The notes below the pieces were generated by a model. That model had not been told where the DNA came from, did not search any database, and worked only from the letters and a program-made list of their open reading frames with translations. Source: an uncultured delta proteobacterium (lineage in GTDB: Bacteria > Desulfobacterota > Binatia > Binatales > Binataceae). Taken from it: a stretch of DNA of 64,000 nucleotides. The position numbers and the translations under genes are program-made. The stretch's first letter is position 1. Each line of letters opens with the position of its first letter. The stretch is taken from positions 512,001-576,000 of the forward strand of contig CAVXXK010000001.1 in assembly GCA_963765675.1 (NCBI GenBank), read 5' to 3'. This document shows positions 1-64,000 of this stretch, in pieces.

Positions 1-456
1 GTCGCAGGCGATACCGGGATAGCGATTCCAGTACCATGTTCCGCCGACATCGCCACCCTTCTCACAGAAGCGCACATCGGTGAAGCCCGCGTCTCTCAGC
101 TTGTGCCATAGCAGCAAACCGCCGAAGCCGGCGCCGACCACCAGTATCTCGCATTCGTCGGTCAACGCTTCGCGCGGGATAGGCGGCTCCGAATATACGT
201 CGTCCAGATACTTCTTGAACTCGCCCTCCATCGCCATGTAGTCGGCGGCACCGCGACGAGCCTCCTTGAATTCGCGGTACTTGGCCTGCTCTTCCGCATC
301 GAAGGTCGCGCCGGGTGGCAATTCCGGCAATTGCTTAAGCTTCTGATCGGCGAGTACGGAGTAGCCCTTGCCCGCGATCTTTTCGGAAGCCTTGGCCGCG
401 CGCGTGTTGAAGACTTTCAAACCTGTCTCGGGGTCGATACGGACTGCTGCGTTCAT
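1..456 (-). CDS. Baeyer-Villiger / flavin-containing monooxygenase, N-terminal part (runs off window start)
   Basis: Manually translated, not in the ORF track: ATG at 456 with GAGGA upstream, open to base 1; contains ILVVGAGFGG (FAD Rossmann motif) and EKGGDVGGTWYWNRYPGIACD (BVMO signature). Confidence 0.9.
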   Translation of the reverse strand, partial: MNAAVRIDPETGLKVFNTRAAKASEKIAGKGYSVLADQKLKQLPELPPGATFDAEEQAKYREFKEARRGAADYMAMEGEFKKYLDDVYSEPPIPREALTDECEILVVGAGFGGLLLWHKLRDAGFTDVRFCEKGGDVGGTWYWNRYPGIACD

Positions 457-543
457 TTGAGTTCCTCGATGTTGCAAACCCATTCTAGCGAAGATCGACT
501 TTCGGGTGACAGAGCCGGCTCCCGGCGGGCCGTTATCGGGCGC

Positions 544-1059
544 CTAATGCCCCATCTTCAGCAGGTCATCGCCCGCCCATCCGTCTTTCATCGGCACCAT
601 GAAGTACGGCGTCAGACTCATCTTGCTGAATTTCCACTGGCCTTCGCGCTTCACGTATTCGTCGTTGTAGCGCGCGGCGACCACGTAGCTCTCGCCGTTA
701 TACACCGGCTTGGCTTCGAGATATGCGAATCCGTCGGCGCGATCGCCATGGATATGGATCACGTGATTGTGAATGAACTGTCGCACGCGATAGAGACCGC
801 GGCGCGGCTGCCCGGTCTCGGAACGCCTGCTGCCGAGCCCCGAGAAGAACTCTCTGATCTTGTCGCGTCCCTTCGCGTTGCCGAGATGGCCAAACTCAAG
901 CTCGCCGTCCTCACTGAACAGGTCTGGAATCTCGCCCACTTTTCCATCGTTGATGCATTCGTGGTAGCGCATGCGCAAATCACGGATCGCCTCGCGATCG
1001 TATAGTTCCGATACTTTCGCTTCCAAGTTGCCAATCCGATCTTCAAGACTGGTCGCCAT
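544..1059 (-). CDS. SnoaL-like / NTF2-family protein
   Basis: 171 aa; DREAIRDLRMRYHECID-like start, GRDKIREF, ARYNDEYVKREGQWKF are typical of SnoaL_4. Confidence 0.8.
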   Translation of the reverse strand: MATSLEDRIGNLEAKVSELYDREAIRDLRMRYHECINDGKVGEIPDLFSEDGELEFGHLGNAKGRDKIREFFSGLGSRRSETGQPRRGLYRVRQFIHNHVIHIHGDRADGFAYLEAKPVYNGESYVVAARYNDEYVKREGQWKFSKMSLTPYFMVPMKDGWAGDDLLKMGH

Positions 1060-1222
1060 GACTTGATCCTCCTGTTCGCTCGGGATTCTAAGCGCGCACG
1101 GATTTGGCTGTCCATCGGAGAAACCTCCGCGGTCGGTTGGACAGGCTCGTGCGGCAAATTCTAGAATCGGCGCGATCGAGGAACCGTTCGAGGCTCCCGG
1201 TAATAATCAGGAGAGTTCAGCG

Positions 1223-1594
1223 ATGGCGAAATACACCTTTATCGTCATGACCAATCCAGTTGCGGGCAAAGAGGCGGAATACAACGATTGGTATAACATC
1301 CATCATGTGCCGGATGTGTTGAACGTCCCCGGATTCGTATCGGCACAACGCTTCTGTCTCGCCGGCGCGCAAATGGGACGTGATCAGATCCGCCCGCATA
1401 AATATCTCGCTCTCTATGAAATCGAGACTGACGATCTGGCGGGTACGTTAAAGGAATTGCGCGCGCGGGGAGGAACCGCGGAAATCGTTCCGAGCGACGC
1501 GATCGATATGAAAAACGTTGCGACCTTTATCTTCGCGCCGGTGGCGGAGAAGGTGAAGGCCTCCGATGTGCAACGCCCGCGCCGCGCCGGCTGA
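1223..1594 (+). CDS. EthD/DUF4286-like dimeric alpha-beta barrel protein
   Basis: EAEYNDWYNIHHVPDVLNVPGFVSAQRF and YLALYEIE motifs; AGGAG ribosome-binding site. Confidence 0.7.
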   Translation: MAKYTFIVMTNPVAGKEAEYNDWYNIHHVPDVLNVPGFVSAQRFCLAGAQMGRDQIRPHKYLALYEIETDDLAGTLKELRARGGTAEIVPSDAIDMKNVATFIFAPVAEKVKASDVQRPRRAG

Positions 1595-1635
1595 AACTTT
1601 GTCCGTCCACCGCGTCGGCTTATAGGGGTTTAATC

Positions 1636-2508
1636 ATGGCAATCTCGATCGAGAAAATCCCGGGCGTAAAGAATAAGCTCGGCGAAGGTCCAGTATGGGA
1701 CGTCGCTGAAAAGGCGCTCTATTGGATCGACGGCAATGCGCCGGCGATCTACCGGCTCGATCCCAAAACGAACAGCGTAAAGAGCTGGAAGACGCCGAAG
1801 CAGATCGGCTCGTTCGCGATCCGTGAAAAAGGCGGCGCCATCTGCGCGCTGAGCGATGGCTTTTATTTCCTCGATTTTGATTCCGGCAATACAACGCCGG
1901 TGCCGAACGGAATCGTCGCCAAGCCGGGAACCACCTTCAATGACGGCAAGACCGATGCGCGCGGAAGATTCGTCGCCGGCACGCTGGACACGAAATTCGC
2001 GAGCGCGGCCGGGTCAGTTTTCAGCATCGATGGCGCTCTGAAACCTAAGGTTATCGAGCCGGCGATCGGATGCACCAACGGGCCGTGCTTCAGCCCAGAT
2101 AATCGCACTTTCTATCTATCGGATAGCGTGACGCGGACCATCTACGCCTACGACTATGATCTCGCCACCGGAACGGTTTCAAACAAACGCGAGTTCGTGA
2201 AAGTGAAGGGGATGGGCGGAGTGCCCGACGGCGCGACCGTCGACGCGGAAGGCCATCTCTGGTCGGCTATCGCGGGCGGCGGTAAGTTCGTCTGCTTCAA
2301 TCCGGACGGCACTATCGCGCGCACGGTTGAGGTGCCAGTCCCGATCATCACCAGCGCGATGTTCGGCGGCGAAAACCTTGACGTGCTTTACGCGACATCG
2401 ATCGGGATGAAGACGCTTAACATGGAACCGGGCCCCGATGGCGGCGCGCTATTCGCAATCAAGGGACTCGGCGTAAAAGGAAAGCCTGAGCCCCGATTTG
2501 CCGGATGA
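1636..2508 (+). CDS. SMP-30/gluconolactonase/LRE family protein
   Basis: LGEGPVWD, FNDGKTDARGRF, NGPCFSPD and PDGATVDAEG motifs. Confidence 0.92.
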   Translation: MAISIEKIPGVKNKLGEGPVWDVAEKALYWIDGNAPAIYRLDPKTNSVKSWKTPKQIGSFAIREKGGAICALSDGFYFLDFDSGNTTPVPNGIVAKPGTTFNDGKTDARGRFVAGTLDTKFASAAGSVFSIDGALKPKVIEPAIGCTNGPCFSPDNRTFYLSDSVTRTIYAYDYDLATGTVSNKREFVKVKGMGGVPDGATVDAEGHLWSAIAGGGKFVCFNPDGTIARTVEVPVPIITSAMFGGENLDVLYATSIGMKTLNMEPGPDGGALFAIKGLGVKGKPEPRFAG

Positions 2509-2568
2509 GTCGGGACACTCCAGCGCGCCCATGAGCCGCTGGCATTGGAGTGGTAGCGTATGTTGCGG

Positions 2569-3042
2569 CTAGTGAGACTTTGTATACCTGAGCCCGAAGT
2601 CGAGCTCCCAAGTGACACCATCGAGTGATTTTTCCCAACTGGCCTCAATAGTCTCCCGGTCGGAACTTATGCGGCCCGTGAAGCGCTGGTGAAATCCCGG
2701 CGAGTCGCGCCAGATTTTCCACGCGCCTTCATCCAGAGCCATCTGATAAATCCGGGACACGCCACGCGCGTCCGCATATAGGAGCGCGAAGGTGCCCGAG
2801 GTTTCGTCAGCACCGATGATCCATCGCGCCGAGGGAGAATCGTCGCTGCCCATGTGATGAACAAGGAAGCACCCTCCTTCGATCCAGGTGAAGGTTACTG
2901 GACTGTGAACCAGCGCTGGACCGCCGACCAGTTTGTGCGTTTTCTCCGACCAGCGGATTTCCATCTCCCATCGGCCCACAAGTGGTCTTAGCTGATCGAG
3001 CGCACGACTCGCTGGCGCATTCGCGTTCGACACTTCGCTCAT
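2569..3042 (-). CDS. Conserved hypothetical beta-barrel protein (DUF1579-like)
   Basis: LVGRW, YADARGVSRIY and SLDGVTWELDF pattern; start refined to the ATG after AAGGAGG. Confidence 0.6.
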   Translation of the reverse strand: MSEVSNANAPASRALDQLRPLVGRWEMEIRWSEKTHKLVGGPALVHSPVTFTWIEGGCFLVHHMGSDDSPSARWIIGADETSGTFALLYADARGVSRIYQMALDEGAWKIWRDSPGFHQRFTGRISSDRETIEASWEKSLDGVTWELDFGLRYTKSH

Positions 3043-3070
3043 CGACACCTCCTTCCGCCGACCATCGACA

Positions 3071-3610
3071 TCAGTCATCTCGCTTCAACGTTAACAACGT
3101 CATCGCACCGGGCCGGCGCCGGGTCGAGGCTTCTGTCTTATGCAAAAAGCTCGTGAAGCCATCGCCCGGCGGCGTGATCGAGTTTTCCATCATTATCAAA
3201 CTGATCTGCCCCCGGTGGTATTCGCCATGAACTGTCACGTGCGTCAGCATTTCTTCGCGTGACATGCGGCCCGGCAAGCCATCGGTAAACGTAAAGTCGA
3301 TCCTCTCGGCCAACTGTGCTTTATCCAGACGTGATACATACTCGATGTACCACTGATCGCTGGTCTTGATCGCCGCGGATAATTCTTCCAGCGATGGCGC
3401 TTGGCCTGGGTTGGGCGAGGTGTATCCGTGCTCAGCTCGGCGCAAGTTCGCAGCGAAGATCCGGTCGACAGCATAAGTGTGGTTGAGGACTCTGATGGCG
3501 ATCTCCTTTGCAGGAGAGGAATCGCCAAATTGCCGCATTGCTGTGAGAATCTCTTCGTTGGCCGTTGCCTTGTAGCTGAAGACCCGTTCAAGCGTGCTGA
3601 CTTGATCCAT
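3071..3610 (-). CDS. DinB family protein
   Basis: LNH and EMLTHVTVHGEYHRGQ His triad; start refined to ATG 3610. Confidence 0.85.
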   Translation of the reverse strand: MDQVSTLERVFSYKATANEEILTAMRQFGDSSPAKEIAIRVLNHTYAVDRIFAANLRRAEHGYTSPNPGQAPSLEELSAAIKTSDQWYIEYVSRLDKAQLAERIDFTFTDGLPGRMSREEMLTHVTVHGEYHRGQISLIMMENSITPPGDGFTSFLHKTEASTRRRPGAMTLLTLKRDD

Positions 3611-3666
3611 ATTCTTTCTCCTAATCGCGTGATACCAAACTCGTCCACTCGAGAGGGTCTTTTCCA

Positions 3667-4395
3667 TTAGACTGATTGCGAACGCTTCCTTGCGGTCACG
3701 GTGCGGGCGGGTGGAAAGGTCCAAAAGCTGAGGCCGGAGATTTCCACATCGATCATGTCCGACTCGCGCAACTCGTCGGCGTAGAGATCGATGCTGAATA
3801 TGTCGGAAATCGCGATCTGGCCGCCCCAATTGAGGATGCGCACGACTTCGTGGATGGCTTCGCGGCGCCCCTCGCGGCTGCGAACGTTGTGAATGGCGAA
3901 GTGGGCGACGGTGGCGTCGAAACTGCGGTCAGCGAAGGGCATTCTGCGCATGTCTCCGTCATGAACGCTGACTCTCTGCTCGACTCCCTCCAGCGCGGCA
4001 TTCCTTAGCGTGGCTTCACGCGAATTGTCGGATTGATCCATCGACCAGAGATCGATGCCTACCGCGTGACCTCTCGGCAGCATTTTTGCCGCGGCGATGA
4101 GCAGGAGCCCGTGACCACAACCGACATCGAGCACGGTTTCGTCCCCGCGGAGCTTCAGGCGCTCGAGGAGGCGGTCGCGCGCGCGAAATTTACCAAAGCG
4201 GCTGCTCGCGAACATGAGAACTGCGAGGATCACAAAACAAACGCCAAAAATTTGAACTGCGTCAGCCACGATGACGTGCCGGCTCGAAGTCCATACGAGA
4301 ACGAAACCAATGATCACTCCCGCGAGGCCGAGGACGAACGCCGCGTAAATGGCTCCGGGAGCGTCGAGACCATAGTCGGGCGCTTGTCTGCTCAT
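3667..4395 (-). CDS. Membrane-anchored class I SAM-dependent methyltransferase
   Basis: YGLDAP, two transmembrane segments, VLDVGCGHG and GDMRRMPFADRSFD; start refined to ATG after AGGCGG. Confidence 0.88.
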   Translation of the reverse strand: MSRQAPDYGLDAPGAIYAAFVLGLAGVIIGFVLVWTSSRHVIVADAVQIFGVCFVILAVLMFASSRFGKFRARDRLLERLKLRGDETVLDVGCGHGLLLIAAAKMLPRGHAVGIDLWSMDQSDNSREATLRNAALEGVEQRVSVHDGDMRRMPFADRSFDATVAHFAIHNVRSREGRREAIHEVVRILNWGGQIAISDIFSIDLYADELRESDMIDVEISGLSFWTFPPARTVTARKRSQSV

Positions 4396-4504
4396 GACTC
4401 TGCCGCCTGCTTGTGTGGACGCTGTCGTGACTTGCGTTTTCATCATGGATAAAATATATAAGTGATCGCTCACAATTGTAAACTCGCATTCCGAGCTAGT
4501 GCAG

Positions 4505-5134
4505 ATGGCGCAAAAAGTGCAAACAATTCCCAGAAAATCGGCCTCGCAGGAGCGATCGCGTGCAACTGTCGATGCGCTTCTGGAAGCGACTACTCGCATT
4601 CTGATCAAGGAAGGCTATGACAAAGCGAGCACCAACAGGATTGCCGAGGTGGCCGGCGTCAGTATCGGTTCGCTCTACCAATACTTCCCGAGCAAGGAGG
4701 CGCTGGTAGTCGCGGTTATTGACCGTCATACGCGAGAAATTTCCGAGGTGTCGCGCAACGCGCTGGTCAAAGCAGCGGCGCTCCCGATCGAGGCCGCGGC
4801 GCGCGAATTCGTTTCAGTTGCAATCGACGCTCACCGCGTCAATCCCAAGCTGCATGGCGTTCTTGCCGAACAGATCCCACATGTTGGGCGGCTCGAGAAT
4901 ATCGAGGCGAATGTTCGAGAGGGTTATGCACTGGTTCGAGGCTATCTGGAGGCGCATCGCGACGAGATCGATGTCGCCGATCTCGATCTCGCGGCCTTTG
5001 TCTTAGTGACAGTAGTGGAAGCGCTGACCCATGCCGCCGTCCTGCGTCGCCCGGACATCCTCAGCGACGAGAAAGCAGGACGGTTTGTCGATGATGTAAC
5101 CCGCCTTGTGGTCCGGTATCTGCGAACCTCGTGA
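4505..5134 (+). CDS. TetR/AcrR family transcriptional regulator
   Basis: STNRIAEVAGVSIGSLYQYFPSKEAL helix-turn-helix; divergent from the methyltransferase. Confidence 0.93.
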   Translation: MAQKVQTIPRKSASQERSRATVDALLEATTRILIKEGYDKASTNRIAEVAGVSIGSLYQYFPSKEALVVAVIDRHTREISEVSRNALVKAAALPIEAAAREFVSVAIDAHRVNPKLHGVLAEQIPHVGRLENIEANVREGYALVRGYLEAHRDEIDVADLDLAAFVLVTVVEALTHAAVLRRPDILSDEKAGRFVDDVTRLVVRYLRTS

Positions 5135-5200
5135 GCTAACGACGAAGAAGCCAAGCGTTCTCTGCGACGGAGAACAGTTGCAGGTAGACCGACCTACGAT

Positions 5201-5231
5201 GTAACCGGTTTTAAGTTAATTTAGAGGTTAC
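5201..5231. promoter_or_regulatory. GTAACC-N19-GGTTAC palindrome (orphan copy of the putative CGNR/ABATE operator)
   Basis: Same half-sites and spacing as the two copies at 6061 and 6103. Confidence 0.5.
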
Positions 5232-5316
5232 GTTGACTCTGCGAGGTCGAATCGTCAATAGACCGCGAAAATATTCGTGCGCGACTTGCTCAAATCGGAA
5301 GCCTGAACGAAGTCGG

Positions 5317-5997
5317 TCAGGATTTGGACTTTTCGCCACGATGAGAGGCGCGCTTGTGGCGCTTCAAGCGGGCCCGATGAAGAGCTTGTTTGGCGCGATT
5401 CCCGCACAGAGTCATGCTGCACCAACGACGCGCTTGACCGCGAGTTCTATCCAGGAAGAAAAGCGTGCACGGAGATCCTTCGCATGCCTTTACGCGAGAA
5501 AGATCCTGGGACGTAAGCAGGTTCGCGATTGCGTGCGCGATCGGCAGGATGAGGGAGTCCGGTGTACGCCAACGGCGTAGAGTGCGCCATTCAAGTCCCG
5601 ACGTGGTCAACTGACCGGGCGCATCGACTGGCCTTACCGCTATCGCGCCATACGCATCATCGCGCTCGAGTATCCGATTCAGCGGGGCAAGTTCTTCAAG
5701 CGCCTCAGGTCCGAGCGAATGCCCCTTGTGAGCGAGAACGAAGGCACGAAACCATTCCCTAAGAGCGCGGGCTTGAGCGGCAACAGCGTCGAGTTCTCCG
5801 GGAAAGCAATTGGCTCGTATGGTCGCGGCCGCCTCGGCGGGCAAAAGCTCAGCTTGCTCAAGCCACGCCATAAGGTCCTCTCCATCTGCCAGCCATTCGA
5901 CCTCCGTGTCGACCGGCGTGCCGATTGAATTAAGAAAGTCGAGGCTTGGATCTCCGGCGATGAACATCGCAGGGGGGCGAGTGTCGTTCGTGGTCAT
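5317..5997 (-). CDS. ABATE / CGNR zinc-finger domain putative regulator
   Basis: SLDFLNS near the N-terminus; C-terminal CEGSPC...RRWCSMTLCGNRAK. Confidence 0.92.
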   Translation of the reverse strand: MTTNDTRPPAMFIAGDPSLDFLNSIGTPVDTEVEWLADGEDLMAWLEQAELLPAEAAATIRANCFPGELDAVAAQARALREWFRAFVLAHKGHSLGPEALEELAPLNRILERDDAYGAIAVRPVDAPGQLTTSGLEWRTLRRWRTPDSLILPIAHAIANLLTSQDLSRVKACEGSPCTLFFLDRTRGQARRWCSMTLCGNRAKQALHRARLKRHKRASHRGEKSKS

Positions 5998-6060
5998 CCA
6001 GCGTTAAATGCTGCTCCTCTTGGTCAAGTTTAGCAGACTAAGGTCCCCTGCTCTATTATC

Positions 6061-6133
6061 GTAACTGCTCGCACGGCACTTGACGGGTTACAATTTTCTG
6101 CGGTAACCTGATCGAGGCCATCAGTTAGGTTAT
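6061..6133. promoter_or_regulatory. Two tandem GTAACY-N19-GGTTAY palindromes in the divergent promoter
   Basis: GTAACT(6061)-N19-GGTTAC(6091) and GTAACC(6103)-N19-GGTTAT(6133); TTGACG -35-like hexamer inside the first. Confidence 0.65.
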
Positions 6134-6151
6134 TAAATAGGAGGTTTTGTC

Positions 6152-7006
6152 ATGCCGCGCATTTACTACCGCGCCGCCGATATTGGTGGCCTCAGGATTT
6201 CCTATCGCGAAGCCGGCCGGCCAGACGCCCCAAACTTGCTGTTGTTGCATGGGTTTCCGACCGCCGGTCACATGTTCCGCGATTTGATTCCACTTCTCGC
6301 CGACAGCTTTCACCTGGTAGCGCCTGACCTGCCAGGTTTTGGTCAATCAGACCTGCCGCCGCGCGATAAGTTTAAATACAGCTTCGAGAATCTTGCCGAT
6401 GTAATCGATCGCTTTACCGAGGTGATCGGGTTGAAACGGTTCGCGATCTATATCTTCGACTACGGCGCTCCCGTGGGTTTGAGGATTGCCCTAAAGCATC
6501 CGGAGCGCATATCCGCGATCGTCTCCCAGAACGGCAACGCCTACGAAGAAGGTTTGAGCGACGGTTGGAACCCGATCCGGGCCTATTGGGAGAACCCGTC
6601 GCAAGCCAACCGTGACGCACTCCGCGTTTTCCTCAAGCCCGAGACGACCGTTTGGCAATATACACACGGCGTCTCTGACGCGACGGCGGTCTCGCCCGAC
6701 GGGTACTCGCTCGACAATTTCTATCTGGCCCGCCCGGGCGCAGACGAGGCGCAGCTCGACTTACTCGGCGACTACAAGACTAACGTCGCGCTCTATCCGA
6801 CCTTCCAGAAGTATTTCCGGGACCACAAGCCGCCACTGCTGGCGGTGTGGGGAAAGAACGACCCCTTCTTCCTGCCGCCGGGCGCCGAAGCGTTCAAACG
6901 GGATATTAGCGGCGCCTCCGTGCACTTCTTCGATACTGGGCACTTCGCGCTGGAGACCCACGCCGCCGAGATTGCGGCAGCGATCCGCGAGTTTCTCGTC
7001 CGTTAG
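6152..7006 (+). CDS. Alpha/beta hydrolase (epoxide hydrolase / haloalkane dehalogenase-like)
   Basis: LLLHGFP, Asp nucleophile in IFDYGAP, TGHFALE. Confidence 0.9.
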   Translation: MPRIYYRAADIGGLRISYREAGRPDAPNLLLLHGFPTAGHMFRDLIPLLADSFHLVAPDLPGFGQSDLPPRDKFKYSFENLADVIDRFTEVIGLKRFAIYIFDYGAPVGLRIALKHPERISAIVSQNGNAYEEGLSDGWNPIRAYWENPSQANRDALRVFLKPETTVWQYTHGVSDATAVSPDGYSLDNFYLARPGADEAQLDLLGDYKTNVALYPTFQKYFRDHKPPLLAVWGKNDPFFLPPGAEAFKRDISGASVHFFDTGHFALETHAAEIAAAIREFLVR

Positions 7007-7141
7007 TTTCGCGACTCAGTGTGCCCACTTCTCGCACGAGATGTCGGGAACTGATGTGTCGGAGAACCATTGTGTGTGGAGTCGTTCTCGAGAAGTTCGC
7101 GGACCTGGACGGCGACGCGAAACAAATTGGAGTGTAATCAG

Positions 7142-7837
7142 ATGAATGCTCTTCCTCTAATCGTCTTCGACGTGAATGAAACGCTACTCGATCTAACGAC
7201 CATGGAGCCTGTGTTCGAGCGTATCTTTCACGACAAAGGCGCGATGCGCCTCTGGTTCGCTAACCTCATTATGTATTCCGCGGCTCTGACCGTAGCCGGA
7301 TGCTATGTGCCGTTTACGGATATCGGTTCGGCTGTGATGAAGATGCTAGCCGACACGCGCGGCATAAGGATCCAGGACGCGGATAAGAAGGAACTCTTTG
7401 AAAAATTCTCGACGATGCCTCCCTATCCGGAGGTGCCCGCAGCTCTTCAGAAGCTCCGCGCGGCAGGATTCCGGCTGTTTACCTTGACGGGCAATTTGCC
7501 GGAGGTGCAGGCGCGTCAGCTCGAACACGGTGGGATTGCCGATCTCTTCGAGCGGCGTTTCAGCGTGGACGGCGTTAAGCATCACAAACCCTCGCGGCAG
7601 GCCTACGCTTATGTCGAGCGAGAACTCGGAGTCGAGCCATCTCAGCTCTGTCTTATCGCTTGTCATACATGGGACACCCTCGGCGCCGTCGCCGCGGGCT
7701 GGGAGGCTGCCTTGATCAAACGGGTGGGCAACGACGTCCTGGGAGTCGGCCCGCAGCCGCAAATCGTCGCTGCAAACTTGAACGACGTCGCCGATCAGTT
7801 GATCGCGCGGCATCGGGAGAGAACCAATGTCGCGTGA
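7142..7837 (+). CDS. Haloacid dehalogenase type II
   Basis: VFDVNETLLD, LTGN, HKP and ACHTWDTLGA motifs; start refined. Confidence 0.88.
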   Translation: MNALPLIVFDVNETLLDLTTMEPVFERIFHDKGAMRLWFANLIMYSAALTVAGCYVPFTDIGSAVMKMLADTRGIRIQDADKKELFEKFSTMPPYPEVPAALQKLRAAGFRLFTLTGNLPEVQARQLEHGGIADLFERRFSVDGVKHHKPSRQAYAYVERELGVEPSQLCLIACHTWDTLGAVAAGWEAALIKRVGNDVLGVGPQPQIVAANLNDVADQLIARHRERTNVA

Positions 7838-8534
7838 GAATGTGAGCGTCGTGCTGGTGCACGGCGCCTGGGCTGACGGATCGAGCTGGGCAAAAGTCAT
7901 CGCGCCGTTTGCCGCCGAAGGCGTCAGGGTGCTCGCGGCTCCGTTGCCCCTGACCTCGTTTGCCGAAGATACGGCGGCGGTCGAGCGCACGCTGGAGCGA
8001 GTTTCGGGGCCGGTTGTTCTTGTGGGTCACGCATACGCCGGGGCCGTGATCGCGGCCGCACGGAGTGAGAAGGTGAAGGCGCTGGTTTACGTCTCCGCCC
8101 TTGCTCCTGACGACGGCGAGACCGTCGCCGATGTCTTCTATCGGGCCAAACCTCATCCGCTGGCTCCAAAGTTGGCGCCGGACAACCATGGGTTGATCTA
8201 TCTGCCGGACGAAGCATTCGCCTCGGCATTCGCGCAGAATGCTTCCGCTGATGAATGGGCGCTGCTCCGCGCGGTTCAGCGGCCGATTTCGCCCGCCTGC
8301 ATCACCGTGCCTGTGAGTCGTCCACTCTGGAAAGACCGCCCGACCTGGTTTCTCATCGCAGAGCAGGACCGCATGATCGTCCACGACACACAGCGCTTTA
8401 TGGCGGAACGGATGCACGCCCGGGTTCGGTCGCATCCGGTAGACCACACGTCAATCGTCACTGCGCCGGGCCTGGTCGTCGATATCATACGCGAGGCTAT
8501 CGGCGAGGCATCAGCGGCTGATCGCATTCGCTGA
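7827..8534 (+). CDS. Alpha/beta hydrolase (Abhydrolase_6)
   Basis: VVLVHGAWADGSSW; nucleophile elbow reads GHAYAG, with Ala in place of the usual Ser. Confidence 0.85.
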   Translation: MSRENVSVVLVHGAWADGSSWAKVIAPFAAEGVRVLAAPLPLTSFAEDTAAVERTLERVSGPVVLVGHAYAGAVIAAARSEKVKALVYVSALAPDDGETVADVFYRAKPHPLAPKLAPDNHGLIYLPDEAFASAFAQNASADEWALLRAVQRPISPACITVPVSRPLWKDRPTWFLIAEQDRMIVHDTQRFMAERMHARVRSHPVDHTSIVTAPGLVVDIIREAIGEASAADRIR

Positions 8535-8550
8535 ATTAGGAGATGAGTCC

Positions 8551-9948
8551 ATGGCGGACACAGAAAAATACGAAACTCTAGTTCTGGGAAGCGGAGAAGC
8601 CGGCAAGTGGATCGCCTGGACGATGGCCGATGAGGGTCGTCGCACGGCGATGGTCGAGCGGAAATGGCTCGGTGGTTCGTGCCCGAATATCGCATGCCTG
8701 CCGAGCAAGAACGTGATCTACTCCGCGCGGGTAGCATCGCTCGCGCGGCGCGGTGCTGAATTCGGACTGGAAATGGATCAGCCCCGAATCAGTATGGCCG
8801 GCGTTCAGCAGCGCAAACGCAAGATGGTGGAAGAGGAACATCAGTTCCACGCCAAACGTACCGCGGACGCCGGAATAGAATTGATCATGGGCGAAGGCCG
8901 CTTCGTCGCGCCAAGAACGATTGAGGTCGCGCTCAATGCCGGCGGCACCAGGCGGATTGTTGGAGAACGTGTGTTCCTCGACCTGGGTTCGCATTCGACG
9001 ATGCCCAATGTTCCCGGGCTCGCCGCATCGAATCCAATGACCCATATCGAGTTGCTCGATCTCGGTCGTCTGCCGCGTCATCTCATAGTGATTGGCGGCG
9101 GCTATATAGGCCTTGAACTTGCGCAGGCTATCCGGCGGTTCGGATCGGAGGTGACCGTGATCGAACGAGGCGCGCAACTCGCCGAGCGCGAAGATCCTGA
9201 CGTCGGCGCCGCCCTGCTTGATTTGTTTCACGACGAAGGAATCGAGGTGTTGCTCGGCACTCAGGTCTCTAAGGTTGAGGGACATTCAGGGAAGGAGGTT
9301 CGAGTCTACGCGAAGAACGGCCCCGGTGAACGGATCGTCGAAGGCAGCGATCTTCTCGTCTCCGTCGGTCGGACGCCGAATACGAAAGGAATCGGACTGG
9401 AACAAGCCGGCGTCGAGCTCGACGAGCGCGGTTATATCAAGGTCAACGACCGCCTCGAAACGACCGCATCGAACGTTTGGGCGATGGGCGATTGCGCGGG
9501 CAGTCCGCAATTCACACACGTCGCGTATCACGACTTCCGCGTAGTGCGTGACAACTTAAAGGGCGGCAATCGAACCACGAAGGATCGTATCGTGCCCTTC
9601 TGCATGTTCACCGATCCGGAGCTGGCCCGCGTCGGCCGCAACGAGACCGAGGCGAAGCGCGACAAAATCGAATATCGCGTCGTGAGACTGCCGATGGCGA
9701 ATGTGCTCCGCACCCATACGATTGCCGAGCCGCGCGGCTTTATGAAGATGCTGATCGGCAAAGACACCGACCAAATCGTGGGCTTCACCGCGTTTGGTAT
9801 CGAGGCAAGCGAGCTGATGGCGGCGGTTCAAACCGCGATGGTTGGGCGACTGCCGTACACCGTGTTGCGCGATGCGATTTTCGCTCACCCGACAATGTCC
9901 GAGGGGTTGATCTATCTTCTAGGACAAGTCGAAAGCATCAAGGGTTAG
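8551..9948 (+). CDS. Pyridine nucleotide-disulfide oxidoreductase (RclA/MerA-like group)
   Basis: GGSCPNIACLPSK redox disulfide, IGGGYIGLE, GD and HPT motifs; no C-terminal Cys-Cys of true MerA. Confidence 0.88.
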   Translation: MADTEKYETLVLGSGEAGKWIAWTMADEGRRTAMVERKWLGGSCPNIACLPSKNVIYSARVASLARRGAEFGLEMDQPRISMAGVQQRKRKMVEEEHQFHAKRTADAGIELIMGEGRFVAPRTIEVALNAGGTRRIVGERVFLDLGSHSTMPNVPGLAASNPMTHIELLDLGRLPRHLIVIGGGYIGLELAQAIRRFGSEVTVIERGAQLAEREDPDVGAALLDLFHDEGIEVLLGTQVSKVEGHSGKEVRVYAKNGPGERIVEGSDLLVSVGRTPNTKGIGLEQAGVELDERGYIKVNDRLETTASNVWAMGDCAGSPQFTHVAYHDFRVVRDNLKGGNRTTKDRIVPFCMFTDPELARVGRNETEAKRDKIEYRVVRLPMANVLRTHTIAEPRGFMKMLIGKDTDQIVGFTAFGIEASELMAAVQTAMVGRLPYTVLRDAIFAHPTMSEGLIYLLGQVESIKG

Positions 9949-10060
9949 TAAGAAGTAGATTTACCTTCGTTTGTATCCGCCCGCGAAGCAGCAATGGCAA
10001 TCGGCACGATACCGTGTCATGTAGAGACAGATTTCTTACGGCGGCGCAGGGCGCAGATCG

Positions 10061-10783
10061 ATGAGCGAGCGGAAGGCTGGCGCGATTCGGATCGGAACCT
10101 CAGGGTTCAGCTACAAGGAATGGGTTGGCGGATTCTATCCGGCGAAAACGCCCGGCACGAAGATGCTCGAGTACTACGCCGAGCGTTTGCCGACGGTTGA
10201 AATCAACATGACTTTCCGCCGCCTGCCGACACGCACGCTGCTGGAGGGTTGGGCGGCCAAAACTCCCGCGCATTTCCGCTTCGCGCTCAAGGCTCCGCAG
10301 CGCATTACTCACTTCGCCAAACTACGCGGCACCGAGGAGGTGCTCGACTACTTTATCGAGACCGCCGGCGCGCTTGGCGAGCGTATCGCGCCGACACTGT
10401 TTCAGCTTCCGCCGAATTTCAAGCGCGACACCGAGCTGCTGAAGGATTTTCTCGCTCAACTTCGCGGGCGGATGCCGGTCGCGTTCGAGTTCCGCGACAA
10501 ATCATGGTTCGACGATTCAACTCTCGCCACGCTCTCCGACGCGAACGCCGCTCTCTGTATAGCGGAGAGCGAAAAGCTCGCGACGCCGGTGGTGCGGACC
10601 GCACCATACGTCTACCTCCGGCTGCGGATGGAGAACTACGACGACGCAGGGCTTGCGCAGTGGGCCAAACGCATCGCCGAGTTTGCGGATGACGGCGCCG
10701 ACGTATTCGCGTACTTCAAGCACGAGTCGTCCGCCCCCGACCTCGCAAACCGCCTCCGCGCCCTGCTCCCCGGAGCAATTTGA
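10061..10783 (+). CDS. DUF72 domain protein
   Basis: IRIGTSGFSYKEW, VEINMTF, KAPQRITH, LFQLPP, FEFR, YLRL and YFKHE motifs. Confidence 0.93.
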   Translation: MSERKAGAIRIGTSGFSYKEWVGGFYPAKTPGTKMLEYYAERLPTVEINMTFRRLPTRTLLEGWAAKTPAHFRFALKAPQRITHFAKLRGTEEVLDYFIETAGALGERIAPTLFQLPPNFKRDTELLKDFLAQLRGRMPVAFEFRDKSWFDDSTLATLSDANAALCIAESEKLATPVVRTAPYVYLRLRMENYDDAGLAQWAKRIAEFADDGADVFAYFKHESSAPDLANRLRALLPGAI

Positions 10784-10853
10784 GACTGATACGGAAGAGG
10801 CGACACGAGTCCTGGACGAATTCATCCGCGGAACGCTGTAGGAGAAAACGGAA

Positions 10854-11261
10854 ATGAACGTCGAAAATGCACTTTACCCGACGGCTCAACAGATCGAGAC
10901 GCTGCGCAACGATCCCTCGCCCAAACCGATCGTGATGCTCAACCTGCTTAAATTTCGAGTCGCGGCGCAATATCCAGACGGCCGCAAGAACGAGCTTACG
11001 GGCGCGCAGGCATACGCGATATACGCCGAGGCGATGCGCAAGATCGTCGAGCGTGGCGGTGGAAGATTCCTCTTTGTCGGCGACGTGAAGTACCTTCCGG
11101 TCGGCAAAGTCGAAACTAATTGGGACCTCGCGGGCCTCGTTGAATATCCGTCGCCGGCGGCGTTCGTGAAGATTGCAACCTCACCCGAAGTCGCCGAGAT
11201 TGGCGTGCATCGCGCGGCCGGTCTCGAGGGTCAACTGCTGATCTGCGTGTCGCAGCGATGA
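10854..11261 (+). CDS. DUF1330 domain protein
   Basis: PIVMLNLLKF...AY..Y...GGR...WD...VEYPS pattern. Confidence 0.85.
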   Translation: MNVENALYPTAQQIETLRNDPSPKPIVMLNLLKFRVAAQYPDGRKNELTGAQAYAIYAEAMRKIVERGGGRFLFVGDVKYLPVGKVETNWDLAGLVEYPSPAAFVKIATSPEVAEIGVHRAAGLEGQLLICVSQR

Positions 11262-11269
11262 AGGCGGCC

Positions 11270-11445
11270 ATGCGATATGTTCCGCGCGTCGTGCTGGGAC
11301 TGATGATGCTGACGAATTTCGGCCGCGGCTTAATCCACGCCTTCGCGCCGGATCGCCGTGCTGATTGCCGCGCGGCCGCGGACCATTCGTGCTTGAAGTA
11401 TACGAGCACACAACGGATCGCCTCGAGCTCGATCCGCTTTGACAA
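11270..11445. pseudogene. Degenerate remnant: truncated membrane-protein start (+) abutting an inverted DUF72 C-terminal fragment (-)
   Basis: + strand MRYVPRVVLGLMMLTNFGRGLIHAFAPD then loses coherence; - strand KRI...VLVYFKHEWS matches the DUF72 end (23/27 nt). Confidence 0.45.
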
Positions 11446-11505
11446 AAATTTAGATCGGAACTAGCGTGGCCTTCGAGCGTCGATGATCCCGCCCGGAGGC
11501 AGCGT

Positions 11506-12504
11506 ATGGAACTCCGACCATTTGGCAAGACCGGTATTCAGATCTCCGCCGTCGGCTTCGGATGCTGGGAGATCGGCGGCGGCTACGGCAGTATCGAGGA
11601 GTCCGAGTTCATCAAGGCGGTCAATCGCGCGCTCGATCTCGGGATCAACTGCTTCGATACCGCGGAGGCGTACGGCTTCGGCGCGTCGGAAAAATCACTC
11701 GCGAAAGCACTTGGCTCACGCCGCAAGGAAGCCGTCATCACGACCAAGTTCGGTGTCGGCTACCCCGACACGCCGAATTATCGCGACAGCACCCGCAAGC
11801 GCGTCATCGAGTCGATCGACAAGAGCCTCAAGGCGCTTAACACCGACTACGTCGACGCCTATCTGATCCACTGGCCCGATCGCGTCACGCCGTTCGAGGA
11901 GCCGATGCAGGCGCTCGATGAGCTGGTCAAGGCGGGCAAGGTCAGGGCAGTGGGCTTGTCCAACTTCAAGCTCAGCGAGATCGAACGATGCGCACGCACA
12001 CGTCGCGTCGACGTGGTCCAGTACTGCTGGAACATGTTCGATCGGCGCATGCAAAAGGAAATCTTCCCGTACTGCCGCGAAAACGGTATCGGCGTGATGG
12101 CGTATGGCTCGCTTGCCTACGGGATGCTGACCGGCACGCTCAGCGAGGAGTCGGCGTTCGAGAAGGGCGACTGGCGCTCGCGCCGCGGCAAGCTCGGCAA
12201 TATCAACCTGTTTCAGCATCTGTTCGGCCCCGAGCATTTTCTCAAGAACCTGCGCGCGGTCGAGGATCTGAAGCCAATCGCGAAGCGGTACAACAAATCG
12301 CTTCCGCAGCTTGCGCTGCGCTGGACGCTCTCGAATCCGGTTATCAGCACGGCGCTCGTGGGATGCCGCAATCCGCGCGAGGTCGACGACAACGCCGGCG
12401 CGCTTGGATGGTCCATCTCGGACGCCGACATGAAAGAGATCGACGCGATCTTTGCGCGTCACGGCGCAATCACGATGCCCGAAACCTGGCTCGAGACTGA
12501 ATAG
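11506..12504 (+). CDS. Aldo/keto reductase
   Basis: GFGCW, FDTAEAYG, TKFG, YLIHWPD and GLSNF motifs. Confidence 0.95.
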   Translation: MELRPFGKTGIQISAVGFGCWEIGGGYGSIEESEFIKAVNRALDLGINCFDTAEAYGFGASEKSLAKALGSRRKEAVITTKFGVGYPDTPNYRDSTRKRVIESIDKSLKALNTDYVDAYLIHWPDRVTPFEEPMQALDELVKAGKVRAVGLSNFKLSEIERCARTRRVDVVQYCWNMFDRRMQKEIFPYCRENGIGVMAYGSLAYGMLTGTLSEESAFEKGDWRSRRGKLGNINLFQHLFGPEHFLKNLRAVEDLKPIAKRYNKSLPQLALRWTLSNPVISTALVGCRNPREVDDNAGALGWSISDADMKEIDAIFARHGAITMPETWLETE

Positions 12505-12549
12505 TCACTTGCTAATGAACTGAGTCGCCGCGAATAGCGGAGGTGCAGC

Positions 12550-13941
12550 ATGCCGGTTCAGAAATTTGCGCCGATGACCAAGAATTTCCCGACCTTCGAT
12601 TGCGACGCTCACGTGACCGAGCCGCCGTGGCTCTGGGAGCGCGCGAAAGACTGGCTGACCAAAGACGAATACGAGGCGCTAAAAAATACCATCTGGTACG
12701 ATCCCGAAACCGATCAGCTAATAGTCAATGGCAAGGGCGGCGCGGGAATCGGCTCGCAGCGTATCGGTGGAGCGGCCGGGATGGTCAACGTGCTGTCGCT
12801 TGCAGGCCCCGGGCTCAAGCACGATATCCAGCGCGCGCTCAACGTTCGCAATTTGAATCCCAAGACCGCGCTCACCAAGGAACAGGCTGAGTATATCGAT
12901 CACAAGGGTTCCTACGAGCCCAAGCCGCGCCTGCGCGACATGGACGTGCAGGGTATCGACCAGGTGATGATCATTCCGACCGACATCGATACTTACCCGT
13001 GGCTGCTGAGCGCCGTCGGCGCCAAGGCGATGTGCAAGGCATACAACGATTGGGCCCACGAGTACTGCCAGGAGAATCCCGAGCGGCTCTATTTCGCCGC
13101 GATGCTCCCGATGCAGGATCCAAAATTCGCGGAACAGGAAGTATATCGCGTCGCGGACAAGGGATGCCGCGTCGGCCTGGTGCGGCCGATCGATGCGATG
13201 GGCAATTATCCGATTCAGCCCAAATACGAGCGCGTGTGGCGCGCGATGGAAGAGACCGGAGTCGTGTACGGGATGCATCCGTTCCCGGCTTTCGGCTCGC
13301 TCAAGCCGCCAGGCTACACCGAGCAACACTCGGGCGCCGAGCTGATCTCATTGACTGCAACCTCGTCGGGCTTGCCGCACTCGTTTCTGATCAACGTGCA
13401 GGATTTCCAGGCGGAAGCGTCGCTGTGGGTCGTGATGGTCCTGATGTCGGGATTCTTCGACCGCTTTCCGAAACTCAGGGCAGCGGTGTTCGAGGCGTCA
13501 TCGACCTGGCTCAGCTTTATCCTCGATGAATGCGACAAGAACTACCGGCTCTATCGCAACGAGCGGCGGCTGCGGCCGCTCAAGAAACTCCCGAGCGAGA
13601 CATTCTTCGAGCGCTGCGTGACAGGTTTCGAGGGCGATGAAGCTCCGCCGTCACGCCTGCCGGAATTTTACGAGAATATCCTGGCGTGGTCGTCCGACGT
13701 GTACCATCACGACGGCGACGACGCGTGGCGCGCGATCGATACGATGCGGAAATGCGAACTGCCGGAGCCGTATCAAGCCAAGTTCCTGGGCGGCAATGCA
13801 CGCAAGATGTACCGGATCGATGCGCCCAAAAATTTTATCGCCGATCGCGTCACCGAAATCGATCGTCCGGACTGGTGGCCGACCGAGGAAGAAATCAAGC
13901 GGTCACTGAACCCCGAAGCTTCAGTCAGACGGCCGCGTTAA
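12550..13941 (+). CDS. Amidohydrolase_2 family protein
   Basis: FDCDAHVTEP, RLRDMDVQGID, AYNDW, MHP and SSDVYHHD motifs. Confidence 0.88.
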   Translation: MPVQKFAPMTKNFPTFDCDAHVTEPPWLWERAKDWLTKDEYEALKNTIWYDPETDQLIVNGKGGAGIGSQRIGGAAGMVNVLSLAGPGLKHDIQRALNVRNLNPKTALTKEQAEYIDHKGSYEPKPRLRDMDVQGIDQVMIIPTDIDTYPWLLSAVGAKAMCKAYNDWAHEYCQENPERLYFAAMLPMQDPKFAEQEVYRVADKGCRVGLVRPIDAMGNYPIQPKYERVWRAMEETGVVYGMHPFPAFGSLKPPGYTEQHSGAELISLTATSSGLPHSFLINVQDFQAEASLWVVMVLMSGFFDRFPKLRAAVFEASSTWLSFILDECDKNYRLYRNERRLRPLKKLPSETFFERCVTGFEGDEAPPSRLPEFYENILAWSSDVYHHDGDDAWRAIDTMRKCELPEPYQAKFLGGNARKMYRIDAPKNFIADRVTEIDRPDWWPTEEEIKRSLNPEASVRRPR

Positions 13942-13961
13942 CGACGGTGGAAAGGACGACC

Positions 13962-15251
13962 ATGGCGAACAAGCGGTTTGCGGTTTTCGACAGCGACTCG
14001 CACGTCGTCGAGCCGCCCGAGTTGTGGAGCAAATACCTCGATCCGGAATTCCGCACGCTCGGGAAAATCGCGCTCTGGCGTGAAGACGGCAAGCTCGGCT
14101 CGTATCTCAAAGTCAACGGCAAGGTATTCCGCGATCCGATGAACTCGAACATCCCGCGCCACGCGATCTGGCGGCCCGGGATGACGTGGGACAAGGTCGG
14201 CGAGCTCGATCCTGGCATTCGCCACGCGGCGACCGCGGGTGCGTCGAACGCCGAGGCGCGCCTGCGCGACATGGATGCGATGGGCGTCGATCAGGCGCTG
14301 CTCTACCCGACCTGGTTCGCCGAGGGCTTCCACCTCGTCGAGGATCCCGATATCGCGTACGCGCTCGCGCGAGCCTACAACGACTGGATCGCGGATTTCT
14401 GTAAAGCCGCGCCGGACCGACTGTTCGCCGCGTCGATGGTGCCATTGCAGAACATGGACTACGCCGTCGAGGAGCTTCGCCGCACCGCGAAGATCCCCTG
14501 TTTTCGCGCGGCGTTTATCCGGCCGATGTTTTTGGAGGGCCACTACTTCACCCATCCGATTTACGATCCGCTTTGGGCCGAGCTCGAGAGCCTCAGCACG
14601 ACCGTCGCGGTGCATCCGGCGACCGGACTATGGAATCCGGAATGGACTTCGCACGGCCCGTTCTTCGAGAAAATAAAGACTCGTCTGAACCATCGCGCGT
14701 TCTCAACCGCGGGAGGAGCCGGTCCTGCCGCCGGTGGTGGCTCTGACATCACCTTCGGCTTCACCGCGTCGCCGCCGCTGGGTCATCCGATAGCGCAGAT
14801 CCTTGCGCCATGGCTCGACAATCACATGTTCGTCGCATCGACGCTGATCGGGTTCACGGTGATGCAGCGCTATCCGAACATGAAGATGGTAGTCGCGCAC
14901 GGCAAGGCCTCGTGGATGGAAGAAGTGCTGGAGAAGATGGAAGCGTCAACCCGCACGATTCCGCTGCTGCACTACTATCCGGTGCGGACCGACACAGAGG
15001 AGATGTGGAAAGAGGGCAAGATCATGCTCGGTTTCGACGCCGAAGAGCGGCTGATCCAGAAGCTACCCGACGACTTCGCCGAGAAAATCGTGTGGGGCTC
15101 GCGCTATCCGCATCACGACACAACCAGCGCCCACGACGCGATCGCGACGCTCACAGACGCTCGCGTCGAAGAACCGACGATCGCGAGAATGCTGGGCGGC
15201 AATGCCGCCGAACAATTTGGCGTCACGCTGCCGCAAACCGCAGCCGAATAG
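13962..15251 (+). CDS. Amidohydrolase_2 family protein with altered active-site residues
   Basis: FDSDSHVVEP, RLRDMDAMGVD, AYNDW and VHP; GSRYPHHD instead of GSDYPH; start refined to ATG after AAGGA. Confidence 0.85.
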   Translation: MANKRFAVFDSDSHVVEPPELWSKYLDPEFRTLGKIALWREDGKLGSYLKVNGKVFRDPMNSNIPRHAIWRPGMTWDKVGELDPGIRHAATAGASNAEARLRDMDAMGVDQALLYPTWFAEGFHLVEDPDIAYALARAYNDWIADFCKAAPDRLFAASMVPLQNMDYAVEELRRTAKIPCFRAAFIRPMFLEGHYFTHPIYDPLWAELESLSTTVAVHPATGLWNPEWTSHGPFFEKIKTRLNHRAFSTAGGAGPAAGGGSDITFGFTASPPLGHPIAQILAPWLDNHMFVASTLIGFTVMQRYPNMKMVVAHGKASWMEEVLEKMEASTRTIPLLHYYPVRTDTEEMWKEGKIMLGFDAEERLIQKLPDDFAEKIVWGSRYPHHDTTSAHDAIATLTDARVEEPTIARMLGGNAAEQFGVTLPQTAAE

Positions 15252-15335
15252 TGTGCTTACCAAATTCGTCGTCCGCCGATGAAGGCCGAGATCCGGCAAG
15301 AGCATGATTGCGAACGCGTGAAGAGGCCTTGAAGC

Positions 15336-16502
15336 ATGGATTTTGATTTAAACGATCAGCAGCAGGAGATCGTACGGCAGGTCCGCGCCCTGTGCGCCAA
15401 TTTTCCCGACGAGTATTGGCGGGAAAAGGATCGCAAGGCGGAATTTCCAAACGAATTTTTCCGGGCGATCGCCGAAGCGGGATATCTGGGAGTGGCTATT
15501 CCCGAGGAGTATGGCGGCAGCGGTCTGGGCGTTACCGAGGCCGCGTTGGTGTTGCTCGAAGTGGCGGCCTCCGGCGGCGCGATGGCGGCCGCCAGCTCGA
15601 TCCATCTTTCGATCTTCGGTGTGAGTCCGCTGGTGCATCACGGCACCGAGGAACAGAAGCATCGCTACCTGCCGAAAGTTGTGCGTGGCGAGATCCACGT
15701 CGCGTTCGCGGTGACGGAACCCGACGCCGGCAACGACATCACCCATATAAAGACCGCCGCGCGCCGCGACGGCGATTCCTACGTGCTCAACGGCCGCAAA
15801 GTTTTCACAACCAAGGCGCGCGAGGCGAGCAAGATGCTGATCCTGACGCGCACCACGCCGTTCGAGCAGGTCAAGCGAAAGACCGACGGGATGAGCCTGT
15901 TCTTCGCTGATCTCGATCCGGCCGCCGTCGAGGTCCGCGAGCTGGAAAAGTTGGGCCGCGCGGCCGTCGATACGAACATGCTTTTTGTCGACAACTTGCG
16001 AGTTCCGACGAGCGACCTCATCGGCGAAGAAGGACGCGGCTTTCACTGCCTTCTCGACGGTCTCAATCCGGAACGAATTCTCGTCGCCGCGGAATCTATC
16101 GGTATCGGGCGCGTGGCGATCACGAAAGCGATTCGCTATGCCAAAGAGCGCATCGTCTTCGATCGTCCAATCGGAAAAAATCAGGCGATCGCGCATCCGC
16201 TGGCTGATTCATACACCAAACTCGAGGCCGCGGAATTGATGATGCTCCGCGCGGCGACTCTGTATGATCGTGGCAGGCCGTGTGGCGGCGAGGCTAACGC
16301 CGCCAAGCTTCGCGCGGCCGACGCTGGATTTGAAGCATGCGATCGCGCGGTTCAGACGCTCGGCGGATACGGTTATATACGCGACTACGACGTCGAGCGG
16401 TATTTCCGCGAATGCCGCCTGACGAAAATCGCGCCAGTCTCACAGGAGATGGCGCTCAATTCGATCTGCGAGCACGTTCTTGGCCTTCCACGCTCGTATT
16501 AG
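15336..16502 (+). CDS. Acyl-CoA dehydrogenase
   Basis: PEEYGGSG, FAVTEPDAG, LNGRKVF, NPER and QTLGGYGY...VERYFRE motifs. Confidence 0.95.
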   Translation: MDFDLNDQQQEIVRQVRALCANFPDEYWREKDRKAEFPNEFFRAIAEAGYLGVAIPEEYGGSGLGVTEAALVLLEVAASGGAMAAASSIHLSIFGVSPLVHHGTEEQKHRYLPKVVRGEIHVAFAVTEPDAGNDITHIKTAARRDGDSYVLNGRKVFTTKAREASKMLILTRTTPFEQVKRKTDGMSLFFADLDPAAVEVRELEKLGRAAVDTNMLFVDNLRVPTSDLIGEEGRGFHCLLDGLNPERILVAAESIGIGRVAITKAIRYAKERIVFDRPIGKNQAIAHPLADSYTKLEAAELMMLRAATLYDRGRPCGGEANAAKLRAADAGFEACDRAVQTLGGYGYIRDYDVERYFRECRLTKIAPVSQEMALNSICEHVLGLPRSY

Positions 16503-16536
16503 TGAAACCGTGGAGGGCTGAACAAGGAGTAATCCA

Positions 16537-17664
16537 ATGCATGTAGGGTATGGAGTTGCCTTTCAGAATCCGCACAACACAATTTCCGACGCCGAGGTCT
16601 ATCGCAACGAACTGAGACTCTGCGAGATGGCGGAGCCGCTCGGCTTCGATTCGGTCTGGTCGGTTGAGCATCACTTCGACGACTACACGATGTGCCCTGA
16701 CGTATTGCAGTTCCTCGCCTACATGGCCGGCAAGACCAGCAAAGTGCAGCTCGGCTCGATGGTTGTGGTTCTGCCGTGGCACGATCCAGTTCGCGTCGCC
16801 GAGCAGATCTCAGTGCTCGATCATGTTTCGAATGGCCGCTTCATACTGGGACTCGGCCGCGGCCTGGCGCGAATTGAGTATGAGGGATTCCGTCTCGATC
16901 AGAATGAGGGACGAAACCTGTTCGTCGAGTACGCCGAGCTGGTGCTGAACGCGCTCGAAACCGGCTACATGGAGGGCGGCAAGTATACCAGGCAGCCGCG
17001 CCGCGATATCCGACCGTTCCCCGCGCGCTCATTCAAAGGACGGACCTACGCGGCGGCGGTCTCTCCCGAGTCGATGCCAATCATGGCGAAGCTCGGTGTG
17101 GGGCTTCTGGTTATTCCGCAGAAGCCATGGGAAGCCGTCAAAAAGGATTTCGAGATTTACCACAAGGTCTGGCGCGAGGTTAACGGTAGCACGCCTGCGC
17201 CGAAGCCTCTGTCCGGAGGATTCTGTTTCGTTGACGAAAACAAGGATCGCGCTGAAGAAATAGCAATGAAGTGGATATCGGATTATTACCACACCGCGAT
17301 GCGCCATTACGAAATGACCTCGCAGCAATTCGGCTCTCATAAGAGCTATGAGTTCTATAGCAACGTCGGAAAGTATATCGCGAAACATGGGTTGGACAGC
17401 GCGGCGGCGGACTTCGCAAAACTGATGCCGTGGGGGACACCGGACCAGGTGCTCGAGAAAATCCAGTTCATCAAGGACACGATCGACGCGAACGGCGTGA
17501 TGCTGAATTTTAGCTACGCCGGGATGCCATTCGGCGAGGCCGAGCGGAACCTAAAATGCTTTGCGAAACACGTGCTGCCTGAATTGAAAAAGATGAAAAC
17601 CGACGCGCTGCTCACCCAGCCGTCTTCGTTGCCGATGCCACAGAGGAGCGCGGAGGCGCGCTGA
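16537..17664 (+). CDS. LLM-class (luciferase-like) flavin-dependent oxidoreductase
   Basis: GFDSVWSVEHHF and HDPVRVAEQISVLDHVSNGRFILGLGRG motifs. Confidence 0.92.
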   Translation: MHVGYGVAFQNPHNTISDAEVYRNELRLCEMAEPLGFDSVWSVEHHFDDYTMCPDVLQFLAYMAGKTSKVQLGSMVVVLPWHDPVRVAEQISVLDHVSNGRFILGLGRGLARIEYEGFRLDQNEGRNLFVEYAELVLNALETGYMEGGKYTRQPRRDIRPFPARSFKGRTYAAAVSPESMPIMAKLGVGLLVIPQKPWEAVKKDFEIYHKVWREVNGSTPAPKPLSGGFCFVDENKDRAEEIAMKWISDYYHTAMRHYEMTSQQFGSHKSYEFYSNVGKYIAKHGLDSAAADFAKLMPWGTPDQVLEKIQFIKDTIDANGVMLNFSYAGMPFGEAERNLKCFAKHVLPELKKMKTDALLTQPSSLPMPQRSAEAR

Positions 17665-17670
17665 TTCGCT

Positions 17671-18126
17671 ATGGCCGGACTTTTTTTCGAGGACTTTCAC
17701 GACGGGCAGACGTTCAAGCACGCGATCACCCGGACGATCACCGAGATGGACAATGTGCTGTTCACCGCGCTGACGCACAATCCGCAGCCGCTCCATCTCG
17801 ACGCCGAATTCGCGAAGACCACGGAGTTTGGACGCCCGCTCGTCAACAGCATTTTCACCCTGGGCCTGATGATCGGCGTCTCGGTCGGAGACACTACCTT
17901 GGGCACCACAGTCGCCAATCTCGGCATGACCGATGTCGTGTTCCCGAAGCCGGTTTTTCACGGCGACACTCTTCATTCCGAAACCGTTGTGCTCGAGAAA
18001 CGCGAGAGCCGCTCGCGCAAGGACGCCGGAATCGTCCTCTTCGAGCATCGATGCATCAACCAGCGCGGCGAGGAAGTCGCGCGATGCAAACGCTCGGCGC
18101 TGATGCGCAAGCGGCCGTCGTCATGA
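17671..18126 (+). CDS. MaoC family (R)-enoyl-CoA hydratase/dehydratase
   Basis: [21 protein letters not shown] and [11 protein letters not shown] motifs. Confidence 0.93.
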
Positions 18127-19001
18127 GTCTCCGCTCGATGCTGTTCGTGCCGGGCGACAGCGAGCGCAAGCTCGCCAAGGTCGCGGGTGGTCCGGCCGAC
18201 GCGCTGATCCTTGACCTGGAAGATTCAGTCGCCAAGGATCGTCTGCCACTCGCGCGCGGCATCGTCAGCGAATATCTGAAATCCTCACGCGACGGCGCGC
18301 GCGCACAGCAATTGTGGGTGCGGATAAATCCGCTCTCGACCGCCGACGCGCTGCCCGACCTCGCTGCGATCGTGGGCGGCGCTCCCGACGGTATCGTCGT
18401 TCCGAAAACCAATTCCGGCGCGGACGCGACCTTGCTCGATCATTACCTGACCGCGCTCGAGACGCGCGAAGGAGTCGAGGCCGGCAGCATCAAGATTCTA
18501 GCGGTGGCGACCGAAACTCCGGCCGCGATGTTCACGCTCGGGAGCTTCGCGGGATCGACGCCGCGTTTGTACGGCCTGACATGGGGCGCCGAGGACTTGC
18601 CGGCCGCGGTAGGAGCATCAACCAACCTCGACGATTCCGGCAACCTCGATTTCACCTATCAGCTTGCGCGCTCGCTGTGCCTGCTGGCCGCCACCGCGGC
18701 GGGGGTCGAGCCGCTCGACACTGTGTACACGGATTTCCGCGACGGCGCGGGTCTCATGAAGAACGCGCAGGCGGCGCGCCGCGCGGGTTTCACCGGCAAG
18801 GTTGCGATTCATCCGGACCAGGTGGAGATCATCAATCAGGCATTCACGCCGTCGGACGAAGACATCGCGCACGCCAGGCGGGTGATCGAGGCCTTCGCCT
18901 CGGGCTCGGGCGCAGGCACAGTGGCGCTCGATGGCAAGATGCTCGACATGCCGCATCTCAAACAGGCACACCGGGTGCTGGCGATAGCGAAGCAACGATA
19001 G
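18123..19001 (+). CDS. CitE-like CoA-ester lyase (HpcH/HpaI aldolase / citrate lyase beta family)
   Basis: [28 protein letters not shown] and GKVAIHPDQ; ATGA overlap with the MaoC gene. Confidence 0.93.
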
Positions 19002-19004
19002 CGT

Positions 19005-19574
19005 TCAGAGAAGCATTCCTCGGGTCTTCTCGCGCTTCCACGTTTTGAGCTCGGTGGTCCATTCGGCCGCTCGAGCCTTGCGCCGTTCCAGCGCCGCTTC
19101 CAGGATAGAGAGCACCTCTCGCCGCGCCTTAACTTCCGCTTCAAATGCCTTGATATTCGAGGTCCGGGTTTTCAACCTGTCTTCGAAATACCGTTTATTC
19201 TCTCGCTCGATCGCCATATTGATCCGCGCTTCATACTGCGGCCCAAAATGAATCGGAATGTACCTGGGGATTCCTGAACCTGCTTTGTCAGGATCAATAT
19301 CCAGCCACGAAAAGCGGCTCCCGGCCTTTTCCAGAGCTATCCGTGCTCCCTCTACGGCGAGCAACAAGGCTTGGAGCGCATCGACGCCGCCGGCACGCTG
19401 CACGCGCGAGTTGCCTATGCCCTCAATCGAGTAGGAGCATTCTCAGTGATCGCGCGATCGCTGTCGAGGAGCGCCGATCGATACTGTTACTTGCCGAATC
19501 TCCGGACCCATTTGTGTGAGAAGCCTTCGCGCGACGACGCGACCGATGGCGGATTTTCCACGGCGCTTTCGCAT
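19005..19574 (-). pseudogene. DUF6968-like hypothetical protein interrupted by an in-frame TGA (codon 44)
   Basis: AGGAG then ATG 19574: MRKRRGKSAIGRVVARRLL...VTVSIGAPRQRSRDH*ECSYSIEG...GVDALQALLLA; TGA at 19443-19445 where Trp is expected. Confidence 0.6.
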
Positions 19575-19665
19575 TAACACTCTCCTCGATCGCTAGCCGA
19601 AATCGGCGATCTACGATGCCATCCGAACCTCTCAAATTCCATATTTCAATAAGCGATGTGGGCTA

Positions 19666-19705
19666 TTTCCTTTCAAAATGCGTTCGACCTGATTTTGAAA
19701 GGAAA
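19666..19705. repeat. Perfect 14-bp inverted repeat with a 12-nt loop
   Basis: TTTCCTTTCAAAAT (19666-19679) / ATTTTGAAAGGAAA (19692-19705). Confidence 0.8.
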
Positions 19706-19771
19706 GGCACACACTAGCCCCGCGTTCAGAGGCGATCGATTGGTCCTATGGGGCCGGCCGTTTCGGCTCGA

Positions 19772-19803
19772 ACTTGACAGTGTCAAGTGTTCACGCTTAT
19801 GCT
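19772..19803 (+). promoter_or_regulatory. Sigma70-type promoter with a palindromic operator over the -35 element
   Basis: ACTTGACA-G-TGTCAAGT palindrome (19772-19788) contains TTGACA; TATGCT lies 18 nt downstream. Confidence 0.7.
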
Positions 19804-19845
19804 GATCCTCGAGCGGCAAGTGGCCCGCAAAGAGGAGCGCCGAGG

Positions 19846-21120
19846 ATGAAACCTTCAGAGTACGTCGCCCCGGACGGTTCTTGGATTAGGCCGGAAATTT
19901 TCTCCGACCCTGCCCTCTACGAACTGGAGAAGCAGCGCGTTTTCGGTCGGTCTTGGCTGCTGCTCGGCCACGTATCGCAACTGCCGAAGCCCGGCTCGTT
20001 CCTGCGAACCTATATGGGCGAGGAGTCCGTGCTCGTGACCCGAGACCGCAGCGGCAAGGTTCACGCCCATCTCAACACCTGTCGGCATCGCGGCTATCAA
20101 CTCTGCCAAGAAGATCGCGGAACCGCCCAGCGTTTTCAGTGCCGCTACCACGGCTGGACCTATGACAGCGATGGCAGCCTGGCAATCGTGCCCGGCGAAG
20201 AGTCGATTTACTATAAGGAGATCGACAAAGCGCAGTGGGGACTCGTGCCGGTCGCTCGCGTGGAGACCTACAAGGGACTGATCTTTGGCAATTTCGATCC
20301 GGATGCGCAGACGCTAGAGGCATTCCTCGGCGACATGGCGTGGTATCTCGACATCATTCTCGATCGCCGCGCGGGTGGCACCGAGCTGCTTGGGCCGCAG
20401 CGCTGGCGTATCGCGAGCAACTGGAAAGTCGTGGCGGAGAATCATTGTGGCGACGAATACCACGTCGGCTTCGCGCACGGTTCGGCCCTCCCTCGTGACC
20501 TGGGGGCAAATCGCGCCACGCCGTTGCCCTATGCACGCGAGGTTCGTCCCGGACTCGGCCATGGTCTCGGCGTCAACATCTTTCCGGACGAAATGTCGCC
20601 TCAGGATTACTTGAGGCTCACCATCGGCGGCTATCCTCCGCACGTGGTGGAATATCTGCTGGGGATCCAGGACGAGGTCGTGCAGCGGCTAGGTTCACAA
20701 CGCGCGCGTATCGGCCTGATCCATGGCGCGGTATGGCCGAATTTCGGAATGGTGCCGATCGTCAATTCTCTGCGCGTTATCCAGCCTCGCGGAATTGGCG
20801 AGGTAGAGATGTGGGCGTATAGCTTGGTCGATCGCGACGCGCCGCTCGATGTGAAGGCGTGGATATCAGGCCAGTCGGCCCGCACGTTCGGACCCGCCGG
20901 AAGTTTTGAGCAGGACGACGCCGGGAACTGGACCGCGGTAACTCATTCGAGCTGCGGGACCGAGGCGCGCAAGCAACGTCTCAATCTCCAGATGGGCGTC
21001 GGGCATGAAGAGCGCTCGGACCGCGTTCCCGGCGAGCTCGGCCTCACCGCGAGCGAGATCAATCAGCGCGGTTTCTATCTGCGATGGATGCGCGACATGT
21101 TCGAAGGAGCGTCGGCATGA
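19846..21120 (+). CDS. Rieske aromatic ring-hydroxylating dioxygenase, alpha subunit
   Basis: CRHRG...CRYHGW Rieske ligands; NWK..AEN..GDEYH....H and EQDD mononuclear iron site. Confidence 0.95.
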   Translation: MKPSEYVAPDGSWIRPEIFSDPALYELEKQRVFGRSWLLLGHVSQLPKPGSFLRTYMGEESVLVTRDRSGKVHAHLNTCRHRGYQLCQEDRGTAQRFQCRYHGWTYDSDGSLAIVPGEESIYYKEIDKAQWGLVPVARVETYKGLIFGNFDPDAQTLEAFLGDMAWYLDIILDRRAGGTELLGPQRWRIASNWKVVAENHCGDEYHVGFAHGSALPRDLGANRATPLPYAREVRPGLGHGLGVNIFPDEMSPQDYLRLTIGGYPPHVVEYLLGIQDEVVQRLGSQRARIGLIHGAVWPNFGMVPIVNSLRVIQPRGIGEVEMWAYSLVDRDAPLDVKAWISGQSARTFGPAGSFEQDDAGNWTAVTHSSCGTEARKQRLNLQMGVGHEERSDRVPGELGLTASEINQRGFYLRWMRDMFEGASA

Positions 21121-21650
21121 ACGAAGATTTCATTCGGCTCCTGCGGGTCCAGCAGTGGCTCTATCATGAGGCGCGCCTGCTCGACTCGCGGCGCTTCGAT
21201 TTGTGGCTCGATCTTCTGGATGAAGGAATCCGCTACCGCGTCCCCAGTCGTGCTTACATCAGGCAGGGACACGTCAAGGATTTCTCGACCTGGTCGGTGG
21301 ACCGCGAACTGGAAGTAGACGATGCGTTGGCACTGATCGACGATGACTTGTCCGGACTTCGCGCTCGAATCGAACGCCTCCAGAGCGGGATGGCATGGGC
21401 GGAGACGCCCCCGTCGATGGCTCGACGGCTGGTCAGCAACGTGATGATCATGGGCAGCGACGCGGACGGCCGCATGTCAGTGGTCAGCACGCTGTTCATG
21501 GCAAAGGTCCGCGGCGAGCAGCGCGTGCTCTTCACTGCGGAGCGGCGCGATCGGATTGTCCCCGCGGGCGACGATTTTCGTTTGCAGGAGCGCTACGTTG
21601 TTCTCGACGACGTGGTCTTGGCATCGGAAAATTTGTCGCTTCTCTTTTGA
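21117..21650 (+). CDS. Ring-hydroxylating dioxygenase, beta subunit
   Basis: LYHEARLLD...W, WAETPPS.ARRLVSNV and NLSLLF motifs; ATGA overlap with alpha. Confidence 0.93.
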   Translation: MNEDFIRLLRVQQWLYHEARLLDSRRFDLWLDLLDEGIRYRVPSRAYIRQGHVKDFSTWSVDRELEVDDALALIDDDLSGLRARIERLQSGMAWAETPPSMARRLVSNVMIMGSDADGRMSVVSTLFMAKVRGEQRVLFTAERRDRIVPAGDDFRLQERYVVLDDVVLASENLSLLF

Positions 21651-22255
21651 GCGGGTCGCGGCGCCTTCGCGCCTGCCTGGCTGAACATCTCGGATGTCAT
21701 GTCGATAAAGGACATGATCGAGATATCCGGAGATTTGACGCTCAGGGGACCGTCGAGCCAGATCGTCGCAACTCCGTGCGCAGCGGCCCATAGCGCATTC
21801 GCGATCTCCATCAGCCGCTTGTCATTTTTCGCGATGCCGGGATGGCATTCTGTGACTGTATCCACCAGCCGCTGGAACGACTGATTGGCTTGCTCGCGGG
21901 CTTCCGGGTGGCGTTTGAAGTCCACCAGCTCAGGCCGGAACATGATCGAGTAATGAACGGGATTCTCAATCGCAAAGATCATATAGGCGCGCAGGACGTT
22001 GCGGAGAATCTCCGCAGGACGCTTGCGACGGTCGCTTGCCCGGACTTCAAGAAGCCGCGCGTTTAGCCGCGTAAAGCCGTCGTGCGCGATCGCAGCAAGT
22101 ATCCCCTCGCGATTGGCGAAGTGGTGGTACGGGGTCTGGTGGCTCACTCCGGCGCGGCGCGACATCTCGCGAAAGCTCAGGCCGCCGAGACCCTGCTCGT
22201 CGATTAGACGTATGCTCTCATCGACAAGTCTTCGTTTGGACTCTGCTGCCTTCAT
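21593..22255 (-). CDS. TetR/AcrR regulator (WHG-type C-terminal domain)
   Basis: LSFREMSRRAGVSHQTPYHHF helix-turn-helix; LWAAAHG. Confidence 0.92.
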   Translation of the reverse strand: MKAAESKRRLVDESIRLIDEQGLGGLSFREMSRRAGVSHQTPYHHFANREGILAAIAHDGFTRLNARLLEVRASDRRKRPAEILRNVLRAYMIFAIENPVHYSIMFRPELVDFKRHPEAREQANQSFQRLVDTVTECHPGIAKNDKRLMEIANALWAAAHGVATIWLDGPLSVKSPDISIMSFIDMTSEMFSQAGAKAPRPAQKRSDKFSDAKTTSSRTT

Positions 22256-22284
22256 TGCTCGTGAACCATGACGCGTCCACCTCA

Positions 22285-22304
22285 GCCTGACATCGTCAAG
22301 TATA
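22285..22304 (-). promoter_or_regulatory. Second copy of the TGACA/TGTCAAGT operator, overlapping the -10 of the TetR gene
   Basis: GCCTGACATCGTCAAGT matches 19772-19788 at 13/17; TATACT on the minus strand overlaps it. Confidence 0.6.
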
Positions 22305-22346
22305 GCTGATTACAGACGAGAAAATACTTTCAAGGTTCCACAAATC

Positions 22347-22380
22347 GAAAGGCACCCGCCCGACGGCGGATGCCATTTTC
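22347..22380 (-). terminator. Probable intrinsic terminator after the DUF4142 gene
   Basis: GGCATCCGCC-GTCG-GGCGGGTGCC hairpin followed by a short T run on the minus strand. Confidence 0.55.
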
Positions 22381-22403
22381 ATTCTGACCAATAATTGGCG
22401 ATC

Positions 22404-22940
22404 TTACTTGGCTTTGTTGTTCGCCGGATTCTGATCGGAATCGGTCGATAGGTGATATTTCAGATTCTGCGCCATCGCCAGATGCGCCTGGAGCACGGGA
22501 AGCGTCTGCTGTATGTACAGTTCGACGTTAGGGTCACCCTTGAAGTCGCGCTGGGCGGTCTTGAAGGTGCTGATGGCTTCCTTATGCCCGGCGATCTGGT
22601 CATCCAGGTACGCGGCGTTGAAATCTCCGCCGTTCAGATCCTTGAGCTTGCTCTTTTCGCCCTTCGAGGCGTCCGTCCCCTCGAGCTTTACGTTGCGTTG
22701 CCGGGAGAGTGCCGAGACCGCATCCTCGTTGGCTTCGTGATCGCCGCGGATCGTTTCCGCGTAAGTCATCATCGCCTGGTTATCACCCGCTTTGTCTTTG
22801 GCGATCTTGGCGGTGGCAACTTCCTCGTAGTTCATCTGGTTGGCTTTGTTAAGGAGCACCCCCAAGTCTTGCGCCGAGGCAACTCCGGCAAAGGCGAACA
22901 GTAGAATTCCGATTCCGAACGGCACGATTTTCTTGATCAT
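22404..22940 (-). CDS. DUF4142 domain exported protein
   Basis: Signal peptide ending ASA; E..., DH..AN, FNAAYLDDQIAGH and TLPVLQAHL..A motifs; start refined. Confidence 0.88.
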   Translation of the reverse strand: MIKKIVPFGIGILLFAFAGVASAQDLGVLLNKANQMNYEEVATAKIAKDKAGDNQAMMTYAETIRGDHEANEDAVSALSRQRNVKLEGTDASKGEKSKLKDLNGGDFNAAYLDDQIAGHKEAISTFKTAQRDFKGDPNVELYIQQTLPVLQAHLAMAQNLKYHLSTDSDQNPANNKAK

Positions 22941-22971
22941 AATAAAATAGCCCCTGAAAAATCCCCTGGAG

Positions 22972-23139
22972 TCACTCCCGCGTGCTATCACGATCCTTTT
23001 GGTGCGATGCACGGCATTCTTCGTGGCCGCAGTGACAATCAGTCGCGCCTTCATCGCGCTCGCTCGACGCGCATTCGTTCGAGCAATACTTCTGGCCGGC
23101 CTTTGCTTCGCAACTGCATCGCTGATGACCACATTTCAT
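22972..23139 (-). CDS. Bacterial metallothionein-like Cys/His-rich peptide (55 aa)
   Basis: GGAG then ATG; MKCGHQRCSC...YCSNEC...CHCGHEEC, 8 Cys and 4 His. Confidence 0.75.
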   Translation of the reverse strand: MKCGHQRCSCEAKAGQKYCSNECASSERDEGATDCHCGHEECRASHQKDRDSTRE

Positions 23140-23320
23140 TTCAGATCTCCATCGGCGCGAATGGTTCAAGGGGGAGCAAGATACAGGCCGACTCCGACAA
23201 GATAAATTGTTTCCGTTGCGATTATGATTTCATCACATCCGGTATGGTTTACAGGTCGGTAAAATTTGCCGCATACCTATATTGAGACTTTGAGAGAGGC
23301 CTTTTATCCAGCCGCGGCGA

Positions 23321-23336
23321 TGGCACATCCAATGCT
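23321..23336 (+). promoter_or_regulatory. Candidate sigma54 (-24/-12) promoter
   Basis: TGGCAC-ATCCA-ATGCT gives GG-N10-GC, ending about 19 nt before the PA2169-family ATG. Confidence 0.4.
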
Positions 23337-23354
23337 GTCCCACGCGAGGCACAT

Positions 23355-23798
23355 ATGGATACCGCTGAAATACTACATAGTTTGATTTCCACCTGCGTCG
23401 ACAGCGAGAAGCGATATCGCCACGCAGCCAAAGACGTAGAACGCGCGAACCTGGAGGCATTTCTGAATCGCCAAGCGGATTCGCGTAAAAACGCGGCCTC
23501 GGCGCTCCAGGCCGAAAGGTACCGTCTCGGAATCGACGAAAAGAAATCGGGATCGGTCGCCGGCTTCGTGGATCGCGAGGCGCTGGATTTCAGCGTCATC
23601 ATGAGCAAGGGCGATACTGGGGTTATAGAATGGTGCCGCGAAGACGATGAAAAAGTCATCGGCGAATATCAGAAGGCATTAAGTGAAAATCTCTTGCCTG
23701 ATCTGCGTAAAACGATCGAGCATCAGCTCGCGCAGATTCGCGCTGCGGTCGCGAAAGAGGAAGACGTGCTGCGGCTATTCGGCGGCCCAAAATCATAA
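23355..23798 (+). CDS. PA2169 family (DUF2383) four-helix-bundle protein
   Basis: LHSLISTCVDSEKRYRHAA, G.....SGSVAG..R and E....ED.....Y..AL pattern. Confidence 0.82.
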   Translation: MDTAEILHSLISTCVDSEKRYRHAAKDVERANLEAFLNRQADSRKNAASALQAERYRLGIDEKKSGSVAGFVDREALDFSVIMSKGDTGVIEWCREDDEKVIGEYQKALSENLLPDLRKTIEHQLAQIRAAVAKEEDVLRLFGGPKS

Positions 23799-23845
23799 TC
23801 GATCCTGATCGATCGCGCGGTTCCTCCGCTGGGCAAAGGTGTCCC

Positions 23846-25501
23846 GTGGCGAATAAAAAGCTTTCGAAGTATCGGGCGAAGCGGGACTTCAACAAAACCG
23901 CCGAGCCAAGCGGCGATACCACGATCGCGCCTTCGCACCGTCTGCGCTACGTGATTCAGAAACACGCGGCCTCGCGGCTGCACTATGATTTCAGGCTCGA
24001 GCTCGATGGCGTGCTGAAATCGTGGGCCGTCACGCGAGGGCCTTCAATCGATCCGCATGACAAGCGCCTCGCGGTCGAGGTTGAGGATCATCCGCTCGAT
24101 TACGGCGATTTCGAAGGCACGATCCCCCAAGGGCAATACGGCGGGGGTTCCGTGCAGTTGTGGGATCGCGGCTATTGGACACCGGAAGAAAACTCGACTC
24201 CACAGGCCGCGCTCAAAGCCGGCAACCTGAAGTTCAACCTCGACGGTGAGCGGCTGCATGGAAGCTGGGTGCTGGTGCGGATGAAGCATGACCGGACCGG
24301 CGGCAAGCGCACCAACTGGCTGCTGATAAAGCATCGCGACGAATTCGCGCACGAGGGCGATAGCGACGCGTTGCTGAGCGACGACCGATCGGTCGCATCA
24401 GGCCGCCCGATGGCCGCGATCGCTGCGGGCAAGGGACGGGGACCGAAGCCATTCATTCTCAAAACCAAAAAGATCGCGGAAGCGGACGATACCTGGAATT
24501 CGAATCATAACGACGCGGCCGAACCGAGCCGCGCGCCAAGACGAACCCACGCACCGAAGGCCTCCAAATTGCGAAAACAATCGGCTGGCGACACTCTCGT
24601 AATGGGTGTTTCGATCTCCAAGCCGGACAAGGTGCTCTGGCCCGCAGACAGCGATAACGGACCGTTCACCAAGCTCGATCTGGCTCGCTACTACGAGGCG
24701 GCTGGGCCGCAAATGATCGAGCATCTGAAGGGACGTCCGTGCTCAATCGTACGGGCACCGGACGGGCTGGGCGGCCAACAATTCTTTCAGCGGCACGCGA
24801 TGCCGGGCTCGTCGAAGTTATTCGCGATGGTCAAAGTCGCGGGAATCGCCGAGCCGTATTTGCAGATAGATCGGGTCGAAGCGCTGGCCGAGGTTGCACA
24901 GATGGCCGGGCTGGAATTGCATCCGTGGAACTGCCAGCCGGGAGATCCCGAGGTGCCCGGACGCATCGTTTTCGATCTCGATCCGGCTGAAGATGTTGAC
25001 TTCGCGGCCGTGGTTGCGGGCGCACGGGAAATTCACGATCGGCTGGAAGCAGTCGGCCTCGTAAGCTTCTGCAAGACCACCGGCGGCAAGGGTTTGCACG
25101 TGGTGACGCCGCTTGCGCCAGCCAAAAAAGATCGAATCGACTGGGCCGCCGCAAAGGCTTTCGCGCGCGAAATCTGTTTGCAGATGGCAGCGGATAGTCC
25201 CGATCGTTATCTGACCAAAATGGCCAAGAAAGATCGCCCTGGGAAAATCTTCCTCGACTATCTGCGCAACGATCGCATGGCGACTGCCGTCGCGCCGCTA
25301 TCTCCGCGCGCTCGCGCCGGGGCTCCAGTGTCGATGCCGCTTTCATGGACGCAGGTCCGCCCCGGACTCGATCCGAAACGCTTCACGATTCGGACCGCGC
25401 CGGCTCTGCTTGTCCGGAGCACCGCGTGGCAAGATTACAGCGACGGCGAGCGGCCACTTTCTCCGGCGATCAAACGATTGAACAAAGCCAAGGCGGCGTG
25501 A
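23846..25501 (+). CDS. ligD: LigD-type 3'-phosphoesterase plus primase-polymerase fusion lacking the ligase domain
   Basis: PE domain: YRAKRDF..T.EP, VIQKHAASRLHYDFRLE, WDRG; POL domain: FFQRH, LELHPW, VFDLDP, KTTGGKGLH, IFLDYLRN. Confidence 0.88.
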   Translation: MANKKLSKYRAKRDFNKTAEPSGDTTIAPSHRLRYVIQKHAASRLHYDFRLELDGVLKSWAVTRGPSIDPHDKRLAVEVEDHPLDYGDFEGTIPQGQYGGGSVQLWDRGYWTPEENSTPQAALKAGNLKFNLDGERLHGSWVLVRMKHDRTGGKRTNWLLIKHRDEFAHEGDSDALLSDDRSVASGRPMAAIAAGKGRGPKPFILKTKKIAEADDTWNSNHNDAAEPSRAPRRTHAPKASKLRKQSAGDTLVMGVSISKPDKVLWPADSDNGPFTKLDLARYYEAAGPQMIEHLKGRPCSIVRAPDGLGGQQFFQRHAMPGSSKLFAMVKVAGIAEPYLQIDRVEALAEVAQMAGLELHPWNCQPGDPEVPGRIVFDLDPAEDVDFAAVVAGAREIHDRLEAVGLVSFCKTTGGKGLHVVTPLAPAKKDRIDWAAAKAFAREICLQMAADSPDRYLTKMAKKDRPGKIFLDYLRNDRMATAVAPLSPRARAGAPVSMPLSWTQVRPGLDPKRFTIRTAPALLVRSTAWQDYSDGERPLSPAIKRLNKAKAA

Positions 25502-26604
25502 TTTTGCCGCGAGCAGCCAGAAAGCCGGGCCGCAAAGGAATCGCGGGGCTGCCGGTGCCGCTCGCGACGCGTCCGATGGAAGCGCGGCTCGTGAGCGAGC
25601 TGCCGCGAGAGGCGGGATGGCAATTCGAACCCAAGTGGGACGGATTTCGATGCCTGGCGTTTCGCGCCGGTGATGAAATCGAACTTCGAGCCAAGTCGGG
25701 CAAAACTCTGGCACGCTACTTCCCAGAGGTTGTCGCGATGCTCGCCGCGCTTGCGCCCAAACGGTTCGTCGTCGATGGCGAGCTTGCCATCCCAATCGGC
25801 GAAACTCTCTCTTTCGATGCGTTGCAGGCTCGGTTACATCCTGCCGAAAGCCGCGTGCGCAAGTTGGCGGCAGAGACGCCGGCAATTTTCCTTTTATTCG
25901 ACTGCCTGATGTCCACCGAGGGAGCGAGTCTCATGGACTCGCCGCTAACGGACCGACGCGCCGCGCTCGAAGAATTTTTCGCTTCCACAAAGCGTGAACC
26001 GGCGCTGAAGCTGACACCTTACACTCGCGAATATTCCACGGCTCGGCGATGGCTGGATTACACTGGTGGCGTGCTCGACGGAGTAGTCGCCAAGCGCATC
26101 GACGGGCGTTACCTGCCCGGTGAACGGGCGATGCTCAAGCTCAAGCGGGTGCGCACCGCGGATTGCGTGGTCGGCGGTTTCCGATATGAGCAGGGAAAAC
26201 GCGAGGTGGGTTCGTTGTTGCTCGGCCTCTACAACAAGGATGGCGAGCTTGATCACGTCGGATTTACTTCCTCGATCAGCTACGCTGAACGAAAGGCGCT
26301 GACCCGCCGGCTCGAGGCGTTGGTCGCGAAGCCGGGTTTCACGGGAAACGCCCCGGGCGGCCCGAGTCGATGGAGCACGGAACGCAGCGGGGATTGGCAG
26401 CCGCTGCGCCCCAAGCTGGTCGTGGAAGTTCGCTACGATCAAGTCACCGCGAACCGGTTTCGTCACGGCACACGGCTGATCCGCTGGCGGCCGGACAAAG
26501 CGCCCGAGCAATGCACCTTCGATCAAATCGAGCGCGAAGCGACGCCCGCGAAATTGATAACGGAGACGCTCGATCGCTCGGCGAAGGCGCGGCGCCGGCG
26601 CTGA
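25498..26604 (+). CDS. ligC: ATP-dependent DNA ligase, LigC type
   Basis: EPKWDGFR, VDGE, FDALQARLHPA.SR, DGVVAK, GGPSRWS and RFRHG....RWRPDK; GTGA overlap with ligD (start could instead be ATG 25577). Confidence 0.9.
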   Translation: MILPRAARKPGRKGIAGLPVPLATRPMEARLVSELPREAGWQFEPKWDGFRCLAFRAGDEIELRAKSGKTLARYFPEVVAMLAALAPKRFVVDGELAIPIGETLSFDALQARLHPAESRVRKLAAETPAIFLLFDCLMSTEGASLMDSPLTDRRAALEEFFASTKREPALKLTPYTREYSTARRWLDYTGGVLDGVVAKRIDGRYLPGERAMLKLKRVRTADCVVGGFRYEQGKREVGSLLLGLYNKDGELDHVGFTSSISYAERKALTRRLEALVAKPGFTGNAPGGPSRWSTERSGDWQPLRPKLVVEVRYDQVTANRFRHGTRLIRWRPDKAPEQCTFDQIEREATPAKLITETLDRSAKARRRR

Positions 26605-26842
26605 TCTCGATACTTCCCTATTTGGTAGGGAAGCCAGCAAGAGATGGCCATTTATTCCCCGCCCGATTCGCCACTAGTCCTCACGATTCGCGAACTGGCG
26701 ATCGGAAAATCTAAAAGATTTACATGGGCTGCTACCCAATTGTCGTACTCGATCAGGCGATCGGCGCCGCACCTTTTGTCCGACGATTGAATCCGAAAAC
26801 CGATATGCTTGGTTGAGAGAGCGTGTCTGGAGTCACGTGCCG

Positions 26843-27917
26843 ATGAACATACAGCAAGCGACCAAAAGCTATGAGACCTGGATGCGCGCCTGCACAACGA
26901 TCATCGAGTCGGAATTGCGATCGAAACATGACCGGATGAGAGATGATCTGTTCATGTTTTTCCGCGGCACGTTTTATCGCTGGGCCCAGCTATGGCCGAA
27001 GGTATGTGACGATCTGCGTGACGCGCCCAAAGTCATCGCGATCGGCGATCTGCACGTCAACAGTTTTGGCACCTGGCGCGATTCGGAGGGTCGGCTCGCC
27101 TGGGGAGTCGATGACTTCGACGAAGCATATCCGTTGCCCTACACCAACGATCTGGTCCGGCTGGCGGCAAGCGTCAAGATAGTTAACCACTCGGGCCATC
27201 TGACGAGCGGCGTCAAGGATGGCTGCGAAATTATTCTGGAAGGATACGAGGAGGCGCTGAAAAATGGTGGCCGCCCGATGGTGCTGGCGGAGCACGAGAC
27301 GATCCTGGAAAAATTGGGAATCGAAGCGATCAAACCGCCTAAAGATTTCTGGAAAAAACTGAACCGGCGTCCCGCCGTGCGCACCCTTCCCAAAGAGGTC
27401 AAAAAGGCGCTGGAGAAAACGCTCCCAGACGTCAACCTCGATTACAAAGTTGTTCTCAGGCAGGCCGGGATGGGAAGTCTCGGACAGCAGCGCTTCGTAG
27501 CGATCGCCCAGTGGCAAGGCGGATGCATCGCGCGCGAAGCGAAGGCGATGGTTCCGTCGGGATGCGCCTGGCGGGACGGCCATACCGGCGATCACAATTC
27601 CTACTACGAGCAGGCGATCGCGTCTGCGGTTCGCGCGCGCGATCCGTTTCAGGTAGTCGTGGGCGAATGGCTGATTCGCCGCCTCTCGCCGGATTCCAAT
27701 CCTGTCGATATCGCCACCCTGCCGAAAAAGCGCGACGAACATATCCTGCTTCATGCGATGGGTTCGGAAGCGGCCAATGTGCATCTTGGCAGCAGGCGCC
27801 AGAGCAAGAATATCTTGAAGGACTCTGCATCGCAGAAAGCCGGACTGGCTGCGCACCGCCGGAAAGAAAATGGCCCGGGCGATTGAAAAAGATTGGAAGA
27901 AATATCGGCAGGCTTGA
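26843..27917 (+). CDS. DUF2252 family (kinase-like) protein with a probable 1-nt frameshift near the C-terminus
   Basis: FFRGTFYRW, GDLHVNSFG, WGVDDFDEA and AGMGSLG; removing one base near 27824 gives KDLHRRKPDWLRTAGKKMARAIEKDWKKYRQA*. Confidence 0.75.
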
Positions 27918-27987
27918 TCGTCGCCGAACGCATCCGGTAGTTAAATAACATCTCTACCATGACCACCCTTTCGACGAAGGCGCCTCA

Positions 27988-29850
27988 GTGACGCTTGACG
28001 TTACGCCTTCGGCGCGTCGCGTGTCCGACGCGGTTCTCGCCACCGTGCTGCGCTTCTGGGGCTTTGAGAGCCTGCGCGCATTGCAGGCAGAAGCGATCAA
28101 GGCCGGCCTTGATCGACGCGATTCGCTGGTCGTGATGCCGACGGGCGGCGGTAAGTCGCTGTGCTACCAAGTGCCGCCTGCGGTCGCCGGACGCACCGAT
28201 ATTGTCGTCTCGCCGCTCATCGCTTTGATGAAGGATCAGGTGGATGCGCTGCGCGCATGCGGTTATCCCGCGATCGCGCTGCATAGCGCAATGGACTTCG
28301 GCGAGATCCGCAATGCCGAGCGCGAGATCGCGACGAGCCGTCCGCATCTCATCTTCGTCGCGCCGGAGCGGATGCTCACGCCGCGATTTAGCGAGCTCGC
28401 ACAACGAATCGGCGTCAGCACCTTCGCGATCGACGAGGCTCACTGCATCAGCCAGTGGGGCCACGATTTCCGGCCCGAGTATCGGCAGCTCGCGGAATTG
28501 AAGACTCGCTTTGCGAGTGCGAGCGTACACGCCTATACGGCGACAGCCACCGAGCGCGTGCGCCACGATATCGTCAAGCAACTGGGACTCAAGGATCCGG
28601 CGGTGTTGGTCGGCTCTTTCGATCGTCCTAATCTTCTCTACCGCGTAATCCCGAAAAGTTCAGTCAAGGCGCAGGTCGCGGATGTTGTGCGCCGCCACTC
28701 CGGCGAAGCGGTGATCGTTTATTGCATCTCGCGAAAGGATACCGAGACGATGGCCGCCTACTTGGCGGACGCGGGCTTTCGCGCTGCGCACTATCACGCC
28801 GGGATGGAAGCCGATGATCGCCGCCGCACGCAAGACCGCTTCGCCGCCGAGGAGATCGACGTCGTCGTGGCAACAGTCGCTTTCGGTATGGGGATCGACC
28901 GCAGTGATATCCGCTGCGTGATCCACGCGGCGTTGCCTAAATCGATCGAGCACTATCAGCAAGAGACTGGCCGCGCCGGGCGCGACGGCCTTCCTGCGGA
29001 ATGCGTCCTCTTCTACTCCGCGGCGGACGCGATGCGTTGGCAGGGATTGCTCGAGCGTAGCGCCGCCGAAGCGGAGGTCCCTGCGCAGGTGCTCGAAAGC
29101 GCAAATCAATTGCTCGAACAGATACGTCGCTACGCTACGGTCGTCGGATGCCGTCATGCCGCGCTGTCCGGCTATTTCGGCGAGCAGTACACGAATCCGA
29201 ATTGCGGCGCGTGCGACCAATGCCTGGGCGAAGTGGAAGGCGTGGCCGACGCGACTATTCTGGCGCAGAAGGTGCTCTCCTGCGTCGCGCGGGTCGAGCA
29301 ACGCTTCGGCGTCGAGCAGGTGGTTGACGTGCTCATTGGCGCCGACAGCGAGCGCGTGCGGCGATGGCATCATGAGCAGCTTTCCACGTACGGATTGTTG
29401 AACGATCTACCGCGCAAGACGATCACCAATCTGATCTATCAGCTCGTGGACGCGTCATTGCTCGAGCGCACCGGCGGCGATCGTCCGATCCTCAAACTCA
29501 ACGCTGACTCGTGGGAAGTTCTACGCGGAAAACGCTCGGTCAAGCTGCTTCAGGCGAAGAAGCCAAGGGCCGCGCGGACTCGCCTCGAGGAAACCAGTTG
29601 GCGCGACGTGGATGAAGCTCTTTACGAGAGCCTGCGCGAATTGCGCCGTGAGATTGCGGTGGAACGCTCGGTCGCAGCCTTCGTGATTCTGCATGACTCG
29701 ACGCTGCGTGATCTCGCCCGTGCGCGGCCTTCGACCATCGAACAGTTGCGCGCAATTCGAGGGATGGGCGAGCGGAAGCTCGCGGATTTTGGCGTCCGCC
29801 TGCTCGAACGAATCAAGCAGTACGAACAATCTCGGCCAACGAGCATGTGA
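27988..29850 (+). CDS. recQ: ATP-dependent DNA helicase RecQ
   Basis: MPTGGGKSLCYQ, DEAHCISQWGHDFRPEY, TATA, ATVAFGMGID, QETGRAGRDG, RQC zinc cysteines and HRDC domain. Confidence 0.97.
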   Translation: MTLDVTPSARRVSDAVLATVLRFWGFESLRALQAEAIKAGLDRRDSLVVMPTGGGKSLCYQVPPAVAGRTDIVVSPLIALMKDQVDALRACGYPAIALHSAMDFGEIRNAEREIATSRPHLIFVAPERMLTPRFSELAQRIGVSTFAIDEAHCISQWGHDFRPEYRQLAELKTRFASASVHAYTATATERVRHDIVKQLGLKDPAVLVGSFDRPNLLYRVIPKSSVKAQVADVVRRHSGEAVIVYCISRKDTETMAAYLADAGFRAAHYHAGMEADDRRRTQDRFAAEEIDVVVATVAFGMGIDRSDIRCVIHAALPKSIEHYQQETGRAGRDGLPAECVLFYSAADAMRWQGLLERSAAEAEVPAQVLESANQLLEQIRRYATVVGCRHAALSGYFGEQYTNPNCGACDQCLGEVEGVADATILAQKVLSCVARVEQRFGVEQVVDVLIGADSERVRRWHHEQLSTYGLLNDLPRKTITNLIYQLVDASLLERTGGDRPILKLNADSWEVLRGKRSVKLLQAKKPRAARTRLEETSWRDVDEALYESLRELRREIAVERSVAAFVILHDSTLRDLARARPSTIEQLRAIRGMGERKLADFGVRLLERIKQYEQSRPTSM

Positions 29851-29856
29851 TCCCCG

Positions 29857-31377
29857 ATGCGTGCGCGAAGCCTTATGGTGATGGGTACGGCGTCTGACGT
29901 CGGCAAAAGCGTCATCGTGACTGGCTTGTGCCGCGCATTCGCGCGCCGCGGCATCCGCGTTGCGCCATTCAAATCGCAAAACATGTCGAACAACGCCGCG
30001 GTATGCGCAGGCGGCGGTGAGATTGGCCGCGCGCAGTGGGTACAGGCGATGGCCTGTGGGCTCGAGCCGTCGGTCGAGATGAATCCGGTTCTGCTCAAAC
30101 CGGAGAGCAGCTCCGGATGCCAGGTGGTGATCGGCGGCAGGGCGCGGTTGCGCATCAACGCGTGGCAGGAGCACGATCGATATCGCGAGAACGCTTGGCC
30201 GGAAATCGTGCGCAGCTACAACTCGCTCGCGGAAAGCTTCGACCTGATCATCGTCGAGGGCGCAGGCGGCGCGGCGGAGATTAATCTACGCGATCGCGAT
30301 TTGGCCAACTGGGAAGTCGCGGACCTCGCCGATGCGGCGGTTCTGATCATCGGCGATATCGACAAGGGCGGCGTGTTCGCGTCGCTCGTCGGAACCGTCG
30401 AGCTCCTCAGCGCGTCCGAGCGGCGGCGCGTCAAGGGACTGCTGATCAACAAGTTTCGCGGCGATCGCGTCCTGCTCGAACCCGGGCCTAGCTTCCTTGA
30501 ACGGCGCACCGGAATCCCCGTATTGGGAGTCCTCCCTTACGAGCGGAACCTCGGGATTCCGCAGGAGGATTCCGCTTCGCTCGAAACGCGCGCACCTGCT
30601 CCGAGCTCGAAGCGGCAGTGAAAATCGGCGTGGTGCGACTTGCCGGAAATATCCAACTACACCGACTTCGCGCCACTCGAGATCGAGCCGGACGTCGCGG
30701 TTCACTATCTGAGTGACCCCGTGTTTGCTCAGAAGGTCGACGTCCTGATTCTGCCCGGATCAAAGACCACGGTCGCCGACCTCAAGTGGCTGCGCGGCGC
30801 CGGATGGGAAGATTACCTCGTCCGCTGCGTGCGACGTGGAGGCTTTGTGCTCGGAATCTGCGGCGGCTACCAAATGCTCGGCCGGCGCATCGCTGATCGC
30901 GATCACGTCGAGAGCGACGACGCTGAGACCGTTGGCCTTGGACTGCTCGATATCGAAACGATCTTCGCATCCGAAAAAGTCACGGATCGCGTAACCGCAG
31001 TTCACCTGCCGACTGGCCTTCCAATCGAAGGATATGAAATTCACTCCGGACGGATCGTGGGCGTAACCGCGGCGAGTGCTCTTTTCAGGATTGGCAGCCG
31101 CGGCCACAGCGCTGTGCAGGATTTCGACGGGGCGCAGTCGGCTGAAGGCAGAATTATCGGAACTTCTATCCACGGAATTTTTGACGCCCCCGATTTCCGG
31201 CGCTCGTTTATCGACATGGTTCGTAAGTCGATAGGACTCGAGCCTTTGGCGGAGTCGGCGCGTTCCGCTTCCACGGCGGATCACAGCGCGGCTTTCGATC
31301 GGCTGGCCGACATGCTGGAAACACACCTAGACATGCGCCGCGTCGCCGCGCTCGTCGGTCTCGACTGGGTTTCCTAA
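29857..31377 (+). pseudogene. cobQ: Cobyric acid synthase, interrupted at 30619 by a compensating -1/+1 indel pair (possible sequencing error)
   Basis: GTASDVGKS, PFKSQNMSNN, MNPVLLKP, EGAG, GDIDKGG, INKFRGD; ISNYTDF, LPGSK, GICGGYQMLG, GYEIH; both halves are in the same frame. Confidence 0.85.
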
Positions 31378-31467
31378 CCGCGCATCGACCGTTGCAAGCG
31401 CCCCGCGATTCGACTACCGACTAATCAAGTTGCCTGCACCGACCGACGACGCGAGGACGATCTCTCA

Positions 31468-32238
31468 ATGCCATATCTCGAACGCGACCACGGAGTGAAG
31501 ATCTACTACGAAGAGCGCGGCGCCGGACCTGCGGTGCTGCTCTCGCACGGATACAGCGCGAGTGCGCGGATGTGGCGGGGACAGATGGAGGCGCTCTCGG
31601 ATCGCTATCATATGATCGCCTGGGATATGCGCGGACACGACCGCTCGGACTCTCCCGACGATCCTGTGCTGTATTCGCATGAGGCGACTATCGCCGATAT
31701 GGCGGCCGTGCTCGACGCGTGCGGCGCCGAGCGTGCGGTGATCGGGGGGCTGTCGCTGGGCGGATTCATGTCGCTCGCGTTTCATTTGGCTCATCCGGAA
31801 CGGACTATCGCGCTGATGCTGTTCGACACCGGCCCCGGCTACAAGAAGGACGGCCCGCGCCAGGAATGGAACCGCATGACCGACGCGACGGCGCGCAATT
31901 TCGAGCGCAACGGAATTGATGCTACGACAGGCAGCCCGGAGACTCGCATAGCGCAGCATCGCAGCGCCCAGGGACTTGCGCACGCCGCCCGAGGGATGCT
32001 GGCGCAGCGCGACGGCAGCGCGATCGAGTCGCTACCGGCCATTCGCGTGCCGACACTGGTCCTGGTCGGGGCGTCGGACGAGCGGTTTTTGCCTTCAGCC
32101 GACTACATGGCGGCGAAAATCCCGGGCGCCGAAAAGGTCGTCCTCGCAGGCGCCGGACATGCCGCCAATATCGACCAACCCGAGGCTTTCAACGCGGCGG
32201 TAAGCAAATTCCTCAGTCGAGCTGTCGCCCGAACCTAG
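31468..32238 (+). CDS. Alpha/beta hydrolase
   Basis: LSHG, WDMRGH, GLSLGG and AGHAANI motifs. Confidence 0.9.
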   Translation: MPYLERDHGVKIYYEERGAGPAVLLSHGYSASARMWRGQMEALSDRYHMIAWDMRGHDRSDSPDDPVLYSHEATIADMAAVLDACGAERAVIGGLSLGGFMSLAFHLAHPERTIALMLFDTGPGYKKDGPRQEWNRMTDATARNFERNGIDATTGSPETRIAQHRSAQGLAHAARGMLAQRDGSAIESLPAIRVPTLVLVGASDERFLPSADYMAAKIPGAEKVVLAGAGHAANIDQPEAFNAAVSKFLSRAVART

Positions 32239-32366
32239 CCGATTGCCAACGGTGGTCAACGCCGTTCGCTGCCGTCGCGCGCATAAGACATAGGCGCATC
32301 GGCCCGCGATATTCGCTAACATCGCGGGAGTGATACTACCCGTCCCTTCACAGACCGAGCCGCCTT

Positions 32367-33518
32367 ATGCCAGCTGAGCGCAAGGCCGCCGACGCGGGCT
32401 CCGTCACCTTCGAGCGGGGCTCTGACTCCTCGCTCACCATTCATCTGTCGGGCTCGTGGCGGATGCGCCATGGGCTGCCGACGGGAGACCTGCTGAACCG
32501 GGAGCTGATGCGTTCGGGCGAGATCCAGCGCGTCGTGTTCGAGGCCAGCGACCTTGGGGACTGGGATTCCGGCCTGCTGATCTTCGTCACGCACGCAATC
32601 GACACCTGCAAAGCGCGCAAAATTGACACTGACGTCTCCGGCCTGCCCGCCGGAGTTAAGCGGCTGATCGACCTCGCCGAGGCGGTCCCTGAAAACAAGG
32701 ACGCAGAGACCAAAGTCAAAGCTCGCCCATTCGTCGAGAGGGTCGGGCGAGCGACGATCAACTACCTGGACGGCCTTGATGAGTTCGTCAATTTCCTGGG
32801 CGCGCTCGCGATCGCGTTTGGCCGTTTGATCGCCGGCAAAGCGAGATTTCGGCGCGTCGATCTGATGATCGAAATCCAGGATTGCGGCGCGCGCGCGTTT
32901 GGAATCGTCACGCTGATCAGTTTCCTGGTCGGCGTGATTCTGGCCTTCATGGGCGCGGTTCAGTTGCAGCAGTTCGGTGCTTCGATCTACGTCGCAGACC
33001 TGGTCGCGATCGGGATGGTGCGGGACATGGGCGCGATGATGACGGCGATCATCATGGCCGGACGCACCGGCGCCGCGTTCGCCGCGCAGCTCGGCTCGAT
33101 GAAGGTCACCCAGGAGATCGACGCGCTGACGACGATGGGTCTCGCGCCGATGGAGTTCCTGGTATTGCCGCGCGTGCTCGCGCTGATCCTGATGATGCCG
33201 CTTTTGTGCGTTTACTCGGACATGCTTGGCATTCTCGGCGGAGCCGCGGTGGGAGCCGGGATGCTCAATATCTCGCTCGGCAGCTACATGCGCGAAACCG
33301 TCGCCGCAATCGAGCTGGGTGGGGTGTTCGGCGGAATTTTCAAAGCAACCGTGTATGGCGCGATTATCGGAACCGCGGGATGCCTGCGCGGGTTCCAGTG
33401 CGGCAGCAGCAGCTCGGCGGTCGGCGACGCGGCAACCAGCGCGGTCGTGACCGGAATCGTGTATGTCGTCGTGGCATGCGGAGTGTTTGCGGTACTGTTC
33501 AATATTCTTGGAATCTGA
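32367..33518 (+). CDS. mlaE: MlaE-family ABC permease with N-terminal STAS-like domain
   Basis: WDSG; MAGRTGAAFAAQLGSMKVTQEIDAL, LVLPR and VGDAATSAVV motifs. Confidence 0.9.
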   Translation: MPAERKAADAGSVTFERGSDSSLTIHLSGSWRMRHGLPTGDLLNRELMRSGEIQRVVFEASDLGDWDSGLLIFVTHAIDTCKARKIDTDVSGLPAGVKRLIDLAEAVPENKDAETKVKARPFVERVGRATINYLDGLDEFVNFLGALAIAFGRLIAGKARFRRVDLMIEIQDCGARAFGIVTLISFLVGVILAFMGAVQLQQFGASIYVADLVAIGMVRDMGAMMTAIIMAGRTGAAFAAQLGSMKVTQEIDALTTMGLAPMEFLVLPRVLALILMMPLLCVYSDMLGILGGAAVGAGMLNISLGSYMRETVAAIELGGVFGGIFKATVYGAIIGTAGCLRGFQCGSSSSAVGDAATSAVVTGIVYVVVACGVFAVLFNILGI

Positions 33519-34367
33519 GTGGTGGATAAACATTTGAGCGAAACCCAGAGCATCCAGACCGCGCGACCGCGCACAAAGTCCGTCGAGACTGACATCGTCG
33601 TGCGCAATCTTACGATGGCGTACGGCGATTTCGTCCTGATGCGCAATCTGAATTTCGACGTCAAGCGCAGCGCCGTGTTCATCATCATGGGCGGCAGCGG
33701 ATGCGGCAAAAGTACGCTGCTGCGCCACCTGTTGGGCCTCAAAGAGCCGGCCAAAGGAGAGATTCTTTACGGCGACCTGAACTTCACCCACGCCGCCCCC
33801 GACGCACGCGAGCAACAGCTACGGCGCTTCGGCGTGCTCTACCAGGGCGGAGCACTGTGGAGCTCGATGACGCTGGCGGAGAACATCGGGCTTCCGCTCG
33901 AGGAGTTCACGGACCTTTCGACCGCAGAAATTCGCCAAGTCGCGTCGCTAAAATTATCGCTGGTCGGACTAAAAGGTTTCGAGGACTACTACCCGAGCCA
34001 GATCAGCGGCGGGATGCAGAAGCGCGCGGGCCTGGCGCGCGCGATCGCTCTCGATCCGGAAATCCTGTTCTTCGACGAACCGTCGGCCGGGCTCGACCCG
34101 ATCAGCTCGCGGCTGCTCGACGAGTTGATCCTTGAAATCCGCGACTCGCTCGGCGCCACGGTCGTGGTGGTGACGCACGAGCTCGCGAGCATCTTCGCGA
34201 TCGGCGACGACAGCATCTTTCTCGACGCCGACAGCCATACCGCGATTGCCCACGGCAATCCTCGCGAGTTGCTCGAACACTCGACCGATCCTCGCGTGCG
34301 CCGTTTTCTGACCCGCGGCGTCGAAGGCGAACCTGAAGCGGCGGAGGGCGGCAAGGCGGGAAAATAA
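33519..34367 (+). CDS. mlaF: MlaF/Mkl-family ABC ATPase
   Basis: GGSGCGKS, ISGGMQKRAGLARA, FDEPSAGLDP and VTHE motifs. Confidence 0.92.
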   Translation: MVDKHLSETQSIQTARPRTKSVETDIVVRNLTMAYGDFVLMRNLNFDVKRSAVFIIMGGSGCGKSTLLRHLLGLKEPAKGEILYGDLNFTHAAPDAREQQLRRFGVLYQGGALWSSMTLAENIGLPLEEFTDLSTAEIRQVASLKLSLVGLKGFEDYYPSQISGGMQKRAGLARAIALDPEILFFDEPSAGLDPISSRLLDELILEIRDSLGATVVVVTHELASIFAIGDDSIFLDADSHTAIAHGNPRELLEHSTDPRVRRFLTRGVEGEPEAAEGGKAGK

Positions 34368-34370
34368 TCG

Positions 34371-35360
34371 ATGGGCAAGAAAGTCAATCCAACCATGGTG
34401 GGCGTGTTCGTTCTGGGCGCCCTGGCTCTGGTGATTATCGGAATAATCGTGATCGGCGGCAGCAATATTTTTCGCCGCTCGCATCGCTTCGTGCTGTACT
34501 TCAGCAGCGACGTTAATGGCCTGCGCGTCGGCGCACCGGTCAAGTTTCGCGGCGTCGAGATCGGCTCCGTGGTCGCGGTGATGCTGAGCGTGCCGGGAAT
34601 GGAAGGCGGCCTTGCGCAGAACAGCTCCCAGATCAGGATCCCGGTCGTGATTCAGCTCGACTCGGCCAAGCTGATAAGCCACGGTGCGGAGGTCAACCTG
34701 GAAGATCCGGAAGAGATGCAGCAGGCGATCGCGATGGGGCTGCGCGGACAGCTCGCGACTGAGAGCATCCTGACCGGTCTGCAGTATGTCGATCTGGATA
34801 TGCATCCCCAGGATCCGGCCAAGTTCTTTCTCGGCAAGAATTCTCCCTATCCCGAAATCCCGACGCTGCCCACCACCTTCGAACAGGCGCAGATCGCGAT
34901 CACCAGGGTCCTGACCGCGCTGGAGCAAATCGATTTCAACAAATTGGTCAAGGAAGTGACCAAAACCATGGAGGCGGTGACGAATCTAGTGACTTCGCCC
35001 AAGCTCAACGCCTCAATCGACGCGCTCAATCGCACCGCCAACAGCCTCGGTGCCAGCGCGCAAAGCATCCAGCGCCTGTCCGATACGCTCAACCGGAAGA
35101 TTGATCCGATCTCAAAGAGCCTGGTCGCGACAACCGACCAGGCGCGCCAGACGCTCAGGCAGACTCAGGACACGCTGGCTGCCGTGCAGGCGTCGGTGGG
35201 GCCGGGGTCGCCGGTCAATTACGAGCTGACGCAGACGCTCCAGGACACCGCGCAGGCCGCGCGCTCGCTAAAGCAATTGACCGACTACCTGCAACGTAAC
35301 CCGAGCTCGTTGTTACGCGGACGCGCGCAACCGGAGGAATCGAAGGGGGTTTTGAAATGA
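34371..35360 (+). CDS. MlaD/MCE family protein with helical extension
   Basis: N-terminal transmembrane segment, GLRVGAPVKFRGVEIGSV, coiled-coil region, YLQRNPSSLLRG. Confidence 0.92.
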   Translation: MGKKVNPTMVGVFVLGALALVIIGIIVIGGSNIFRRSHRFVLYFSSDVNGLRVGAPVKFRGVEIGSVVAVMLSVPGMEGGLAQNSSQIRIPVVIQLDSAKLISHGAEVNLEDPEEMQQAIAMGLRGQLATESILTGLQYVDLDMHPQDPAKFFLGKNSPYPEIPTLPTTFEQAQIAITRVLTALEQIDFNKLVKEVTKTMEAVTNLVTSPKLNASIDALNRTANSLGASAQSIQRLSDTLNRKIDPISKSLVATTDQARQTLRQTQDTLAAVQASVGPGSPVNYELTQTLQDTAQAARSLKQLTDYLQRNPSSLLRGRAQPEESKGVLK

Positions 35361-35983
35361 AGCGCGCCGCGCAATTCGTCGCGATCGCAATTCTGACCAT
35401 CGCGGGTGCCGCCGCCAGCGGCTGCTCGCTCGGCCTTCAGCCGCGGCCCGACGACTCGAAATTCTTCGTGCTCTCCCCGGTCGCCGCCTCGCCGTCGTCA
35501 TCGTCGGCAAGCGGCAGCGCGATGGTGATTGGAATCGGTCCGATCAAGCTGCCCGATTATCTCGAGCGCCAGGAAATCGTGACCCGCGTCGCGCCCAACC
35601 GGATGGTTCTGTCCGGCACCGACCGTTGGGCGGAGGGACTCGACGGCAACTTTACGCAGGTGTTCGCGCAGGACCTGGGCGCGACGCTCGGCACTCAACG
35701 CATCGTATTTTTTCCGTGGTACCGAACCGCGACGATCGACTACCAGGTGCAGCTCGACGTTTATCGCTTCGAGAGCGACGGCTCCGGCACCGTCACGCTG
35801 ACCGCGCATTGGCAGATCCTCGATCACCTCGGCAAGATGCTCTACGTGACGGACTCGACTTTCACCGCGACCGCCGCCTCGCGAAGCACCACCGCCGTCG
35901 TAGCCGCGATGAGCACAGCTTTGGGCGACCTCGCGCAGGAAATCGCGTCAAAGATCGCGTCGCTGCCCGCGCCGAGAAGATAA
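35357..35983 (+). CDS. PqiC-family ABC auxiliary lipoprotein
   Basis: Lipobox ASGC; IGPIKLPDYLERQEIV and RWAE.L motifs. Confidence 0.88.
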   Translation: MKRAAQFVAIAILTIAGAAASGCSLGLQPRPDDSKFFVLSPVAASPSSSSASGSAMVIGIGPIKLPDYLERQEIVTRVAPNRMVLSGTDRWAEGLDGNFTQVFAQDLGATLGTQRIVFFPWYRTATIDYQVQLDVYRFESDGSGTVTLTAHWQILDHLGKMLYVTDSTFTATAASRSTTAVVAAMSTALGDLAQEIASKIASLPAPRR

Positions 35984-36007
35984 GCCGGCTCAGCTATCGG
36001 CAGACCA

Positions 36008-39000
36008 TCACGGCTCCTTGCTGGAGGCGGCGTGCGGCGCCCATTTCAGGATTCCTAGATCGGCGACGAAAATCGCGTAAAACGATTTGACCAGGATCAG
36101 CTCGATCACCGTAGCGAGTGCGAGTCCTCCGATCTGCGCGTAGCACAGCGGCTGCCAGAGCGGGCCGCCGTGCAGCGCCAGCGGAAACAGCGCCAGCACA
36201 GTTGCGCCCACGGTCACCATCACCGGCCGCAAGCGCTCGATTCCCGCGTCGAGCAATCCCTGGATCAGCTCCTCACCCATCTCACGGCGCTCTTCGATAA
36301 ACTCGAACAGCACGATTACGTGACTGACGATCACGCCGACGAGACTCGCGATGCCCAAAAACGCCATGAAGCCGAACGGCGCACCCATGATCCAAAGCGC
36401 GGCGACCGCGCCGACCGCGCCATACGGCACCGCCACGAACACCAGCCACGGCTTTACGAGATTGTTGAACTGCACCACCAGCGCGACGAAGATCAGCACC
36501 ACAGAAATCAACAGCACTACCGCCAGTTGGCCAAAGCCCTCGCTCTGCTTGGCCTGCTCGCCGCCGATCTCGAGGCGGTAGCCAGGCGGCAAGTGGCTGG
36601 CGATCTCTTTGAGCTTCGGGGTCGCGATCTTCATGACTTCCGACGGAAGCACGCCGGGAGCCGGATAGGCGACCACGGAGATCGTGCGAAAGTGATCGCG
36701 CCGGACGATCCGCTCGGGCGACAAGCGAAACACGATTGGCGCAACCGCCTGGATCGGAACCCGCCCGTTTCCTTGCGACGCAAAGATGTAAAGACTTCCC
36801 AGGTCTGAAAGCTGGGCGCGCTCCTGCTGGCGAAGGCGCGCGACGATCGGGATGCGCAGGTCACCGCTGATCAGCGTTCCCACCTGCGCTCCGGAAAGGC
36901 CCGCGGCGGCGGAATTGGCGATGTCCTGATTGGTTACACCGGCCAGATTCGCGCGATCGGGATTTATCGGCAGATCGATGACCGGACTCTCGGCCATCCA
37001 GTCAGTGCGGATGCGCCGCGCACCGGGAACCGAGCGCAGCACCGCCTCGGCCTGGTTGGCGATATTCTGAAGCGTCTCGATATCCGCCTGCTCGCGCGCC
37101 GGATCGATATCGGCCTGGCCGAAGATATGCACCTCGATTGGATAGCGCACCGGATTGGTGAGCAGTTGGCACACGTCAACGTATGCGCCGGGAACTTCCT
37201 TCGACAAGAGATTCTGGAGCGGGCCGACAAACTTCGGCATGTCTTCCTTATTTTCGATCTCGAGGATCAACTGCGCGTAATTAGCCTGTGGTGATTCCGG
37301 TGACACCGAAAACCAGAAGCGCGGCCCACCGCCGCCGACGAAGCTGGTGATCGATTTCAGGATCGTGCGCGGATGACCATGCTCGGGATGTTCCTTGCCA
37401 TATTCCGCGGCCGCGTTGCGCACCACTGCCGCGACTTTTTTCGCGGTGGCGTCAGTTTGAGAAATCGCCGCGCCGTTGGGAAGCCATACGTCGATATACG
37501 ACAGGTACTGCACATCCTCGGGAAAGTAGGCGCTGCGCAATTGCTTCGCGATCAGAAACCCCGCGATCAGAAACAGCATCGAGCATGCAACAAACGTCTT
37601 GCGATGCTCCAATGCGTAGTGCCCAATCCGGTAGTACACGCCGGTAGCGCCGTGGCTGCGCCGATACTCGATCGGCGGCAGCGGTTTTCCGGGCCGCATC
37701 AGGTAGTAACCGAGTTGCGGAATAAAGGTCATCGAAATGATCCGCGACGCGACCAGTGCGCAGGTCATCACGATCGGCAGGCTGTAGAGAAAATTCCCGG
37801 TGTCGCCCGAGAGCAACAGAAACGGCAGGTAGGCAACGATATTGGTGATGGTCGAGAACAGGATTGCACGTTCGAGCTTGGTCGGCCCAAGCCACGACGC
37901 GACTTCCGCCGGATGCCCGAGACCCAGATCGTGCTTGATCGCGTCGCCCGCCACCACCGGATCGTCCACCAACAGTCCAAGGGCGATGATCAAGGTCGCG
38001 ATCGACACCTGCTGGAGATCGATGCCGAGCACGTACATCATGCCGAACGTCATCGCGAGCGTGAGCGGAATTGACAGCGCGATCAGCAGCGCCGCGCGCC
38101 AATCCCAGAATCCGATCAGCGCAATGACGACCACCAGCGCGATCGCCTCGTACAGCGCACCGATGAACAGATGCACATTTTCGCGAACCTGGAGCGGCTG
38201 ATCGGAGGTGCGCGCGACTACGAGGTCCTCGGGCAGGCGGGTCTTCAGTCCCGCGATCGCCTTGTCGACTGCCGCGCCGAAGGCGCTTATCTGCTCGCCC
38301 GAGCGCATGAATACCGCGATCGTTACCGCCCGGCCGCGGTTCCAGTGCCCGTCGGCGGTCTTCCAGGTATAGAAATTCAGGAGCCGCGGCGGCGCTTCGT
38401 AACCGCGCGAGATATCCGCCAGATCGCGCAGGTAGAACGGCGATCCGGATTCCGACTTGCCGAGAATCACGTCGCCAATCTCCTGAGCGTCGGTAAATTC
38501 GCCGCTCGGATGCAGCGTCACGTCGGTGCCGGCCGCGTTGATCATCCCGGCCGACTGCGTGATATTTCGCGACGACAGAATCTGCGAAAGTTTGCTTGGC
38601 GTAAACCCGTACGACGCAAGCCGCTCTTGCGAGTAGACCAGGTTGACCCATTCCGGCAAAACGCCAGTGCGCGAGACCTTCTCGACGTCGGGAACCGCTT
38701 CCAGAGCACGCGAGATCAGATCGGTGTAGCGCTCGAGCTCGCGGTACGTGTACTTGTCACCCGCCGAGGCTTCGAGAATCGCCTCGGTCTGCGCCGGATC
38801 CCTGATCTCGACCGGCGGCCACGCGTCGGGATGAAACGCTTCGAACATCGAGGTCCCGACCTGGGAGTTGATATAGGCAGTCGCAGTTTTCACCAGGTCG
38901 GCGCCCGCAGGCTGTGCGGCGTCGAGGCCCGAAAAACCTGATCCGTCGAGCGGGCGAATATCGGTCGCCGCGTGATGCTCCGCCAGATAACGCGACAGCG

Positions 39001-39661
39001 CGTCGCGCACCCGCGTCACCGACTCGGCAGGCATCGTCGGCGGGAAGATCGTCACTAGCGAAATGCGATTGGATTTCGACTCCGGCGCGACGTTCGCGCG
39101 CGCTTTCTCGATCGCGGCGCGAACCTGACGCGCGCGTAGAGCAATCTCGACCTCGTTCACTTTGGGGCTCGCGACGGTCAGCATCAATGCCGCGGTATCG
39201 CCGAAATCGCTCTGGAACTGGATCGGGCCGGCTCCGTCAGGCAGATTGCGGATACTGGCGAGCTTGAGATTGATGTCGTTGAATTGCTTTTCGGTATCGC
39301 CGACGTTTTGAGTGAGCTGGATATAAACGATCGCGAGCCCGTCGAGCGTCAGCGATCGGATTCCGTAGTCGGTCCCGACGCCGGCGGGATGGATGTAGGA
39401 GTTGGTCGCGATCTTCTCCTCCATCTTGCGCGTTACGGTCTGTTCGATTTTCTCGGCGCTGACTCCTGGCCACGGACATATCGCGAGCGCCTGGCGCACT
39501 GGAATATCCGGATCCTTGCGCTTGGGCATGTGGAGGTAGCCGTAAATGCCCCACGCAACCACTGCGGCCAGCAGCACCCACGAGATGGCGCGATTCTCTA
39601 CAAAAAACCGCGCGGTGTTATGGGTCGTGCGGATTATTTCTTCGTCGCTGCGATGTGCCAT
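36008..39661 (-). CDS. RND efflux transporter permease (AcrB/AcrD/AcrF family)
   Basis: 1217 aa; SIPLTL, ALGLLVDD, ERLRPVMVT and PLALHGGPLWQPL motifs. Confidence 0.93.
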   Translation of the reverse strand: MAHRSDEEIIRTTHNTARFFVENRAISWVLLAAVVAWGIYGYLHMPKRKDPDIPVRQALAICPWPGVSAEKIEQTVTRKMEEKIATNSYIHPAGVGTDYGIRSLTLDGLAIVYIQLTQNVGDTEKQFNDINLKLASIRNLPDGAGPIQFQSDFGDTAALMLTVASPKVNEVEIALRARQVRAAIEKARANVAPESKSNRISLVTIFPPTMPAESVTRVRDALSRYLAEHHAATDIRPLDGSGFSGLDAAQPAGADLVKTATAYINSQVGTSMFEAFHPDAWPPVEIRDPAQTEAILEASAGDKYTYRELERYTDLISRALEAVPDVEKVSRTGVLPEWVNLVYSQERLASYGFTPSKLSQILSSRNITQSAGMINAAGTDVTLHPSGEFTDAQEIGDVILGKSESGSPFYLRDLADISRGYEAPPRLLNFYTWKTADGHWNRGRAVTIAVFMRSGEQISAFGAAVDKAIAGLKTRLPEDLVVARTSDQPLQVRENVHLFIGALYEAIALVVVIALIGFWDWRAALLIALSIPLTLAMTFGMMYVLGIDLQQVSIATLIIALGLLVDDPVVAGDAIKHDLGLGHPAEVASWLGPTKLERAILFSTITNIVAYLPFLLLSGDTGNFLYSLPIVMTCALVASRIISMTFIPQLGYYLMRPGKPLPPIEYRRSHGATGVYYRIGHYALEHRKTFVACSMLFLIAGFLIAKQLRSAYFPEDVQYLSYIDVWLPNGAAISQTDATAKKVAAVVRNAAAEYGKEHPEHGHPRTILKSITSFVGGGGPRFWFSVSPESPQANYAQLILEIENKEDMPKFVGPLQNLLSKEVPGAYVDVCQLLTNPVRYPIEVHIFGQADIDPAREQADIETLQNIANQAEAVLRSVPGARRIRTDWMAESPVIDLPINPDRANLAGVTNQDIANSAAAGLSGAQVGTLISGDLRIPIVARLRQQERAQLSDLGSLYIFASQGNGRVPIQAVAPIVFRLSPERIVRRDHFRTISVVAYPAPGVLPSEVMKIATPKLKEIASHLPPGYRLEIGGEQAKQSEGFGQLAVVLLISVVLIFVALVVQFNNLVKPWLVFVAVPYGAVGAVAALWIMGAPFGFMAFLGIASLVGVIVSHVIVLFEFIEERREMGEELIQGLLDAGIERLRPVMVTVGATVLALFPLALHGGPLWQPLCYAQIGGLALATVIELILVKSFYAIFVADLGILKWAPHAASSKEP

Positions 39662-40797
39662 TAGGGGATAATCCGGATTTGCTGGCCGTCGGTGACCATG
39701 GTCGCGCCGCGCACGATCACGCGGTCACCAATCGCAACTCCGGAGTCCACCGCGATTTCGTTGCCGACAATATCGCCCAGCCGCACCTTGTGCATCCGCG
39801 CGATCGTTTTGCCGCCCTCTGCGCTGGCGACGAATACGGCATAGCCGCTCGGATCCTCGGGTGGGCGGACCACTGCGTTTATTGGAACCGTCGCCGCGGT
39901 CGCGATTGGCGCGGACGCGTTGTTAGCGAGCTTGAGCGACGCGATCATCCCGACGCGTAAGCGGCCGTCCTTGTTCGGGATCGTGACCTCGACGTCGAAG
40001 GTGCGTGTGTTCTGGTCGGCGCTCTGCGCAATCCGCGTGATCTGCCCTTCGAGCTGCACGCCTGGCAGCGCCTCGGTGCGCAAGGTCTGCACTTGCCCCT
40101 GTTTCAACTGCCCCACTTCTATATCCGAGACTGCGAAGATCGCCTTCATCTCGGTCGTGTCGGCAATCTGAAACGCAACGACGCTCGGGCCGACCAGCGA
40201 ACCGATTTCGATTCCGCGGCTCAGCATCACGGCGTTCATAGGCGAGGTCAGCTTGCAGTAACCGAGATTGATCTGCGCCTGCTTGAGCGAGGCCTCGGAC
40301 TGCTTCACCTGCGCATCGGAAGACCTGTACTGTTGGACGGCATTGTCGTAGTCGCGTTGCGCGATGATCTTTTCCTTGAACAAGGCGCTATTGCGATTGT
40401 AGTCGGCCTTTGCCTTCGCATAGGTCGCCTCCGCATTGACCAGCACCGAGGCGGCCTGATTGACCTGCTGCTGATAGGGTCCGGTCTGAATCGTCGCGAG
40501 CAGTTCGCCGTTTTTTACGGGATCGCCGCCCTGGATATCGCGGGTGCGTCCTCCCGCTCCCGCAACTTGCTTGATCGTCTCGACATAGCCGTTGACCTGA
40601 AATGTCAAGCCAACCTGGCGGTAGGGCTGAAGGTTCGCGGTGTATGCGCCGCGATGGGCCTGCGTAGCCTCTCTGACCGCGCGCACGGTTACCGCAATCG
40701 GCGGCTCGGTGGTGGGGTTCGGGTGATTACCGCATCCGACTCCGCCGGCGATTGCCGCTACAATCAGTAATGCAAGCGAAAGATTGCGTATGTGCAA
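39661..40797 (-). CDS. RND periplasmic adaptor (membrane fusion protein), probable lipoprotein
   Basis: Lipobox-like GVGC; barrel-sandwich motifs, LTSP, TRTFDVEVTIPN and LRVGM; TTG start chosen after GGAGG. Confidence 0.88.
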   Translation of the reverse strand: MHIRNLSLALLIVAAIAGGVGCGNHPNPTTEPPIAVTVRAVREATQAHRGAYTANLQPYRQVGLTFQVNGYVETIKQVAGAGGRTRDIQGGDPVKNGELLATIQTGPYQQQVNQAASVLVNAEATYAKAKADYNRNSALFKEKIIAQRDYDNAVQQYRSSDAQVKQSEASLKQAQINLGYCKLTSPMNAVMLSRGIEIGSLVGPSVVAFQIADTTEMKAIFAVSDIEVGQLKQGQVQTLRTEALPGVQLEGQITRIAQSADQNTRTFDVEVTIPNKDGRLRVGMIASLKLANNASAPIATAATVPINAVVRPPEDPSGYAVFVASAEGGKTIARMHKVRLGDIVGNEIAVDSGVAIGDRVIVRGATMVTDGQQIRIIP

Positions 40798-40913
40798 GTC
40801 GCTCCCTCCCGAATGGCTCCGCGTACGTGCCGAATCCTCCGCCACGCGCCGCCCTTCCTGCCCCAAATGCGCTCGCGATGTTATCAGAAATCACTCAGCC
40901 TCCGCGCTACCCC

Positions 40914-41945
40914 TTACGCATAGATGCGAGAGGTATCGCGAATCCGGGCTTTGATTTCGTCGCGGAGTGTTTTGGGTTCGAGCACCTTGATAAACGGGCT
41001 CATCGCCATGATCCAATTGGCAAGCTCCGCTGTCCCTTTGAGTCTGAGCCGCAAGAGCGTCCGGCCGTCGCGCGCTACCGAAAGCTGTTGAGAAGGGTGA
41101 ATAGTGCGCGCACCAAGGCGAGCGTCCGTTTCCGGACTGAGGCTTTTCAGTACTACCGTCGTCTCGCGATCCTCACTGACGATCCCGAATGTTCCTTGCA
41201 CGAATGCCGCGGGATTGTATGACGCGGGCAGCTGGAATCTTTCGTCAGTGCCGGAATCGTCTTTGATGAATTCCACCGAGCGCATCCGCTCGACGGCCAA
41301 ATAGATAATCCCCGAGCCGCGATGACTGCGGCCCAGTAGATATAGTCCGCCGCGATATTGAACCAGGGTGTACGGATTGAAGTCGTGCTTCCGATCGCTG
41401 CCATCGGTCCGATTCATCGACGCATAGTGGATCCGCAGGCGCTTCTCGTCGAGCAGCGCGCGCATAATCACGTCGATCTGTTCTTCATACGGACGATAAT
41501 CTTTGGGGACGTACTGCACGGTGTAGAACTTGCGATTGAAGTCGCGCAGCCTGAACTGCCACGCTGGCGGCAGGTTGGTCCGCACCCGCTCCCAGATATC
41601 GTCAACGCCCGACTTGAGCACGGTGCCCTCGAGAAATTTCAGCAACGCCAGGCTCGAGTACATCGCTGCCGCCTGATACACGTTCGAGCTCGGCCCTCCC
41701 CGCCGCGCCACCAATCGCAGCTTGCGGCTCGCACCGGCGCCCGCCGTCTCGACCACCATTTGCCCCAGCTTTCCGCGCATCCTCACGAACTCGCGCACGT
41801 AGCGGTCCACCGTGCGTCCACTGACCCCAAGCTCGCGCTTAATTCTCTGGAGCGGCACTCCGAGCGGCTCTTCCGTCAGCATCATCGCGATTCGCGCGTA
41901 ACGGATTCCCGACTCATAGGTTGGTTTTCTTGATTTGACCACCAT
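40914..41945 (-). CDS. WYL-domain transcriptional regulator (HTH-WYL-WCX; YafY/DriD/PafBC superfamily)
   Basis: HTH ELGVSGRTVDRY; WYL core IHY.S...FNPYTL..YRGGLYL.G...YLAVERM; WCX IHPSQ...LANWIMAM...VLEP..LR; AAGGAGG ribosome-binding site. Confidence 0.92.
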   Translation of the reverse strand: MVVKSRKPTYESGIRYARIAMMLTEEPLGVPLQRIKRELGVSGRTVDRYVREFVRMRGKLGQMVVETAGAGASRKLRLVARRGGPSSNVYQAAAMYSSLALLKFLEGTVLKSGVDDIWERVRTNLPPAWQFRLRDFNRKFYTVQYVPKDYRPYEEQIDVIMRALLDEKRLRIHYASMNRTDGSDRKHDFNPYTLVQYRGGLYLLGRSHRGSGIIYLAVERMRSVEFIKDDSGTDERFQLPASYNPAAFVQGTFGIVSEDRETTVVLKSLSPETDARLGARTIHPSQQLSVARDGRTLLRLRLKGTAELANWIMAMSPFIKVLEPKTLRDEIKARIRDTSRIYA

Positions 41946-41970
41946 CGGCGCCTCCTTCAGAGGCATCCGG

Positions 41971-42019
41971 ATTATAGCTGCTCGCTAAGACAACCGCTGT
42001 CTTGTGGAGCAGTTATAAT
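41971..42019. promoter_or_regulatory. Symmetric bidirectional promoter/operator between the WYL gene and recC
   Basis: ATTATAGCTGCTCGCTAAGACA-ACCGC-TGTCTTGTGGAGCAGTTATAAT; arms 18/22 complementary; TGTCTT-N10-TATAAT on both strands. Confidence 0.8.
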
Positions 42020-42085
42020 GAGCGTGTTGGACGAGGCAAATCGAAACCCATATCGTCAGCCTTAAGGCACGGAGAGAAACGGGGG

Positions 42086-45000
42086 ATGCTTAGACTTCAC
42101 TACTCGAATCGGCTCGAAGGATTGATCGAGCCGCTCGCACACTCGATCACCGAGCAGCAACGGCGCGATCCGCTGCGGAAGATCTCGATCGTCGTACCGA
42201 GCCGAGCCGTCGAGCAGTTCGTGAAGTACCAGGTCGCCGAGCGTCTGGGAGTCGCTGCCAATCTCAGTTTTCCGTTCTTGCGCGCGCGTCTGACCAATGT
42301 TGTACACAGCGCCGACCCTCGGCTCCGCGTGCTCGATGCGAACGCGCTTCAACTCGTCATCTTCAACACTCTGATGAGTCAGAAAAATCGCGCCGGTTCG
42401 GAGCTCTCGCCCGCCTGGAACTACATTGACGCCGGCGGCAGCCGCGGCACTCCCGAGGCGGAGCTGCGAGCCTTCGAGTTGTCAGGACGGGTGGCAAAGC
42501 TGTTCGAAGAATACTCGATTTCGCGCCGCGCGATGCTCGCGCAGTGGAGTAGCGGCCGCGTGACTGCAGCCGGCACTGCAATCGCCGAAAATGAAAATTG
42601 GCAACAGGCTCTATGGCGAATCATCTTCGCGAGCGGCGCCGCGAATCCTGAATGGACTGGCGACGCGGCTCACGACTGGATGCTGCTGCCGGACGCTTTC
42701 GCGCGAATCGGCGACGCGGCACTGGCCGACGCGATGCGCGACGGACTCCTCCACGTGTTCGGACTCGCGTCGCCGGGCCAGGCTTATGCGGAGATTTTCG
42801 CGCGGCTCGGTAAGCTTGGCGCGCTTTCGATATACGCGCTCAATCCATGCCGGGAATTCTGGGAAGACCTGGATACCTCGCGCCGCTCTGCCCGGACTGA
42901 TTGGATCCATCGCGGAAGCCGGATTGGCGCTGATCTCGACACGAGCGAAGATCCATTCGGCCTCGCCGCCGGCGACAATCGCGCGCTCGAGCTTTGGGGC
43001 CGTCCCGGCCGCGAATATATCCGTCTGCTCAATGAGCTCAGCGATTGCGATTTCGAATCGAACTTTATCGACCAGCCCGATGGCAAAGGCGCGTCGCTTC
43101 TTTCGCGTGTTCAGCAAGATATCCTCGACCGCTCGCGCGGTGCTCAACTGCTGGACGCTCCTTCGACGGCAAGCATCAGCTTTCTGGCGTGTCCCGGAAT
43201 CCAGCGCGAGGTCGAGATTGTCGCGAACGGGATCTGGCGGCTCTTGAAGCAGAGCGCATCCGGAAAGAATCCGCTTCGCTTTCACGAAATCGGCGTGCTG
43301 ATTCCGGACACCGAGTGCGAGGCTTACGCGCCCTACATTGAGGCAGTCTTCGCGCGAATCCACGGCATCCCGGTCGAGATCAGCGGACGCAGCGTTGCGC
43401 GCCAAAGCCGCGTCGCCGAAGCAATCAGCCTGCTGCTCAAGCTCCCGCTCGGCCGGTTTACGCGCGCGGATCTGCTGCGCCTCCTGAGGCATCCTGCGCT
43501 CAGTGGCGGAGACCCTACGCTCGACGTTGAACTGTGGGATACCTGGTGCGAAGAGCTGGGAGTTTTCTTCGGCGCCGATGGGGGCGATCCAGCCGCGACC
43601 TATATTCCGCCCAATCTTTTCAATTGGGACCAGGCGCTCAAGCGACTCGCGCTGGGAGCATTCATGTCGGGCGAACGCAGCGGCGACGATCGTTTGTTCG
43701 AATCAGCCGCAATCGGCGCCTTGATGCCGCTAGAGATCGACGAAAGTGAAATCCCCGCGGCGCAGGTGTTCGTCGGCACCGCGCGCGCTCTGCTTGCCGA
43801 CGCGAACGCGATCAGGTCGGCGCGAATGAGCCTCAGCCGATGGGCGCAACTGCTCACGCGGATGATCGAGCGGTACATCATCGCCGACGAGCCCGAAGAT
43901 CGGCAGATGCGCGACCGATGCCTGGCTGCAATTGACGCGATACGTACAGAGGAAATCGAAAGCCCTGAGGTATCCTACGCCGTGGCGGAAGCGATGGCCT
44001 CGGTGCTGATTGAAGAGCTCGGCGCGCGCCAGGTCCGCTTTGCGGGGCATGGAGTAGCGGCAGGCGCGATGGGCACCCTGCACTCAATTCCTTTTCGCGC
44101 GATCTTCGTTATGGGTCTCGGCGAGTCGTTTTTTCCGGCGCGCGATCCTCGCGATCCGCTCGATCTTCGCGGGATCCGGCGCCACGCCGGCGACTTGAGT
44201 CCGACCGATCGCGATCGCTACACGTTCCTCGAATCGATTCTCGCCGCGCGCGAGCAGATCGCGTTCTCGTATGTCGCACGCGACGCGCATACTGGAGACA
44301 CGCTTGAGCCCTCGACGGTAATTCGCGAACTCCAATTCATTCTCCGCTCGTACCTAAAGGAGGACGCCGTCGATGCTCTGACCCTGACCCATCCCGTCAG
44401 CCGTTATGATCTCGCCTACTTCGGAGACCTTGGCGGCGTCGTATCGTCGCTCAACGGGCTCAGCGTCGATAGCGCTGCGCGCCAAGGCGCGCGAATCACG
44501 GCGTTGCGCGAGAATCTGGACCGTTACACCGATGACGCCGCGCGTCTGGACGCGCGCGAGCTGCTGGCAGCGCTCTCGCCCCAAGCGCGCGAGGCTCTGC
44601 GTCCCGATCTGCGGATTCCGAAGATCGATGGAGCGGCCGAGGTCGCGGAGCGCGACGCCGACTTGTATCTGCCGGTCGCTGCGTTACGCAAATTTCTCGA
44701 GTGTCCTGCGCAGGGCGCCGCGCGTTATGCGCTGGGCATGAGCGAAGACGAAGACGCCGACGAAGATATCGTCGACGAACCGGTCGACATGACCAGGCTC
44801 GACCAGGTGATACTGCTGCGCGAGCTGTTTTGGAAGCTGCCGCCGACCGAGGCCGCCGCCGAATCCGAATACGTGCGCGCGGCCGCGCTCGCGCAGATGA
44901 AGGGACGCGCACCGGCAGGTCCAATCGCCGATACATTGCGCGATCAGGACCTGGGTTTGATCCGGGGCTGGACTAAGTCCGCTGAGAAAGCGAATGCCGG

Positions 45001-45682
45001 CAATTTGTCGAAGTGGAAAGAGTTTCGTATCGGCCGCGCCGACGAGCACGCGTCATTGGCGCAAGAGATTCTGCCCTATCTGGTACTCGAAGTGCCGGTG
45101 CGGACGGCGCCCGGCAACATTATCACGCGGCGAGTCAGGCTCTACGGAAGCGTCGGAGTCTTCTCACCCGGATTCGACGCCGCGTTGCAATGCCTCACGC
45201 GCAAGGACGCCAAGGCCAAACATTTCCTGCCCCTGTTCCTGAACGCGATTGTGCTCAAAGCGGCGGGCGAGCCAGTTGCAAAAAAGTTCAGAGCGATCCT
45301 GGTGAGCGCCGGGGCCGAGAGCGAAAAGCCGCCTCTGTGGATCAGAACGCTGCGCGTGCCAGAACAGAATCAGACGGTCGAGTATCTCACAACACTCGTC
45401 AGTGATCTGCTTTCCGGGCCGCACGATTATTTCCTTCCAGTCGAAGGGGCGGAAGAAGTTTACAAGTTGTCGCGAAAAGGCAGCGGCGCGGAAGAAGCCG
45501 TGTCGGCGCTCGAAGAAATGCGCGATCAGGAACGTGACCGTGGGTTACCCAGCTCCGCGTATGGACCTGTGCGCCGATGGCGCGAACTCGAACTGCCTGG
45601 CGCGCAAGGAGTCTTCGAGCTCGTGAATCGCCGCTTCGGGCCGACCAGGTCGCTGTTCGACGATGAGGACGCGGGCGAATGA
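42086..45682 (+). CDS. recC: Exodeoxyribonuclease V gamma subunit
   Basis: MLRLHYSNRLE.L, LGVAANLSFP, LNPCREFW.D, WGRPGRE, LSRVQQDI, REVEI, IPFRAIFVMGL, DRYTFLESIL and PS.VI.EL motifs. Confidence 0.93.
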   Translation: MLRLHYSNRLEGLIEPLAHSITEQQRRDPLRKISIVVPSRAVEQFVKYQVAERLGVAANLSFPFLRARLTNVVHSADPRLRVLDANALQLVIFNTLMSQKNRAGSELSPAWNYIDAGGSRGTPEAELRAFELSGRVAKLFEEYSISRRAMLAQWSSGRVTAAGTAIAENENWQQALWRIIFASGAANPEWTGDAAHDWMLLPDAFARIGDAALADAMRDGLLHVFGLASPGQAYAEIFARLGKLGALSIYALNPCREFWEDLDTSRRSARTDWIHRGSRIGADLDTSEDPFGLAAGDNRALELWGRPGREYIRLLNELSDCDFESNFIDQPDGKGASLLSRVQQDILDRSRGAQLLDAPSTASISFLACPGIQREVEIVANGIWRLLKQSASGKNPLRFHEIGVLIPDTECEAYAPYIEAVFARIHGIPVEISGRSVARQSRVAEAISLLLKLPLGRFTRADLLRLLRHPALSGGDPTLDVELWDTWCEELGVFFGADGGDPAATYIPPNLFNWDQALKRLALGAFMSGERSGDDRLFESAAIGALMPLEIDESEIPAAQVFVGTARALLADANAIRSARMSLSRWAQLLTRMIERYIIADEPEDRQMRDRCLAAIDAIRTEEIESPEVSYAVAEAMASVLIEELGARQVRFAGHGVAAGAMGTLHSIPFRAIFVMGLGESFFPARDPRDPLDLRGIRRHAGDLSPTDRDRYTFLESILAAREQIAFSYVARDAHTGDTLEPSTVIRELQFILRSYLKEDAVDALTLTHPVSRYDLAYFGDLGGVVSSLNGLSVDSAARQGARITALRENLDRYTDDAARLDARELLAALSPQAREALRPDLRIPKIDGAAEVAERDADLYLPVAALRKFLECPAQGAARYALGMSEDEDADEDIVDEPVDMTRLDQVILLRELFWKLPPTEAAAESEYVRAAALAQMKGRAPAGPIADTLRDQDLGLIRGWTKSAEKANAGNLSKWKEFRIGRADEHASLAQEILPYLVLEVPVRTAPGNIITRRVRLYGSVGVFSPGFDAALQCLTRKDAKAKHFLPLFLNAIVLKAAGEPVAKKFRAILVSAGAESEKPPLWIRTLRVPEQNQTVEYLTTLVSDLLSGPHDYFLPVEGAEEVYKLSRKGSGAEEAVSALEEMRDQERDRGLPSSAYGPVRRWRELELPGAQGVFELVNRRFGPTRSLFDDEDAGE

Positions 45683-48600
45683 ACGGCGCGATATATATCC
45701 GTCCCTCCGTCATCGACAAAATCGGACTCGGCACGCATCGCGTGATCGAGGCCAGTGCCGGCACCGGCAAGACCTTCACGCTCGAGCATCTGATTGTCGA
45801 GTTGCTGATTCGCGGAGAAGCGAAGCTCGATCAAATCCTGGCCGTCACCTTCACTCAGCGCGCGACCGCGGAGCTGCGCGCTCGCGTTCGCGCCGCGATC
45901 GATCGCGCTCTGCGCGCGGCGTATGCAGACGATAAAGCAATCAAATCGGCGTTCCCCGGCATCGACCTTGTTGCGCCGCTCGAGGCGGCGCTGTTTTCTT
46001 TCGAGCGTGCGCCGATTCACACGATTCACAGTTTCTGCCAGCGAGTCCTGACTGAACTCGCATTCGATACTGGCGCGAGGTTCGGGACCGAGGCCGCCGA
46101 TGGACGCGCTTTGTTCCACGAGGCGTTCCGCGCGGTGTTGCGCGAAAAAAGAATAGCTAGCGCCGAATACTCCGAGCCCCTTGAGAAATGGATTAAGGAT
46201 TCGGGCAAGCCGGTTGACGACCTCGAGAAGATGCTCTTCGAGGTGAACAGCAATCATTATGATCCGGAAAATGGCGCAACGGCGGCGTCGATCGAATCTC
46301 GGCTGGCCAACCTGTTCCTGCCGCCGATGCGCGAATGGCTGAGCGCGGAAAAGTTCCGCCGCGGCGTGATCGACTATGACGACATGCTCGAACGTGTTCA
46401 TCAGGCGCTCGAGGACGACACGGACGGCAGGCTCGCTGCGGCGCTGCGCGCGCGGTACTGCTTCGCTCTGATCGACGAGTTCCAGGACACCGACCAAATC
46501 CAGTGGGCAATCTTCCGCAAAATCTTTGTCGACGGAGATACGCAGAGCGCCTTGTATCTGATCGGCGATCCCAAGCAGGCAATCTATTCATTTCGGGGCG
46601 CCGATGTTCACGCTTACATGCGGGCGCGCGACAAAATTGCCGCGCCGCCGAATGATCCGATTGCGCTGACCGAGAATTTTCGCTCGACCGCACCGATGAT
46701 CGCCGCGGTCAACGCGATTTTGGATCAGAACGCGAATCCACCGCTGTTCAACAGCACGATCAAATATCAGAACCCGGTCTTCTGCGGGCGCGAAGATCTG
46801 TGTGCTAAGGCGGGTGGCAAAGAGCTGACACCGATCACGCTGATTACGGCGAAACACGACGCGAAATATAAGGCGGCGGCCCTGAGGCGGATGCTCGCGT
46901 GCCGGATCGCCGCGACGATCAAGGCGATCGTGAATGACCCTGACTCGGCGATCACCGTCACTGACGGCGCGAAGTCCGGACCGGCGGTCACGTACGGAGA
47001 TATTTTTATTCTGACCAACACTAACGCCGAAGGAATCAAACTTGCCGAGTATCTCCGCGCCGAAGGCGTCCCGTATGCATTCTACAAACGCGAAGGATTG
47101 TTCCAGACCGATGAGGCGCGCGATGTTCTCGACATGCTGCGAGCCGTCGCCGCGCCTAACAATCGATCGCATCGCCTGAAGGCGTGGGCGACGCCGTTCT
47201 TCGCCATCCCGATGCGCGAGCTCGCAAAGTTGGATGAGCCGGCACCTTCCGATCCACTGATGGCGCGATTGGCGAAGTGGCACGGGCTCGCGAAGGAGGG
47301 AGATCTCGCGGAGTTGTTCGACTCGCTGCTCGAAGAGAGCGGCCTGGCGGCGCGCCAACTGTTTGGGGCACCAAATCTCCGCGAGCTTACCAACTACGAA
47401 CACCTCTTCGAGTTGATCCTCACTGAATCGCTCAGGGAAGGATGGTCGATCGCGGAAATTATCGATCGTCTCGGCGCTTACGTCGGCGAGTATCGGCTGC
47501 CGTCGGGCGAGGATCCTAATCTCATGCGGCTCGAAAGCGAACGCGCGGCGGTCCAGATCATGACGATTCACAAAGCCAAAGGGCTCGAAGCGCGAGTCGT
47601 TTTTCTCTTCGGCGGTTTCTTCGCGAACAACAGTCCGCGTCCGGTGAAGATTTATCATGACCAGGAAAGCGTTCGCCGCCTCGCTATCGGCAGCGCCGCG
47701 CAGCTCATGGAACGCGGGCCGATCAAGCAAGACGAGGCCGAAGAGGATCAGCGGCTGCTGTACGTAGCGATCACGCGCGCACGCGCAAAACTTTATCTCC
47801 CTTATTTTCCAACCAGACCCGGAAAACTTGATCTGTCCGGAAGATACAAGCAGCTGAATGATCGACTGCGCGCCATGGACGCGGCCGGACAGCTTGCAGC
47901 GCCTCTGTTCGAGACCGTTGCGCTGGAAATGGAGCCACGCGAGATCAGCGCGAACGCAAATCCGATCAGCGGATGGCGGCCTCCGGCAAGCCTGCTCGCG
48001 GACCCGAGCGCCGTAAAACTCGAAAGCGAGCTCGCGACCCTAGCACACAGATGCGCCGCGCTTTCGACAGTATCGTACACGTCGTTAAATCGCCGCGCCG
48101 TACCGGAACTCGATCTGAGCGAATACAAGGAACCTATCGCCGAGGCTCCAGGGACCGCATCGGAGCCCGCTGGAGGCGCCGCGGCCGGAATCTTTCTGCA
48201 CGAGACGATCGAAAAGCTCGATCTGAAAGCTCTGGCCGTCGCACGCGATCTTGCTTCATGGAGCGCGCTCGACGAGGTTCGCGAGCTGTTCGATTCCGCA
48301 CTGCGGCGTCATCAGGTGCCTGAACGCGAGCGCTGGATGATCCGCGGCCCGGAGCTCGTCTTCAACACCCTGCGATCGCCAATCGCGGCTGGAGCCACGA
48401 ACATCCCCGCACTGGCCGGATGCGAGTCCTCGCGCGAGATGGAGTTCACGTTTCCGATACCCGAGGCCGGGCACGGCCTGCTCGCTTCCGCGCGGGCGAA
48501 TGACGCCGCGCGATGGCGAATCGAGCGGGGCGTGTATGTTGGATTCGTGGATTTCGTTTTCCGCCACGAAGATCGCGTCTACTTCGCCGACTGGAAGAGC

Positions 48601-48886
48601 GACCTGCTCGACTCGTACGAACCCGACTCGGTCGCGCAGCACGCGCGGAATAATTACAGTCTGCAGGCAAAAATCTACACCATCGGCGTTACGCGCCTGC
48701 TTGGCATTCACACCGAGGCGGAGTACGAGGCCGGGTTCGGCGGCTTGCTCTACCTGTTTATTCGGGGCATCACGCCCCGCGGCGGCGGAAATCGTGGTGT
48801 CTACTTTTATCGTCCGCCTTGGGCCGAAGTGGTGCGCGCAGAAGGCGAGCTGATGCGGCCGTTTCGAAATGGTGGGCAACCGATGA
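45679..48886 (+). CDS. recB: Exodeoxyribonuclease V beta subunit (N-terminal part of the 45679-50928 ORF as sequenced)
   Basis: IEASAGTGKT, VTFT, TIHSFC, IDEFQDTD, IGDPKQAIYSFRGAD, NFRS, MTIHKAKGLE, LYVAITRA; nuclease motif GFVDFVF......ADWKS. Confidence 0.92.
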
Positions 48887-50928
48887 AGCCCCTTTATTCT
48901 CTGCTCGGAATGGACACGGCCACTCAGCGCAGCGCCCGTGCGGAGCGCGCCGCTACGCAGTTCGAAACCGACATGGCGCGTCTTCGCGCGTCGGTCGCCG
49001 AACTCAATCTCGATCCCGGCACGGTGCATCTGGCGGCGGAAATCGCAGCGCTCGAGCCCGCCTTCGAGCTGGACGACAGCGCGCGGTTCGCGCTGATTGT
49101 GCTGATTGTCCTGTCGCTGGCCGCCGTCGCTGAGGGCAACACGCGATTTCCCGTGAGCGGCGATGAATCGAAACAACCGCTGGAGCGGATGCTTTCCGCC
49201 CTGATGGCGCCGCCTTTCGACGATTTCACGCGCGAGCGGGTCGAGCAGAAAATCGCGGAGATTCTCGCCGCTGATAGCGCGCCTGCGGTAATCGGACGAA
49301 GTCCCGACTCGCGCCGTCCGCTGCTTTATCTGAAGCCGTATCTTTACCACGAGCGAATCTACCGCGCCGAGCAAAGACTTGCCGAACGCCTGGCGGCGTT
49401 GGTGGACATCGATGGCGAGCCAAACATGCCGGCGATCGCAAAGTCACTTGCGGATGTGGTTGCTCGTCCGGCGATGATCGCCGGCACCGCAGCGGTTCTT
49501 TCTGACGAACAACGCCGGGCGGTCGGAATCGGCGCGAGTTCGCGGCTTGCGATAATTTCTGGCGGCCCGGGAACTGGCAAGACTTCGATAATCGCGGCGA
49601 TCCTGCGGGTGCTGGTGCGCGTTGGGATTGATCCCGCGGCCGTCGCACTGGCCGCTCCAACCGGGAAGGCCGCCTACCGGATGAGTGAGTCGATCCGCAG
49701 CACGATCGGATCGATCGAAAATCCGGCTCCAGAAGATTCCACGCTCGCCGCCGCGATTCCTGCTGCGTCCACGATTCATCGCTTGCTCGGGTTTTCGAGC
49801 ACACGAAGATCTTTTATTCATCATCGCGGCAATCCGCTCGACGCGTCGGTCGTAATCGTCGATGAGGCGTCGATGCTCGATCTGACGTTGATGGATCATT
49901 TGACCGGGGCGCTTCGGCCGCAGGCGCGCCTGGTGATTGTCGGTGACGCCGATCAGTTGCCGTCGGTTGCCGCGGGCGCGGTGCTGCGCGATCTGATGCC
50001 GGCAGCGGAACCGGCCGCATCCGCCGCTATGGCGGGAGTAAGCGCAACGCTCAGCAAGAACTATCGCGCGAGGGCCGAGGACACGGGCGGAGCGGCGATC
50101 GCAATGGCGGCGCGGCAAATCAACGAGGGGCGCGCGGATCTGATCTCGGCCGCCGACAGTCCGGTAGTCAGGAGGGCGACTGCAGCCGAGATCGCGTTTT
50201 CCGGCGTCGAGCTCGTCACCGGCGCGTCGGAGTCACTGCCGGAATTTCTGTCGTTATTCGCGCGGAAACAAATCGAGTCCGATGAGTACGCTGCGATGGC
50301 GCAGGAAAATTATACGTTCGAAGACGGTGCGTTCAGCGCCGAGGACGCGGCGACAATAGCGCGGATGCTCGCGCATCTGGCGCGAGCCAGGATCCTTTGC
50401 GTGACACGGATTGGACGTTGCGGCGCCGACGCGATCAACGCGCGGATGCATCGCGCTGCGCCGGGCCGCAGCATTCCGCCCGAGCGCGGCGCGATGATCG
50501 CGGGCGAGCCGGTGATTGTTATGCGCAACGACTACGATCACATGCTGTTCAACGGCGATCAGGGCGTGCTGGTGAACCTTGCCGAGCGCGGTGGACGCCG
50601 CTCGCTCGCGGCAGTGTTCACGCGAGAGACGGGCCTTGCCGCGTTTCGAATCGAAATGCTGTCGGACGCGATCGATCTGTGCTACGCGATGACGGTGCAT
50701 AAGGCGCAAGGCTCGGAGTTCGATTGCGTCGCGCTGATTCTGCCCGAGCGCGACATGCCGCTGCTCTCGCGCGAGACGATCTACACGGCAGTCAGCCGCA
50801 GCCGGCGATCATGCGTGATCTTTGGCGACAAGGATCTGCTCGAACAAGCCGTGGCGCGGCGTAGCGAACGGTTCTCCGGACTCGCGCAGGCGATCGAGCG
50901 CTATCGTGCCGGTAATACCGGCGGCTGA
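48883..50928 (+). CDS. recD: Exodeoxyribonuclease V alpha subunit (in frame with recB as sequenced)
   Basis: ISGGPGTGKT, AAPTGKAA, TIHRLLG, VDEASM, VGDADQLPSV, NGDQG, YAMTVHKAQGSEF, YTAVSR; own ATG at 48883 after GGTGG. Confidence 0.9.
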   Translation: MKPLYSLLGMDTATQRSARAERAATQFETDMARLRASVAELNLDPGTVHLAAEIAALEPAFELDDSARFALIVLIVLSLAAVAEGNTRFPVSGDESKQPLERMLSALMAPPFDDFTRERVEQKIAEILAADSAPAVIGRSPDSRRPLLYLKPYLYHERIYRAEQRLAERLAALVDIDGEPNMPAIAKSLADVVARPAMIAGTAAVLSDEQRRAVGIGASSRLAIISGGPGTGKTSIIAAILRVLVRVGIDPAAVALAAPTGKAAYRMSESIRSTIGSIENPAPEDSTLAAAIPAASTIHRLLGFSSTRRSFIHHRGNPLDASVVIVDEASMLDLTLMDHLTGALRPQARLVIVGDADQLPSVAAGAVLRDLMPAAEPAASAAMAGVSATLSKNYRARAEDTGGAAIAMAARQINEGRADLISAADSPVVRRATAAEIAFSGVELVTGASESLPEFLSLFARKQIESDEYAAMAQENYTFEDGAFSAEDAATIARMLAHLARARILCVTRIGRCGADAINARMHRAAPGRSIPPERGAMIAGEPVIVMRNDYDHMLFNGDQGVLVNLAERGGRRSLAAVFTRETGLAAFRIEMLSDAIDLCYAMTVHKAQGSEFDCVALILPERDMPLLSRETIYTAVSRSRRSCVIFGDKDLLEQAVARRSERFSGLAQAIERYRAGNTGG

Positions 50929-51059
50929 ATCACGTTCAAATGAAGTAGCCGTCCATTTTTCGCGGACGGCGGCGAACTGCCCAAATAAAAAGGCGTCGTC
51001 GCGGACGCGGGCGTACTATAATCAAGACGCGTGATTACTCGACGAAGGGAGAATTTTTA

Positions 51060-52079
51060 ATGCAGGTGGGAATGATCGGATTAGGCAGAATGGGCGCGAA
51101 CATGGTCAAACGGCTGATTCGCGCCGGCCATCAATGCGTGGTTTTCGACGTGAGCCAGGACTCGGTGAAGGCGCTGGTGAAGGAAGGCGCGACGGGCGCA
51201 ACATCGATGGACGATTTCGTCGCCAAACTGACCAAACCGCGCGCGACATGGATGATGGTTCCGGCGGCGGTGGTGGAGAGCACCGTCGACGAGCTGAGCA
51301 AGCGTTTCGAACGCGGCGACATAATCGTCGACGGCGGTAACTCGTACTATGTCGATGACATCCGCCGGGCTAAGACGCTGACCGCCAAGGGAATCCACTA
51401 CGTCGATTCCGGAACCAGCGGAGGCGTGTGGGGCTTTGAGCGCGGTTACTGCCAGATGATCGGCGGCGAGGCCGGTGTGATAAAGCACCTCGATCCGATT
51501 TTCGCTGCGCTGGCGCCGCCGATGGACAGCGCACCACGCACCGAGGGGCGCGACAAGGTCAAGAACAGCACCGCCGAGCACGGTTACCTGCATTGCGGCG
51601 CCAACGGCGCCGGACATTTCGTCAAGATGGTGCATAACGGAATCGAGTACGGGATCATGGCGGCATACGCCGAGGGCCTGAACATTCTGCATCACGCCAA
51701 CATCGGGAAAACCAAGGGCGCGTCCGATGCCGAGACCACGCCGCTGCGCAATCCGGAGCTGTATCAGTACGACATGAACCTCACCGATATAACCGAGCTA
51801 TGGCGGCGCGGCAGCGTGATCTCGTCGTGGCTGCTCGATTTGACCGCGACCGCGCTGCTCGGCGATCCGGAGCTCAAGAAGTTCGCGGGCCGCGTATCGG
51901 ACTCGGGTGAAGGGCGATGGACTATCGACGCGGCGATCGACGAGGGCGTGCCGGCCAATGTTCTGACCTCAGCGCTGTTCGAGCGCTTCAGTTCACGCGG
52001 TGCGGCCGACTTTGCCGACAAGCTCTTGTCCGCGATGCGCTATGAGTTTGGCGGCCATCTCGAAAAGCCCGGTAAATAA
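51060..52079 (+). CDS. gnd: 6-phosphogluconate dehydrogenase (decarboxylating, short type)
   Basis: [39 protein letters not shown] and MRYEFGGH motifs. Confidence 0.96.
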
Positions 52080-52120
52080 GAACGAGCCGCGCCCGGAATC
52101 ACCCAGGCAAAGGAATCTCG

Positions 52121-53662
52121 ATGGCGAAGGAAAAAGTTGAAAATGTCGATAATGTCACCCAGGCGCGTCCCGGCGATCCGTGCACGATCGTGATTTTCGG
52201 AGCCGCCGGCGACCTGACCAAACGCAAGCTGTTTCCGGCGCTCTACAATTTGCTCCATGGCAAATTCCTGCCGGATAAATTTGCGATCGTAGGCGTGTCG
52301 ATAGAGAAATTCAGCGACCAGGTCTTCCGCAATCAGCTCTCGGGGGAAATCAAAAAATACGCCACCGGGAAAGTCGATCCGAAACTGTGGAAGTCTTTCG
52401 TATCGAAAGTGTATTACCTCTCCGGAAACTTCACCGACCATAAGCTCTACGCGGCTCTGAGGGATACTCTGGCGAAGGCCGCGAAGGAGCAGGACCTTCC
52501 GGGGAACTGTCTCTATTATCTTGCGGTGGCGCCGCAATTTTTCGGGGAAATCGTGCGCCAGCTCGGCGCCGCCGACCTTGCGGAAGAGAAGGACGGGAAT
52601 TGGCGCCGGGTGGTGATCGAAAAACCGTTCGGCCGCGACCTCGAGTCCGCACAGGCGCTGAACAAGGAAATCAAGCAAGTACTCAAGGAAGATCAGATCT
52701 ACAGGATCGATCATTACCTGGGCAAAGAGACCGTGCAGAACATGCTGGTGTTCCGCTTCGGTAATGGAATTTTCGAGCCGATCTGGAATCGGCGCTATAT
52801 CGATTCCGTGCAGATAACCGCCGCGGAGACGGTCGGAGTCGAGGAACGCGGCGGCTACTACGAAACCGCGGGGGCGCTGCGCGATATGGTGCCCAACCAC
52901 ATGATGCAGCTCATCGCGATGATCGGCATGGAGCCGCCAACTTCATTCGGCGCCGAGGCCGTGCGTGACGAAAAGGCGAAACTGCTGAACGCAATTCAGA
53001 TCCTCACGTCCGAGGACGTGATCACGATGGCGGTGCGCGGTCAGTACGGCGACGGAACCGAGCAGGGCAAGAAGGTTCGCGCGTATCGCAAGGAGGACCA
53101 GGTCAATCCCGAGTCGCACATCGAAACCTATGCCGCGCTCGAACTGCATATCGACAACTGGCGCTGGGCGGGAGTGCCGTTCTACGTCCGCACCGGCAAG
53201 CGGCTTGCGGAACGCGTAACCGAGCTCGCGATCAATTTCAAACGCGCTCCCTTGCTGCTGTTCAAAGACACCGGCGTCGAGCAAATGTCCACCAATCAAC
53301 TGGTGATGCACATCCAGCCCGACGAGGGCATCTCGCTGCGCTTCAGCGCTAAGATTCCGGGACCGTCGGTCAAGATCGGATCAGTTGATATGAACTTCAA
53401 GTACACGACTTATTTCGGCGCCGCGCCTTCAACCGGATACGAAACCCTGCTGCTCGATTGCATGATCGGCGATCCGACGCTGTTCCAGCGCGACGACATG
53501 GTCGAGGCCGGATGGCGGGTCGTCACGCCGGTGCTCGATGTGTGGAACGCATTGCCACCGCGCGAATTTCCGAACTATGCAGCAGGAAGCTGGGGGCCGG
53601 AGGAGGCCGATCATCTGCTCGCACGCGAGGGCCGTCACTGGAGGGTTATCACTGAACCCTGA
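52121..53662 (+). CDS. zwf: Glucose-6-phosphate 1-dehydrogenase
   Basis: [33 protein letters not shown] and RTGK motifs. Confidence 0.97.
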
Positions 53663-53693
53663 TCGGCGGCGGCGGAGTAATACGCGAGGATGA

Positions 53694-55481
53694 TCAGTGC
53701 GCGTCGTTCAGATGCGCACGAACCATCGCCGGCGAGATCGCTCCGGAAGCAAGCTTGCGCGCCGGTCCGAACCGCAGCATGTGAAACAGGAATATCGCCA
53801 GAGCGAAGCCGGCAGTCACTACACTGAGCGAGGTGATCGCTCCCGGATCCGATGACGCACCGCCCATTCGCTCGATCGCGAGAATCGCGGCGGCGACAGA
53901 AACTGCCAGCGCCGAAGTAGCAACGACCGCAACGTCGCGGATGGGCGCTCGCGCACCTTCCTTCAAAAAGCGGCGCAGTTCGCGCGGCGAAAAATAATCC
54001 AGGAACCAACCCGTCGCCTCATCAACCCCGCGCGCGTTCGGCGGGGAGATGACTCTACCGCTCAGAGGATCAGTCGCGGGCAGGCCCTGGTTGTGAAGCT
54101 CTACGCCGGCCAGGATCTCGTGATGAATCTCGCCCGTAATCGGATATCGCCATGCGATCAGGAACGACAGCGCTCCGCAGAGCGCCGGCGCCAGCGCGAA
54201 GATCGCTTTGATCGCGAAAATCACTTCCGGCGTCTGCACTGCATTGGGCACGTATCCGATTTCGGCGAGTATCGCGATCGGCAGCGCGGCGCTCGGAATC
54301 GCGACGAATTTTGGCAGGATGCTCCAGAACGCGGTGTACTGGCCCTCGCTACGCCGGCCAGTATAGAACTCGTCGTAATCGATCACGTCGGCCTGCATCG
54401 AGGGACCCAGAAACAATCCCGCGCCGAAACTCGCTCCCGCCCAGCTAATCAGCACCAGCAGCATCGTCGTGTCGCCTTTGCCGAGAAAATACATCGCGGC
54501 GCCACCCGACACTCCCATCACGAAGCTCGCGAGCCAGGTGTTCAGTTTGCCAAATCGTTTCGCCGCCGAAACCCACAGCGGCAGGCACAGGAACCCGACA
54601 CCGAAGTAGCCGAGCAGCTCGATCGACAGCCAAAGCGCTGGGTTCTTCGGCTCGATCACGTACGCGTTGAAGAACGGAAGCAGCGTCGCCGGTATCGCAC
54701 CGGTGATCGAGCCGACGATATAGCTCGCGAGCAGAATCCTGAACGGGCGATTGCGCAGCGCGCGGCGAACTCCCGGAACCAGCGGATTCGATTCGCGCTT
54801 GGCGAAGCCGGGCCGCTCGCGCACTCCATACGCGAGCATCCAATAGAGCGTCGTCAGCAGCAGCGCAAACGCGATTCCAAGAAAGTGATAAACGTGCCGC
54901 TCATTCCAGCCCAGCACATGCATCAGGATTCCCGGCGCCGCCGAGGCGACGATCGTCCCGAGGATTGTGAACGACTCGCGCACGCCGAACAGGCTCGAAC
55001 GCTCATTGTAGTCCAGCGTGAGCTCCGGCCCGAGCGCATAGTGCGGCAGCACATAGACCGTGTGAAAAATGAAATAGAGGATGAAGGTGACGCCAAACCA
55101 CCATGCCGATTGGGTGCCAGTCATTCCGACCGGCGGGCTCATCATCGCGTAGAATGCGATTCCGCACAGCGGCGGTCCGATGATCAGGTACGGGCGGCGC
55201 CGTCCGAGCCTCGTGCGGGTGCGATCCGAGACCCATCCGACGACAGGATCGCTGATCGCGTCGAGCGAACGCGCCAGAGCGATCGCGATCGCAAGATAGC
55301 CGAGCGGCACCAAGACCACGTCGGCGTAGAACTTGGGCATATTGATGAGGATCGGAATTACAAGCGCGGCGCCCGCGAAATTCGGCGCTCCATAGAGGAG
55401 CTTGAGCCGCCACGAAACATGTTCGGACGCCAGAACCGTCGCCTCGGCCGGAATTTTCAACGCGGAACTTTCAGTTGCCAT
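53694..55481 (-). CDS. MFS transporter, GPH/MelB family, with C-terminal extension
   Basis: DAISDPVVG..SDRTRTRLGRRRPY, ELT.DYNER and ADVIDYDE..TG.R.EG motifs. Confidence 0.9.
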   Translation of the reverse strand: MATESSALKIPAEATVLASEHVSWRLKLLYGAPNFAGAALVIPILINMPKFYADVVLVPLGYLAIAIALARSLDAISDPVVGWVSDRTRTRLGRRRPYLIIGPPLCGIAFYAMMSPPVGMTGTQSAWWFGVTFILYFIFHTVYVLPHYALGPELTLDYNERSSLFGVRESFTILGTIVASAAPGILMHVLGWNERHVYHFLGIAFALLLTTLYWMLAYGVRERPGFAKRESNPLVPGVRRALRNRPFRILLASYIVGSITGAIPATLLPFFNAYVIEPKNPALWLSIELLGYFGVGFLCLPLWVSAAKRFGKLNTWLASFVMGVSGGAAMYFLGKGDTTMLLVLISWAGASFGAGLFLGPSMQADVIDYDEFYTGRRSEGQYTAFWSILPKFVAIPSAALPIAILAEIGYVPNAVQTPEVIFAIKAIFALAPALCGALSFLIAWRYPITGEIHHEILAGVELHNQGLPATDPLSGRVISPPNARGVDEATGWFLDYFSPRELRRFLKEGARAPIRDVAVVATSALAVSVAAAILAIERMGGASSDPGAITSLSVVTAGFALAIFLFHMLRFGPARKLASGAISPAMVRAHLNDAH

Positions 55482-55599
55482 TATTCAGCGAATACGCGGA
55501 GCCCCGACGGGGGCCTGACCGAAGAAAGTGTACCGGAACCGCGCGCTCCGATGATACCCGGGAGACGATTCGCGAACGTATCGATGTATCCTCGGCTCA

Positions 55600-57009
55600 C
55601 TAACTGGATTCGCTGAAGGCGCGCGGACGCAGATGAGCCCAAGGTCGTGCGGTTTCGTATTGCGCTGCGAGCGCGATCAATTCGAACTCGCCGGCAGGCC
55701 GGCCGACGATCTGAAATCCTATTGGCAATCCATCGCGCGAAAATCCCGCCGGTAGCGTGATCGCGGGTTGCCCGGTTGCGTTGGCCGGATATTCGAACGC
55801 GATCCAGGTCCACAGTTCGTCGAGGTAGAGTTCGGGCCGCGAAGGAAACGTCCCGTTGCGCATCGGCGGCATCGTCATCGTCGGCGTCAACAGCGCGTCG
55901 AATGGATCGAGCTCCTGCACGATCGCGCGCGCCGTGTTGTGCATCACCGCAACCAGATTCACGTACTCGGCGGCCGACAATTTTTTTCCATGGTGATACA
56001 TCTCCCGGACCACCGGATCGACCAGGTCGAGATCGGCGATCGGAATCGCGGCGATTCCCACGCAGATGAGCGAGCGTGCGCAATCCAGCAGCATCGCACC
56101 CGGATCGAGCGCGACCCTCTCTACGCGATGTCCCAGCTCGCGCATCGCAGAGCACGCGCTGCCGAACGCGGCAGCGACATCGGGATCGACCGGCCCGAGT
56201 TTGGTTTCGGCGATCGCGGCGAGGCGGAGCTTCCGCGTCGCGGCGCTCGGCGCCTCGGCGAACGGACGCGCGGGCGGCGCGGCCCAATAGGGATCGCCGA
56301 CCACCGGCCCTGCGAGCACGTCGAGCATCAGCGCGGCGTCGCGCACCGAACGCGCGATCGGTCCGCGCGTCGCGAATCCGCCCCAAGCCTCGCCGCGATG
56401 CGGCGCGTAGGTGAGCCGCCCGCGCGAGGGTTTGATCCCGACCACGCCGCAGTTCGACGAGGGGCCGCGAATCGAGCCGCCGCCGTCGCTGCCTTCCGCA
56501 AGAGGGCCAAGGCCGGCGGCGATTTGCGCCGCCGCACCGCCGCTTGATCCGCCTGCGTTGTATTCTGTGTTCCAGGGATTATGCGCGATTCCGCACAATC
56601 CGCCTTCGGTCGTGGGTCGGCCGCCGAATTCGGGAGTCGCAGTCTTGCCGAGCAAAACGCCGCCAGCCTCGCGCAGCCGCATCGCGATAATCGCGTCCTC
56701 GGGCGGAATTGAATCGGCGAAATTCTTCGATCCGAGCGTAGTTCGAAATTCCCTGGTGGGCGTCAGATCCTTCAGCGAATATGGAACCCCATACAGCGGC
56801 AGCTCGCGCGCTCGGCCGCGCTCAGCTTCAATTCGAGCAGCGTCCGCGAGCGCTCGCTCGGCGGTGACAATCATGTAGGCGCCAAGATCAGGATTCAGCC
56901 GCTCGATTCGCGCGAGGAAAAATTGCGCGACCTCGCGCGGGCGCAGTTCTCCCCTACGAATCAGATCGCGCAGCTCGGAAGCCTCGATAAACGGGTCGAG
57001 CGAAAGCAT
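55600..57009 (-). CDS. Amidase-signature family amidase
   Basis: LKDL, GKTATPEFG, GGSSGG and GSDGGGSIRGP motifs. Confidence 0.94.
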   Translation of the reverse strand: MLSLDPFIEASELRDLIRRGELRPREVAQFFLARIERLNPDLGAYMIVTAERALADAARIEAERGRARELPLYGVPYSLKDLTPTREFRTTLGSKNFADSIPPEDAIIAMRLREAGGVLLGKTATPEFGGRPTTEGGLCGIAHNPWNTEYNAGGSSGGAAAQIAAGLGPLAEGSDGGGSIRGPSSNCGVVGIKPSRGRLTYAPHRGEAWGGFATRGPIARSVRDAALMLDVLAGPVVGDPYWAAPPARPFAEAPSAATRKLRLAAIAETKLGPVDPDVAAAFGSACSAMRELGHRVERVALDPGAMLLDCARSLICVGIAAIPIADLDLVDPVVREMYHHGKKLSAAEYVNLVAVMHNTARAIVQELDPFDALLTPTMTMPPMRNGTFPSRPELYLDELWTWIAFEYPANATGQPAITLPAGFSRDGLPIGFQIVGRPAGEFELIALAAQYETARPWAHLRPRAFSESS

Positions 57010-57015
57010 CGCGGG

Positions 57016-57777
57016 TCAAACCGCGGTCAGTCCACCGTCCACGGAGATCGATGCGCCCGTCACAAACGACGCGGCGTCGCTGAGCAACCACGCTACCGCT
57101 TCGCCGATCTCGCTGGCGCGTGCCTTGCGCCCTACTGGCTCGACCTGGTCGAGCCTTCCTGCGAGCTTGGGCTGCTGGGCGATCATGCCGGCAACGAGCG
57201 GGGTATCGACCACACCGGGGCATACGTCGTTGATTCGGATCGCGGCGCGGGCGTACTCGATCGCCGCGCATTTTGTCAGGCCGACGACGCCGTGTTTGGC
57301 CGCCGTGTACGCGGGCATTGAGTGCGACGCGACCAGGCCCGCCGCCGAGGCGGTGTTCACGATCGCGCCGGGCGACTTCTGCGCCAGGAACTGGCGAATC
57401 TCGGCGCGCATGCAGAGCCATACCCCCTTGAGATTTACCGCCATTATCTGATCCCATTCTTCTTCGCCGTAGTCGGCGGTCTTGCGCTGCGCACCGGCGA
57501 TTCCGGCGTTGTTGAACGCGCAATCGAGCCGCCCGAATTTCTTCACGGCGGCCGCCACCAGCGCGTCAGCGTCGGACGCGCGCGCTACGTCGCAGCGGAC
57601 AAACTCGGCCTCGCCGCTCTGCTCGCGAACCATCCGCACCGTCTCGGCGCCGTCGCGCTCGGAGACGTCGCCGATAATCACGCGCGCGCCTTCGCGCGCC
57701 ACAATCAACGCAGTCGCGCGTCCGATTCCTGATCCGCCGCCGGTTATAATTGTGCTCTTGCCAGCCAATGAGGGCAT
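57016..57777 (-). CDS. Short-chain dehydrogenase/reductase
   Basis: TGGGSGIG, NNAG, YTAAK and VDGG motifs. Confidence 0.95.
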   Translation of the reverse strand: MPSLAGKSTIITGGGSGIGRATALIVAREGARVIIGDVSERDGAETVRMVREQSGEAEFVRCDVARASDADALVAAAVKKFGRLDCAFNNAGIAGAQRKTADYGEEEWDQIMAVNLKGVWLCMRAEIRQFLAQKSPGAIVNTASAAGLVASHSMPAYTAAKHGVVGLTKCAAIEYARAAIRINDVCPGVVDTPLVAGMIAQQPKLAGRLDQVEPVGRKARASEIGEAVAWLLSDAASFVTGASISVDGGLTAV

Positions 57778-57794
57778 CGCGGATTCTCCCTTGT

Positions 57795-58880
57795 TTAGCT
57801 ACGCCACGGCTCGACCAGAATCTTCGCGTGATGCTCAGGCGAGCCGAGATCCTCGAACGCCTGCGCGACGCCTTCGACTCCGACCTTGCCGGTGATCAGC
57901 GGATCGACGGTGGTCTTTCCCTGCGCGATATTGAATAACGTCTCGCCGAATTCCTCCGGAGTGTATCCGAGCACGAACTGCACATTCAGTTCCTTGCTGA
58001 TGCCGAGCATCGGCTCGAATGAATCGCGTTCCATGCACACGCCGACAACCACGATCCGCGCGCCCGATTGCGCGCCCGACATGATCGACTCAATTACTCC
58101 CGGCACGCCAACGCATTCGAAGACCACGGATGGACGCAGCGCGGGCCCTGGCATCCACGGTTGCACCGGCGGCGCCTTCGACGGATCGCTGTAGGCCGCG
58201 ACCTGCTTCCAGCTTTCGTACGCGGATTTCTCTTTCGGATCGACGACGACATCTGCGCCCATCTTGAGTGCGAGCTCGCGGCGACGCGGCGAGAAGTCCG
58301 CCGCGACAATCGGATGCTGCCCCTTGAGCTTCAATGCGGCGATTACCGCGAGTCCTACCGGCCCGCATCCTATAACCAGCGGCGCGTCGTCCGGCGTCAG
58401 GCGCGCCTTCTGCACCGCGTGAAATCCAACCGCCATCGGCTCGGTTAGCGCGGCGCGCTCGGTCGAGAGTCCGTTGGGAACCTCGAGCAGCAGAGCCTCG
58501 GTCAGGCGCATGAATTCGCCGTAGCCGCCCGGGTTCTCGTTCGAGTAGCCGACCGTCTCGATTCCGCTTGAGCGAATCAGGACCGGGAAAGAGCAGACTC
58601 GCGTCCCGGCCTTGAAGCGCTTTTGCGTGCCAGGTCCGAAGTCCGCAACCTCGGCGCAGAACTCGTGACCCATCACGATGTCGCGTTTCAAATCCATCAC
58701 GAACGCGGCACCCGCGCGTTTGGAGCTCTCGACCATCTTCTCTGCATGTTTCAACGCGTGGAGATCCGATCCGCAAATTCCGCACGCGAGGGTTTTGACG
58801 ATTACTTCGCCGGGGCCCGGCTCCGGAACCGGAATATCGGCGACGACCAGCTTTTTGTTACGCATTACTGCCGCACGCAT
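57795..58880 (-). CDS. Zinc-binding medium-chain dehydrogenase
   Basis: GICGSDLH, GHE and GCGPVG; no four-Cys structural zinc lobe. Confidence 0.92.
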   Translation of the reverse strand: MRAAVMRNKKLVVADIPVPEPGPGEVIVKTLACGICGSDLHALKHAEKMVESSKRAGAAFVMDLKRDIVMGHEFCAEVADFGPGTQKRFKAGTRVCSFPVLIRSSGIETVGYSNENPGGYGEFMRLTEALLLEVPNGLSTERAALTEPMAVGFHAVQKARLTPDDAPLVIGCGPVGLAVIAALKLKGQHPIVAADFSPRRRELALKMGADVVVDPKEKSAYESWKQVAAYSDPSKAPPVQPWMPGPALRPSVVFECVGVPGVIESIMSGAQSGARIVVVGVCMERDSFEPMLGISKELNVQFVLGYTPEEFGETLFNIAQGKTTVDPLITGKVGVEGVAQAFEDLGSPEHHAKILVEPWRS

Positions 58881-59049
58881 TTGGAATCTCTCCTTGTAAA
58901 CTTGTTTGCGGTCTCACTGTACCAAGGTTCCCCCGGCATTCGTCCAGCGGACAGCAAGCCGCTGAAAGCTCTATCGCGCTCGCATTGTATTTGCATTGCG
59001 AATGTAATAATCGTTGCTGCACTGACAGTTCCAAGGAGCAGCACGCCAT

Positions 59050-59448
59050 ATGAGTTCTATCGTTCCCAGTCCCGAAGCGTTTCAGGCGTTGATGGCCGAC
59101 CCGGACCAGGGCCCGGTCGTGATGCTCAACCTGCTGAAGTTCAAGGCTGTGGCCGACGGCGCGACCGGCAGCGGCGCCGACGCATACCGGCGCTACGGCG
59201 ACGCGGCGACGAAACTCGTCGAAGCGCGAGGGGGCCGCGTGCTATGGATGGGCAGGCCGGCGCATCTGCTGGTTGGCGAGCCATCCGACCAGTGGGACGC
59301 CGTCGCGATTGTGCAGTATCCGAGTCCGCGCGCATTTATCGAGATGGTGACGAGCGCCGAGTACCAGCAGATTCATGCGCATCGCGAGGCGGGACTCGAG
59401 CGCACCGCGCTCATCGCGTGCCGCACTCCGACCGACATACTGCGCTGA
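59050..59448 (+). CDS. DUF1330 domain protein
   Basis: PVVMLNLLKF...AYRRY...GGR...WD...VQYPS...HREAGLE; paralogue of 10854-11261. Confidence 0.85.
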   Translation: MSSIVPSPEAFQALMADPDQGPVVMLNLLKFKAVADGATGSGADAYRRYGDAATKLVEARGGRVLWMGRPAHLLVGEPSDQWDAVAIVQYPSPRAFIEMVTSAEYQQIHAHREAGLERTALIACRTPTDILR

Positions 59449-59466
59449 TCGTCTGGAGCAAGTGCC

Positions 59467-61044
59467 ATGGGCCGAAAGATCCTGTTTATCACGACTGATC
59501 AGCAACGCTACGACTCGCTCGGATGCAACGGCGGAAAGATCGCGCGCACTCCTTGCGCCGACGCTCTCGCCGCTCAGGGAATCAACTATCGCCGCGCGCA
59601 CAATCAGAACACGGTCTGCATGCCCGCGCGCTCGACGATGATCACGGGGCAGTACGTGCGGACCCATGGCGTGTTCTCCAATGGCGTACCACTTCCCGCC
59701 GACGCTCCGAGCGTCGCGCGATGGCTGCATGACAAGGGAGGGTACCGGACCGCGCTTATTGGCAAGGCGCATTTCGAGCCGCTGTTCGACCCGAGCGGAA
59801 GATGGTTCGAGAATACCATGGCCGACCAGGGCAGCTTCGGACCATATCGCGGGTTCGAGCACATGGAGCTCGCGATGCACGGGCCGATGGGCCGATGGCA
59901 TTACACCAAGTGGCTGCGCGACAACTTTCCCACCGAGGTTGCCGGTTTTGTGACGATGCTGAGCAACAAGGGCGGCGGCGACACCGGCGCTCCGGAAGTG
60001 GGCTACAACCCGATACCGCGCGGCCACTATCACACTGACTGGGTCGCCGACCGCACCGTCGCTTATATCGATCAGCTAGCGCAGAACGAAGACTGGTTCA
60101 TCTGGATGAGCTTTCCCGATCCGCATCACCCGTGGGATCCGCCGGCCAGCGAAGCGCGGCGCATCAATTGGCGCGACCTCGATCTGCCGCCGGGGCATCC
60201 GGGCTCGCGCGAGAAGATCGAAAAGATTCTCGCCCAGAAACCGCGCCACTGGCTCGACTGGTACCAGGGACGCTTTGGAAACGACGAAGGCGGCGCAATG
60301 ACCTTCGTGCCGTGCGAGATGACTCACGACCAGGTGCGCGAAATCAACGCGCTCATCCACGTCAAGAACGAGTTGATCGATGAAGCATGCGCGCGCGTGA
60401 TCAAGCGCATCACGGAGCGCGGATGGGCCCGCGACACCGACATCTTCTTCACCACGGATCACGGCGAGCTGCAGGGAGACTTCGGCCTGATGTTCAAGGG
60501 GCCGTATCACGTCGATGCGCTCATGCGCGTGCCGCTCATCTGGCGTCCGGCGCCCTCGGCGGGAGTAGTTCCCGCGGAAATTAACGAACCCGTAGGACAT
60601 CTGGATCTTGCGCCGACCTTCTGCGAAATCGCTGGCGTGCCGCGCGCGGACTGGATGCAAGGAGCACCGCTGCCGGTCCAACCGGGATCGGCGCGGCAAC
60701 GCGTCATCACCGAATGGGACAGCCAGTTCGCACAAATCGGGATGCATCTGCGATCGATCTATCGCGACGGATGGCTCCTGACCGCGTACGAGAAATCCAC
60801 GCGCGACGCGGGCTTCAACCTCGCGCTGCTGTATCAGGCATTGCGTCGAACGAACCCGGTGCCGGATATCCGCTACGAAGGTACCGAGGGCGAGCTATAC
60901 CATCTGACCGACGATCCTCTGCAATGGCAAAATCTCTGGAATGACGCCGGCTACCGCAAAATCAAGTCCGATCTTCTGGCCGACCTCCGCGACAATCTGC
61001 CGCCCGCGCGCACTCCCGCGCTGACGGTGGACGCACCGGCGTAG
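59467..61044 (+). CDS. Cys-type sulfatase-like hydrolase
   Basis: TTDQQR, CMPAR (CxPxR formylglycine motif), GKAH, PDPHHP, TDHG and KG motifs. Confidence 0.9.
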   Translation: MGRKILFITTDQQRYDSLGCNGGKIARTPCADALAAQGINYRRAHNQNTVCMPARSTMITGQYVRTHGVFSNGVPLPADAPSVARWLHDKGGYRTALIGKAHFEPLFDPSGRWFENTMADQGSFGPYRGFEHMELAMHGPMGRWHYTKWLRDNFPTEVAGFVTMLSNKGGGDTGAPEVGYNPIPRGHYHTDWVADRTVAYIDQLAQNEDWFIWMSFPDPHHPWDPPASEARRINWRDLDLPPGHPGSREKIEKILAQKPRHWLDWYQGRFGNDEGGAMTFVPCEMTHDQVREINALIHVKNELIDEACARVIKRITERGWARDTDIFFTTDHGELQGDFGLMFKGPYHVDALMRVPLIWRPAPSAGVVPAEINEPVGHLDLAPTFCEIAGVPRADWMQGAPLPVQPGSARQRVITEWDSQFAQIGMHLRSIYRDGWLLTAYEKSTRDAGFNLALLYQALRRTNPVPDIRYEGTEGELYHLTDDPLQWQNLWNDAGYRKIKSDLLADLRDNLPPARTPALTVDAPA

Positions 61045-61087
61045 GCTGATCTGTTTTGCCGGGATGATGAGAGGCTTGCATCATTGA

Positions 61088-61126
61088 ACTAATTATATTA
61101 GTCAATTCACTATGATGATTAGTCAA
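61088..61126. promoter_or_regulatory. Tandem ACTA-N7-TAGT palindromes, probable operator of the downstream TetR
   Basis: ACTAATTATATTAGT (61088-61102) and ACTATGATGATTAGT (61109-61123); ATTAGTCAA repeated 21 bp apart. Confidence 0.6.
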
Positions 61127-62032
61127 CGAATCTCGCTCCTGAAATCGGCTCTCTCGATCGTTGCGATACTCGCGCTCACTGCCCTATCGTGCGTAACAGC
61201 GCAGGCCACCGATCCCGTCACGCCGGCACAAAAGCTCAGCGTTCCCGGCGGGACGCTTGCGTTCGATGACACCGGCGGTGCCGGACCCTTAATCATTTGC
61301 GTGCCCGGGATGGGCGACGTGCGCGAGCAGTATCGCTTCCTGACTCCGCTGCTGGTCCGCGCCGGCTTCCGCGTGGTCACGATGGACCTGCGCGCAATGG
61401 GCGACTCGAGTGTCGATTGGCCTGACTATTCACCCGAGGCAGTCGGCGGCGATATCGTGGCGATGGTCCGGCATCTGAACGCCGGACGCGCGTATATCGT
61501 AGGCAATTCATTCGCAGGAGGAGCGGCGGTCTGGGCGGCAGCCGAGATTCCCGATCAAATCGCAGGTATCGTTCTGATCGATCCATTCGTCCGCGATCAT
61601 CAGATCTCACTCTTCACACGTCTCGAACTGGACTTCGCGCTTCATCGTCCGTGGGGGCCCGCGATCTGGGCGAGCTACTATCGCTCGCTCTACAAGGAAG
61701 ATCCTCCGGCGGACCTCGATATCTACATCTCAGCGCTCACGGCGAATCTGAAACAGCAGGGACGATTCGAAGCGCTGCGCGCGATGGCGTGGGCGCCGCA
61801 AACCACATGCGAAGCGCGAATTCCAGCGCTCAAGACTCCCGCGCTCGTGATCATGGGCGGCGCAGATCCGGATTTCGACACGCCCGCCGCCGAGGCCGAT
61901 TGGATCGGCACGCATCTGCATGCGCAAGTGTTGATGGTTCCGAACGTCGGCCACTATCCGCACGTCGAGAAACCCGCCGTCGTCGCGCAGGCGATCACCG
62001 CGTTCGTGGGGGAGCACTCGAGTGCGCACTAA
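61112..62032 (+). CDS. Exported alpha/beta hydrolase
   Basis: Signal peptide ending AQA; PGMGD, GNSFAG and GHYPH motifs. Confidence 0.85.
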   Translation: MMISQRISLLKSALSIVAILALTALSCVTAQATDPVTPAQKLSVPGGTLAFDDTGGAGPLIICVPGMGDVREQYRFLTPLLVRAGFRVVTMDLRAMGDSSVDWPDYSPEAVGGDIVAMVRHLNAGRAYIVGNSFAGGAAVWAAAEIPDQIAGIVLIDPFVRDHQISLFTRLELDFALHRPWGPAIWASYYRSLYKEDPPADLDIYISALTANLKQQGRFEALRAMAWAPQTTCEARIPALKTPALVIMGGADPDFDTPAAEADWIGTHLHAQVLMVPNVGHYPHVEKPAVVAQAITAFVGEHSSAH

Positions 62033-62639
62033 GGCTGGGCTCACAACAGACAAGGTTGTCGCCGCCGCGGCGGAGTTGGCGGATCTTAACGGCGCGGATG
62101 CTCTCACCCTGTCTGCGCTCGCAGCGCGCCTTCGAATCAAGCCTCCTTCCCTGTTCAACCACGTGAGCGGAATGAACGCGCTCAGGCGCGAACTGCGCCT
62201 GCTCGCGCTCAGAGAACTTGCCGACGCGATGGGCGCCGCGGCGATTGGCCGCTCGCGCGGCGATGCAATTCGAGCGCTAGGGCATGCCTATCGTAAGTTC
62301 GTGAAACGGCGGCCTGGAATATACGCAGAGACTGTCCGCGCCGATGAGGGTGGCGAATCCAAGGACTCCGAGATCAACGCGCTCGCCACCAAAATCGTGG
62401 CGATCTGTGTCTCCGCGCTGGCGGGCTATGGGCTCAGCCCTCGCCAGGAGATTCACGCGATTCGCGCGCTCAGAAGCCTCGCGCATGGATTTGTGACCCT
62501 CGAGATGGGAGGCGGCTTCGGGCTCCCGATCACGCTGGACGAGAGCTATGACTGGATGCTGGAGACCTTCATTCGCGGTCTCGAAGATGGCCCTGTTCCC
62601 TCGCGCACACGAAGACCGGCGCGAACGCGCACGCGTTAG
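62022..62639 (+). CDS. TetR/AcrR regulator (WHG domain)
   Basis: LTLSALAARLRIKPPSLFNHV helix-turn-helix; RSLAHGFVTLE. Confidence 0.9.
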   Translation: MRTKAGLTTDKVVAAAAELADLNGADALTLSALAARLRIKPPSLFNHVSGMNALRRELRLLALRELADAMGAAAIGRSRGDAIRALGHAYRKFVKRRPGIYAETVRADEGGESKDSEINALATKIVAICVSALAGYGLSPRQEIHAIRALRSLAHGFVTLEMGGGFGLPITLDESYDWMLETFIRGLEDGPVPSRTRRPARTRTR

Positions 62640-62698
62640 CTCTTCGCGCCAGCTTCGCGCGGTTGGCATCGCCCACGCGTGGCGCTAGATTCGCGGCC

Positions 62699-63496
62699 AT
62701 GCCCAGACAACGAATCGGCGATATCGAAATCTACTACGAGATTCACGGCGACGATCCGCAGACCCTGGTGATGATTCGCGGACTCGGCTCGAATCTGACC
62801 GCGTGGTACGAGCAGGTTCCTGAATTCGCGCGCCACTTTCGCGTCGTGGTGTTCGACAACCGCGGCGCAGGAAGGACCGACAAACCCGACGCGCCCTACT
62901 CACTACGCCAGATGGCCGACGAGACAGCCGGCCTGATGGACGCGCTCGGCATTCAGCGCGCGGCCTTGCTGGGAATCTCGATGGGCGGGATGATCGCGCA
63001 GGAGTTCGCCCTCGCGCATCAGGCGAAGCTCTCCTGCCTGATCCTGGGATGCACCACTTTCGGCGGTGCCGAAGCAGTGCGCGCTGCTCCGGAGGTGATG
63101 GAGGCGCTGCTCGCGGGCGAAAAGGCCAACGCCGAACAGCGACGCATCCAGCAGCGTTCCGCGTTCACCGATAACGCGATTGAAAATCGCCGCGAGATTA
63201 TCGACAAACACGAACGCATCCGGATGCAGTACCTGATTCCGCCGTTCGCCTATCAGCGCCAGATCGAAGCCGTCATGAAATATGACGTGAGCAAACGGCT
63301 GGGAGAGATTCACGTGCCTACGATGGTGATGACGGGGCGCGACGATATTCTGGTGCCGCCCGAAAACTCGAAGCTGATCGCGGCGCGAATCCCGGGTGCG
63401 AAACTGGTCGAGCTTCCCGGCGGCCATCTGTTCTTCACCGAGTATCCGGCTGAGTTCAATGCGGCAGTAATCGAATTCGTAAAGGCGCATCAGTAG
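62699..63496 (+). CDS. Alpha/beta hydrolase
   Basis: FDNRGAGRT, GISMGG and GGHLF motifs; start refined to ATG 62699. Confidence 0.88.
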   Translation: MPRQRIGDIEIYYEIHGDDPQTLVMIRGLGSNLTAWYEQVPEFARHFRVVVFDNRGAGRTDKPDAPYSLRQMADETAGLMDALGIQRAALLGISMGGMIAQEFALAHQAKLSCLILGCTTFGGAEAVRAAPEVMEALLAGEKANAEQRRIQQRSAFTDNAIENRREIIDKHERIRMQYLIPPFAYQRQIEAVMKYDVSKRLGEIHVPTMVMTGRDDILVPPENSKLIAARIPGAKLVELPGGHLFFTEYPAEFNAAVIEFVKAHQ

Positions 63497-64000
63497 ATGG
63501 TCAACTGCATGCATCGAATCTTTGCTGCGGCTGTGATCATCGCAATGGCCGCGACTGCGGCGTATGGCGCCCCGGCGTTGCCGCTCAAAATCGCCGTGAT
63601 CGCCCGGCCTGTTCCCACGGTAATGTTCGAGGGCGATGGCCTGCCGCACGTCGCATACGAACTGTACGTCTCGAACTTTAATAGCCAGACCGTGCGGATC
63701 GACGAGCTCACGCTCTCGCCGAGTGAAAAGGCCGTGCGTGCTACGGGCGCCTCGGACCAGAGCTTCTCCGGCGACGAGTTGCGCCACATGTTCAGTTTGA
63801 TCGCGGGCAACGCGCTGACCCCGCAGGATCCGGTTCTGAAACCGGCAGCTAGCGGAGTGCTGTTCGTGTTCCTCAATCGCGATCCGGGTGACAAAGTCTT
63901 CAACACGCTCGAGGTCGAGGTTGACGGCAAGCCCGACACGCGACAGAAAGTCGCTTCCGCCGTGGTCGAGGTCAGGCATGCGTCGCCGATCGTCATCTCG
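63497..64000 (+). CDS. Exported protein, probably the N-terminus of an M23-family peptidase (runs off window end)
   Basis: Manually translated: signal peptide, then GDGLPHVAYELYVSN; open to the end of the window; catalytic domain not visible. Confidence 0.5.
   Translation, partial: MVNCMHRIFAAAVIIAMAATAAYGAPALPLKIAVIARPVPTVMFEGDGLPHVAYELYVSNFNSQTVRIDELTLSPSEKAVRATGASDQSFSGDELRHMFSLIAGNALTPQDPVLKPAASGVLFVFLNRDPGDKVFNTLEVEVDGKPDTRQKVASAVVEVRHASPIVIS

What the first reader, a model, noticed from the sequence alone, without database searches (positions are those of the whole stretch)
40914..50928. WYL regulator divergently paired with a recC-recB-recD operon: candidate ssDNA-inducible RecBCD module
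Seen: a full HTH-WYL-WCX gene starts 140 bp from recC, back to back, and recC, recB and recD follow with coupled starts. Established: WYL factors (mycobacterial PafBC, Caulobacter DriD, defence-island BrxR/CapW) sense nucleic-acid ligands such as ssDNA and control LexA-independent DNA-damage or anti-phage genes. E. coli recBCD is expressed at a low level and is not SOS-induced. RecBCD itself generates ssDNA and oligonucleotides and destroys linear phage DNA. Inference: a dedicated WYL sensor could form a feedback loop in which RecBCD products induce more RecBCD, for break repair or as an inducible anti-phage nuclease. I do not know of this pairing being described, but I cannot search the literature.
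Basis: partly seen in the sequence, partly recalled or inferred. Interest (0 to 1): 0.85.

Follow-up and report, generated by a model that had tools for sequence, protein, structure and literature searches.

The report
WYL regulator paired with recBCD operon
An uncultured soil bacterium keeps a DNA-damage-sensing type of regulator gene back to back with its RecBCD break-repair genes, sharing one palindromic control site, which looks like a small local version of damage responses already known from mycobacteria and Caulobacter.

Summary
A 343-aa wHTH-WYL-WCX gene (40914-41945, minus) lies 140 bp from recC (42086-45682), with recB following by a 4-nt overlap. In this assembly recB and recD are one 1749-aa frame. 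The cause is one extra T (48861-48863) that three congeners lack.

The intergenic region holds a 13-bp palindrome, GACAAC-C-GCTGTC (41989-42001). A TATAAT box lies 12 nt outside each half-site, and there is no -35 element. This matches the geometry of PafBC and DriD activator promoters.

The divergent pairing and the palindrome occur in 49 of 68 homologue loci, with WYL identity down to 44%. In a 401-genome class sample, 36 genomes have the pairing. The recC-linked WYL proteins form a near-clade.

The regulator is probably not dedicated to recBCD. The same site precedes a Zn-ribbon plus DUF5925-AAA ATPase pair, and a near-palindrome (1 mismatch here, exact in one other genus) precedes the addBA-like operon.

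Best reading: a DriD-like, probably ssDNA-activated homodimeric activator of a small double-strand-break regulon. WYL control of RecBCD is already in print: it is shown for the PafBC regulon and predicted for DdaA. This is therefore a new member of a known kind. No expression or binding data exist.

The parts
40914..41945 (-). wyl: 343-aa wHTH-WYL-WCX transcription factor (P0001)
   Evidence: Pfam WYL and WCX. The translation starts at the ATG at 41945, behind AAGGAGG. AlphaFold model pLDDT 76. Foldseek best matches are DriD at 2e-16 and PafBC at 1.5e-12.
41971..41976 (-). -10 box (TATAAT on the minus strand) of the inferred wyl promoter, 12 nt from the left half-site
   Evidence: Read. It is part of the 22-nt inverted-repeat arm 41971-41992. 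The same TATAAT at 12 nt occurs in 4 of 50 intergenic regions, and 6 of 50 have TANNNT there. In 31 of 50 regions GATGAT or GATAAT lies at 13 nt instead.
41989..42001 (.). Operator: palindrome GACAAC-C-GCTGTC (core GAC-N7-GTC), centred about -31 of both inferred promoters
   Evidence: Present with at most 1 mismatch in all 50 wyl-recC intergenic regions, 45 of them exact. There are 6 exact sites in the 4.5-Mb genome against 0-2 for six scrambled controls. Ten other genomes show enrichment against a backwards control.
42014..42019 (+). -10 box (TATAAT) of the inferred recC promoter, 12 nt after TGTC; no -35 element
   Evidence: TANNNT lies exactly 12 nt after TGTC in 46 of 50 intergenic regions. 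The promoter scan finds no canonical -35/-10 pair in 41700-42300. The geometry equals the PafBC motif tGTCgg(N10)tA(N3)T (PMC8635444, passages).
42049..42061 (+). Conserved leader element CATATCGTCAGCC, function unknown
   Evidence: The core ATATCGTCA is kept (the flanking bases vary) ahead of recC in 9 of the 10 genus-level intergenic regions printed (not in L078), including the three with 205-566-bp regions.
42086..45682 (+). recC (1198 aa, P0002)
   Evidence: Pfam Exonuc_V_gamma and RecC_C. TIGR01450 scores 339 bits, below its 583-bit cut-off. It is the only PF04257 match in the genome.
45679..48882 (+). recB part of the fused frame (residues 1-1068 of P0003)
   Evidence: UvrD-helicase and UvrD_C domains. 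TIGR00609 scores 542.6 bits, below its 696-bit cut-off. One extra T at 48861-48863 relative to G005, G009 and G010 removes the stop.
48883..50928 (+). recD part of the fused frame (residues 1069-1749 of P0003)
   Evidence: TIGR01447 recD scores 373.6 bits, above its 310-bit cut-off, on residues 1112-1737. recD is a separate ORF in G005, G009 and G010.

Best explanation
The WYL gene encodes a DriD-like transcription factor that probably acts as a homodimer. It binds the palindrome GACAAC-S-GYTGTC (core GAC-N7-GTC) between itself and recC.

The site takes the place of the missing -35 element of two mirror-image promoters. One reads into wyl and the other into recC-recB-recD.

On DNA damage, single-stranded DNA made at processed breaks would bind the WYL domain. 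That would switch the factor on, so that RNA polymerase starts at both promoters.

The same site precedes a small set of other genes: a Zn-ribbon protein with a DUF5925-AAA ATPase, the addBA-like operon and, in some genomes, rmuC. The protein would therefore be a local regulator of a small double-strand-break regulon that acts beside LexA, not a private switch of RecBCD.

Status of each step:
- Shown: the anatomy, its conservation, and the promoter geometry.
- Inferred: binding, the ligand, the sign of regulation, and the feedback loop.
For: 1. Linkage. Divergent recC lies beside the WYL gene in 49 of 68 homologue loci, with WYL identity 44-97% and RecC identity 44-86%. In a 401-genome class sample, 36 genomes have the pair adjacent and divergent. 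On a quick tree the recC-linked proteins need only 2 label changes, against a shuffled mean of 16.1.
2. Operator. The palindrome is present in 50 of 50 intergenic regions. It also lies just upstream of wyl in 14 of the 19 unlinked loci.
3. Enrichment. There are 6 exact sites in G000 against 0-2 in scrambled controls. Ten other genomes have 3-19 strand hits each, against 0-1 for the backwards control.
4. Promoter geometry. TANNNT lies 12 nt after TGTC in 46 of 50 regions. Mirror arms of 22 nt were found. No canonical -35/-10 promoter was found. The published PafBC motif is tGTCgg(N10)tA(N3)T without a -35 (PMC8635444, passages). DriD sites overlap the -35 position at a fixed distance from the -10, in promoters that lack a -35 (PMC13004042, passages).
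5. Protein. Foldseek gives DriD 2e-16, PafBC 1.5e-12, and CapW/BrxR about 1e-7. R44, D47 and R48 align with DriD's base-reading Arg37, Glu40 and Arg41. R48 is invariant and R44 nearly so in 32 sequences (PMC10853764, passages).
6. The operator goes with the regulator. 0 of 15 genomes without the WYL gene have the palindrome upstream of recC. G384, whose WYL gene lies elsewhere, has an exact site 112 bp upstream of recC.
7. Regulon recurs across genera:
   - Site, then Zn-ribbon, then DUF5925-AAA in G205 and G384.
   - Sites before both genes in G000.
   - DUF5925-AAA beside wyl in 6 unlinked loci.
   - The Zn-ribbon gene sits between the site and recC in L067.
   - A site about 100 bp upstream of addB in 8 of 9 genus loci and in G187.
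Against: - There are no expression, start-site or binding data, and no RNA run was listed.
- The sign of regulation is open. Several target promoters carry a TGn extended -10 (my reading). Such promoters can work without a -35, so a protein at -31 could repress instead.
- Only about 5 of 8 DriD ssDNA-contact positions are kept: Y174, R185, H187 (for Arg), R198 and Y202. The two beta-6 arginines align with I214 and A217. This rests on a weak pairwise alignment (E 3e-6).
- With one mismatch allowed, the palindrome is not enriched in G000 (16 sites against 6-25 in controls). The addB and DUF5925-AAA sites of G000 therefore rest on conservation, not on statistics.
- 2 of the 6 exact sites in G000 lie inside genes, and one lies between convergent genes.
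- 24 of 63 family genomes with recC have no such WYL gene at E <= 1e-30.
- Related genomes are not independent counts.
- The tree is the quick version, because the careful search did not finish.
Confidence: 0.6

Rival explanations
1. The anatomy is the same but the sign is opposite. The WYL protein is a CapW/BrxR-type repressor. It sits on the palindrome over the -35 position of both promoters and leaves when ssDNA binds, which de-represses wyl and recCBD.
For: - CapW and BrxR are wHTH-WYL-WCX factors. CapW is published as a repressor released by ssDNA, with RecBCD products implicated (PMC11662680, passages).
- Both appear among the fold matches (E about 1e-7).
- Several target promoters have TGn before the -10 (my reading), so they may not need an activator.
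Against: - The fold matches to the activators DriD and PafBC are stronger by 5-9 orders of magnitude.
- The TGTC-N12-TANNNT spacing equals that of the PafBC activator motif (PMC8635444).
- DriD-activated promoters have the same build without a -35 (PMC13004042).
- No defence system lies nearby.
Confidence: 0.25
2. One reading: a dedicated sensor that makes RecBCD an inducible anti-phage nuclease, driven by a private feedback loop.
For: - The back-to-back pairing is conserved.
- RecBCD is accessory beside a near-universal AddAB-like pair.
- This family's RecC scores far lower against the Pfam model than RecC of other families in the class: mostly 158-203 bits, down to about 100 for full-length matches, against 246-333 bits.
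Against: - The operator also precedes other genes here and in relatives.
- WYL homologues with the same operator are paired with other genes in 19 of 68 loci.
- The surroundings are housekeeping genes.
- PADLOC gives only generic WYL and helicase hits.
Confidence: 0.1
3. The palindrome serves only autoregulation of wyl, and recCBD is a neighbour that is not controlled by it.
For: - Unlinked homologues also carry the palindrome upstream of their own gene (14 of 19).
- DriD homologues are reported to carry their site in their own promoter (68 of 69; PMC10853764, passage).
Against: - The -10 at the fixed 12-nt spacing is better conserved on the recC side (46 of 50) than on the wyl side (6 of 50 at 12 nt; GATGAT or GATAAT at 13 nt in 31 of 50).
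- G384 keeps an exact site upstream of recC although its WYL gene lies elsewhere.
Confidence: 0.05

Closest known systems
DriD of Caulobacter crescentus (homodimeric wHTH-WYL-WCX activator of an SOS-independent damage response)
   Same: - It is the best fold match, full length, E 2e-16, and the best sequence match among solved structures.
- The operator is palindromic with the same core spacing: GAC-N7-GTC here, CGAC-N7-GTCG in DriD.
- The base-reading Arg-x-x-Glu/Asp-Arg of the recognition helix is kept.
- The site lies in its own promoter.
- The site sits over the position of a missing -35, at a fixed distance from the -10 (PMC10853764 and PMC13004042, passages).
   Different: - About 19% identity.
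- The inner bases of the operator (AAC-S-GTT) are fixed and G+C-containing here. DriD sites are reported to be AT-rich in the centre.
- The two beta-6 arginines that touch ssDNA in DriD are not kept.
- The published DriD targets I saw are didA, recA, recJ, bapE and dnaG, not recBCD.
- Here one site serves two mirror-image promoters.
PafBC of mycobacteria (WYL activator acting by sigma adaptation)
   Same: - The promoter motif tGTCgg(N10)tA(N3)T without a -35 has the same TGTC-12 nt-TANNNT spacing (PMC8635444).
- It is ssDNA-triggered (PMC11804915, abstract only).
- Its regulon includes RecBCD and AdnAB, both end-resection complexes (PMC8223512, passage). Here the inferred targets are recCBD and the addBA-like operon.
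   Different: - PafBC is a heterodimer or fusion of two WYL proteins on a non-palindromic site, with a regulon of about 150 genes and a link to the proteasome locus.
- Here there is a single gene, a palindromic site and a handful of targets.
- LexA is also present.
DdaA of Moraxellaceae and SiwR of Mycobacterium smegmatis (WYL activators)
   Same: - DdaA: in basal lineages that still have LexA, it is reported to be predicted to control a few genes, including recA, recC, sbcC and ftsH (PMC12392091, passage). That resembles the small regulon here, including a site upstream of ftsH and one homologue beside sbcDC.
- SiwR: it controls adjacent genes through a -26 region and binds ssDNA (PMC10693628, abstract and section 12).
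   Different: - The operators differ (DdaA: CGWCA-N5-TGWCG, about 50 bp upstream of the start site), as do the lineages.
- Neither paper, as far as I read it, describes a divergent WYL-recC gene pair.
CapW/BrxR (WYL repressors of defence systems)
   Same: Same domain build, a palindromic operator at the promoter, and ssDNA as signal, with RecBCD products implicated (PMC11662680, passages).
   Different: - They sit beside CBASS/BREX systems and repress.
- No defence genes lie nearby here.
- The fold match is weaker (E about 1e-7).

Membership tests
wHTH-WYL-WCX transcription factors (class A WYL factors) | WYL domain followed by a WCX domain | tested here: met
   Pfam WYL on residues 164-232 (46.6 bits, cut-off 21.8) and WCX on 276-344 (45.1 bits, cut-off 23.9) of the 350-aa ORF.
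wHTH-WYL-WCX transcription factors (class A WYL factors) | N-terminal winged helix-turn-helix | tested here: met
   Pfam and NCBIfam did not find it. The model has three helices and a two-strand wing in residues 10-78. The whole chain aligns to DriD over 341-350 columns.
wHTH-WYL-WCX transcription factors (class A WYL factors) | Binds a nucleic-acid ligand (ssDNA) in the WYL domain | tested here: inconclusive
   About 5 of 8 DriD contact positions are kept and the two beta-6 arginines are not, on a weak alignment (PMC10853764, passages). Binding itself cannot be tested here.
DriD-type activators | Palindromic operator with GAC-N7-GTC core, read by two arginines of the recognition helix | tested here: met
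   The operator is present in 50 of 50 intergenic regions. R44 and R48 align with DriD Arg37 and Arg41. R48 is invariant and R44 at least 90% conserved. The N-terminal alignment stretch alone is weak (about 2 bits).
DriD-type activators | Site overlaps the position of a missing -35, at a fixed distance from the -10 | tested here: met
   46 of 50 regions have TANNNT at 12 nt. No -35/-10 pair was found.
DriD-type activators | Activates transcription when ssDNA is bound | not testable with these tools
   No RNA run was listed, and there are no biochemical data.
PafBC | Two WYL subunits (PafB and PafC, or a fusion) on a non-palindromic site | tested here: not met
   There is a single 343-aa gene and a palindromic site. 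The only other WYL gene in the genome is a 227-aa HTH_11-WYL protein on another contig.
CapW/BrxR defence regulators | Encoded beside, and controlling, a phage-defence system | tested here: not met
   The neighbours are recCBD, HlyD/AcrB, 6PGD and G6PD. PADLOC gives only generic WYL and helicase models.
RecBCD (exonuclease V) | RecC, RecB (SF1A helicase plus nuclease) and RecD (SF1B helicase) encoded together | tested here: met
   RecD is above its NCBIfam cut-off. RecC and RecB are below theirs, at 339 of 583 and 543 of 696 bits. The RecB nuclease motif was read by eye against a recalled E. coli motif.
RecBCD (exonuclease V) | Three separate subunits | tested here: not met
   recB and recD form one frame in this assembly, caused by one extra T. 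They are separate in G005, G009 and G010. An assembly error is not excluded.

The most novel reading that the evidence does not exclude
One WYL dimer on a single palindrome drives two mirror-image promoters that both lack a -35. ssDNA released by RecBCD and AddAB at breaks, or at linear phage DNA, then raises the sensor and both resection machines together: a self-amplifying break-response unit. Its most widely kept partner, a Zn-ribbon protein with a DUF5925-AAA ATPase of unknown function, would be a new DNA-damage-response module.
Probability: 0.3. Interest if true: 0.6.

Novelty: new member of a known kind. Interest (0 to 1): 0.45.

Why it matters
- It extends the WYL-type, SOS-independent damage response to an uncultured soil phylum (Binatota, by the record titles of relatives). 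The system is compact and easy to test: one regulator, one 13-bp site, two promoters.
- It shows by comparative genomics that control of end-resection enzymes by a WYL factor is not peculiar to actinobacteria.
- It offers a natural bidirectional promoter for studying how a symmetric dimer can serve RNA polymerase in both directions.
- It flags the Zn-ribbon plus DUF5925-AAA pair as an uncharacterised, probably damage-linked module. A full-text search for 'DUF5925' found no paper.

Tried and rejected
- Canonical promoter: none found in 41700-42300.
- SbcCD downstream of wyl: rejected. The two genes are HlyD and AcrB efflux parts, and they are conserved beside wyl only in the 6 closest loci of 68.
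- Large regulon including recA: no exact or 1-mismatch site was seen at such genes in G000. Not every 1-mismatch site was annotated.
- rmuC as a target in G000: only a 3-mismatch half-site upstream, although G205 has an exact site there.
- Palindrome with one mismatch allowed: not enriched in G000 (16 sites against 6-25 in controls).
- RNA evidence: no RNA holder listed.
- Reads over the recB-recD junction: three runs laid nothing. One gave a ~90%-identical contig of a relative, so the same-organism question stays open.
- Careful tree: not finished in 288 s. The quick tree was used.
- Supplements of papers were not opened. The PafBC and DdaA regulon tables in them may bear on how recBCD and recC are controlled there.
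- Complex prediction, the search of protein representatives, the search for homologous proteins and the Atlas were not used.

Claims that rest partly on unpublished genomes:
- G010.
- G107.
- G356: one of the 36 linked genomes.
- G380: one of the WYL-only genomes.
- G203: one of the recC-positive genomes.

Full report
**What is there.** The region holds four reading frames of interest.
- On the minus strand, 40914-41966 carries Pfam WYL and WCX domains.
- The ATG at 41945 is preceded by AAGGAGG. It lies downstream of the inferred promoter, so I take 40914-41945 (343 aa) as the gene.
- On the plus strand, recC starts at 42086 (MLRLHYSN), 140 bp away.
- recB starts at 45679 and overlaps the recC stop by 4 nt.
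- No stop separates recB from recD. One 1749-aa frame runs to 50928, with recB and recD models matching its two parts.
- Aligned with three congeners, the window has one extra T in a T run at 48861-48863. This removes the ATGA stop/start overlap seen in the others.
- A ~90%-identical contig from one soil run also lacks that base, but no data from the same organism were laid. A real fusion and an assembly error therefore both remain possible.

**The regulator.**
- Sequence profiles did not see an HTH.
- An AlphaFold model built on 32 homologues (pLDDT 76) has a three-helix, two-strand winged HTH at residues 10-78.
- The model matches full-length DriD (Foldseek E 2e-16), then PafBC (1.5e-12), then CapW and BrxR (about 1e-7).
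- By sequence, the best solved relatives are also DriD chains (E 3e-6).
- In that alignment R44, D47 and R48 fall on DriD's Arg37, Glu40 and Arg41. The DriD paper shows these residues read the guanines of its CGAC-N7-GTCG site (PMC10853764, passages).
- R48 is invariant and R44 nearly so among 32 homologues.
- Of eight DriD residues that touch ssDNA, about five have like counterparts. The two beta-6 arginines do not. This rests on a weak alignment.

**The control region.**
- The 140 bp contain a 22-nt-arm inverted repeat, 41971-41992 and 41998-42019.
- Its core is GACAAC-C-GCTGTC (41989-42001), which is GAC-N7-GTC.
- Its outer ends are two TATAAT boxes, each 12 nt from TGTC on its own strand.
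- A scan for canonical -35/-10 promoters finds none.
- TGTC, 12 nt, TANNNT is the spacing of the PafBC motif tGTCgg(N10)tA(N3)T. That motif marks promoters without a -35, where the factor supplies the missing contact (PMC8635444, passages).
- DriD-activated promoters likewise lack a -35. They carry the DriD site over that position at a fixed distance from the -10 (PMC13004042, passages).

**Is the pairing conserved?**
- Among 41 relatives, the 11 genomes of the window's genus (G000 included) all have recC divergent from the WYL gene. In the other genera that had a match, recC is not beside it.
- A scan of one genome per species returned 68 loci. 49 have divergent recC-recB, with WYL identity 44-97% and RecC identity 44-86%.
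- I then sampled 401 genomes of the class. recC was found in 148 and the WYL clade (E <= 1e-30) in 109. The two are adjacent and divergent in 36: 7 of 7 genomes in the window's genus, 27 of 29 in a second genus, one in a third, and one genome of another family at a 1-kb distance.
- Within the family, 63 genomes have recC. Of these, 35 have the pair, 4 have the WYL gene elsewhere and 24 have none. 11 genomes have the WYL gene without recC.
- On a quick maximum-likelihood tree of 64 WYL proteins, the recC-linked ones form a near-clade with one nested subclade that lost the link. That is 2 changes, against a shuffled mean of 16.1.
- The pairing therefore looks like one old event, kept through deep divergence. 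It is not a general property of recC.

**Is the site conserved?**
- All 50 wyl-recC intergenic regions carry the palindrome with at most one mismatch, and 45 are exact.
- On the recC side, TANNNT follows TGTC after exactly 12 nt in 46 of 50.
- On the wyl side, 6 of 50 regions have TANNNT at 12 nt (TATAAT in 4). 31 of 50 regions have GATGAT or GATAAT at 13 nt.
- 14 of the 19 unlinked homologues also have the palindrome just upstream of their own gene.
- Genomes of the family that lack the WYL gene lack the palindrome upstream of recC (0 of 15). G384, whose WYL gene lies elsewhere, has an exact site 112 bp upstream of recC.

**Is the regulator dedicated to recBCD?** Probably not.
- G000 has six exact sites, against 0-2 for six scrambled controls. 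With one mismatch allowed there is no enrichment.
- Ten other genomes show 3-19 strand hits each, against 0-1 for a backwards control.
- The six exact sites in G000 are:
  - the wyl-recC region;
  - one before a 70-aa Cys-rich (Zn-ribbon-like) ORF, with GATAAT at 12 nt;
  - one 117 bp before a Hen1 RNA-repair gene, without a -10;
  - one inside tilS, upstream of ftsH, with TATACT at 12 nt;
  - one inside an MscS-type gene;
  - one between convergent genes.
- Two one-mismatch sites stand out:
  - One lies directly before a DUF5925-AAA ATPase gene, with TTTAAT at 12 nt and an in-frame ATG 7 nt later.
  - One lies 100 bp before an addB-like gene.
- These targets recur elsewhere:
  - DUF5925-AAA is the neighbour of wyl in six unlinked loci.
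  - In G205 and G384 an exact site is followed by the Zn-ribbon gene and then DUF5925-AAA.
  - In L067 the Zn-ribbon gene sits between the site and recC.
  - The addB site is present at -90 to -114 in 8 of 9 loci of the genus, in only 1 of 21 loci of other genera, and as an exact site in G187 of the second genus.
  - In G205 an exact site with TAAACT at 12 nt precedes rmuC. G000's rmuC has no such site.
  - One homologue lies about 0.7 kb from sbcD/sbcC-like genes.

**Genome context.**
- G000 has LexA and a single recC.
- It also has an AddB-like (1078 aa, PD-(D/E)XK) and AddA-like (1187 aa, UvrD helicase plus nuclease) pair. Both are below the curated cut-offs.
- AddB-like genes were found in 23 of 24 family relatives. 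recC was found in 62 of 94. RecBCD is thus the accessory resection machine.
- The family's RecC also scores far lower against the Pfam model than RecC elsewhere in the class: mostly 158-203 bits, and about 100-124 bits for three full-length matches, against 246-333 bits for full-length matches elsewhere.
- The neighbours of the locus are efflux and pentose-phosphate genes. The efflux genes follow wyl only in the six closest loci.
- PADLOC gives only generic hits.

**Most likely mechanism.** A homodimer binds the palindrome and, when ssDNA occupies its WYL domains, helps RNA polymerase start at both promoters and at the few other sites that lack a -35.
- The regulatory link rests on conserved anatomy.
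- The activator sign rests on the promoter build and on the closest relatives.
- ssDNA rests on family resemblance.
- A feedback loop through resection products is inference. It is made plausible by the published finding that recB loss lowers, and recA loss raises, the response of the WYL factor CapW (PMC11662680, passages).
- A repressor reading remains a serious rival, because several targets have a TGn extended -10.

**Comparison with print.**
- PafBC's regulon is stated to include RecBCD and AdnAB (PMC8223512, passage).
- DdaA in lineages that keep LexA is stated to be predicted to control a few genes, including recA, recC, sbcC and ftsH (PMC12392091, passage).
- SiwR controls adjacent genes through a -26 region (PMC10693628, abstract and section 12).
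- I ran four searches: 'WYL domain' with recBCD (12 papers); PafBC with recC (8 papers); WYL with recC (351 papers, 15 listed); and Binatota, WYL, RecBCD and 'DNA damage response' with at least two terms required. By title and abstract listing, none gave a paper on a divergent WYL-recC gene pair or on this phylum. Supplements were closed.
- I therefore file this as a new member of the known class of WYL damage-response regulators. The new features are its operator, its mirror-promoter layout and its lineage.

**Limits.**
- All genomes are metagenome bins, and related genomes are not independent.
- Gene calls in flanks came from my own longest-ORF caller.
- Some counts include unpublished genomes: G010, G107, G356, G380 and G203.

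Noticed in passing
window 48861-48885: recB and recD are fused into one 1749-aa frame by one extra T in a T run. Three congeners and a ~90%-identical soil contig lack that base. It is either a real RecBD fusion or a homopolymer assembly error.
   Followed up: partly
window 36008-40866 (minus strand): HlyD-type (401 aa) and AcrB-type (1217 aa) efflux genes follow wyl on the same strand after a 47-bp gap and may be co-transcribed with it. This arrangement occurs only in the 6 closest of 68 loci.
   Followed up: partly
window 42049-42061: The element CATATCGTCAGCC lies in the recC leader. Its core ATATCGTCA is kept (flanking bases vary) in 9 of the 10 genus-level intergenic regions printed, even where the intergenic region has grown to 205-566 bp. 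The second genus has a different conserved block just before recC. No function is assigned.
   Followed up: no
G000 C6:511320-511570 (L120:4001-4250) and G000 C1:1765790-1766967 (L165:1790-2967): A 70-aa Cys-rich (Zn-ribbon-like) protein and a DUF5925-AAA ATPase each lie behind the WYL operator. In other genera they form one operon behind it, or sit beside wyl. Their function is unknown, and no paper contains 'DUF5925'.
   Followed up: partly
G000 C1:872492-879277 (L134:3493-10278): An AddB-like and AddA-like helicase-nuclease pair has a near-palindrome 100 bp upstream. Apart from that, a motif CTGTGGAT...CTCTTGC upstream of addB is seen across several genera of the family. It is unexplained.
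   Followed up: partly
G000 C3:42402 (L122:4001-4013): An exact palindrome with TATACT at 12 nt lies inside tilS and points towards ftsH about 0.4 kb downstream. It is kept in two close relatives. ftsH is named among predicted DdaA targets in PMC12392091.
   Followed up: no
G000 C1:1728772 (L121:4001-4013): An exact palindrome lies 117 bp upstream of a Hen1-type RNA-repair gene. An 827-aa ORF on the same strand downstream was not scanned. No -10 lies at the usual spacing.
   Followed up: no
G000 C14:99417-100100 (L125:5418-6101): A second, unrelated WYL gene: 227 aa, HTH_11 plus WYL, no WCX match. It lies next to a glutathione S-transferase gene and a kumamolisin-type protease gene.
   Followed up: partly
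class-wide: RecC of the window's family scores mostly 158-203 bits against the Pfam RecC model, and about 100-124 bits for three full-length matches. Full-length matches in other families of the class score 246-333 bits. The family's RecBCD may be a fast-evolving or separately acquired lineage.
   Followed up: no
L115, L116, L117: In three recC-linked loci the WYL gene matches in two pieces in different frames. These are frameshifts or assembly errors.
   Followed up: no

Follow-up and report, generated by a model that had tools for sequence, protein, structure and literature searches.

A conserved palindrome beside a WYL regulator gene is the probable operator of a recC/recB-recD promoter without a -35 box in Binataceae

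Introduction

DriD of Caulobacter crescentus is a homodimeric activator of wHTH-3HB-WYL-WCX architecture that acts in an SOS-independent damage response (PDB 8tp8, 8tpk, 9pfq and 9pfv). The homodimer binds a pseudo-palindrome, and its site is reported as ATACGAC(X)7GTCGTAT (PMC13004042, PMC10853764). Promoters of this type are described as lacking a -35 box and as carrying the site at a constant distance from the -10 (PMC13004042). In the cryo-EM work sigma region 4 and the wHTH lie on opposite faces of the DNA, and activation is attributed to contacts of the three-helix bundle with the alpha-CTD and beta subunits of RNA polymerase (PMC13004042). Residues R37 and R41 are reported to read the two guanines of the GAC half-site, while E40 reads a flanking C (PMC10853764). 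The driD promoter is bidirectional and, by the published account, the divergent operon is activated and driD itself is not (PMC13004042). An 'optimal -35' construct described there has TTGACA 17 nt ahead of CAATCT (PMC13004042). By our own count on the DriD oligonucleotides, GTC (GGC in didA and bapE) is followed by 12 nt and then CAATCT, CAAGGT or CAAGCC, a spacing that would become 11 if the authors' -10 lies one base off.

DdaA of Acinetobacter is likewise described as a homodimeric WYL activator, with the box CGACA-N5-TGTCG and with repair genes and a small division inhibitor among its targets; its box lies about 160 bp from aciT (PMC13010146). The mycobacterial PafBC motif, tGTCgg(N10)tA(N3)T, can be written as GTC-N12-TANNNT, and forms a -26 element at promoters with no -35 (PMC8635444). 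PafBC is reported to be a heterodimer on a non-palindromic half-site that cannot bind DNA without RNA polymerase, and to insert between sigma region 4 and the DNA (PMC13004042). Finally, the WYL repressors CapW and BrxR bind palindromes of roughly 20 bp at the promoter of an adjacent operon, from which ssDNA releases them (PMC11662680).

The locus described here came to attention through an original prediction, made from the DNA letters, of a symmetric element that fits both the PafBC and the DriD geometry. The two motifs named in that prediction could both be verified in the published descriptions (PMC8635444 for PafBC; PMC13004042 and PMC10853764 for DriD). The GAC/GTC half-site is common to DriD, DdaA, PafBC and the Binataceae family studied here, and the register with the -10 is common to DriD, PafBC and this family, as far as the cited descriptions go.

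Results

A symmetric element between a WYL regulator gene and a recBCD-type operon

The window, a stretch of 64,000 nucleotides from an uncultured delta proteobacterium, belongs to a genome of the Binataceae, which NCBI taxonomy places within the candidate phylum Binatota. The features that matter here are the following.

40914..41945, minus strand: wHTH-WYL-WCX regulator gene, 343 aa (Pfam WYL 3.3e-12, WCX 1.3e-11)
41971..42019, no assigned strand: 49-bp imperfect inverted repeat (18/22), comprising the putative operator and two outward-facing predicted -10 hexamers
41971..41976, minus strand: predicted -10 hexamer TATAAT of the regulator's own promoter, predicted start near 41964
41989..42001, no assigned strand: core operator GACAACCGCTGTC, putative WYL homodimer site, family consensus GACAAC-N-GTTGTC, that is GAC-N7-GTC
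42014..42019, plus strand: predicted -10 hexamer TATAAT of the recC promoter (P1), predicted start near 42026
42026..42061, plus strand: 36-nt recC-leader element, TTGGAC-N18-TATCGT plus flanks, conserved in the genus loci
42086..45682, plus strand: recC-like gene, 1198 aa, head of the divergent operon (Pfam Exonuc_V_gamma 4.9e-54, RecC_C)
45679..50928, plus strand: recB-recD fusion gene, 1749 aa, its start overlapping the recC stop

The WYL gene on the minus strand and the recBCD-type operon on the plus strand flank the element, which therefore fills the 140-nt divergent intergenic region. The regulator starts at ATG 41945, with a Shine-Dalgarno sequence AAGGAGG at 41952-41958 on the minus strand, and its orthologues align from residue 1. 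On the other side, the recC-like protein scores 339 bits against TIGR01450, under the cut-off of 582.9 bits. The fusion protein matches TIGR00609 (recB, 2.4e-162) over residues 202-1053 and TIGR01447 (recD, 1.8e-111, over the cut-off) over residues 1112-1737. No defence system adjoins the regulator in the window.

A repeat search delimits the element as two arms of 22 nt, 41971-41992 and 41998-42019, which are complementary at 18 of 22 positions (82%) across a 5-nt gap. Read along the plus strand, it consists of ATTATA at 41971-41976, 12 nt, GACAACCGCTGTC at 41989-42001, a further 12 nt, and TATAAT at 42014-42019, and each strand reads TGTCTT-N10-TATAAT. In layout, arms, outward-facing TATAAT hexamers and TGTCTT-N10 spacing, the original prediction thus described the element correctly in every detail. 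Both hexamers in the window are perfect TATAAT, which could give some factor-independent activity.

The absence of a consensus -35 box, also part of that description, is borne out. A sigma-70 promoter scan of 41500-42500 returned 0 promoter-like sites, and the best hexamer at a spacing of 16-18 nt matches TTGACA at 2/6 positions on the recC side and at 1/6 on the regulator side. Canonical -35/-10 promoters do occur in this genome: among tRNA upstream regions, the best score is at least 8/12 in 13 of 53, compared to 2 of 53 after shuffling. We dropped the idea that the distal half-site serves as a -35-like ATGACA/TTGACA, as by our own count it lies 21 nt from the -10, which is too far. The core at 41989-42001 covers about -37 to -25 of both predicted promoters. 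These overlap completely, with their -10 hexamers 37 nt apart, and there would therefore be room for only one polymerase at a time.

An inverted repeat of this quality (22-nt arms, at least 18 matches, loop of 0-10) occurs nowhere else in the 64 kb, and first-order Markov simulations (n = 30) gave a mean of 0.1 comparable repeats per window. The G+C content is 61.5%. The exact sequence AAGACA-N5-TGTCTT occurs once in the 4.52-Mb, 16-contig genome and its reversed control 0 times.

The core and the recC-side -10 are conserved together

Orthologous loci were drawn from 41 related genomes and from 80 public loci belonging to Candidatus Binataceae, Binatus and 'uncultured delta proteobacterium' MAGs, and were pooled into 93 non-identical loci. 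Of the 41 related genomes, 23 have a regulator orthologue, and every one of the ten other genomes of the genus is among them. A site was counted when a 13-mer no more than 130 nt from the regulator start matched GACAAC-N-GTTGTC at 10 or more of the 12 defined positions. The original prediction had proposed looking for the motif in orthologous intergenic regions, and it is conserved there: the core stands beside the regulator in 64 of the 93 pooled loci and in all 39 public loci with a divergent recC, although such counts overstate their statistical weight because related genomes are non-independent samples. All the genus loci have recC as the divergent neighbour (the WYL/recC pair occurs in the ten other genomes), as do 39 of the 80 public loci. 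Although protein identity in these loci drops to about 45-50% and the flanks become unalignable, most cores are perfect palindromes. We see that the site accompanies the orthologues of this regulator across genera, whatever gene adjoins, and this conservation is the strongest argument, on the sequence evidence, against a chance palindrome. Distant homologues with the same box adjoin AAA ATPases and an antitoxin gene, a context typical of CapW and BrxR.

The spacing to the -10 is also regular on the recC side. At the 39 recC loci, TANNNT follows GTC after 12 nt in 35, after 11 nt in 3, and at neither distance in 1. Over the divergent-gene side of all 64 loci, 39 have TANNNT at offset 12 and 4 have it at offset 11, with at most 1 locus at any other offset from 0 to 22. 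Where the neighbour is not recC, a strict TANNNT at offset 12 is found at 3 of 19 sites. The bases of the 12-nt spacer between core and -10 vary and are not conserved. Most -10 hexamers of the family are weak (TAGGTT, TATGTT and TAAGAT), and only 2 of 47 sites have the TGn of an extended -10 ahead of the hexamer. A repressor placed over the site of sigma region 4 would also hold a fixed position.

The predicted regulator-side -10 is a feature of the genus

TATAAT at 41971-41976 is predicted to act as the -10 for transcription of the regulator gene, and in this genome it has the same register as the recC-side hexamer. All 11 genus loci retain the left hexamer, as ATTATA, ATTGTA or AGTATA on the plus strand. 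Its spacing from GAC is 12, 13 or 14 nt within the genus, varying through small insertions, while the spacing on the right is 12 or 11. The 13/11 combination is seen in locus L009, from unpublished genome G010, and the identical sequence is present in public locus L037. In the pooled loci the regulator-side offsets are 12 in 8 cases, 14 in 6 and 9 in 5, and outside the genus these loci show no fixed -10 on this side.

The original prediction suggested that the element may activate in both directions. Conservation does not support this, because the spacing on the regulator side drifts from 12 to 14 nt even within the genus, and DriD, as described, leaves its own divergent promoter unactivated. 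A genus-level reading would place the WYL homodimer at the mirror centre of two overlapping, mutually exclusive promoters, each with TATAAT 12 nt from a half-site, and the way its tilted core faces would decide whether polymerase goes to its own gene or to recBCD. Positive autoregulation would then be joined to a feed-forward loop: ssDNA made by RecBCD would activate the regulator and so lead to more RecBCD. We think this rather doubtful.

The site recurs at a small Cys-rich gene and at a wider set of genes

The genome contains a second site, GACAACGGCTGTC, followed by 12 nt and then GATAAT, in an intergenic region of contig C6. An ATG 6 nt past GATAAT opens a 70-aa Cys-rich ORF that matches no Pfam family, and for which a Protein Atlas search returned only unnamed clusters and weak zinc-ribbon leads. 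Homologues of the Cys-rich protein occur in 8 of the 41 genomes, spread over 5 genera, and all 8 have the site (11 or 12 of 12 positions) with a -10-like hexamer at offset 12. In 6 of the 8 the ATG lies 6-8 nt beyond the hexamer, which indicates that the hexamer is a real -10 of leaderless or near-leaderless transcripts. This second target also indicates that the regulator does not act on its own locus alone.

A composite pattern, GACAACNGYTGTC-N13-A-N3-T, was applied to 81 genomes of the family, with the reversed pattern as control. It gave 46 matches compared to 1 for the control; the matches fall in 21 of the 81 genomes, and the other 60 have no exact match. Two genomes of one sister genus have 9 and 6 copies. 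Downstream of the pattern lie genes for RmuC, a Cas4-like nuclease, a Cas3-C-terminal-like protein and WHD-AAA ATPases, together with phosphatase/ADP-ribosylglycohydrolase fusions, an outer-membrane efflux protein, a PAS protein and WYL genes (for example at locus L147 of unpublished genome G083). At many of the composite sites an ORF starts 4-10 nt past the hexamer.

In the home genome, the pattern first proposed for defining a regulon, GACA-N5-TGTC-N12-TANNNT, gave 3 matches, namely both orientations of the element and one site inside tilS, with 1 match in the control; it misses the Cys-rich promoter because the -10 there is GATAAT. A PWM scan gave 5 matches above 14, and 0 in the reversed genome; besides the element, these were the tilS site and two weak ones. 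The tilS site is perfect, lies upstream of ftsH with TATACT at offset 12, and recurs in two sister genomes, but its conservation proves little because it is coding sequence. A near-site upstream of dnaB, with 1 mismatch and a hexamer at offset 13, was rejected as a member of the regulon: only the closest species retains it, and it overlaps what we take to resemble a DnaA box. One perfect palindrome without a -10 (G000:C1:948559) lies inside a 500-aa ORF.

The regulator resembles DriD most closely

A sequence search of the PDB matched DriD at 3e-6 and PafBC at 2.5e-3, and returned no CapW or BrxR chain up to E = 1. An AlphaFold2 model computed with 48 sequences averages pLDDT 74, with low values (41-62) for the linker helices at residues 85-132. 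Foldseek with this model gave 8e-17 to 1e-14 for DriD, 1e-11 for PafBC and 1e-7 to 1e-6 for BrxR and CapW. The full-length alignment to DriD covers about 340 columns, and Pfam and Foldseek together give a wHTH-linker/three-helix bundle-WYL-WCX architecture. By sequence and by modelled fold, then, the closest solved relative is DriD, followed by PafBC and then by BrxR and CapW.

Residues R44, T45, D47 and R48 align with R37, T38, E40 and R41 of DriD, an equivalence that rests on a short collinear match and on the fold, because the N-terminal alignment to DriD is weak (2.6 bits). Within the 48 sequences R48 never varies, and the conservation of R44 is 90% or higher. We predict that R44 and R48 of the recognition helix read the GAC-N7-GTC box, as their counterparts do in DriD. 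Eight residues of DriD are named as ssDNA contacts (PMC10853764). In the sequence alignment Y168, R189 and Y192 are identical here (Y174, R198 and Y202), R178 and S172 correspond to H187 and R179, and R204, W206 and R207 are replaced by I, L and A.

The locus has a single WYL gene, and the genome has just one further WYL-domain gene, on contig C14. A homodimer model scored 0.55, and the best of 3 controls 0.00. Among 30 proteins solved as pairs of one chain 20 reach the mark of the model, and among 23 solved as single chains 1 does. The pass may reflect likeness only, because DriD dimers have already been solved. Agreement between the runs is at least 61% of contacts, with a partner pLDDT of 72 or more. 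The modelled interface lies in the WCX region, at residues 310-342. With a single gene, a palindromic site and a model well above its controls, the homodimer put forward in the original prediction is plausible. The assignment of the element to a WYL regulator is supported as well, as the adjoining gene encodes a wHTH-WYL-WCX protein. The GTC-N12-TANNNT geometry is strongly conserved on the recC side and agrees with PafBC and DriD promoters alike.

Discussion

We consider it probable that the core is the operator of the adjacent DriD/DdaA-type WYL homodimer, which would replace the -35 of the recC/recB-recD promoter and activate it together with ssDNA. If the regulator works like DriD and DdaA, its WYL domain would bind ssDNA arising from damage or from RecBCD itself, and this would release the wHTH domains. 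The dimer would then sit at about -37 to -25, the place of the missing -35, and the DNA-bound dimer would recruit RNA polymerase holoenzyme to an otherwise weak, -10-only promoter. The -10 of that promoter lies exactly 12 nt past the GTC half-site, and its transcript would serve recC and recB-recD.

The likeness to DriD, as that system is described, extends over several features. Both have a palindromic GAC-N7-GTC site in a promoter without a -35, 12 nt from the -10 (our own count for DriD), within a bidirectional promoter shared with the regulator's own gene. The DriD targets are DNA-repair genes and a small protein; here they would be recBCD and the small Cys-rich protein. The two proteins nevertheless share only about 20% sequence identity, and the ssDNA-contact residues are partly kept. 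The box here is GACAAC-S-GTTGTC with a G+C centre, whereas the DriD box has CGAC and an AT-rich centre. The recC and recB-recD target lies outside the DriD regulon as described, the host belongs to the candidate phylum Binatota, and within the genus a second -10 mirrors the first. With DdaA the GACA-N5-TGTC core is common to both boxes.

The CapW (CBASS) and BrxR (BREX) regulators offer a different model, to which we give a minor share of the probability: a WYL dimer that blocks both back-to-back promoters until ssDNA releases it, derepressing recBCD and the regulator gene. They have the same wHTH-WYL-WCX build, a palindromic operator at a neighbouring operon and ssDNA as the signal (PMC11662680, in the description given there). 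The operator in our window overlaps the region that RNA polymerase must occupy at both promoters, both -10 hexamers there are perfect, and AAA ATPase and antitoxin genes adjoin the distant homologues. However, the neighbours repressed by CapW and BrxR are described as anti-phage systems, with the operator lying over a promoter that is otherwise complete, whereas here the neighbour is recC/recB-recD behind a promoter without a -35. Promoters with neither a -35 nor an extended -10, and in most of the family with a weak -10, would have little need of a repressor. The known activators have the same strict GTC-N12 register, and the fold and sequence are nearer to DriD and PafBC than to BrxR and CapW. 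From this pattern we infer activation rather than repression, which is nevertheless a serious rival.

If the dimer does activate, geometry alone cannot separate recruitment of the DriD type from sigma adaptation of the PafBC type. The original prediction had proposed the latter. In such a model one wHTH of a symmetric homodimer would read TGTC at about -26 and the other would hold sigma region 4, in both directions alike. Here, TGTCTT-N10-TATAAT on both strands equals the published PafBC motif, a -35 box is absent, the WYL/WCX fold is shared, PafBC is the second-best structural match, and PafBC likewise has a damage regulon. But PafBC, as reported, is a heterodimer of two paralogues, adjacent or fused, on one half-site, and needs RNA polymerase to bind DNA (PMC13004042), whereas here a single gene stands beside a 13-bp palindrome of which both half-sites are conserved in 64 loci, implying that both wHTH domains are on the DNA. 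Nor does the regulator side behave as a symmetric arrangement would suggest, with its variable spacing in the genus and no fixed -10 elsewhere, and DriD is reported not to activate its own promoter (PMC13004042). Because the second half-site is conserved, the gene is single and the protein is closer to DriD, a homodimer described as recruiting polymerase through alpha-CTD and beta, we favour DriD-type recruitment and regard sigma adaptation as less likely, indeed as quite improbable. More remote still are the notions of a chance palindrome and of an element that serves a different factor, for instance a lineage-specific LexA or the genome's second WYL protein. The genome does encode a LexA (200.7 bits, over the cut-off) and does have that second WYL-domain protein on contig C14. 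However, no site with 2 or fewer mismatches lies near lexA and no related site lies upstream of it, for which reason a LexA box was rejected, and the element co-varies with the orthologues of this regulator and not with the second WYL gene. Chance is excluded by the conservation and by the excess of composite matches over the single control match.

In our view the locus adds a well-supported case of a switch that is already described in Caulobacter, Acinetobacter and mycobacteria. WYL activators outside Actinobacteria, and the architecture found here, have been published already: DriD belongs to the Alphaproteobacteria and DdaA to Acinetobacter, so that the novelty originally seen in a setting outside Actinobacteria falls away. 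The new elements are the phylum, the role of recBCD as primary and conserved target, a second conserved target that encodes the small Cys-rich protein, and a mirror-image -10 peculiar to the genus. A full-text literature search gave no WYL regulator driving recBCD among the matches listed, and a search joining Binatota and WYL found nothing. Judged from sequence, DriD/DdaA/PafBC-type activators that sense ssDNA and replace the -35 would thus extend to an uncultured candidate phylum, with a conserved and testable regulon of recC, recB-recD and the small Cys-rich protein, to which sister genera add RmuC, nuclease and phosphatase-ADP-ribosylhydrolase genes. If RecBCD is indeed induced by ssDNA of its own making, double-strand-break repair or phage defence would contain a positive loop. 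The same GTC-N12-(-10) geometry recurs despite the different contacts with RNA polymerase reported for DriD and PafBC, and this helps to predict such promoters.

The recC leader may hold a further signal. A search of 41800-42300 against Rfam gave no match at E up to 1, and RNA structure was dropped as an explanation for the conserved 36-nt element; a sequence-level element is preferred because the consensus fold is weak, at only -1.2 kcal/mol over 9 sequences. Where loci have insertions of 100-200 nt after P1, the element still lies directly upstream of recC, and it is a candidate for a second, factor-independent promoter or another control site.

A predicted regulon member and other sites elsewhere in the genome

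Three further sites were located in the genome that contains the window (G000), the first of which defines a second regulon member.
C6:511320-511566 (locus L112, 3001-3250): gene for a 70-aa Cys-rich protein (CxxC...CxC...CxxC), with operator
C3:42384-42414 (locus L111, about 2983-3013): perfect GACAACNGTTGTC within the 3' part of tilS, followed by TATACT at offset 12 (nt from GTC to the -10-like hexamer)
C3:468860 (locus L113, 3001-3013): near-site with one mismatch, about 105 nt upstream of dnaB

The Cys-rich protein belongs to no known family. Its operator is followed by GATAAT at offset 12 and then, 6 nt on, by the ATG, a spacing from which the transcript is probably leaderless. We see the operator conserved at all eight loci with homologues of this gene, across five genera. 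By analogy the product may be a damage-induced small protein, which would parallel didA for DriD of Caulobacter and aciT for DdaA of Acinetobacter.

The tilS-internal site, which is oriented towards the downstream ftsH and was found again in two related genomes (G005 and G009), could function as a promoter within the gene or reflect a coincidence of the coding sequence. The dnaB near-site overlaps a sequence that we take to be DnaA-box-like; it is conserved in the closest species only, while the flanking motif is retained more broadly.

The operator in related genomes

In the sister genus g15, the nine composite operator/-10 sites of G024 and the six of G081 (e.g. L136, L150 and L157-L162) suggest a much larger regulon, predicted to include a Cas3-C-like protein, an outer-membrane efflux protein, a PAS protein and unknowns. 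Some of these sites are orthologous between both genomes, and one is bidirectional. More distant regulator homologues (L070, L080, L083, L092 and L088), 42-45% identical and with the box unchanged, adjoin not recC but an ATPase gene (DUF5925-AAA or WHD-AAA type) or the gene for a Phd/YefM antitoxin; the regulator-operator pair has evidently been redeployed for defence-like modules.

Sequences flanking the recC and regulator promoters

The following features lie on either side of the two promoters in the window.
42026-42061, + strand: 36-nt recC-leader element (TTGGAC, 18 nt, TATCGT, then CAGCC), conserved genus-wide
45679-50928, + strand: recB-recD fusion gene, 1749 aa (recB model, residues 202-1053; recD model, residues 1112-1737)
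39661-40866, - strand: HlyD-type efflux gene, 48 nt beyond the 3' end of the regulator gene and codirectional with it
36008-39661, - strand: AcrB-type efflux gene, after the regulator and HlyD-type genes on the same strand

The leader element holds its position about 25-45 nt before recC despite insertions of 100-200 nt after the WYL-type promoter (L008, L010 and L028), and could serve as a second promoter, one that is factor-independent, or as a different kind of control site. An Rfam search of 41800-42300 (E up to 1) gave no match, and a consensus fold of nine sequences gave no conserved structure. The ATG of the recB-recD fusion shares sequence with the stop codon of recC. Neither RecC nor RecB reaches its NCBIfam equivalog cut-off.

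With the regulator gene and, 48 nt further on, the efflux genes all read in one direction, the left promoter, the regulator's own, may drive an operon that includes the efflux genes. This gene order is retained in only 7 of 80 loci, those with a regulator at least 81% identical.
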